A stretch of DNA of 49,831 bases, from positions 85,054,246 through 85,104,076 of the forward strand of contig NC_068990.1 of NCBI RefSeq assembly GCF_001194135.2, in the 5' to 3' direction. The notes under the pieces were generated by a model. The model searched no databases. It was not told where the DNA came from and saw nothing but the letters and a program-made list of their open reading frames with translations. Every line of letters begins with the position of its first letter. The stretch's first letter is position 1. A program made the translations under genes and the position numbers. This document shows, piece after piece, positions 1-49,831 of the stretch. This DNA comes from Octopus bimaculoides. Its lineage: Eukaryota.

Positions 1-2
1 TT

Positions 3-54
<52 letters not shown>

Positions 55-58
55 TCAT

Positions 59-116
<58 letters not shown>
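1..116. repeat. (TTTC)n microsatellite
   Basis: Near-perfect tetranucleotide array at the window start. Confidence 0.98.
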
Positions 117-117
<1 letters not shown>

Positions 118-733
118 CCCCCACCCTCTCTCTCTCTTACTACATTTGGTTCTTTCTTTTACCCGTAATTCTTTCCTCCTTCTGTCTATGTCTCTTTCTG
201 TCTTTCATTTCTTTAATTTAATTTAATTATTTCTTTTTTGTTAATAATAACTACAGACACATATTTATAGGACAAGGTTATCGCCTACAGAAGAAACCTC
301 GTCACTCCATTATATTATCATAATTATTACGACGACTACTTACCCTGTGACTCAGCAGAGAGGATAAGAGAAAGCAATTCCACCTTTACAGATTTAAGAC
401 AAAATGCTGTAAGGTATTTTAAGTCTGGCGATGAAACGCTTTTGTTAACTCGCTGCCCTCCTTTTTTAAACGGTGATGACAATTAATAGTATTGTCACAA
501 GGCCATATATTCTAAGGAGACGGTATAGATGGTCCAGTATGTTTAAAACGTTAAGACGTTCGGTTCGCATTCAGGAGATCTCAGGATCGATCCAACTGCG
601 TATCTTTGGCAAGTGTTTTTACTATAATCGTGGGTTGAACCAAGCCTTACGAGTGTAATTAGGTAGTAGGTAGGTGAAGCTGTGTTGAAGTCTGTCAGTT
701 GGACCGTACCAGTAATTCAATGGCACAGCTTTC

Positions 734-772
<39 letters not shown>

Positions 773-1550
773 AGTAAAAATAAATACAAAAAAGGTGGGG
801 TTTTTTGTATGATTGTGTATAGAGGAATATATTATTTTGCTTAAAAGAGTTCCAACACTGTCTGTTTTTTATGTTTTATTTATATTCCTGCAGAACTAAT
901 GTGGGGTATAGAACATGGAATATACAATATATAATATGATATACAATATACAATATAAAATAAAATAAAATAAAAATGGATGGCACCATGAAAGAAAGTA
1001 TTGAATGTAGATGAAATATTGAGTGTTCAATATAAAGGATCANNNNNNNNNNNNNNNNNNNNNNNNNNNNNNNNNNNNNNNNNNNNNNNNNNNNNNNNNN
1101 NNNNNNNNNNNNNNNNNNNNNNNNNNNNNNNNNNNNNNNNNNNNNNNNNNNNNNNNNNNNNNNNNNNNNNNNNNNNNNNNNNNNNNNNNNNNNNNNNNNN
1201 NNNNNNNNNNNNNNNNNNNNNNNNNNNNNNNNNNNNNNNNNNNNNNNNNNNNNNNNNNNNNNNNNNNNNNNNNNNNNNNNNNNNNNNNNNNNNNNNNNNN
1301 NNNNNNNNNNNNNNNNNNNNNNNNNNNNNNNNNNNNNNNNNNNNNNNNNNNNNNNNNNNNNNNNNNTATATATATATATATATATATATATGAAAATGTG
1401 TATGTATATCCGATATATTTTTGAAGTGTCTGAAACAAACCAACCTACATTGCAATTTACATAAATATATGCTTTTGTCCTTTTTCTGTGAGCTTCGGAG
1501 TATTTGTGCTGTTGTGTGTTTGGGCGCAATTGTGTGCATCTGTGTATATT

Positions 1551-1612
1551 CACATACACATACATACATACATACATACATACATACATACATACATACA
1601 TACACACATATA
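1551..1612. repeat. (CATA)n microsatellite
   Basis: Tandem catacata array. Confidence 0.9.
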
Positions 1613-4075
1613 TACAGTTCAAAACATAGAATGTGTACATACTGTTCAGTCAAAGTTATAATACAACATTCATCCAATGCATACAAGTGTGCACAATACA
1701 TACATATGTACGTACAAACGAATACATGTACAGTCTCACACACACGCACACACACACATACACACACATATAACACACTCACACATTCATATGTGCACAC
1801 ATACATACTCCCACAGAGTTCTATAAATTTGGTGACATAGCATATTCGTCATTCCTATGAAACCTGAATAAAGTATTGTTCCTATAAGATGTGCCAGATT
1901 TGATATAACAGACAGATGACAGCAAAAGGTTAACTTAGTTTCAAAAATATATTTATTTACTCAGTTTTGTGTACATTGTATTCATGTTGTGTTCTGTCTG
2001 ACAAAACGTATTTTCTGAACAACAACGTCATTTGTCATGTTTCTAACTGGTCAATTATGGCTTGACTACGTTTACCATGGCGAATGTGACCGGGAGTAAC
2101 GAGGAATTATTGTTATACCACGACGTATATCCCTCCATCTATCCATCTATTCATGTATACACACACGTATATCAATATACAAACACACATACACATATAT
2201 ACACATATATACATACGCACACATACAAACACAGATATATAAAATATGGCGATCATTGGTTACATAATGCAAATTACATAATCAACTCATACTGTCAAAC
2301 CGTCAGATGTATATNNNNNNNNNNNNNNNNNNNNNNNNNNNNNNNNNNNNNNNNNNNNNNNNNNNNNNNNNNNNNNNNNNNNNNNNNNNNNNNNNNNNNN
2401 NNNNNNNNNNNNNNNNNNNNNNNNNNNNNNNNNNNNNNNNNNNNNNNNNNNNNNNNNNNNNNNNNNNNNNNNNNNNNNNNNNNNNNNNNNNNNNNNNNNN
2501 NNNNNNNNNNNNNNNNNNNNNNNNNNNNNNNNNNNNNNNNNNNNNNNNNNNNNNNNNNNNNNNNNNNNNNNNNNNNNNNNNNNNNNNNNNNNNNNNNNNN
2601 NNNNNNNNNNNNNNNNNNNNNNNNNNNNNNNNNNNNNNNNNNNNNNNNNNNNNNNNNNNNNNNNNNNNNNNNNNNNNNNNNNNNNNNNNNNNNNNNNNNN
2701 NNNNNNNNNNNNNNNNNNNNNNNNNNNNNNNNNNNNNNAAAGAGAGGCTAACTATTATACGTAATATTATTGGGTTGAAAAGGTGATAGCATTCATTTTC
2801 GTGGAGATGACTCTCAGCAGTCAGGCTGCAGTTGAATTATTTTGAGTATGAATTCCTTTATGTGCCTGCATATGGACAAGAACTCGGCGTTTTTATTTAA
2901 AATATTTGGTGGCATGATTTGCTATACTTTTCTGCGAAATATGAATGCACCTGAATAAAAAATATTTAATTTCAACTTTTCTCTAGCTTATAAAAATGTT
3001 AATTCTACCATGCTTTGGTTTACAGTTGTTTTGAGGCACGGGGGTAAAGTCTCTGGATCTAAAAGATTGCGTGTTATTTGTGTGTGTCTAATTTTAAATG
3101 TATTTCCATTTAATATGTACAGTTTCTCTCGTATGCATTGTATGCTTCTGCAGCTATTGACTTTGTTCTGTACATAAGCACCTTTGTGTGACGTTTATCA
3201 TCAAGTGGACAGGACGTGGTTTCGGTATAATCGCATTCCTGTGGCTGGATGGGTTGTTTCTTACTGTATATGTTTGGTTTCAGTTGGATGTTTGGAGATT
3301 TTAGATAAGATACAACCTAAGCAAATGTAACCTATCTAAACATTGTTCTGATATTCACGAGTTACGAGGGAAATACTTTCTTATGAGTGACAGGAAATTA
3401 CCAGCTGTGTTGGATAATACGCTCATACTATAGGGGCCAACATAAACCTGATGATGCTTCATTTCCTAGCTCTACTATTTTCATAAAACAAAAAAAAAAA
3501 AAACATCATGGACGTTGCTTGTTCTCCCTCTCACTAACTTATCAAAATCATACACATCTTTATCTGTTTCTAATAGTTTATTTTTGCTAAAGAATATTTA
3601 TCACGAAGACTGCTTCTTCTGTCATGTTTCTTTCAACACCTCTCATAATAATTTGTTACGTACAGCAATGATACATTCCTTTCATGTCTGATTTCTCACA
3701 GTTTATACTGGGTCGTCCCTAAGATGTTGTTTATCGTTCTGTTATGATTGTTTTCACAGTAGCTTATGGTTAGAATCATAAACAACATCGTCATCTTTAT
3801 CAGCAACAATATCAACAGTCACGGTACAGAACAGAAATATTAAATGTATGCACGTTCTTAGACAGTCTGCTCATTTTGAATAGATCTCTTACGCGTTGAT
3901 AACATTCTTTGCATAAAGATATATTGTTTTGTGCTTTCTTTCGCGAAGGAATGTTCAATGGTATTACCTTCACAAATTCCAAGTTATGTCTATTTACGAC
4001 CCTTTATAAGATTGTAAATTTTTGCTCTTTGTATCAACAACTACTCTTTATGGACAAGAAAAGAACAACTAAGCA

Positions 4076-4140
4076 GTTGTTCGACCTGATACAAATAGTA
4101 GTGAATTCCTCCTCGAATCACATTCTTCAATCTTACCAAA
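4076..4140 (+). mobile_element. Fragment of the (AAC)n-tailed interspersed repeat family (core gacctgctagaaatagcagccaaatctccc)
   Basis: tcgacctgatacaaatagtagtgaattcctcctcgaatcac aligns by eye to the copies at 25566-25809 and 32320-32492. Confidence 0.5.
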
Positions 4141-4981
4141 GTCTCAATGCGGTCTCTTGAGAGGCTGCTAAAACAATCGAATCTCTCTCAAATTACGTCC
4201 ACCTAAAAAAAGAAAAGAAGAAAAAAACTACTCTAGGATAGGAGTATAAAAACTACTTCTCTTTACCAAGCTATGCTGAACCAGTGTAGCAGAGTAAGCT
4301 CATCTCAAGCTCAAATTCACGGCCTCCATACCAGACCGTGGTTCGTGAAGAGAAAATGCTCAGGTCTTCGTCTTGAAATGGACTGAACCTGGGCAATCCA
4401 ATCCAATCCATACCGTTTCAAAGCATGCTTTTCTTCCATTTGGCAGGGTTTTCCTTAGGAAACTTTCCGTTCGCCTTATTCATGGATAACCAGTGGCACT
4501 AGCCAAGAGGTGAAAGAAGAAGATGTGAACCCAATGTTTGCAACAGACAACTCTACTAAAGATACTCAATTGTTAGGTGGACGAGTTAAAATAGTCGGGA
4601 CGTCATATACAGACATGCACACACGTACAAACAAACAAACATACATACATACACATAAGTCTATGTGGTGTTAATTTCGTCTACACGGTATTTTTACATC
4701 AGTCATATTAGCGTTTGGAATCTGCAATCCATTATGCGTTTCTCTTTCCATTATCTCTCAGTCTCTTTTCATTCTTCTCCTCGTACGTCTCATTCTCTCA
4801 TCCGTTACATCTCTTTTATCTGTTCCTCTTCTCCTTTTTTTCTTTCTCCTCCGTTTCGTCTGTCATTTCTTCATGTTTTTCTCTTTTAATTCTACCACCC
4901 CACCTTGAAATTGCTTCTCTCATCTTCGTTACTTTCTCTGTTACATCTTTGTGTTGTTTGTGTGTTGTTGGTGTTGCTTAG

Positions 4982-5044
4982 TCCCAGGTTAGCCCTGATC
5001 AAGCAGGCTTATGATCTCAAGCGCTTCAGCTGAGCCGTCTCATC
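4982..5044 (-). mobile_element. 3' fragment of the (AAC)n-tailed repeat family
   Basis: cccaggttagccctgatcaagcaggcttatgatc is the reverse complement of the family 3' end seen at 26123-26200 and 29580-29645. Confidence 0.5.
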
Positions 5045-5336
5045 ATTTAGTATATAACGATGCTAGAGTCCAAAGGATCCTTGATTTTTTTAAAAGAATA
5101 GGGACGTGACTGAGGAAAATTTGCTTACGAGTTTTAGCAGGTCGAGCGATTCCATAAAAGTTCTATTGCTGGCACTTTTAGTATGCGTACCTTGTATTTG
5201 AAAGTGTATGAGTAGGTGTGTGGATATATATGTATAAAGTGTTTGGTTCGAGAGCGTTTGTATGTCTTTGGTGAGTAAGGTGTGTAAATAACTATGTGTT
5301 AGTGAATAAAATGTGTGAGCATGTGAATGAAAGAAT

Positions 5337-5338
<2 letters not shown>

Positions 5339-5429
<91 letters not shown>
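5339..5429. repeat. (GT)n microsatellite, ~45 units
   Basis: Perfect GT run. Confidence 0.98.
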
Positions 5430-5433
<4 letters not shown>

Positions 5434-6049
5434 CGCAAGTGTGTGAAAGCATACTTGAGTGAGTGAGCAAATAAGTGTGAAAGTAAGTGTGTGAGTCAAT
5501 CAGTGAGTGAGAGAATGTCTGAGTGTGGATGTAGGTGAGTGAAGTGGCAAATGGAGAAGTGTGCCTGGTTGGCTATGGGCTGTAAAATAATCTTACGAAA
5601 TTAGTTGAACCGTTTATAATTAGATAAAAAGATCTATTAAAGGCTATTTGTGCAAATAGGTGCAAGAAATTAGGTTTATTCAGCCGTGATGCCTATTATT
5701 TAGCATCGGTAGTTTTAAAATGTGAAATCAGTCACGCGTGACCAGTCTTCTTACCTTCCTGAAGGAGAGTCCATTCGAAACAGCTTCCAGCAACAACAAT
5801 TATAACAAGAACAACAATTATAACAAGAACAACAACACGAAAGAAAAACAACAGAAGGGATATGAAACAAACAGGAAAAAGAACGTACACACCCTGCAAA
5901 ACCTTCACAACAAAAACAACAGCAAGAACAATAACAACCAGCTAACAGCCAGCCTCAAAATCTAACTAAAATCACACCTCACTTTCTTAAGCTTTCAAAG
6001 TTACATAAAATCGTGTAATTATAGACGTACTATTCCCGAAACAAAAAAT

Positions 6050-6115
6050 AAATATTAAATATTGTGGCTAAAAATATTAAATATTGTGGCTAAAAATATT
6101 AAATATTGTAGCTAA
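6050..6115. repeat. 22-bp minisatellite x3 (aaatattaaatattgtggctaa)
   Basis: Units at 6050-6071, 6072-6093 and 6094-6115, with one substitution in the third. Confidence 0.95.
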
Positions 6116-6416
6116 AACAGATGCTTCTGGTATGGTTCAAATTTCTGATTCAAACCCTGTTGTAGATTAAACGTTGCCAACCTAGACCATAAACAATTTT
6201 CATGGGTTCCGGACTTTAAGCCGATACCTTTCACTTGCAATAACATTTTCCTTCAATCTTTTCATAATAGTGGAAGCAATGAACGAAATCCGATGCACTT
6301 GCCTCTCTTACAAAAATTATGTCAGTGTCCACCTGTTAATTTTTTTGATGTGTATATTGCTTGTGCTTTAATTTTGGCATTGTATTAATATATAAGTATG
6401 GCTTCCATAATTAATT

Positions 6417-6674
6417 ATTTACATTATTTACATTCGACGGATATTTGTCCTCATCTTGTTTGTTGTTAACACAACGTTTCGGCTGATATACTCTCAGTTG
6501 TCTTGGGGAAATTTCGAACCTGGGTTCTCATTCCTAAGGAATTCATATCCACGGGCATATGGCGTAGTGGTTAAGAGCATGGGCTACTAACCCCAATATT
6601 CCGAGTTCGATTCCAGGCAGTGACCTGAATGATAATAATAATAATATCGAAAAATACCTTAGGAATGAGAACCC
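6417..6674. mobile_element. Rearranged tRNA-derived SINE (family D): head on + strand, 3' body and tail on - strand
   Basis: + strand 6553-6620 has an A-box (tggcgtagtggt) and B-box (gagttcgattcc), then (AAT)n and ccttaggaatgagaaccc at 6657-6674. The exact reverse complement lies at 6522-6539 and continues on the - strand to a (tgtaaataa)n tail near 6417. Confidence 0.8.
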
Positions 6675-7227
6675 TTCTTTTGAAAAATTTTCCTTTATTC
6701 GAACCATATTTCTTTTTCTTATCATTTAGTCAGAAAAGGAGAACAACATACATAAATCCTTTCAGGGATCCCGTGACTGATGGTAGGAAGGGAGGAAGTT
6801 GTTCCTAATCCAAAGACCTGACCTGAATGCTTACAATATAGTGAAATCTGCTGAAGGGACCCAAAGGCCAAGTGACGATGTTAAATCGGGCGTCAGGTTA
6901 CATCGACTGCATAAAGATACACAGATACCACAAAACACTCAGTCTTTTATGTGTATATATGACAATCGTGTTTATTGACTATCCTGACATCGCAAGATCT
7001 TTATTAAGCGTGAACGGTGAAGAACTGATCTTTTGTGTCAGGACACAACGGCACTAACAAACCGTAAATTACTTAACCTCTTTTTATTCTTTTTTAAATA
7101 ATGGTTGGAAATATCGGGAGAAAGGAGAAAATAAAAGTATAATTTCAATTGAAAGAAACATAAAGGATACCTTAGGCGAGACGAGACCTAAATAGATGTG
7201 AGACACATACATACACACACGTGTTGA

Positions 7228-7262
<35 letters not shown>

Positions 7263-7434
7263 CTGTGTGTACATGCGCATGCAAAAACACACACACACCT
7301 ACACACCAGCACTCATATTTACATATACACTTATATGAATGCAAAAATCGAAACACATAGACAAGCACTGATGCGCGCGCACACACACACACGCATATAT
7401 ATATATATAGGTATGTATGTGTGCATGCGTGTAC

Positions 7435-7484
<50 letters not shown>

Positions 7485-7488
7485 ATTG

Positions 7489-7611
7489 TTTTTACAAGAA
7501 AAAGGTTAACAGTTACTTCGAAGTTCCTGTTATGTAGCCTTTATTGAGCTGTCCGATGAAGGTTAAATAATTGAAGCTTCGAAGTAACAGGTAACTTTTC
7601 CTTTGTAAAAA
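7489..7611. repeat. ~120-bp fold-back (imperfect inverted repeat; MITE-like or hairpin)
   Basis: Arms 7489-7526 and 7573-7611 are reverse complements, with gttacttcgaag/cttcgaagtaac exact, around a ~46-nt spacer. Confidence 0.75.
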
Positions 7612-7661
7612 TAAACGATGTCATTTTCCCGGAAGTTATACAGTAATTCTTCAATTTGAAA

Positions 7662-7662
<1 letters not shown>

Positions 7663-7706
<44 letters not shown>

Positions 7707-7819
7707 GTCTGTCTGTCTGTCTACCTACTTACCTACCCCTCCACCCACCCAAAACCCACCCACCTACCTACCTACCTACCTACCTACCTACCTACCTACC
7801 TACCTACCTACCTACCTAC

Positions 7820-7881
<62 letters not shown>
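7663..7881. repeat. Compound (TATC)n/(TGTC)n/(CTAC)n microsatellite
   Basis: Directly visible tetranucleotide arrays. Confidence 0.95.
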
Positions 7882-7883
<2 letters not shown>

Positions 7884-8360
7884 ACACACATATACGCACA
7901 CACACATAGAGAGAAAGAATTAGAGCGAGAGAGAGAAGGAGGTAAGATAAGAAAGAAGAGCGGGAAAGATAAGGGAGAGTGAAAAGAAAGATGTAAAAAC
8001 GTGATATGTTACTTTCATAACGCAAAGGATGCATAGACGTTGTGCTGGGAGTGACAAAGAAACAAATAGCTAAAGGTAAAGGAAAAAGAACGCTGCATGT
8101 TAAGCAACTAAAAATGGCGGAAATAATTAAGTGTTAGGATGTGCGTGCGCGCGCGCATATGTGTGCTGCTATTTATTTAGAGAAATCAAGAAGAAAACTA
8201 CTAACAAACGTTTACCTGTTCATTGGTAAAAGAAATATGTGGAGCAGTTCAAAGTGGGGAGGACAGGTAATAGGGTGTTTAAGAAGATCTATGGGACAAT
8301 ATCCTGTCAAATAAACATCAGTTGAGGAGACAGTGAAATGGCTCCGTTCTACGCCATTGC

Positions 8361-8458
8361 TGCTGTTGTTGTTGTTGTTGTTGTTGAGCTTTAAGTCAAC
8401 TCTGATTGAACTGAAGTATAATCAAAAGTAATTCAGCCGTGACCATCCTGCCGTTTTT
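8361..8458 (-). mobile_element. 3' end of the (AAC)n-tailed repeat family with (GTT)n tail
   Basis: (GTT)n followed by aagtcaactctgattgaactgaagtataatcaaaagtaattcagccgtgaccatcc, a decayed reverse copy of the family 3' end. Confidence 0.5.
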
Positions 8459-8603
8459 GGTGGGGCACATCTACGATTACTTCATTCTTTAATTTATTTT
8501 AGTCATTGGACATACTCAACTAAGGGACATGCTCAACTGGTTAAGGTCAAACAATTGACAAGCAAATCTGTAGTATTGAGCAGAATATTCACTGTAGCCC
8601 ATT

Positions 8604-8729
8604 GGGTCGATAAATTAAGCACTAGTTGCGTACCAGGGTCGATCTAATCGGCTATACTCCTCCCACCAAATACCAGGCCTTGTGCCTATAGTAGAAAAGA
8701 TTATTATTATTATTATTATTATTATTATT
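8604..8729 (+). mobile_element. 5'-truncated SINE family A with (TTA)n tail
   Basis: gggtcgataaattaagcactagttgcgtac...ccttgtgcctatagtagaaaaga(tta)n matches the central and 3' parts of the family A copies. Confidence 0.8.
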
Positions 8730-8833
8730 GTTCAGTAGTTTTATTTTATAACGTGCTTTCACTTCACTATCGAGCGCAGCTCTGTGTGCCTTGGGTATGT
8801 GCTATGGTTTGCTGTGATGCTCTTATGGTTACT

Positions 8834-8835
<2 letters not shown>

Positions 8836-8897
<62 letters not shown>

Positions 8898-8920
8898 CAT
8901 TATTATTGTTATTATTATTA
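8836..8920. repeat. (TTA)n microsatellite
   Basis: Trinucleotide array; it produces the poly-L and poly-N ORFs in the track. Confidence 0.95.
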
Positions 8921-8921
8921 T

Positions 8922-9141
8922 GGCGGGGTGCTAGCAGAATCGTTTTGACGCCGGATAATATGCTTAGCTGCATTTCGACTCAGTCTTTACTTTCTGAGTT
9001 CAAAATTGTGCTGTGGTCGACTTTGCCTTCCATCCTTTCGAGATCGATAAAATAAGAACCAGCCAAGCTCTGGGAGCGATGTAATCGCCTTATCCCCTCT
9101 TCCAAAATGTCAAGCTTTGTGCCTTTAGTAGAAAGGATTAT
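8922..9141 (+). mobile_element. SINE family A, diverged full-length copy
   Basis: ggcggggtgctagcagaatcg...tctgagttcaaaatt...ttgtgcctttagtagaaaggattatt is colinear with 33771-34000 over the head and core. Confidence 0.85.
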
Positions 9142-10073
9142 TTGGATTATTATTAATATCATGTGCGACAGGAAAGATAGAAAGATAGTTAAATAGAAAT
9201 TAGTAGATAGGTAGATCGACGAGCATTTAAGAGGACTGGAAAAGACAAGGGGTGATGGGAGCACAGAAAAAGAACAAAGCAAAACAAATAAGAAAGAGGG
9301 TAAGGAAGAAGACATAGTGCTGTTGAGCATTTTATAATAGCGGAGAAAACTAAACACGTCACCTGTTGTAATGAAGGGATCGCAACGCATTTAATGACGT
9401 AAAAATAGTTTTATGTTATGTCTGACATGGTGTGGAATGAATGGTTAAGACATTTTTAGTTAAGAGGAATGGGGTCAACTGTGATTTCGTCGTAAATGGG
9501 ACACTGAGCCAATTCAGCGGCTTTCGTTCAATCGACAATGAGGGTATAATATATAATACGGAATTTAACAAAAGGCATATACATGATAGAATGCCTAAAT
9601 ACTAATGATTAATTTATTATCCACCCACTTATATATATATATATATATATATATNNNNNNNNNNNNNNNNNNNNNNNNNNNNNNNNNNNNNNNNNNNNNN
9701 NNNNNNNNNNNNNNNNNNNNNNNNNNNNNNNNNNNNNNNNNNNNNNNNNNNNNNNNNNNNNNNNNNNNNNNNNNNNNNNNNNNNNNNNNNNNNNNNNNNN
9801 NNNNNNNNNNNNNNNNNNNNNNNNNNNNNNNNNNNNNNNNNNNNNNNNNNNNNNNNNNNNNNNNNNNNNNNNNNNNNNNNNNNNNNNNNNNNNNNNNNNN
9901 NNNNNNNNNNNNNNNNNNNNNNNNNNNNNNNNNNNNNNNNNNNNNNNNNNNNNNNNNNNNNNNNNNNNNNNNNNNNNNNNNNNNNNNNNNNNNNNNNNNN
10001 NNNNNNNNNNNNNNNNNNNNNNNNNNNNNNNNNNNNNNNNNNNNNNNNNNNNNNNNNNNNNNNNNNNNNNNNN

Positions 10074-10114
<41 letters not shown>

Positions 10115-10888
10115 AAGATATATATTAGTTTGACTGACTGAATAAAAATCCATTATTTGCACTAAAACTTATATTAGATTAAAATAACCATCTGTGCATG
10201 ATTTTACACTGAAAGTATGAAAGTACATTGCTGTGTATTAAAGTACATTGCTATTTAGACAAATACAGGTATATCAAATACCATACAACATAGATTCTTG
10301 ATTTATCAATTATTTCCGCTTCTATAGGATATGTTGTATGGCATTTGATACAGCGTATTGATGGGATAAAAGGCGCAGGGACATATCGCATGCTCTCCAA
10401 TTTTAGCAGCGCATATGAAGACAGAGAGTTTTTATGACTAAAAGGCTTATGGGAAACCCAGCTTTGGATATAACATCCGGGGTAATTTTTGTGAAAAAAA
10501 AAAAAAAAGGAAGTGCGTTTATTTGTCATGAAATAGAGTACCTTTTTTTTTTTCATGTTATTCATTTACGCCATTGGCCACTCCGAGTTGTTTCTTTCAG
10601 CTCATATTTATTTAATTTATGCTTTGGCATTTAGTTCAACACTTCTCTGTTTTACTGTAAACAAAGTGCTCAAAGCATTATATAAATAGTACACACACAC
10701 ACACACACATATATACACATATAAAAGTGAGTTGGGAAGGATATATTATCCGGGAGCGGATACCATTTTGGCTCTCAATATATATATGTATATATTGTGT
10801 ATACACACACACACACATACACACGTGTACACACACGCACGCACGCACACGCACACAGACATTCACACACACATAATTTACATAATAC

Positions 10889-11810
10889 TCCAACGACCAC
10901 CACACGATCAGATCAAAGGTCGCTTTTGCCTTAAGGAAGCGCAGCATGAAGACAAAAGGCCGACTAAGCTAAAGACCATGAAACCCAGAGATCCAAAAAT
11001 GGAAGAGGAATTGCAGAAACAGATGAATAAAGCTTTGGAAGGATAGGAATATAAGGGAAATAAAGGACTTGAAGGAAAATGGAACATCTTGAAAATAGCT
11101 ACATATGAGACAGCTCAACGAATCCTGGGCAAACCGGTGAAAAAACATCAAGATTGGTTCAACGAGAACGGCTTACAACTACACACCCTGCTAGGGGAAA
11201 GGAACATTGCAAAGGCAAGGCAACTAAATTGCAGCACAAGGTTAAACAGAGGAAAACTGGGTTGAAAGAAGAAGGAAGCTGTAATAATATACCAGCAAAC
11301 TGAAATCGGATTGACGGAAGGCAACGCTGAAAAGCTAGAGCATCATGTTGATAAAAATGATTTGAAAACCTCAAGACTTCGAGAGGTATACGGGCCACAG
11401 AGAAAAGACAACAAAATTCATAGCTCCGGTGGCAAAACAGTACTCCAGGAAAAATCGGAGATACTTGATAGATTTGCCAATCACTTTGACAGTCTGCTTA
11501 ATCTTCCAAGCGCCATGGACTATACTGCCATCGAGAAGGTTATACCAACAACCGGCCATCAGATTTTTAGATAACGAACCTGTTTACAAGGAATTCGATG
11601 ACGCAATCAAACAAATGAAAGAAGGTAAAGCACCTGGAAGACCTGGCAAACCCACTAAAATCGGGACGCATAGAGGTATGAAGCTTATTGAAAGCCTGGA
11701 TAGCATTGTGGGAGACGGAAACGGTCCCATCAGACTGAAAACGGTTTCACCTGACTGAAAAGACACAGACATCGTCTGCCTCCCAATTATGCAAGGGGAA
11801 AAGAAACTAT
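10889..11810 (+). pseudogene. Decayed RTE-clade LINE ORF2 fragment (end of APE endonuclease, linker, start of RT)
   Basis: Frame-shifted translation gives SNDHHTIRSKVAF (endonuclease SDH motif), KKHQDWFNEN, EVYGP, EKSEILDRFANHFDSLLN, AIKQMKEGKAPG and LWETETVPSD*KD.DIV. This is the motif order of RTE/BovB-type ORF2. Multiple stops and frameshifts. Confidence 0.9.
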
Positions 11811-11989
11811 GAAAGACCTAAACTGAGATTCAAAGATACAGCAAAACAGGAATATGAAGCGGAAGGGAATTGATCATAATAAATGTGAAAAGAAAAAAAA
11901 AAGAAAAAAAGAACCGACCAGTATGGAGAAAGCTTACCAAGTCATGCCAAAGCTATGAATAGTCATAGTTGTGACAACTGACAGCCAGT

Positions 11990-12111
11990 TATGTATGTAT
12001 GTATACTTACATATACAAATACATATGCATATACATATGTATGCGTGTGTATATATATATGTGTGTATATATATATATATGTATATATATACACACCTAC
12101 ATAATACATAC

Positions 12112-12178
<67 letters not shown>

Positions 12179-12192
12179 CATACACACACACA
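11990..12192. repeat. Compound (AT)n/(CATA)n low-complexity tract
   Basis: Directly visible. Confidence 0.9.
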
Positions 12193-12465
12193 TGTTTAAG
12201 CACAAGACACTAGCACTAATTATATACATGCATATATGTATAAACACACGCAAAGTACACGCACACTGTTGATTCTAAAATAGTTTTTTTTTTGTCGGTA
12301 GTTCAGAAGAAACAACGACCACACCTATCATTGAATACAAGACGAAAAGTGATTAAAGGAGTGACTGAAGCTGCTTTCGGTCATCTCGTACAAACGTCTA
12401 AACGTGGCCTTCGTTATACTTCTAATAATATTGAAGAATGTGACGCCTACTATAACGACGACGAA

Positions 12466-12522
12466 GACTCTATGTGGTTGCCCGCCGACCATCTAGAAAT
12501 AACAACCAAATCCTCGACGAAT
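12466..12522 (+). mobile_element. Fragment of the (AAC)n-tailed repeat family
   Basis: gactctatgtggttgcccgccgaccatctagaaataacaaccaaatcc matches the family core. Confidence 0.55.
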
Positions 12523-12666
12523 GAGGATATAGAAAATGTAGTTCTTTATCTTAAAAGGAAGCCCCAAAAATATGAAGCTAGAGAAGCCAAATACAAAAAG
12601 ATAGATGCTGATCACCCTTGATATCGTAGCTTGCATCATTTGAGAAGGTTCCTTGCCGAAGCTTCT

Positions 12667-12878
12667 AAATTTTGGCACAAGGCCAGAAATTTCGGGTAAG
12701 ACGATGAGTCGATTACATCGACCCCAGTGCTTGACTGGTACTTATCTTATTGATCCCCTCCGAGAGGATGAAAGGCAACGTCGACCTCAGCGGAATTTGA
12801 ACTCGGAACGTAAAGACGAACGAAATGCTGCTAAGCATTCTGTCCGGCGTGCTAACGATTCTGCCGGATCGTCGCCTT
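12667..12878 (-). mobile_element. SINE family A (tail variant ...ttgtgccaaaattt) with candidate 8-bp TSD aagcttct
   Basis: Reverse-complement copy of the family A head and core. aagcttct occurs at 12659-12666 and 12879-12886. Confidence 0.9.
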
Positions 12879-12896
12879 AAGCTTCTCTAATAATGA

Positions 12897-13099
12897 TTTC
12901 AAATTTTGGCACAAGGCCAGCAATTTCAGAGCAGGGGTAAGTCGATTTAGTCGACCCTAGGGCTTAACTTATTTTATCGACCTCGAAAGGATGATAGGCA
13001 AAGTCGACTGCGGTGGCATTCGAACTCAGAACGTAAAATCTGAAAAAATGCCGCTAAGCATCTCGCCCGGACTGTTAACTATTCTGCCAGCTTGCAGCC
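12897..13099 (-). mobile_element. SINE family A, second tandem copy
   Basis: Same head, core and tail variant, immediately adjacent to the 12667 copy. Confidence 0.88.
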
Positions 13100-13200
13100 G
13101 AACGGAACTTTTCTACTATTAAGTTGTTAAATAGACGTCATACCCAAACTTTGGGTGTGAGAATGTAGTCACTTCTATTGATCTTCATATTCAATTGAAA

Positions 13201-13300
13201 TTTTATTTTACCGATCGTTCAGCTCGGTGGAATTGAAAATCTGAACGTAAAAAGAAATAACTAAATACCGTTCGACGCTCTAAAGATTCTGTTAATCCAG
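13201..13300 (-). mobile_element. Highly decayed SINE family A fragment
   Basis: ctcggtggaattgaaaatctgaacgtaaa matches the reverse B-box region. Confidence 0.55.
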
Positions 13301-13406
13301 CATCCCAGGAATTTCTCATTTAGACACAAAACCAGAAATTTGTAGGAGCGGGCAAAAGTCAATGAAACCGATTCATATACTTCACTGACATTTTCGCTGA
13401 TCCCGG

Positions 13407-13557
13407 CAATGGTGTAGCTAGACTGTGTGCTACACAAGGCAGCCCTTGAGTTTGCGATTCCACCCGAGATTCCTAGTCTATATAGCAGACCCAAAGCTGC
13501 CACTCCCATTAAAACGTCTCGCGGAGCGGATGGCCCCTCTCCCTAGGTACGTTACTG
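13407..13557. mobile_element. 151-bp hAT-like MITE with 8-bp TSD
   Basis: Decayed TIRs caatggtgtagctag / ctaggtacgttactg (10/15). Flanks gatcccgg (13399-13406) and gatcctgg (13558-13565) match 7/8. Confidence 0.6.
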
Positions 13558-13577
13558 GATCCTGGAAAGATAAATGG

Positions 13578-13675
13578 CTAAGTTGGCCTCGGTGGAATTC
13601 GAACTCAGAACGTAAATAACCGAAAAATACCTCATGGCATTTTGTTTAACGCATTAACGATCCTGCTAATCTACT
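13578..13675 (-). mobile_element. Decayed SINE family A head fragment
   Basis: cctcggtggaattcgaactcagaacgtaaa...cattttgtttaacgcattaacgatcctgc. Confidence 0.7.
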
Positions 13676-14279
13676 CTAAGTTTGGTTTTAAAGACCGGTT
13701 CCACACCAGGAAATTTGATCCACTGTTCCTACTGGAGTAGTCTCTCTTCTTCGTTGTTTTAGATTTTAAACATTCATAACAAAAGTTTTGTCAGCTTATT
13801 GCTTGGATAATCTCTATTGATCAGCGATTTTCAGCTCACTTTATTACACACGTGAAATAGTAGTTTAGCAAATAGAACACTTCCCAAGGGTACTTTCCTC
13901 AACCATATTGTCAATAGTAACCAAATATTTTATTGACTCTCTTGGCGAAGACAACTCAAACTGTAGGCTGTAATAGGATACGAGTGAATGGTAGATCGAG
14001 TCAGATCAGATTGTAAATGGCCAAGTTTTTTCAGGGTTAAAGCCAAACATTAGAGTGACGAACGCACACGCAATTATGTTTAGTTATATAGACATCTGAA
14101 ATAAAAATTCTGTAACTGTCTAGCCATAATTGTAGAGGAGTTGGGCTTCCTCTGAGCTATTGAAATGATGTTTATTTCGCAAAGCATTCAGCTTTAAGTG
14201 CACTGCTTCGTATAGTAGAAACGGCTGTAAGCTAATGAAGATGATTACGTAACTCCTGTCCTCTTGTCACTCATTTTTT

Positions 14280-14530
14280 TTCATTGAGGCATCATCCAGT
14301 CAGGCTGATTGCCCGGGCCAGCCTGATTACCTCTCTCCATCACTCCCGATCTTCCATCAGTGTTTTTAGGTCTTCAATTTGGCATCCAATATCTTCTGCA
14401 AGCTGTTGTATATACGTTTTCCGTGGTCTTCTGGCCACTGCGGGACTATGATTTGGTGTCCACAGCAACTCATTACTCAATAGTCCTTCTTTACTTCCTC
14501 TAGACCGGAACATCTTCACCAAAGATGATT
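14280..14530 (-). pseudogene. 3' end of an RTE-like LINE (ORF2 C-terminus plus 3' end)
   Basis: ORF 14340-14522 reads LLSNELLWTPNHSPAVARRPRKTYIQQLAEDIGCQIEDLKTLMEDRE. This matches the LLW-P-HG---GRP--TYIQQL-ED-GC---DL---M-DRE C-terminus of RTE/RTEX-type ORF2. Confidence 0.85.
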
Positions 14531-14913
14531 TAATCCGTTCTAATGTTACAGATTACCATTTAAACAGTGATGAAGAATCTGATTCAAGAGAAGTTACTCG
14601 TTAGTGGCGTGTTCCAATACACCCCATTGATATGTTTCAACTTACAACACTGAGGTATGAAGGAACGTCTAGACTTAAGTCACAAAAATTACCATTTTCA
14701 GGAATCACTGAGAGCTGAAGTGGTTGCACATATTTATATCTATGATGTAGTAAGCTTATCAATATGTTGGCGGCGATACTGTAGCCTCCTTGCTGTTAAG
14801 TGTTAAGTCATATCTGGCGGATTTAACCGTCCACATCAACTAGTAAGAGATAACACCTAATGTGACGTATTACTGCATTCGGTACTCTCTTGTTGGTCAG
14901 TAAATTCATGGCG

Positions 14914-15302
14914 GTGGAGGTGCAATGGCCCAGTGGTTAGGGCAGCGGACTCGCGGTCATAGGATCGCAGTTTCGATTCCCAGACCGGGCGTTGTGAGTG
15001 TTTATTGAGCGAAAACACCTAAAAGCTCCACGAGGCTCCGGCAGGGGATGGTGGCGAACCCTGCTGTACTCTTCCACCACAACTTTCTCCCAGTCTTATT
15101 TCTTGTTTCTGTTGTGCCTGTAATTCAAAGGGTTAACCTTGTCACACTGTGTCACGCTGAATACCCCCGAGAACTACGTTAAAGGTACACGTGTCTGTGG
15201 AGTGCTCAGCCACTTGCACGTTACTTTCACGAGCAGGCTGTTCCGTTGATCGGATCAACTGGAACCCTCGACGTCGTAAGCGACGGAGTGCCAACAGCAA
15301 CA
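14914..15302 (+). mobile_element. tRNA-derived SINE family E, full length (~390 bp), 12-bp TSD
   Basis: A-box tggcccagtggt, B-box gtttcgattcc and (CAA)-type tail. TSD aaattcatggcg at 14902-14913 and 15303-15314. A second copy lies at 24672. Confidence 0.93.
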
Positions 15303-16111
15303 AAATTCATGGCGAAATTTTATGACTGTCTGGCTGTCTGCTTTTCGCTTTTCATAAGTTGTGTTTAGCTTAACCAAAGCTTGACTGATCACCAATCAAT
15401 AACTTTTGATTCTATATTTTTGCTAATATCAGTCAATAAATTTGATGCAAGGTTGTTCAGAACCATTGGTTTGTTTTTCATGACGTCATTACTAAAAACA
15501 AACTCAACAGAAGTTTTTACATATTGTTCCATTGGTCAGATTTTTGCTGACATCATTACCCAATTTGCCGAAACTTCAGATGTTGCTAAAGAAGGATTTT
15601 CCAGTTGATAGAAAAATCAACAGGCCTGCTGTTCGAATCAACATGCAGATCTGCAATACGAGTCACAGCAAACGATTCATTGATAACCAAAACAATTCTA
15701 CTACTTTACTACAAAACTTTATTATCTATATTTCAGATATTTTAATAAAAAAAGAAAAAGAAAAAGAATAGAAGAAAATAAAAAAGGCATTTCATCGAAA
15801 ATGCTAGTGCTAACACACTAAAACACATTCAGTGTTGCTTAAACTTGTGAAATTTTAAACTGTTATTCCAGTTACAAGAATTCGGTTTGAATGTTGAATT
15901 AAGATAAGCAAAATAAAACAAATAAAAAGAAAAAAGAAACGATCGGGGGTAAAAACGAAAGAAAAAAATACTAACAAAGACAAATTGGGCGAAAAAAAAA
16001 AGGAACTGGTTAACGCAAATGTCAGTGCACAGATTGTGTTTATATTTACATTCAGATGACTGTAAATGTGGGGGTAGCAGACATTATACGACGTGTGTTG
16101 TTGTTGCTTTG

Positions 16112-16158
16112 GTTCTTCTTCTTCTTCTTCTTCTTCTTCTTCTTCTTCTTCTTCTTCT
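16112..16158. repeat. (TTC)n microsatellite
   Basis: Trinucleotide array. Confidence 0.95.
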
Positions 16159-16403
16159 GTTTTGCTCTTGATTCTGAGTTCAATCTTAACTAGGATGGAA
16201 GTTTTCTTTACTTTTTCTTTCTTTTATTCATTCTTACGGTGTCGGTAATTACCGATTTAATAAACTCCGTTCTCTGTCTGCCTGCCCCCCTCTCTTTTCT
16301 TTCCCTTTCTGCATATATATACATATGCATATATCACTTCCACACATATTTATATCTATATCTATATAAATATACATACATATTTACATGCACACAAACA
16401 AAC

Positions 16404-16450
<47 letters not shown>

Positions 16451-17277
16451 NNNNNNNNNNNNNNNNNNNNNNNNNNNNNNNNNNNNNNNNNNNNNNNNNN
16501 NNNNNNNNNNNNNNNNNNNNNNNNNNNNNNNNNNNNNNNNNNNNNNNNNNNNNNNNNNNNNNNNNNNNNNNNNNNNNNNNNNNNNNNNNNNNNNNNNNNN
16601 NNNNNNNNNNNNNNNNNNNNNNNNNNNNNNNNNNNNNNNNNNNNNNNNNNNNNNNNNNNNNNNNNNNNNNNNNNNNNNNNNNNNNNNNNNNNNNNNNNNN
16701 NNNNNNNNNNNNNNNNNNNNNNNNNNNNNNNNNNNNNNNNNNNNNNNNNNNNNNNNNNNNNNNNNNNNNNNNNNNNNNNNNNNNNNNNNNNNNNNNNNNN
16801 NNNNNNNNNNNNNNNNNNNNNNNNNNNNNNNNNNNNNNNNNNNNNNNNNNNNNNNNNNNNNNNNNNNNNNNNNNNNNNNNNNNNNNNNNNNNNNNNNNNN
16901 NNNNNNNNNNNNNNNNNNNNNNNNNNNNNNNNNNNNNNNNNNNNNNNNNNNNNNNNNNNNNNNNNNNNNNNNNNNNNNNNNNNNNNNNNNNNNNNNNNNN
17001 NNNNNNNNNNNNNNNNNNNNNNNNNNNNNNNNNNNNNNNNNNNNNNNNNNNNNNNNNNNNNNNNNNNNNNNNNNNNNNNNNNNNNNNNNNNNNNNNNNNN
17101 NNNNNNNNNNNNNNNNNNNNNNNNNNNNNNNNNNNNNNNNNNNNNNNNNNNNNNNNNNNNNNNNNNNNNNNNNNNNNNNNNNNNNNNNNNNNNNNNNNNN
17201 NNNNNNNNNNNNNNNNNNNNNNNNNNNNNNNNNNNNNNNNNNNNNNNNNNNNNNNNNNNNNNNNNNNNNNNNNNNNN

Positions 17278-17586
17278 TTGGAAATCCGCCGGGCCAATGG
17301 TCTCCCTTCATGGCAGAATTAATAGTCAAGACTATTTAAGCATTTTATCTGATCAAATTCATCCTATGGTTGTGGAACTGTTTCCAGAGGGAAAAACAAT
17401 CTTTCAGGATGATAATGCACCAATTCACACAGCTAATGTTGTTAGTGAATGACACAAGGAATATTCTAGTGAAGTTGAACATCTTATCTGGCTACCACAG
17501 TCCCAAGATCTCAATATTATTGAACATTTATGGTGCATTTTAGAAAAACAAGTAAGGACTCCATATCCTGCATCATCATCACAACA
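17278..17586 (+). pseudogene. Tc1-type DDE transposase fragment (second Asp to Glu, D36E spacing)
   Basis: One frame reads ...GRINSQDYLSILSDQIHP...IFQDDNAPIHTANVVSE*HKEYSSEVEHLIWLPQSQDLNIIEHLWCILEKQVR. One nonsense codon (TGA, 17450-17452, at a Trp position). The 5' side is lost in a gap; the 3' side is cut at a SINE. Confidence 0.93.
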
Positions 17587-17686
17587 GTTGACCTCGGTAG
17601 AATTTGAATTCAGAACATAAGAACAGACGAAATGCCACTAAGCATTTTGCCCGGCGGGCTAACGATTCTGCCAGCTCGGCGCCTTA
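17587..17686 (-). mobile_element. SINE family A, head only
   Basis: Reverse complement reads aaggcgccgagctggcagaatcgttagcccgccgggc...tctgaattcaaattctaccgaggtcaac. Confidence 0.85.
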
Positions 17687-18074
17687 AAGAACAAAAATGC
17701 ATTAAAATTATTAATATATATTAAAAAATGTTTTTAAAATATTAATATGTAGTTTAAAAATATATTAAAGATATGAACGACCTCTCTAAAATCGTTTTGA
17801 CTGGTAGTCTTGTTAATGGCGCTGTTGATGGCAAAAGTAACAACAACAGTTGTTACTTTTCGTTGTACTTTGTACCATGCCAGTCTTGTTCTTCTTCTCC
17901 TCCTCCTCTTTCCTTGTATTGCTGTCCGTGACAGAGGGAAGGAAAGGGAAGTCTTCATCTATTACCATATTGGTAGGAGGGTTTGTTTTGTTTTTCCTCA
18001 ACTCTTTCAAGACGCGTTCCGCTATCTTGTTGAGTTTTATTGATTCCCTTAAATCTTAACGTTCACCGAATATA

Positions 18075-18256
18075 TTTGGTGGGCCGAAAATCGCCCCTCT
18101 GGGGGGTTACACAACCAATAATAGGTTCCGGGTGCTTCTATTTACAACTTGGAATAAAATAATTATTGCAAAATGACACTAATCCTGGTGTAATAAATAT
18201 TTTGAAGCGAACTTACTTGGAACGTTCGAAAACACGTCCGATGTGTTCCGCAACAA

Positions 18257-18330
<74 letters not shown>

Positions 18331-18381
18331 TAATATAAATAAAATGTCAAATGTTTGGGGCGCGACTTTTGGCCCACCCTG
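18075..18381. mobile_element. Tc1/mariner-type MITE (~300 bp) containing a (TAA)n expansion
   Basis: The right end reads TA|cagggtgggccaaaagtcgcgcccc on the - strand. The left end ggtgggccgaaaatcgcccc is a decayed match after TA. (TAA)n at ~18258-18328. Confidence 0.65.
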
Positions 18382-18792
18382 TATTTTTTGAAATAACAAT
18401 ATTCGTCTAGTAAGTAAAAATAGTTACATTATTTCAGAGACGAGATAAAAGGAAGACGCGATACCACACCGCCTACCATTATCACTACTACTAAAAACAC
18501 AAATAAACAACAATTAGCTACAACATCAAAAACATAGACAACAAAAATAGCTCGAAGATAAATAAAAACAACCAGCGTCCGCCACCGTCGCCCTCTTCCT
18601 CAAAAATAAAGAAAAATGCATTGAAATGACAAATGGTAACGTGAAGAGTTTGGACCTTGGAGCGGTTTCGGCGTGGGCCGAGGTGGGCAGCAGCAGTAGT
18701 AGTTAAAACTGTTAGTAAAATAACACCATTCGTTAACAGTTACTATTTTAAAGTTAAAGGGAGAGAGATAGAGGGAAAGAGAGGCAGGGAGA

Positions 18793-18830
<38 letters not shown>

Positions 18831-20132
18831 GAGAGAGAGAGGGAGAGAGAGGGGTGTTCAGACCAGATGTTAACTAACTCAAACTTACAGTAGGTTGCGG
18901 AAATAATGCTGCTCTACTGATATGTTCTATTTACANNNNNNNNNNNNNNNNNNNNNNNNNNNNNNNNNNNNNNNNNNNNNNNNNNNNNNNNNNNNNNNNN
19001 NNNNNNNNNNNNNNNNNNNNNNNNNNNNNNNNNNNNNNNNNNNNNNNNNNNNNNNNNNNNNNNNNNNNNNNNNNNNNNNNNNNNNNNNNNNNNNNNNNNN
19101 NNNNNNNNNNNNNNNNNNNNNNNNNNNNNNNNNNNNNNNNNNNNNNNNNNNNNNNNNNNNNNNNNNNNNNNNNNNNNNNNNNNNNNNNNNNNNNNNNNNN
19201 NNNNNNNNNNNNNNNNNNNNNNNNNNNNNNNNNNNNNNNNNNNNNNNNNNNNNNNNNNNNNNNNNNNNNNNNNNNNNNNNNNNNNNNNNNNNNNNNNNNN
19301 NNNNNNNNNNNNNNNNNNNNNNNNNNNNNNNNNNNNNNNNNNNNNNNNNNNNNNNNNNNNNNNNNNNNNNNNNNNNNNNNNNNNNNNNNNNNNNNNNNNN
19401 NNNNNNNNNNNNNNNNNNNNNNNNNNNNNNNNNNNNNNNNNNNNNNNNNNNNNNNNNNNNNNNNNNNNNNNNNNNNNNNNNNNNNNNNNNNNNNNNNNNN
19501 NNNNNNNNNNNNNNNNNNNNNNNNNNNNNNNNNNNNNNNNNNNNNNNNNNNNNNNNNNNNNNNNNNNNNNNNNNNNNNNNNNNNNNNNNNNNNNNNNNNN
19601 NNNNNNNNNNNNNNNNNNNNNNNNNNNNNNNNNNNNNNNNNNNNNNNNNNNNNNNNNNNNNNNNNNNNNNNNNNNNNNNNNNNNNNNNNNNNNNNNNNNN
19701 NNNNNNCACCACCGTCACCACCATCATCATCATCATCATCATCATCATCTACAGCTGCAGTGACGGTGACAGAAAGATGGATAGACAAGTAGATTTGCAC
19801 GGGAGTAGATATGCAGATAAAAGAAGTGTGAGAAGGAGAGAGAGGGAGAGAGAGAGAAAGAGGGAGAGAGAGAGAAAGAGAGAGAGAGAGAAAGATACAG
19901 AAAAAGCGAGAGAAAGTTTAGAATGCTGCTCTACATTCCGTGATGGATGGATGGTAACACGATTGTAGCGATAGTAGTGGTGGCCATGGTGGTGTTCTAC
20001 GTGGCAGTTGTTGGTGGTTGCTGTTGTTATTTGACCTTGATTGAGTAAACACTTGATGAAAAGCGCTCCTGTCATGACCGCCTCGCCTATCATTTTGACC
20101 TATTGTGAAGGCTCACATAATCAAATTCGCCC

Positions 20133-20197
20133 AAACTTTTGTTGAAGACAGTAGGATGAGGGAGATTTGGTTGCTATTTCTAGCAGGTCGGTGTGAC
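20133..20197 (-). mobile_element. Fragment of the (AAC)n-tailed repeat family
   Basis: gagggagatttggttgctatttctagcaggtcg is a close reverse-complement match to the family core. Confidence 0.7.
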
Positions 20198-20259
20198 GAA
20201 GTAGAAGACTGCGGTTGTGTTGGCGGCAATGGTGTTGCTGATGGCTGCAGTGGGTAATG

Positions 20260-20325
20260 GTGGTGGTGGTGGTGGTGGTGGGCAGTATGGTGGTGGGCAG
20301 TATGGTGGTGGGCAGTATGGTGGTA
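20260..20325. repeat. (GGT)n plus 15-bp unit gggcagtatggtggt x3
   Basis: Units at 20280-20294, 20295-20309 and 20310-20324. Confidence 0.9.
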
Positions 20326-20540
20326 GTAATGGCAGTGCAAGAATTATGCTGGTACCGGAATGAAAGAAAATGTCGAGAGACTTTTGAAATTCACTTTTAA
20401 TCTTTCTGTTGTTTGATAAATCTGTATTTCACGACATCCTTTAATATGGAACCATTTAAATGTCTATTCGTTAACTGCGTACGGAAACTGCAAAACTCGT
20501 TACCTCGTACGCATGCACTCAGTTACATCACCCATCCAGA

Positions 20541-20574
<34 letters not shown>

Positions 20575-20661
20575 CACATACAAGCGCACGTGTGTGTGTG
20601 CGTGTGTGTGTGTGTGTGTTTGTATATATATATTTGCATGTATGTAGATATACATGCATGC

Positions 20662-20700
<39 letters not shown>

Positions 20701-20860
20701 TGTATGTATGTATCTATTTATGTGTGTATGTATGTATGTGTGCATGTATGTATGTATGTATGTATGTATGTATGTATGTATGTATGTATGTATGTGTGTA
20801 TGTATGTATGAATGTATGCATGCATGTATGTATACATATATGTCTGTATGTATGTATATA
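20541..20860. repeat. Compound (AT)n/(GT)n/(TATG)n tract
   Basis: Directly visible. Confidence 0.92.
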
Positions 20861-21486
20861 TAATTCGAATAAGAAGACAAAGAAAGACTTTAACATGTCT
20901 TTGAAGATCAGTTACAATTGTTTCAAGCAAAAATTCAAAATGAAAATTTACGCAATATTTGTGGTTTTAAGGAGTAGAATGGCATTTCCTCAGACCAGCA
21001 TCAGTGATGCGCTCTTGGAATGTCGTTTTTATTTTAAAAGAAGATTAAAAAATAAGAACAAAAGATATACATTCAGATGGCTCAATACATGAGTGGAGAT
21101 AATTTTATTGTAAACCTTGTGTTGACTAGAACCTTAAGTTTCAATTCTTTCTTCATTCCGTTTACTTGAATAAACCGTTGGTAGGAACTTAAAAAAACGT
21201 TCATACATACATACATACATACGTACGTACGTACGTACGTACATTCGTACATATACCTACTCTAAAACTAACAGCGGTAACTGCCTGTGATTTCGTGATG
21301 TGAAAATTTCAAGTAGTTAGTTCATCAGGCATGTAATATTAAATATATATTAATCTTTGCGGTATCGAGTAGTATTCCTTTCGTTCGTTACGCATGTTTC
21401 TACTCTGCAGTCTTCCATATCTTGCTGCGCACACGTACCTTCCTCTCCATTATTTGTTTAAGATTATCATCTAAGCATTCAACATA

Positions 21487-21918
21487 CAGGTCGTCGTCGA
21501 CTTACGACCACAATTGGTTCCGAGTGACTGGTCGTAGGTCGGCCTATAAACTTACATTGCATTCTTAAGATACATTCTCAAGTAAAAGTCACGCACACCA
21601 TTCTGTATTATACTACAACAGTGTTATTTGTTCGAAGTCTCATAAAAAAAGTCGTCTAATAAACAAATACGAGGTTACCTCGATGTCTCCGCGACAGGAT
21701 ATTCATTCAATATTTGGGATAACAACAGTAGTGATCAAGACCAAACCAAGGGCAAGCGTTTGTTAGCTGGCGTCATCCGTAGACGGATTAATTTCTAAGA
21801 AATTAAGCCCATTAGATTTCAAGTGGACTATGTATTATTGCTGCCGGGATCTGGCGTGCCGATCGTTATTAGGTCGATCGGTCGTAAGTCGGATCGGTCG
21901 TAAGTCGACGACGATCTG
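21487..21918. mobile_element. 432-bp Tigger/pogo-like MITE
   Basis: 23-bp TIRs caggtcgtcgtcgacttacgacc (21487-21509) and its inverse (21896-21918) match 22/23. Left flank TA, right flank TG. CAG..TCGACTTACGAC is a Tigger-like terminus. Confidence 0.85.
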
Positions 21919-22570
21919 TGTTTTCCCTTTCTGTGCAGTTCTTGTTGCACTGTTACGTTAGATTGTTTTCCTTCGTTTATTTTCATCGTAAATGAAATGT
22001 CTAATGGCTTAATATCATCGAAAAATAATTAATTGTATTAAAAATTAACATATTTGAAAAAATTGTTGTATGGTAACATTATTTTTTTTCCTTATTCTGC
22101 TCTAGTCATTAGTCTAACCATACATTTTCTCCGATCCTTGTATTTCTCTCTTCCAGTCGCTAACACTCCATTGCATGTTTTTCTGTTTTGTGCCATACCT
22201 CTACTGTATCAATGCCTATTAATACTCCCTGTCGCTACGAAGATGGTGGTTCCATCCTAAGGTGTCAAAACTATCAGAATGTCTAGCAAGAAAAGACGAC
22301 ATTTTGTAAGTTTTGTTTGTTCGGTATGTAATGCATTGCCGACGCACACAGCTAGATTTTCTTACCGCCCCCCCCCCCCACACGACTGAACCGTTGGTAG
22401 TCTAAGTGATGCAATCGTAAGTTAGATCCCAGAAATAGAACGTAAATAGAAACACAGAAACCCTACCAAACGTGTAGAATGCTTCGTATGTACGTATTTA
22501 TCNNNNNNNNNNNNNNNNNNNNNNNNNNNNNNNNNNNNNNNNNNNNNNNNNNNNNNNNNNNNNNNNNNNN

Positions 22571-22715
22571 CATCTACATGTGTATATACATGCATATCAG
22601 GGTACAGGACGTTAGAACAATAAACTACAGACAACGGAACGAACACATAGGAAAACGGAAAGCCCCTTGGAATATCCCTTCATCAGCTGTCTCTATTCTA
22701 TCTAGACGTTACAAA
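22571..22715 (-). mobile_element. Interspersed repeat shared with 34790-34945
   Basis: catctacatgtgtatatacatgcatatcagggtacaggac matches the reverse complement of gtcctgtacccagatatgcacctatatatacaggtagatg. It is contiguous with the hammerhead-like repeat copy at 22720. Confidence 0.6.
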
Positions 22716-22719
22716 TAAT

Positions 22720-22862
22720 AACAACAGACGATGACAGGTGGTGTAAATAACAAAAGTATATATTAGTATGACGCTCGGGAATACGGAAAGTCTTTGACGT
22801 TTCGAGCTACGCTCTTCAACGGAAAGAATACGGAGACAAGGAGAAAAACACGGAGAAAAAAA
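22720..22862 (-). mobile_element. Penelope-pLTR-like repeat family P, copy 1 (hammerhead-like core 22791-22827)
   Basis: Homologous to 43650-43800 and 45880-46030 (gaagagcgtag(g)ctcgaaacgt...ccgagcgt.a.actaata). Confidence 0.7.
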
Positions 22863-22870
22863 ATTGATTG

Positions 22871-22907
<37 letters not shown>

Positions 22908-23233
22908 GAACAATATGCCAGCAGAGAGGGTGTCACAGTATAGAGGAGTGTAAAATTAGACATGTTCTTCACAAGTGTCATCTGAAAAAAAATCTTTTAC
23001 TATTCACGAAACCTAAACACATGATTCTGTTGTGAAATACTTCAAATTCCCTCATTGTCATCAATCCCTTGTAAACGTCTTCAAAACATAAAAACCATTG
23101 ATAAAATTTCCCTAAATATTTTAATGACTGTCACGAGACACTATACAAATTATTCTTTAATTTCACCTGAATTTTGTTATGTACGCACACACACACGTGT
23201 GTGTGTGTGTGTGTTTGTGTGTCTGTGTGAGTG

Positions 23234-23276
<43 letters not shown>

Positions 23277-23363
23277 NNNNNNNNNNNNNNNNNNNNNNNN
23301 NNNNNNNNNNNNNNNNNNNNNNNNNNNNNNNNNNNNNNNNNNNNNNNNNNNNNNNNNNNNNNN

Positions 23364-23453
23364 TCTTCTTCTTCTTCTTCTTCTTCTTCTTCTTCTTCTT
23401 CTTCTTCTTCTTCTTCTTCTTCTTCTTCTTCTTCTTCTTCTTCTTCTTCTTCT
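23364..23453. repeat. (TTC)n microsatellite
   Basis: Perfect array next to a gap. Confidence 0.97.
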
Positions 23454-23742
23454 AGTTAAAACCACACAGGTTTTACATAGAGTCATAAAGAACCAACGAA
23501 GTATCTTCGTTGTAGTAAATCGATTTATTAAAAACAACAACTAAATTTCTCTCATATCGCGCTGCCGTCACCGAAATAAGATGCAAGTTAGATAATAGAG
23601 CACTGGATGCACGGCAGCAATGAAAACTACGGGATGGTCAGCAATGGAAGGTGTTTGATTCATATGTTTGAACTATCATTACTAATCTAAATAATAACGG
23701 TAGCTACAGTTTCAATAACAACAAGAACATCATCAACAACAA

Positions 23743-34000: not shown

Positions 34001-34596
34001 AGAAGAGGATCAGAGAAACTGTAAACCAAATTCTCCTTTTTTTACTATTTTCATTTCTCACTTGTTTTTTTTTTCAGTATGGCTTGTCAACCACCACTAA
34101 AATTAATGAACCTTGTACATTCAAGCAAATTGATATACAGTTTTAATTTTATTGACTGCTATGTTGGAGATAGCCTGTCATTGCCATCAAGACTGAAATA
34201 TTCTGCCAGTAGAAAATTAATGACTTAGCCATTCTACCAGCATTCAGCTTTGGGGTGGCCAGCTGTCAGTAGTATAATGTTATAAAAAATCTAAGGAGCA
34301 TTTTCTCTGAAGTTTGTAGCTTTGGCAGCAATATCCAGGGGCGCATTTTATAGAACCTTGGCATTGTTTTAGAACAAGAATCTGATCTTCTCAAAGAGTT
34401 TAAATTGAGATAGAGAAGAATCGTGATGGAAACTTCCTAGGGATATAACTAAAAACTGAAGTAGACAACCACCGGTGAGTACATTTGTAGAAAGGAAGAT
34501 TCTGTCAATATGTTATAATATCGATTTCAACATCCGGTTTCAGATCAAAAATTTTTGCCAAACAAGTTTTAAAATTACTTACTTACACACACAAAT

Positions 34597-34750
34597 ATAC
34601 GGCGGGCTTCTTTCAGTTTTCGTCTATTAAGTTTACTCAACGCTTTGGTCGACCCGAGGCTATAGTAGAAGACACTTGCTCAAGGTACCAAGCAGTGGGA
34701 CTGAACTTCGAACCATGTGGTTGGGAAGCAAACTTCTTACCAAGCAGTCA
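34597..34750 (-). mobile_element. SINE family F 5' half
   Basis: cgggcttctttcagttt...gaggctatagtagaagacacttgctcaagg...accatgtggttgg. Confidence 0.88.
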
Positions 34751-34789
34751 TACATATATGTATGTTTATATATATATAAATATATATAT

Positions 34790-34945
34790 AAGGAAAATGT
34801 TCTCTATGTGGCCTGTGTGTTTTCTGTACTCTGGTTATTATTATTTTTTTGTCTACGTTTTGTTTGCAATGTCCTGTACCCAGATATGCACCTATATATA
34901 CAGGTAGATGTAGGTATGCACATACTTGTACGTATATATGCATAT
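34790..34945 (+). mobile_element. Interspersed repeat shared with 22571-22715
   Basis: Homologous in opposite orientation to 22571-22715. Confidence 0.55.
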
Positions 34946-35879
34946 ACTCATTTATTATTTGTTTTATATATGTATNNNNNNNNNNNNNNNNNNNNNNNNN
35001 NNNNNNNNNNNNNNNNNNNNNNNNNNNNNNNNNNNNNNNNNNNNNNNNNNNNNNNNNNNNNNNNNNNNNNNNNNNNNNNNNNNNNNNNNNNNNNNNNNNN
35101 NNNNNNNNNNNNNNNNNNNNNNNNNNNNNNNNNNNNNNNNNNNNNNNNNNNNNNNNNNNNNNNNNNNNNNNNNNNNNNNNNNNNNNNNNNNNNNNNNNNN
35201 NNNNNNNNNNNNNNNNNNNNNNNNNNNNNNNNNNNNNNNNNNNNNNNNNNNNNNNNNNNNNNNNNNNNNNNNNNNNNNNNNNNNNNNNNNNNNNNNNNNN
35301 NNNNNNNNNNNNNNNNNNNNNNNNNNNNNNNNNNNNNNNNNNNNNNNNNNNNNNNNNNNNNNNNNNNNNNNNNNNNNNNNNNNNNNNNNNNNNNNNNNNN
35401 NNNNNNNNNNNNNNNNNNNNNNNNNNNNNNNNNNNNNNNNNNNNNNNNNNNNNNNNNNNNNNNNNNNNNNNNNNNNNNNNNNNNNNNNNNNNNNNNNNNN
35501 NNNNNNNNNNNNNNNNNNNNNNNNNNNNNNNNNNNNNNNNNNNNNNNNNNNNNNNNNNNNNNNNNNNNNNNNNNNNNNNNNNNNNNNNNNNNNNNNNNNN
35601 NNNNNNNNNNNNNNNNNNNNNNNNNNNNNNNNNNNNNNNNNNNNNNNNNNNNNNNNNNNNNNNNNNNNNNNNNNNNNNNNNNNNNNNNNNNNNNNNNNNN
35701 NNNNNNNNNNNNNNNNNNNNNNNNNNNNNNNNNNNNNNNNNNNNNNNNNNNNNNNNNNNNNNNNNNNNNNNNNNNNNNNNNNNNNNNNNNNNNNNNNNNN
35801 NNNNNNNNNNNNNNNNNNNNNNNNNNNNNNNNNNNNNNNNNNNNNNNNNNNNNNNNNNNNNNNNNNNNNNNNNNNNNNN

Positions 35880-36270
35880 TACTCTTTTACTCTTTTACTT
35901 GCTTCAGTCTTTTGACTGTGGCCATGCTGGAGCACCGCCTTTAGTCGAGCAAATCGACCCCAGGACTTATTCTTTGGAAACCTAGTACTTATTCTATCGG
36001 TCTCTTTTGCCGAACCGCTAAGTTACGGGGACATAAACACACCAGCATCGGTTGTCAAGCGATGTTGGGGGACAAACACAGACATACAAACACATACACA
36101 CACACACACATATATATATATATACATATATACGACAGGCTTCTTTCAGTTTCCGTCTACCAAATCCACTCACAAGGCTTTGGTCGGCCCGAGGCTATAG
36201 TAGAAGACACTTGCCCAAGATGCCACGCTGTGGGACTGAACCCGGGACCATGTGGTTGGTAAGCAAGCTA
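35880..36270 (-). mobile_element. SINE family F, near full length with internal SSR
   Basis: Reverse-complement colinear with 23743-24143, with a (tactcttt)n tail at 35880 and a (CA)/(AT) SSR at 36085-36132. Confidence 0.93.
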
Positions 36271-38001
36271 TATAATGCATACTCACACACACTAAAAAAA
36301 TGAATGCATGAATACTTACATATACACATTTATGCATGCATACGCACATGAGTACATACATGCATAACATTGCTAAAGTATATGTAAATATACAAGCATA
36401 CAGACATGTGTATGCGTGTATGTGTATTTGTGTATGTGTGTGTATGTGTGTGTGCGTGTGTGTGTATCTGTGTGCGTGTGTGTAAGTGTGAGCGTGTGTG
36501 TGTTTATCTTTATATGCAGAAGTGTATAAATATATGTATAATTATGTGTACACATAGTTTTATATATATATATATATATATATNNNNNNNNNNNNNNNNN
36601 NNNNNNNNNNNNNNNNNNNNNNNNNNNNNNNNNNNNNNNNNNNNNNNNNNNNNNNNNNNNNNNNNNNNNNNNNNNNNNNNNNNNNNNNNNNNNNNNNNNN
36701 NNNNNNNNNNNNNNNNNNNNNNNNNNNNNNNNNNNNNNNNNNNNNNNNNNNNNNNNNNNNNNNNNNNNNNNNNNNNNNNNNNNNNNNNNNNNNNNNNNNN
36801 NNNNNNNNNNNNNNNNNNNNNNNNNNNNNNNNNNNNNNNNNNNNNNNNNNNNNNNNNNNNNNNNNNNNNNNNNNNNNNNNNNNNNNNNNNNNNNNNNNNN
36901 NNNNNNNNNNNNNNNNNNNNNNNNNNNNNNNNNNNNNNNNNNNNNNNNNNNNNNNNNNNNNNNNNNNNNNNNNNNNNNNNNNNNNNNNNNNNNNNNNNNN
37001 NNNNNNNNNNNNNNNNNNNNNNNNNNNNNNNNNNNNNNNNNNNNNNNNNNNNNNNNNNNNNNNNNNNNNNNNNNNNNNNNNNNNNNNNNNNNNNNNNNNN
37101 NNNNNNNNNNNNNNNNNNNNNNNNNNNNNNNNNNNNNNNNNNNNNNNNNNNNNNNNNNNNNNNNNNNNNNNNNNNNNNNNNNNNNNNNNNNNNNNNNNNN
37201 NNNNNNNNNNTATATATATATATATATATGTATGTATAAATATATATGAATGTATATATTTGTGTGTGTGTGTGTTGCGTGTGCGTGTACGTGTGGGTGT
37301 GCATGCGTGCGTCCGTACGTGTGTGCGTGTATGTGTGTGTGTACAAATACGAATATAGTGAGAAGCATCACATGGAAACAGTCTTAGTATTCGGTATCCA
37401 TTTCTATATTATTCAATATGTCTATTTCTAAGGCTGTGAATTGATGAAGATTTGGCTTCTATTTCCAACAAATCGAGAATGAGTTTGATCATAGGTCTTC
37501 TCGTTCAAAATCGCCAACAACAGGAACAACAAACTATGAGAATCTACAGATGGTTCACCATCAAACTAAAGAAAGACCTAACTGGAAAATCAATCATTGT
37601 ATTTTAGAAGACATAATGCAAAAAGGAGAGGAATGAAAATGAATTGAAACTTATTATTTAGAAGAGTCTGTGAAGTGAACAGAATTGTTGAAGGAAGCAT
37701 TTTAAAATCAAAGCCGAAAATGAAATATTGTTGAAAATTATTTGGCATCTAAGTTATCGGTTCACACACACACAGATAGGATTATAATTCAAGCAGTGTC
37801 CTCATCTTTGTGCATAAGAGTTGAAAAATATTGGAAAATGTTTTGCAGAATAATTACGTATCAAAACAGGAGACTGGAAGAAATCTTTAGCATATTTATT
37901 CACCATTACACGTGTTGCATATGCTAATAGAAGTTTACAAAATTGAACTAGTAAATTTTTTCCCAATCTCCTCTTTTGATATGTATGTGTGTGTGTTTGC
38001 G

Positions 38002-38049
<48 letters not shown>

Positions 38050-38059
38050 NNNNNNNNNN

Positions 38060-38102
<43 letters not shown>

Positions 38103-38446
38103 TATTTGTGCAACTGAAGATAGCGGTGTATTTAAATTGATGTAATGATTGTATTATTCAATTAAATAGAGCCACTTGAAACGGTCGTACTGCATTACTA
38201 CTTGAAATCCTGTTACTTATTTTGATTTTATTCACATTACTTAGAGCTGTGCGGATGATACCGGACTGACTTAGTCCTTCAACTTAAGTACCTAATTCAA
38301 CTGAATCTTAATTACTTATNNNNNNNNNNNNNNNNNNNNNNNNNNNNNNNNNNNNNNNNNNNNNNNNNNNNNNNNNNNNNNNNNNNNNNNNNNNNNNNNN
38401 NNNNNNNNNNNNNNNNNNNNNNNNNNNNNNNNNNNNNNNNNNNNNN

Positions 38447-38479
<33 letters not shown>

Positions 38480-38534
38480 GTATATGTGTGTGTATGTATA
38501 TATATATGTATATGTGTGTATGTATGTATGTATG

Positions 38535-38571
<37 letters not shown>

Positions 38572-38639
38572 TACCCTTGAAGCCGCCCTTCGGGCGGCAT
38601 TTAGGCTAGCTTCTACGGAGGGCACCTTTGAGGTTATTT

Positions 38640-38822
38640 CCCACTATAGGGCCGAATCACGGCCTTCAACTCTTGTGTAATGAAACGTATTTCTGCAAAT
38701 GTGCTAAGCACTTTTATTGATTGAAATGGACAATATTTTGAAGGCGATAAAAGTATAAACATGTAAAACCAAGTGAGCAAAATCACATTGTAAAATTCCG
38801 GTTTCTTTTGGGTACCCCTTCG
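38640..38822 (-). mobile_element. Mariner-like element end
   Basis: - strand reads TA|cgaaggggtacccaaaagaaaccggaatt...ttttatcgccttcaaaatattgtccatttcaa, a TACGAGGG-type mariner terminus. No partner TIR seen. Confidence 0.6.
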
Positions 38823-39586
38823 TATATGCTCATAAAGAGACATGATGGTCAAACTTAGAACGCCTTTGGTGATAGGTCTGCTGGATTAAGACTAAGCAGC
38901 GCCAACAACTAATCGAGTTACATAATGAGAAATTTTTACAAATTAACCTCAAAGGCTTGTTACATAAGAGAAAGAAACACGACCCTTCACATACTTTAGA
39001 AATAGTTATTCCAGAGCATAATTGATCACTAATTAGGCTGAAAGTTCAAGCTTCTAATTAATTATACTGAAATCTAATTTGGCGCAAAACTAGTTTGTAA
39101 TTAGATTCTGAAATATTCGTGAAATAACCGCGATACTTGATCACATGCCTAATGAAAAGGAATATATTATATCAACACAAATATTGCTGGGTTAGATGTC
39201 ATTCATTCTTAAGTTATAAGATGTAGAAATAGAGATTTTTTAAGAATATACGGAAAAATACGTGATATGTTACTTTGCTCTACGTTGCTCTCGAAACTAT
39301 ACTTGAATCCCTGGAATACCATGACTTCTGTCCGTTTCAAGCATCATCAGCGGATTGGAATAAACAACTCATATGGAAAAGAACTAGAAGAATGTAACAT
39401 TGGTATTCTTTCTCAACACCTATTGAATGGTATAACATCACTGAAAGCTCAGTCTTGGTATAACATGTTTGGGGCAATCCAGCGCAAAGTGCGAGCCTCT
39501 ATCTTTGTAAGTTATATTTCACAAGAAGTTTAATTGACGGCTGTGAGTCAAAGAAAGATCATTATTCCTTACTCTGGAGCAGTTAG

Positions 39587-39800
39587 TGGTTTCAAATTTT
39601 GGCACAATGCCAGAAATTTCGAGGAAGGGGCTGGATCGATTACAACAACCCCAATATGTAACTGGTACTTATTTTATCGACCTCGAAAGAATAAAACGCA
39701 CAGTTGACCTCGACGGAATTTGAACTCAGAGCGTAAAAACGCACGAAATACCCCCTAAGCATTTTGCCCGGCGTGCTAACGATCCTGTCAGCCCGCCGCA
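39587..39800 (-). mobile_element. SINE family A (tail ...ttgtgccaaaatttgaaa)
   Basis: Reverse-complement head and core match. Confidence 0.88.
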
Positions 39801-39819
39801 TTGCTCCATAGTAATTATT

Positions 39820-40036
39820 CTTTTCCACTCTAGGCAAAAGGCCCGAAAGCTTTGGGGAGGGGGGGCAGTCGATTAGATCGAACCCAAGTAGGCAACTGGT
39901 ACTTAATTTATCGACCCCCGAAGGGATGAAAGGCTAAGACGACCTCGGCGGAATTTGAACTCAGAACGTAAAGACAAACGAAATGCCGCTAAGCATTTTG
40001 CCCGGCGTGCTAACCACTCTGCCAGCTCGCCGCCTT
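39820..40036 (-). mobile_element. SINE family A with 16-bp TSD
   Basis: TSD ctccatagtaattatt (39804-39819) and ctccatactaattatt (40037-40052), 15/16. Confidence 0.93.
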
Positions 40037-40627
40037 CTCCATACTAATTATTGACGGTGTGATGTATGGATCCTTTCAAAGCATAATGGCTGATTATTTG
40101 AGATTAGGGTACCTTTGACACCGAGGAAACACTGTGCAGTTGACGGTGACATAGCATGAAACATCGAACACTCGGCTTGTCATATACACTTAGCAATCTG
40201 ACCATTTGGAAGTTCGAATAAAAACTAAGTGAACCTTACACTTTCCTCGTTAGTATGTGATATTGATGTGAATGAAAAAGTAAAGCGACTATAACAGTGT
40301 TTACGTATCTGTGCGTTTTAATACACAGAATTACTCAACAACAATATTTCAACACAAGACATGATATTAAATATCTTGTGAAACTTGTACTAAAAATTTG
40401 GAAATTTTATCCGTTTTACATACTCTCTGAAAAACGCTGCTTCCTGCTGTGATTAGAACATAACACTGTTCATTCACACTATAAACACACACGCACGCGT
40501 GCGTGTGTATAGTATCAAACACACATTCATTTCGACCAACTGTCAATTATGGAATTCCCGTGAGTCACAGCCGGGATGATGATCGCCTTGCCTCGATATA
40601 TATATATATATATATAGATATACGGAG

Positions 40628-40735
40628 AAAATAATTCACGCGAAAAAATAATTCACGCGAAAAACTAATTCACGCGAAAAACTAATTCACGCGAAAAACT
40701 AATTCACGCGAAAAAATAATTCACGAAAAATAATT
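40628..40735. repeat. 17-bp minisatellite (aaaaa(a/c)taattcacgcg) x~6
   Basis: Units at 40643, 40660, 40677 and 40694 plus partial units at each end. Confidence 0.95.
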
Positions 40736-40930
40736 GTGAAGATATCATTAACTCTGTTATTAACTTGTAACAATTTNNNNNNNNNNNNNNNNNNNNNNNN
40801 NNNNNNNNNNNNNNNNNNNNNNNNNNNNNNNNNNNNNNNNNNNNNNNNNNNNNNNNNNNNNNNNNNNNNNNNNNNNNNNNNNNNNNNNNNNNNNNNNNNN
40901 NNNNNNNNNNNNNNNNNNNNNNNNNNNNNN

Positions 40931-40971
<41 letters not shown>

Positions 40972-41549
40972 AATTTTTTATGCAACATGTCTATGAAGAA
41001 GTTATTTCCACAGACAAAAGCCACAGCACAGTTGGTCTTTATATACATACATATATACATACATACACACACATATGTGAAGAGAAGAATGGACTTTATT
41101 ATAAGCAACTAATTTGTTGCTCTCAGACACTTTTCATGAAACTTACAAATTTATTGGTAGAGAGAGCTTCTCTCTGCATCCTCACAACCGACTAAATTTT
41201 AGTAACTCGGAGAATTAGTATAACATACAAAATATAAGTTAAATATATTCAACTGAAGAAGCATTAAAAAGAATTAATTGCACGATAAATTTCTAAAAGA
41301 TCAATATTACTTAGTGACTATTATCATTTGCAATTTTTGAGAGAACTTCTTATGTGTTTCGGCTATAATTTAACCTCATCAGAGAAGTAAATCTTTTATA
41401 GTGCTTCGCGAAATAGTGATGAAAAGATCACTGACAAAATATACAAAATATACAAGGGATGTGGGTTCGACTGTTGTTTATAATGTATGTTTATAATGTA
41501 TGTAAAACAATGTGATCCAATCTCTTTCATTTTTAAAGATCCTCAGAAC

Positions 41550-41720
41550 ATATTTGGGAGAGATTTGGCTGCTAAATTTAACGATTCGAGAGACCAAAAC
41601 AAGCTCCATCGTTGGCATAGTGGATGTCGGACTACGTTATCGCATGGGTCCTTTCTTTTTTAAGACGACAGTGTGTGAATTGTTGGAGATTTGGCTGTCA
41701 TATTTTGCAGGTTGTGCAAT
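41550..41720 (-). mobile_element. Two decayed fragments of the (AAC)n-tailed family core
   Basis: gggagagatttggctgcta (~41556) and ggagatttggctgtcatattttgcaggt (~41685). Confidence 0.45.
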
Positions 41721-42025
41721 AGTATACAGACTGACACAGACGTTAATTAAGTGTTACACTTTGACTATAAAATATGATATAATTAACGTCATACTAAGTT
41801 TAAGTTAAACATCGTTTCATGTAATACGTACCGGCTGCTTAGATGACGACAGTTAAAATATGGTTATTAATAGAACAGAAAGTGCAAAATAATCTGAAAT
41901 AATGCATAGATATATTTATATTTCACTCTGAAATGAATCTTTCTTTTGCACTCACTCCCACCTTCACTTACTCACTAACTCTCCCTTTCTCTTTCTGTAT
42001 CTCTCTTTCTCTCATTATGTATGTA

Positions 42026-42100
42026 CCTATCTGTCAGTCTGCCTATCTGACTGTCTATCTGTCTGCCTGTCTGTCTGTCTGTCTATTTGTCTGTCTATCC

Positions 42101-42171
<71 letters not shown>

Positions 42172-42182
42172 CGTCTATCTAC

Positions 42183-42248
<66 letters not shown>
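42026..42248. repeat. (TGTC)n/(TATC)n array
   Basis: Directly visible. Confidence 0.96.
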
Positions 42249-42251
42249 GCC

Positions 42252-42521
42252 AGGGTATCACCTAGACCGCTGGTCACGATGCACTTCACATTGTTTTAGC
42301 TTTCGAATCATGCCACGCCGCTGGTCAGGCGGGCAGGCCGATATTTTCCTCTGAACGTGATAACCAAGTCGCTGGGTTATCCATTTACAGCTGAGTGGAC
42401 TGAAGCAACTTGAAATGAAATGCTTTGTCCAAGAACACAACTTACCGCCAGTCTGGGAATCGAAACAACGATCTCGCGATCGTGAGTGCAACATCCTAAC
42501 TACTAGGTCTTACGCCTTCAC
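42252..42521 (-). mobile_element. tRNA-derived SINE family G (CORE/V-like central domain)
   Basis: - strand: gtgaaggcgtaagacctagtagttagg (A-box-like), gtttcgattccc (B-box), then tgtgttcttggacaaagcatttcatttcaagttgcttcagtccactcagctgtaaatg. Confidence 0.8.
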
Positions 42522-43500
42522 CCCCCCCCCCCNNNNNNNNNNNNNNNNNNNNNNNNNNNNNNNNNNNNNNNNNNNNNNNNNNNNNNNNNNNNNNNNNNNN
42601 NNNNNNNNNNNNNNNCCCCCCACACACATAAAATCAGTCTTAAGTTCGTTTTACATATTTCTATATAAAGGGTTTTTAGAGTCAAAATATCGTAATATAA
42701 GTAAAACTTTAAACGTTGCTTTTGTTTCTTTCTTATTTTCATTTATTCATTGTTTTCCAGACAGAATGCCAACAGCCAAATGGCAGTAAGACACACGCTT
42801 ACAAATTATCAACTTTCAAAATACAGACAATGTTTTGCTTAGTAAAAACAATTTCAAAAATAATTCATTTTAGAAGTGAAGCAATTTATTAAATAGAAAA
42901 CGTTTGCAAATAACTATTATTTGGCAAGTTTTGAAAGAAAAGCAATATATTAAAAGTAAAGCCACCAAAAATATTCCGTTTTAGAAATAAAACAACTTTT
43001 TAAAAAGCAAAACTATAAATAATGAGCCATTCATCTTAAGAAAAACACGAGGTAGGTCGAATTACACGCAACGATTAGCGATTACCCTTGCCATAAGATC
43101 AGTGACTTTAGTATATTTTATATTTATTCGTGTCACTTTTGTCCCAAGAAATATCTGTTCGAGAATTGATTCAGTCTTAGCTTGCTCTAGCTGGGTTTTC
43201 TTGAGTTTTAGCATGATCGGATGGATTGTCAAAATTAATCTATTGTAAGGTTTGCCCTATTCCTCCACGGAATTAATTGGCCAGAATATATTCGACTCAC
43301 AGACACACACACACACACACATACACATGCACACACACACACGCACACACAAACACAAACTCATACGCTCACACACACAAAACACATACATATATTTATA
43401 TAGCGAAAGGGATACAAATAGAGATAGGTAGATAGATCTCGCCTGAAGATCGAAGCGGCGTGAAACTAGAGTAGCGAAATAAAAACTATGTATGTATTTA

Positions 43501-43549
<49 letters not shown>

Positions 43550-43556
43550 CTGCGTG

Positions 43557-43589
<33 letters not shown>

Positions 43590-43649
43590 ACACATAACAT
43601 AACATATATCAATACACATATGCATATATGTATGTAGCTGGAATTTACA

Positions 43650-43800
43650 GAAAAAAAAACAAAAGACGAAAACAGGTGTATAAACAAAAAACAGGTGTAT
43701 TAGTTTAACGCTCGGAAAGGTGAGAAAATCTTTTACGTTTCGAGCCTACGCTCTTCAACAGAAAGAAGCATGAGAAATTAAACAGAGAGAGAATAAAAAG
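43650..43800 (-). mobile_element. Penelope-pLTR-like repeat family P, copy 2 (hammerhead-like core 43729-43766)
   Basis: - strand reads tctttctgttgaagagcgtaggctcgaaacgtaaaaga...ccgagcgttaaactaatacacctg. Confidence 0.7.
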
Positions 43801-45491
43801 GGGAAGAATAAAATATGTATGTATATGTGTGGGTTTCTTTCTCAGGATGTTTCAAATGAATGAAAAAAAAACAATAGTCCTGTTTGAAATCTTTCTTCTG
43901 GGCTAAAGTTAATGGAAGGAACACGCACACACACACGCACGCATACACACACACACACACACANNNNNNNNNNNNNNNNNNNNNNNNNNNNNNNNNNNNN
44001 NNNNNNNNNNNNNNNNNNNNNNNNNNNNNNNNNNNNNNNNNNNNNNNNNNNNNNNNNNNNNNNNNNNNNNNNNNNNNNNNNNNNNNNNNNNNNNNNNNNN
44101 NNNNNNNNNNNNNNNNNNNNNNNNNNNNNNNNNNNNNNNNNNNNNNNNNNNNNNNNNNNNNNNNNNNNNNNNNNNNNNNNNNNNNNNNNNNNNNNNNNNN
44201 NNNNNNNNNNNNNNNNNNNNNNNNNNNNNNNNNNNNNNNNNNNNNNNNNNNNNNNNNNNNNNNNNNNNNNNNNNNNNNNNNNNNNNNNNNNNNNNNNNNN
44301 NNNNNNNNNNNNNNNNNNNNNNNNNNNNNNNNNNNNNNNNNNNNNNNNNNNNNNNNNNNNNNNNNNNNNNNNNNNNNNNNNNNNNNNNNNNNNNNNNNNN
44401 NNNNNNNNNNNNNNNNNNNNNNNNNNNNNNNNNNNNNNNNNNNNNNNNNNNNNNNNNNNNNNNNNNNNNNNNNNNNNNNNNNNNNNNNNNNNNNNNNNNN
44501 NNNNNNNNNNNNNNNNNNNNNNNNNNNNNNNNNNNNNNNNNNNNNNNNNNNNNNNNNNNNNNNNNNNNNNNNNNNNNNNNNNNNNNNNNNNNNNNNNNNN
44601 NNNNNNNNNNNNNNNNNNNNNNNNNNNNNNNNNNNNNNNNNNNNNNNNNNNNNNNNNNNNNNNNNNNNNNNNNNNNNNNNNNNNNNNNNNNNNNNNNNNN
44701 NNNNNNNNNNNNNNNNNNNNNNNNNNNNNNNNNNNNNNNCATCAGTACCACCACATCTGCCATACACATACCATTCAGCCTTTTTGTGACGGTAATGGGG
44801 TGATATTAATAGTATGAGCTGTAGTCGTGATAGAGGTGGAGGCGGCGGTGAAGATGGTGGTGGTGGTGGTGGTGGTGGTGGTGGTAGCCGATGCGGTCAG
44901 GGATGACGGTGAGAGTAAGTGATGTGAAAGACAGTAGTGTTTGTGGTGGAGACGAAGGCGGCGAAGTCAAACGTATTGATGGTAGTGGCGTTAGAAGTCT
45001 GAATGGTGTGTGTGTATAGCAGATGTGGTGAAGGTGGTGTTGGTATTGAGAAAATGAATTCAGTGTTCAGTCCTTCTTTCTCTCACATACCCCCTCTTTC
45101 TGTCTCTCTCTTGCTATAACTCCCACTGCCACCTTCAGCACTATTACTTTTAATAAAACATCATCATCAGTAGAAGTGCCATTGAATAGTGAGAGAGGGG
45201 GGGGGGGAACAAAGTGTGACACACTGACACACAGAAATTAGTTTTCGCATTTATTATATTAGATGTTTAATTTTGGGGAAATTTTATTTCAATTAAACTG
45301 TTATATATANNNNNNNNNNNNNNNNNNNNNNNNNNNNNNNNNNNNNNNNNNNNNNNNNNNNNNNNNNNNNNNNNNNNNNNNNNNNNNNNNNNNNNNNNNN
45401 NNNNNNNNNNNNNNNNNNNNNNNNNNNNNNNNNNNNNNNNNNNNNNNNNNNNNNNNNNNNNNNNNNNNNNNNNNNNNNNNNNNNNNNNNNN

Positions 45492-45526
<35 letters not shown>

Positions 45527-45879
45527 TAAAAAAGCAAAAAATAAAACAAAAATTTTAGATATATATATATATAAAGCAGATTGTTTATAAAATATTTAGT
45601 TAAGCAATCTTACGCAAGTTTCACTAAGAAAGTAAGGTGTACTAGTTATAAGATATAACATACATCAACAAATTGCATTGTCAAATCTTCAGAGATGCGT
45701 AGCTTTCATTCGTAATATTACTAGTCTATTGTCAGTGTTGCCATCACTGAAACGTGCACCATATGGTGTCAATAAATAAATATCCTACAAACAATTTCTT
45801 CTGTTGTTTTTTTCTACATGTACTCTGTGACATACTCAATGGCGGATTGCAACAAAGGCCACCACACATTCTTTTTTCT

Positions 45880-46032
45880 CTCCTTGTTTCTTTCTGTGTT
45901 CGTTTCTGTGGAAGAGCGTAGGTTCGAAACGTTAAAGACTTTTTCACTTCCCGAGCGTTATACTAATACATCTGTTTGTTGTCTACACCACCTGTCTTCA
46001 TCTTTTGTTTTTTTGTTTTTTGTGAATTCTCC
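45880..46032 (+). mobile_element. Penelope-pLTR-like repeat family P, copy 3 (hammerhead-like core 45901-45938)
   Basis: gtttctgtggaagagcgtaggttcgaaacgttaaagac...ccgagcgttatactaatacatctg. Confidence 0.7.
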
Positions 46033-46585
46033 CCATATATTCAAGGAAGCTGAAATACAAACTTCGTTGGAAAGATGAATGCTAAATGCTTTAAATGTGA
46101 TACAAAAAGTGTTGGTTTAAGAAAAGGATTTCAAGCAGCTTGCAAACAGATACTATATTCAATTTGTGTTGTGTAAATGGACAGTTGGTGCCACCGTCAA
46201 TCTTAGATACATTTTCAGAGCTGGAAGAACTCTCAACTTATGTAAAGTTTATCATCTTCACATCCAGCACCAGGACTTACAAATCAGTAGCTCTCACATG
46301 CACAAAGATAACAAGCATTAAGGAGAACAATTCAAATACCATCCTATTCATAAAATACACAGTCAAGTGTTTTGATTTAATTCGCTCCGAAAAAAATCAA
46401 GGACCAGCGTTTTCTTGAATACTTTTAAATTGGATCGATGGATGCAATATTCAACACGTAACAGAAAAACATCAATAAAAGAAAAAAATCAAACAGAAAG
46501 ATTTACAAACAAAAGCGGAAGTCTTCCTTGTATATACATACACACTCAGACGAAGGCCAACTGCATCAATCTCGCCATGTCATAG

Positions 46586-46626
46586 TCATGAGCGAAAGAC
46601 ATGGTCGTAGTGTCTTTCGCTCATGA
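46586..46626. other. Perfect 16-bp inverted repeat with 9-nt loop
   Basis: tcatgagcgaaagaca - tggtcgtag - tgtctttcgctcatga. Confidence 0.95.
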
Positions 46627-46638
46627 GTAAGCCATAAG

Positions 46639-46642
<4 letters not shown>

Positions 46643-46701
<59 letters not shown>
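46643..46701. repeat. (CG)n-(CA)n microsatellite
   Basis: Directly visible. Confidence 0.95.
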
Positions 46702-46704
<3 letters not shown>

Positions 46705-47058
46705 TGATACAAATGCTCAAAACGAAGAAAGAAATCTACATAGGAAAAGAGAACGAAATATCAACTCCAAAATTCACGTGTGCACTTGACCCCACAACCA
46801 CCATTAACATTGCACACACGCGCATGCACGCATTCACTCTCTTTTCCTCTGTCTGTCTGTCTCTCAAACACACATACACACACAACCATATACGTACCCC
46901 TCTCTCCAAACTAAACCACTTTCATCCTTCTCCCCCCACCTCACACACAATTAGATTATTCTCTCTGCCTTTCTTTCATTCTCGCTTCCTTTCTTCCTAA
47001 TTTTAATTTCTTTTGTATCTGTGAATCTGTATCTGTCTGTGTGTCTGCCAGTATATTC

Positions 47059-47111
<53 letters not shown>

Positions 47112-47147
47112 NNNNNNNNNNNNNNNNNNNNNNNNNNNNNNNNNNNN

Positions 47148-47198
<51 letters not shown>

Positions 47199-47477
47199 TA
47201 CAGCCTTGGCCAAAAGTATTAGGCCACCCCCAATGTTTTGGGGTTCTGCTATCTCAATGTTAATGAAACTCGTGCGCATGGTAGATTATGGTGTATTTCA
47301 CAATATGCATTAGTTTTAATATCTGGTTGACCCTCCTTTAGTTATCGCTTTTATACTGTACTGTACTTATGCAACCAATTATGAGTTAGACCAACGTCCA
47401 AAATTAACTTATGTTTCCTTGATTATTTCAGAGTTTTATGCTAAAATACGTTGTAGATACGGCTAATAAACAGCAAA

Positions 47478-48294
47478 ATGCCTAAAAGAAGGAAGTTGAG
47501 TGAGTGTGAGCGAGGTCAAATCGTAGCTCATCATGAAGATGGAATGTTTCAAAGACAAATTGCCCAGAAGATGAAATGTTCTCGACGTGCAGTGCAAACG
47601 ACTCACAAGCGCTTCAGAGAGACAAAAGATGTGAAGACAATGCAAAGAACAAGGTAGAAAAAAGGTTACATCACCTCGTGATGACAGAGCCATCATCCAT
47701 CAGTCACTCAGAAACAGGAGAAAAACATCGTTGGAGCTCAGTATGGACTTCAACGAGGCAAGTACTTCACAAATATCAACCAGAACTGTTAGAAGAAGGC
47801 TTGTAGAGTACGGTCTGAAAGGCTGTAGAGCCAGGAAGAAGCCATAGGTTTCTGAAGTGAATATAGAAAAACGTCTTCAGTGGGCCAAAAACCGCTCAAA
47901 TTGGACCGGTGAGGAATGGTCGAAAGTAATATGGTCTGATGAAAGTAACTATGAGGTAAGATAGTACATGTATTCAATCAACATATAAACTTAATGTAAC
48001 TGGTTTGTTGCCCAAAATATATATAAAAAAAGCACCCAACATATAGCTAATATTATTTTTCATGTTTTTACTCAGGTTTTCAGTACATCTGGTGCAACTT
48101 TCGTGCGTCGCAGAGTTGGGAAAGCATTTAAGGCTGAATGTCTGGTACCAACCGTAAAACATGGGGGTGGTTCTATCATGGTGTCAGCCTGCATGTCTGC
48201 TACAGGATCCGAAGAAGTGTTAGGGAAGTATGAATTCAGCTACCAATGTTTCTATGTTATCGGATGTTTTAGAGCCATCAATTGCTAAATTGCT
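47478..48294 (+). pseudogene. Decayed intron-containing Tc1 transposase (exon 1 47478-47955, exon 2 48076-~48294)
   Basis: MPKRRKLSECERGQIV...QRQIAQKMKCSRRAVQ (HTH), GRKKVTSPRDDR, ARKKP*, RLQWAK...W..EEWSKVIWSDESNYE | VFSTSGATFVRRR...PTVKHGGGSIMV...GSMNS..SMLSDVLEPSIAKL. Frameshifts near 47652 and ~48220; TAG at 47845-47847. Confidence 0.92.
47956..48075 (+). other. 120-nt phase-0 GT-AG spliceosomal intron inside the Tc1 transposase
   Basis: Donor GAG|gtaaga, branch-like ctaat at 48047-48051, pyrimidine tract, acceptor ttttactcag|GTT. Removal restores a continuous WSDESNYE-VFSTSGATFVRRR. Confidence 0.85.
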
Positions 48295-48310
48295 GAATTG
48301 CATCCAGGAG

Positions 48311-48379
48311 CGTCGCCATCTCTTCAGTTATCTGGCCATCGAAAAATGCTAATGGCAGATAACTGAAGAGATAGCGGCG
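48311..48379. other. 24-bp inverted repeat (22/24) with short spacer
   Basis: cgtcgccatctcttcagttatctg at 48311-48334 and cagataactgaagagatagcggcg at 48356-48379. Confidence 0.9.
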
Positions 48380-48986
48380 TGGGTTTCCACCCCGACATCC
48401 GAAAATCGGAGTTTTATCATGGTTACCGAATAATTGTCACATATTATTTACAGATAAATTCCTCTATTTACATAATATCGAGGTCTCATTCTTTCTTTTG
48501 TTGTCTTACCTTTTCTATCAATATATATATATANNNNNNNNNNNNNNNNNNNNNNNNNNNNNNNNNNNNNNNNNNNNNNNNNNNNNNNNNNNNNNNNNNN
48601 NNNNNNNNNNNNNNNNNNNNNNNNNNNNNNNNNNNNNNNNNNNNNNNNNNNNNNNNNNNNNNNNNNNNNNNNNNNNNNNNNNNNNNNNNNNNNNNNNNNN
48701 NNNNNNNNNNNNNNNNNNNNNNNNNNNNNNNNNNNNNNNNNNNNNNNNNNNNNNNNNNNNNNNNNNNNNNNNNNNNNNNNNNNNNNNNNNNNNNNNNNNN
48801 NNNNNNNNNNNNNNNNNNNNNNNNNNNNNNNNNNNNNNNNNNNNNNNNNNNNNNNNNNNNNNNNNNNNNNNNNNNNNNNNNNNNNNNNNNNNNNNNNNNN
48901 NNNNTATATATACATATATATGTATGTGTGTATAGATATATATATACGCATTCATGCACAGGAACATATATATACGTATATATGTG

Positions 48987-49026
<40 letters not shown>

Positions 49027-49309
49027 TATGCATATGCATATCTCCATACACACGTGCGCGCGCGCATATATGTCTGACTTCCACGTTATAAGATTCTCCA
49101 TGTGATATTCCCACCTCTTTATTAATCTCTAGATTAGCTCTTGAAAAGTTTTAACTCTATTATCAACAACGGCCCACTTCCCACTTCCCCCCAACTGAAA
49201 CCTCGAACCGCCATATTCCTAACACCTAACTAAATAAACACCCACCCACTCCCCTCACCCTTAAACAACAAAAATAAACAATTTTGAACACTTTCGCATT
49301 AATACAAAT

Positions 49310-49810
49310 TTACATGCACACACAAATATACGAACAGTAACATAAACGTAATATTCGTACACACACACACACACACACACGTACACACACGCATGCACAC
49401 ACACACAAAGCTATTCTCATATTAGTATTTCTTATAGAAAATATCATATCCAAACACACACTCAAACATACACACACACACACACACGCACACACACACA
49501 TACAAAGAAGCACAAAAAGTATGTACACACAAGCGCGCACAGAAACATTCATAAAACTATACACACTCATAAATACACTTGTATACATACATAGATGCAT
49601 ACATGCATACATACATGCATGCATACATACATATATACATACATACATAGTGCATACAGACATACATATATGCATAACATACGCATACATATATACATAT
49701 ACAGATGCATACATAAATAAATACATACATGCATAGACACATATATACATATACAGACGCATACATACATACATACATACATATATACATATATACATGC
49801 ATACATACAT
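49310..49810. repeat. Compound (CA)n/(CATA)n low-complexity tract
   Basis: Directly visible. Confidence 0.9.
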
Positions 49811-49831
49811 ACTTAGACGTATTCATAAAGA

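What the first reader, a model, noticed from the sequence alone, without database searches (positions are those of the whole stretch)
47201..48294. Tc1 transposase interrupted by a canonical spliceosomal intron just after catalytic Asp1
Seen: exon 1 ends WSDESNYE (GAG|gtaaga). A 120-nt AT-rich segment follows, with an in-frame TAG, ctaat 25 nt upstream of the acceptor and a U-rich tract ending ctcag|. Coding resumes in phase 0 with VFSTSGATFVRRR...PTVKHGGGSIMV, exactly the sequence expected next in Tc1. Established: most Tc1/mariner genes are intronless. Exceptions include C. elegans Tc1, Minos and the TLEWI group from bivalve molluscs. Inference: an intron-bearing Tc1 lineage in a cephalopod with an intron inside the DDE domain, offering splice-level (e.g. 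germline versus soma) control of transposition. The splice signals look better preserved than the ORF, which has 2 frameshifts and a stop.
Basis: partly seen in the sequence, partly recalled or inferred. Interest (0 to 1): 0.78.

Follow-up and report, generated by a model that had tools for sequence, protein, structure and literature searches.

The report
Dead octopus Tc1 transposon with intron
This is a broken, truncated copy of an octopus Tc1 transposon whose 120-base interruption is a genuine ancestral intron, found at the same codon in related transposons of beetles, a butterfly, a bee and an ant, but no spliced RNA was seen in octopus.

Summary
A Tc1-like element starts at TA|CAGCC (47201). 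Its reading frame stops at GAG|GTAAGA (47955|47956). A 120-nt, 74% A+T segment ends CTCAG| at 48075, and coding resumes in phase 0.

The segment is not a local insertion. Octopus DNA runs hold roughly 100 copies, with equal depth over exons and segment and no copy lacking it. An independent O. sinensis copy carries it too.

A GT..AG interruption of 113-120 nt lies at exactly this codon boundary in nine related lineages. Two are intact two-exon elements (343 and 344 aa, DD34E). Six are insect loci whose gene models splice it out, in Anthophora, Danaus, Holotrichia, Trachymyrmex and two Acanthoscelides families. These sequences form one clade (85/100 bootstraps). Eighty other Tc1 loci are uninterrupted at the site.

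It is not TLEWI, which is DD36E, lacks inverted repeats and is low-copy. It is not Minos-like either: that intron lies 36 codons upstream.

In 12 octopus RNA runs, 11 of which had reads or contigs on the stretch, no splice junction appears and transcripts run through the segment. The splice sites decay like the rest of the element.

Verdict: a decayed member of an apparently undescribed two-exon Tc1 clade. Germline/soma splice control is untested speculation.

The parts
47199..47200 (.). TA target dinucleotide at the left end of the element, inside a (TA)n(GA)n microsatellite
   Evidence: Sequence read. The O. sinensis copy L001 also begins TA|CAGCC after (TA)n. The right-hand TA cannot be checked because the copy is truncated.
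47201..47346 (+). Left terminal inverted repeat. Its first ~30 nt (CAGCCTTGGCCAAAAGTATTAGGCCACCC) are conserved across the clade.
   Evidence: Window 47231-47346 matches the right end of L001 in inverse orientation at 88.8%. The termini TACAGCCnTGGCCAAAAGTATTAGGCAC recur in L004, L087, L088, L092 and L093. DNA depth here is about 5 times that of the interior.
47478..47955 (+). Exon 1: paired-like HTH DNA-binding domain up to the first catalytic Asp (WSDESNYE). Broken by a 1-nt insertion at about 47651/2 and a TAG stop at 47845-47847.
   Evidence: HTH_Tnp_Tc3_2, E=3e-18; 86% identical to O. sinensis LOC115214815.
47956..48075 (+). 120-nt phase-0 GT..AG intron. Donor GAG|GTAAGA, candidate branch point CTAAT at 48047-48051, T-rich tract, acceptor CTCAG|G.
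   Evidence: Present in all family DNA with no intronless joint. Homologous position in nine other lineages. Retained in all RNA seen.
48076..48315 (+). Remnant of exon 2 (VFSTSGATFVRRR...TVKHGGGSIMV...MNSATNVSMLSDVLEPSIAKL), with an 8-nt deletion after 48221 and an 8-nt insertion at about 48288-48295. Family homology ends at 48315.
   Evidence: Alignment with L001. Indels seen in family contigs.
48316..48533 (.). Unrelated high-copy sequence that replaces the 3' half of the element, followed by an assembly gap (48534-48904). Not part of the Tc1.
   Evidence: Homology to L001 stops at 48315. RNA depth rises from under 10 to 50-140 per sampled run. An internal inverted repeat lies at 48311-48372.

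Best explanation
The window holds a dead, 3'-truncated copy (47201-48315) of a Tc1-family (DD34E) cut-and-paste DNA transposon of an octopus. The family has on the order of 100 copies. Its transposase gene has two exons. A short AT-rich U2-type GT-AG intron, 120 nt in octopus, sits in phase 0 five codons after the first catalytic aspartate, between ...SDESNYE and VFGTSG.... This intron was gained once in the ancestor of a Tc1 subclade that now occurs in insects (Coleoptera, Lepidoptera, Hymenoptera) and cephalopods. It has kept its exact position and a length of 113-120 nt while its sequence diverged almost completely. In a working element the host spliceosome must remove it to join the DNA-binding half plus the first Asp to the rest of the catalytic domain. 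Unspliced RNA would usually give only a DNA-binding protein of about 160-175 aa, because 8 of 10 lineages have a stop within 2-16 codons. Shown here: the anatomy, presence across the whole family, the conserved position, intact exons in relatives, and monophyly. Inferred: that the intron is actually spliced in living hosts, which rests on sequence signals, intact flanking ORFs and six gene models. In the octopus the copies examined are decaying neutrally and the little RNA seen is unspliced.
For: The sequence signals and exact restoration of the ORF are.

Family-wide presence in octopus: depth over 47956-48075 equals that of the flanking exons in 4 DNA runs. No 47955->48076 joint exists (complete joint list for X17). 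The O. sinensis copy L001 has unrelated flanks and carries the same 120 nt.

Intact two-exon relatives: L003 has a 118-nt intron and a spliced 344-aa product. L004 is 1570 bp with 30-bp perfect inverted repeats, a 116-nt intron and a 343-aa product. Both are DD34E, and their intron lengths are not multiples of 3 and contain stops.

Same-site introns in insect genomes, removed by the deposited gene models: Anthophora 115 nt, Danaus 113, Acanthoscelides 117 and 114, Holotrichia 117, Trachymyrmex 116.

All 80 other Tc1 loci from metagenomes are uninterrupted at this site.

The intron-bearing sequences are monophyletic: 90/100 with 5 sequences and 85/100 with 16.

The inverted-repeat termini are conserved across the clade.
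Against: No spliced molecule was observed. Three raw RNA runs and nine RNA contig sets from two octopus species labels gave no junction. At least six RNA contigs and the raw reads cross the boundaries unspliced. Power is low: about 29 raw reads, none at 99% identity or more to this locus. Transcripts of decayed copies embedded in host RNAs need not splice. Gene models are predictions, not transcripts. The tree is neighbour-joining on about 340 columns.
Confidence: 0.85

Rival explanations
1. Regulated intron retention: the intron acts as a switch, as the third intron of the P element does. Splicing happens only in some tissues. Elsewhere the unspliced RNA yields a DNA-binding-only protein that represses transposition.
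For: Retention would end translation 2-16 codons after the donor in 8 of 10 lineages and leave a complete HTH domain. Intron position and length (113-120 nt) are conserved across phyla. Octopus transcripts retain the segment.
Against: Early stops are expected by chance in 70-80% A+T sequence. One lineage has no in-frame stop before a frameshift (Danaus) and one reads through in frame (P0124). No conserved sequence or RNA structure is present in the intron: z-scores run from -2.3 to +1.2 with a mean near 0. No tissue comparison was possible, and the retained RNA in octopus comes from dead copies.
Confidence: 0.12
2. The 120 nt is a locus-specific or secondary insertion, such as a MITE or other small mobile sequence, that merely looks like an intron.
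For: It is AT-rich, short and interrupts a transposon ORF.
Against: It is present in essentially all of the roughly 100 family copies, with depth equal to the exons and no empty-site joint. It is in an independent O. sinensis copy. It has no terminal inverted repeats and no TA duplication at its ends, and no other copy of the segment is in the window. Its depth is not above the element's own. The same boundary is used in nine other lineages with unrelated intron sequence.
Confidence: 0.01
3. A split transposase: the two halves are separate genes translated independently, and the spacer is never spliced.
For: ORF callers report two ORFs (HTH, then DDE_3) in L003, L004 and many Logan contigs.
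Against: The break falls inside the catalytic fold, five residues after the first Asp. The second ORFs have no conserved start codon: their Met residues lie at varying places in intron-derived sequence or are absent. GT and AG sit exactly at the boundaries in all 10 lineages.
Confidence: 0.04
4. A domesticated host gene derived from a transposase, as proposed for TLEWI, and not a transposon.
For: An exon-intron structure is typical of host genes (10.1101/656579).
Against: High copy number, long inverted repeats with a TA target, MITE-like deletion derivatives, and stops and frameshifts in the copies examined here. Exons and intron are equally diverged between the two copies, about 88% against 90%.
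Confidence: 0.02

Closest known systems
Canonical Tc1 (DD34E) transposons: C. elegans Tc1, Sleeping Beauty, Passport and similar
   Same: TA target. Inverted repeats that begin CAG and contain TGGCCAAAA, which resembles the Tc1 terminus as I recall it. Paired-like HTH plus DDE_3 transposase of about 343 aa. A 34-residue spacing between the second Asp and the Glu in family members L001, L003 and L004.
   Different: Most are a single ORF, and 80 of 80 sampled metagenome relatives are uninterrupted at this site. From memory, and not tested here, the 41-nt intron of C. elegans Tc1 lies in the N-terminal DNA-binding region.
Minos (Drosophila hydei) and Minos-like two-exon Tc1 elements
   Same: A Tc1-family transposon with inverted repeats whose transposase has one short spliceosomal intron. 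The intron is shared by a whole clade, seen as many exon-2-only ORFs.
   Different: The Minos-clade intron lies between ...GYKFYK and AKEKP..., 36 codons upstream of the SDE motif. That is between the DNA-binding and catalytic domains. It is 60-69 nt long (L091 491-559; 60 bp according to PMC2874221). Minos falls outside the clade in the tree. The two introns are therefore independent gains.
TLEWI (Tc1-like elements with introns, bivalve molluscs; Puzakov et al., 10.1101/656579)
   Same: Tc1-like transposase genes in molluscs that are interrupted by GT-AG introns.
   Different: TLEWI is DD36E, generally lacks inverted repeats and target duplications, is low-copy and has 2-5 introns. It was found almost only in Pteriomorphia and was reported absent from cephalopods. 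The octopus family is DD34E, has long inverted repeats, about 100 copies and one intron.
P element third-intron retention
   Same: Only by analogy: a DNA transposon whose full transposase needs host splicing, and whose unspliced RNA would encode a DNA-binding truncation.
   Different: A different superfamily. No evidence here for tissue-specific splicing or for a repressor protein.

Membership tests
Tc1 family (DD34E) of IS630/Tc1/mariner | N-terminal paired-like HTH DNA-binding domain | tested here: met
   HTH_Tnp_Tc3_2 E=3e-18 and HTH_23 E=2.7e-8 on the conceptual product.
Tc1 family (DD34E) of IS630/Tc1/mariner | DDE catalytic triad with 34 residues between the second Asp and the Glu | tested here: inconclusive
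   The window copy keeps only the first Asp (SDES) because it is truncated at 48315. Family member L001 reads FQQDNAPCY...(34)...NPIEH. L003 and L004 are also DD34E. The feature is met for the family and cannot be tested in this copy.
Tc1 family (DD34E) of IS630/Tc1/mariner | Terminal inverted repeats flanked by a TA target duplication | tested here: inconclusive
   The left TA|CAGCC... and left repeat are present. The right end is lost in the window. L004 has 30-bp perfect repeats, and L001 has an inverted match of about 96-116 bp.
U2-type spliceosomal (GT-AG) intron | GT donor, AG acceptor, pyrimidine tract and branch-point-like motif | tested here: met
   GAG|GTAAGA ... CTAAT ... TTATTTTTCATGTTTTTACTCAG|G. 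GT..AG is present in all 10 lineages.
U2-type spliceosomal (GT-AG) intron | Removal restores an uninterrupted, homologous reading frame | tested here: met
   There is no gap at the junction against intronless transposases. Spliced L003 and L004 give complete proteins of 344 and 343 aa.
U2-type spliceosomal (GT-AG) intron | Position conserved in homologues while the sequence diverges | tested here: met
   Same codon boundary in 10 lineages. Intron identities are 43-54% in forced alignments, which is near noise for AT-rich DNA.
U2-type spliceosomal (GT-AG) intron | Spliced transcripts observed | tested here: not met
   No junction was found in 12 octopus RNA runs and boundaries are crossed unspliced. 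Depth was low and the copies are decayed, so this does not test active elements. RNA of species with intact copies could not be queried.
TLEWI | DD36E catalytic signature | tested here: not met
   The family is DD34E. The TLEWI definition is in 10.1101/656579.
TLEWI | No inverted repeats or target duplication, low copy number, 2-5 introns | tested here: not met
   Long inverted repeats and a TA are present. Summed contig depth is 3000-6000 against about 50 for single contigs, giving about 100 copies. There is one intron.
Minos-type two-exon Tc1 | Intron of about 60 nt between the DNA-binding and catalytic domains (K|AKEKP) | tested here: not met
   The octopus intron is 36 codons further downstream and twice as long. 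Minos is in a separate clade.

The most novel reading that the evidence does not exclude
A horizontally spreading Tc1 clade, found in insects and cephalopods, keeps a length-constrained intron of 113-120 nt immediately after the first catalytic Asp. Host-dependent or tissue-dependent retention of this intron would produce a DNA-binding-only inhibitor. That would be P-element-like splicing control in the Tc1/mariner superfamily, and the intron would also act as a filter against expression in hosts that cannot splice it.
Probability: 0.1. Interest if true: 0.7.

Novelty: new member of a known kind. Interest (0 to 1): 0.4.

Why it matters
Introns are rare in Tc1/mariner transposases. Known cases include Tc1, Minos, TLEWI and some fungal elements (10.1101/656579). 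This work adds an independent case with clear properties. The intron was gained once, sits inside the catalytic domain, and has kept its position and length across a clade that spans two phyla.

The practical consequences are these:
- Annotation pipelines split such elements into two ORFs or mis-model them.
- The intron is a convenient marker for tracing this lineage and its horizontal transfers.
- Intact members such as L004 offer a simple system to ask whether a cut-and-paste transposon depends on, or is regulated by, host splicing.

For the octopus genome itself the copy is an ordinary decayed repeat.

Tried and rejected
- MITE or local-insertion idea: rejected. There are no inverted repeats or target duplication at the ends of the segment, no extra copies in the window, no excess depth and no empty sites.
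- TLEWI membership: rejected.
- Homology with the Minos intron: rejected after finding the Minos-clade intron position in L091.
- Structured or conserved intron RNA: nine introns were folded and z-scores centre on 0. The intron alignment shows only one short shared motif between octopus and bee.
- Metagenome scan for more intron-bearing members: it returned 80 loci, all uninterrupted. They served as the control set instead.
- Orthology of the window and L001 loci: rejected, because the flanks share no similarity.
- Literature searches for a described DD34E clade with this intron, or for octopus Tc1 elements: nothing relevant in the held library. Repbase could not be consulted.

Full report
**Observation.**
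- A Tc1-like element begins at TA|CAGCCTTGGCCAAAAGTATTAGGCCACCC (47199-47200|47201) and the ATG is at 47478.
- The frame reaches ...WSDESNYE at 47955 and is followed by GTAAGA.
- Bases 47956-48075 are exactly 120 nt and 74% A+T. Read-through gives VR then TAG.
- A CTAAT lies at 48047-48051, and a T-rich tract ends CTCAG at 48075.
- From 48076 the same phase reads VFSTSGATFVRRRVGKAFKAECLVPTVKHGGGSIMV.
- The conceptual product matches Pfam HTH_Tnp_Tc3_2 (E=3e-18). Aligned with uninterrupted Tc1 transposases, the two halves abut without any gap.

**Anatomy of this copy.** It is dead.
- Compared with the family it has a 1-nt insertion at about 47651/2 and a TAG at 47845-47847 where most copies have TGG.
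- It also has an 8-nt deletion after 48221 and an 8-nt insertion near 48288.
- Family homology ends at 48315. The second Asp, the Glu and the right inverted repeat are therefore missing.
- From 48316 an unrelated, much more abundant repeat follows, and then an assembly gap.
- The left inverted repeat is long. Window 47231-47346 matches the right end of another copy in inverse orientation.

**The segment belongs to the whole octopus family.**
- The best protein hit is an Octopus sinensis predicted protein, 86% identical over exon 1.
- Its locus, L001, is an independent copy: the flanks share no similarity with the window. It aligns at about 88% over 47198-48315 and contains the same 120 nt (90% identical). 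Its acceptor is mutated from AG to TG and it has a 9-nt deletion.
- L001 supplies the missing 3' half and shows the DD34E signature, FQQDNAPCY...NPIEH.
- In four DNA runs of two species labels, summed contig depth over the element is 3000-6000. Single contigs have a depth of about 50, so there are on the order of 100 copies.
- The depth over 47956-48075 equals that of the flanking exons. No contig joins 47955 to 48076. The complete joint list for a fifth run shows the same.
- Variants at the GT and AG (47956 G>A, 48074 A>G, 48075 G>T) make up 3-8% of depth, like other positions. The splice signals are therefore not specially protected in octopus.

**RNA.**
- I laid three raw RNA-seq runs (about 6% of each is read) and nine sets of RNA contigs on the region.
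- Coverage is a few reads. None of the 29 raw reads on 47860-48170 is 99% or more identical to this locus.
- Depth runs straight through both boundaries. At least six RNA contigs cross the segment unspliced, for example 47897-48159, 47887-48164, 47832-48221 and 47860-48170.
- No junction was listed and no loose ends sit at the splice sites.
- So there is no evidence for splicing in octopus, but the test is weak. The transcripts come from decayed paralogues, probably inside longer host RNAs.

**Relatives elsewhere.** This evidence decides the nature of the segment.
- ORFs that stop just after ...SDESN[FIY]E led to three contigs.
- L003 comes from a JGI metagenome. It has GAG|GTACGT...TTTTTTTACAG|ATT, a 118-nt interruption, and both exons are intact. 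The spliced product is 344 aa and DD34E.
- L004 is a Logan contig. It is a complete 1570-bp element with 30-bp perfect inverted repeats (ACAGCCTTGGCCAAATGTATTAGACACCCT) and a 116-nt interruption. Its spliced product is an intact 343-aa DD34E protein.
- Neither length is a multiple of three and both segments contain stops. These elements can therefore only encode a transposase if the segment is removed from the RNA.
- The third contig, L002, ends 45 nt into the segment, after GAG|GTATGT.
- A second protein search and locus look-ups found the same boundary in six insect loci, and in each the deposited gene model removes the segment. They are Anthophora plagiata (115 nt), Danaus chrysippus (113), Acanthoscelides obtectus (117 and 114, two families), Holotrichia oblita (117) and Trachymyrmex cornetzi (116, a RefSeq model).
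- One further contig ORF (P0124) reads through a 120-nt in-frame version.
- Lengths are 113-120 nt, with a mean of 116.6. A+T is 70-80%. All begin GT and end AG after a pyrimidine-rich tract.
- Intron sequences are essentially unalignable, at 43-54% identity.
- The terminal 30 nt of the inverted repeats are conserved across these elements.
- As a control, all 80 Tc1 loci returned by a metagenome scan are uninterrupted at this site.

**Phylogeny.**
- In neighbour-joining trees, the intron-bearing sequences form one clade. Support is 90/100 bootstraps with five members.
- With 16 members it is 85/100. That set includes exon-2-only ORFs and was compared against 36 uninterrupted Tc1 transposases and the Minos group.
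- The simplest reading is a single intron gain in the ancestor of this Tc1 subclade.

**Comparison with known intron-bearing elements.**
- TLEWI is defined by DD36E, general absence of inverted repeats and target duplications, low copy number and 2-5 introns. It was found almost only in pteriomorph bivalves and was reported absent from cephalopods (10.1101/656579). Every one of these features differs here.
- For Minos, I searched with the transposase sequence (best hit Q24397_DROHY, 97% identical).
- Its relatives show many exon-2-only ORFs that start near AKEKP.
- In the Minos-like contig L091 the intron is AAG|GTATGT...CAACAG|GCA at 491-559, 69 nt long. It lies between ...GYKFYK and AKEKP..., 36 codons upstream of the SDE motif.
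- The published Minos intron is 60 bp (PMC2874221). The two introns are therefore at different positions in different clades.
- From memory, and untested here, the C. elegans Tc1 intron lies in the N-terminal region.

**Mechanism.**
- Shown: the structure, the conserved position, and the dependence of intact elements on removal of the segment.
- Inferred: the host spliceosome removes it. Unspliced RNA would be translated into the DNA-binding domain plus 2-16 extra residues in 8 of 10 lineages.
- Whether such retention is used for regulation, as in the P element, is open.
- Early stops are expected in AT-rich sequence. The introns show no conserved motif apart from a 17-of-20 match between octopus and bee. 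They show no consistent RNA structure either: z-scores run from -2.3 to +1.2. I put that reading at about 0.1.

**Novelty and limits.**
- Searches of the held literature found no description of a DD34E clade with this intron, nor of octopus Tc1 elements. Repbase and Dfam could not be consulted, so the family may already have a library name.
- The kind of thing, a Tc1-like transposon with a spliceosomal intron, is known. This is a new member with an independent intron position.
- The main gap is the lack of any spliced transcript.

Noticed in passing
window 48316-48533: The Tc1 copy is cut off by an unrelated repeat that is far more abundant in RNA. Depth is 50-140 per sampled run, against under 10 over the Tc1. 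It starts with an imperfect inverted repeat (about 48311-48372, CTCTTCAGTTATCTG...CAGATAACTGAAGAG). It could be a SINE-like or other small element and was not identified.
   Followed up: partly
window 47247-47320 (left inverted repeat) and joints 47322->47707, 47535->47958: DNA depth over the inverted repeat is about 5 times that of the element's interior. The same internal-deletion joints recur in three independent DNA runs. This suggests MITE-like non-autonomous derivatives of the family.
   Followed up: partly
window 46640-47200 and 48905-49831: The element sits in a compound microsatellite landscape ((CA)n, (TG)n, (TA)n, (GA)n, with many N gaps). Its TA target lies at the end of a (TA)n(GA)n run. 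The O. sinensis copy L001 is also inserted next to (TA)n. RNA reads pile up on the microsatellite (depth over 1000).
   Followed up: no
window 48000-48019 and L085 2047-2066: The octopus and bee introns share a 17-of-20-nt stretch, (G/C)TTTGTTGC(C/A)CAAAAT. The introns are otherwise unalignable, and this could be chance.
   Followed up: no
introns in L003, L004, L085, L087, L088, L090, L092, L093 and the window: Intron length stays within 113-120 nt in ten lineages from hosts with very different typical intron sizes, although the sequence has turned over completely. This may reflect a length constraint or simply few indels.
   Followed up: partly
protein P0124 (Logan contig, 385 aa): One clade member has a 120-nt in-frame intron without stops. 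The ORF caller therefore reports a transposase with a 40-residue insertion (VRTIVILNK...SLFFKQ) right after the first Asp.
   Followed up: no
L091 491-559 and the exon-2-only proteins: The Minos-type intron (K|AKEKP) is also shared by a large clade. Dozens of Logan contigs carry exon-2-only ORFs of about 214-218 aa that are 50-80% identical to Minos.
   Followed up: partly
L085 2267-2326: The Anthophora gene model uses a second 60-nt 'intron' (GT..AG) that merely skips a stretch with stop codons in a decayed copy. This shows that gene models alone are weak evidence for splicing.
   Followed up: no
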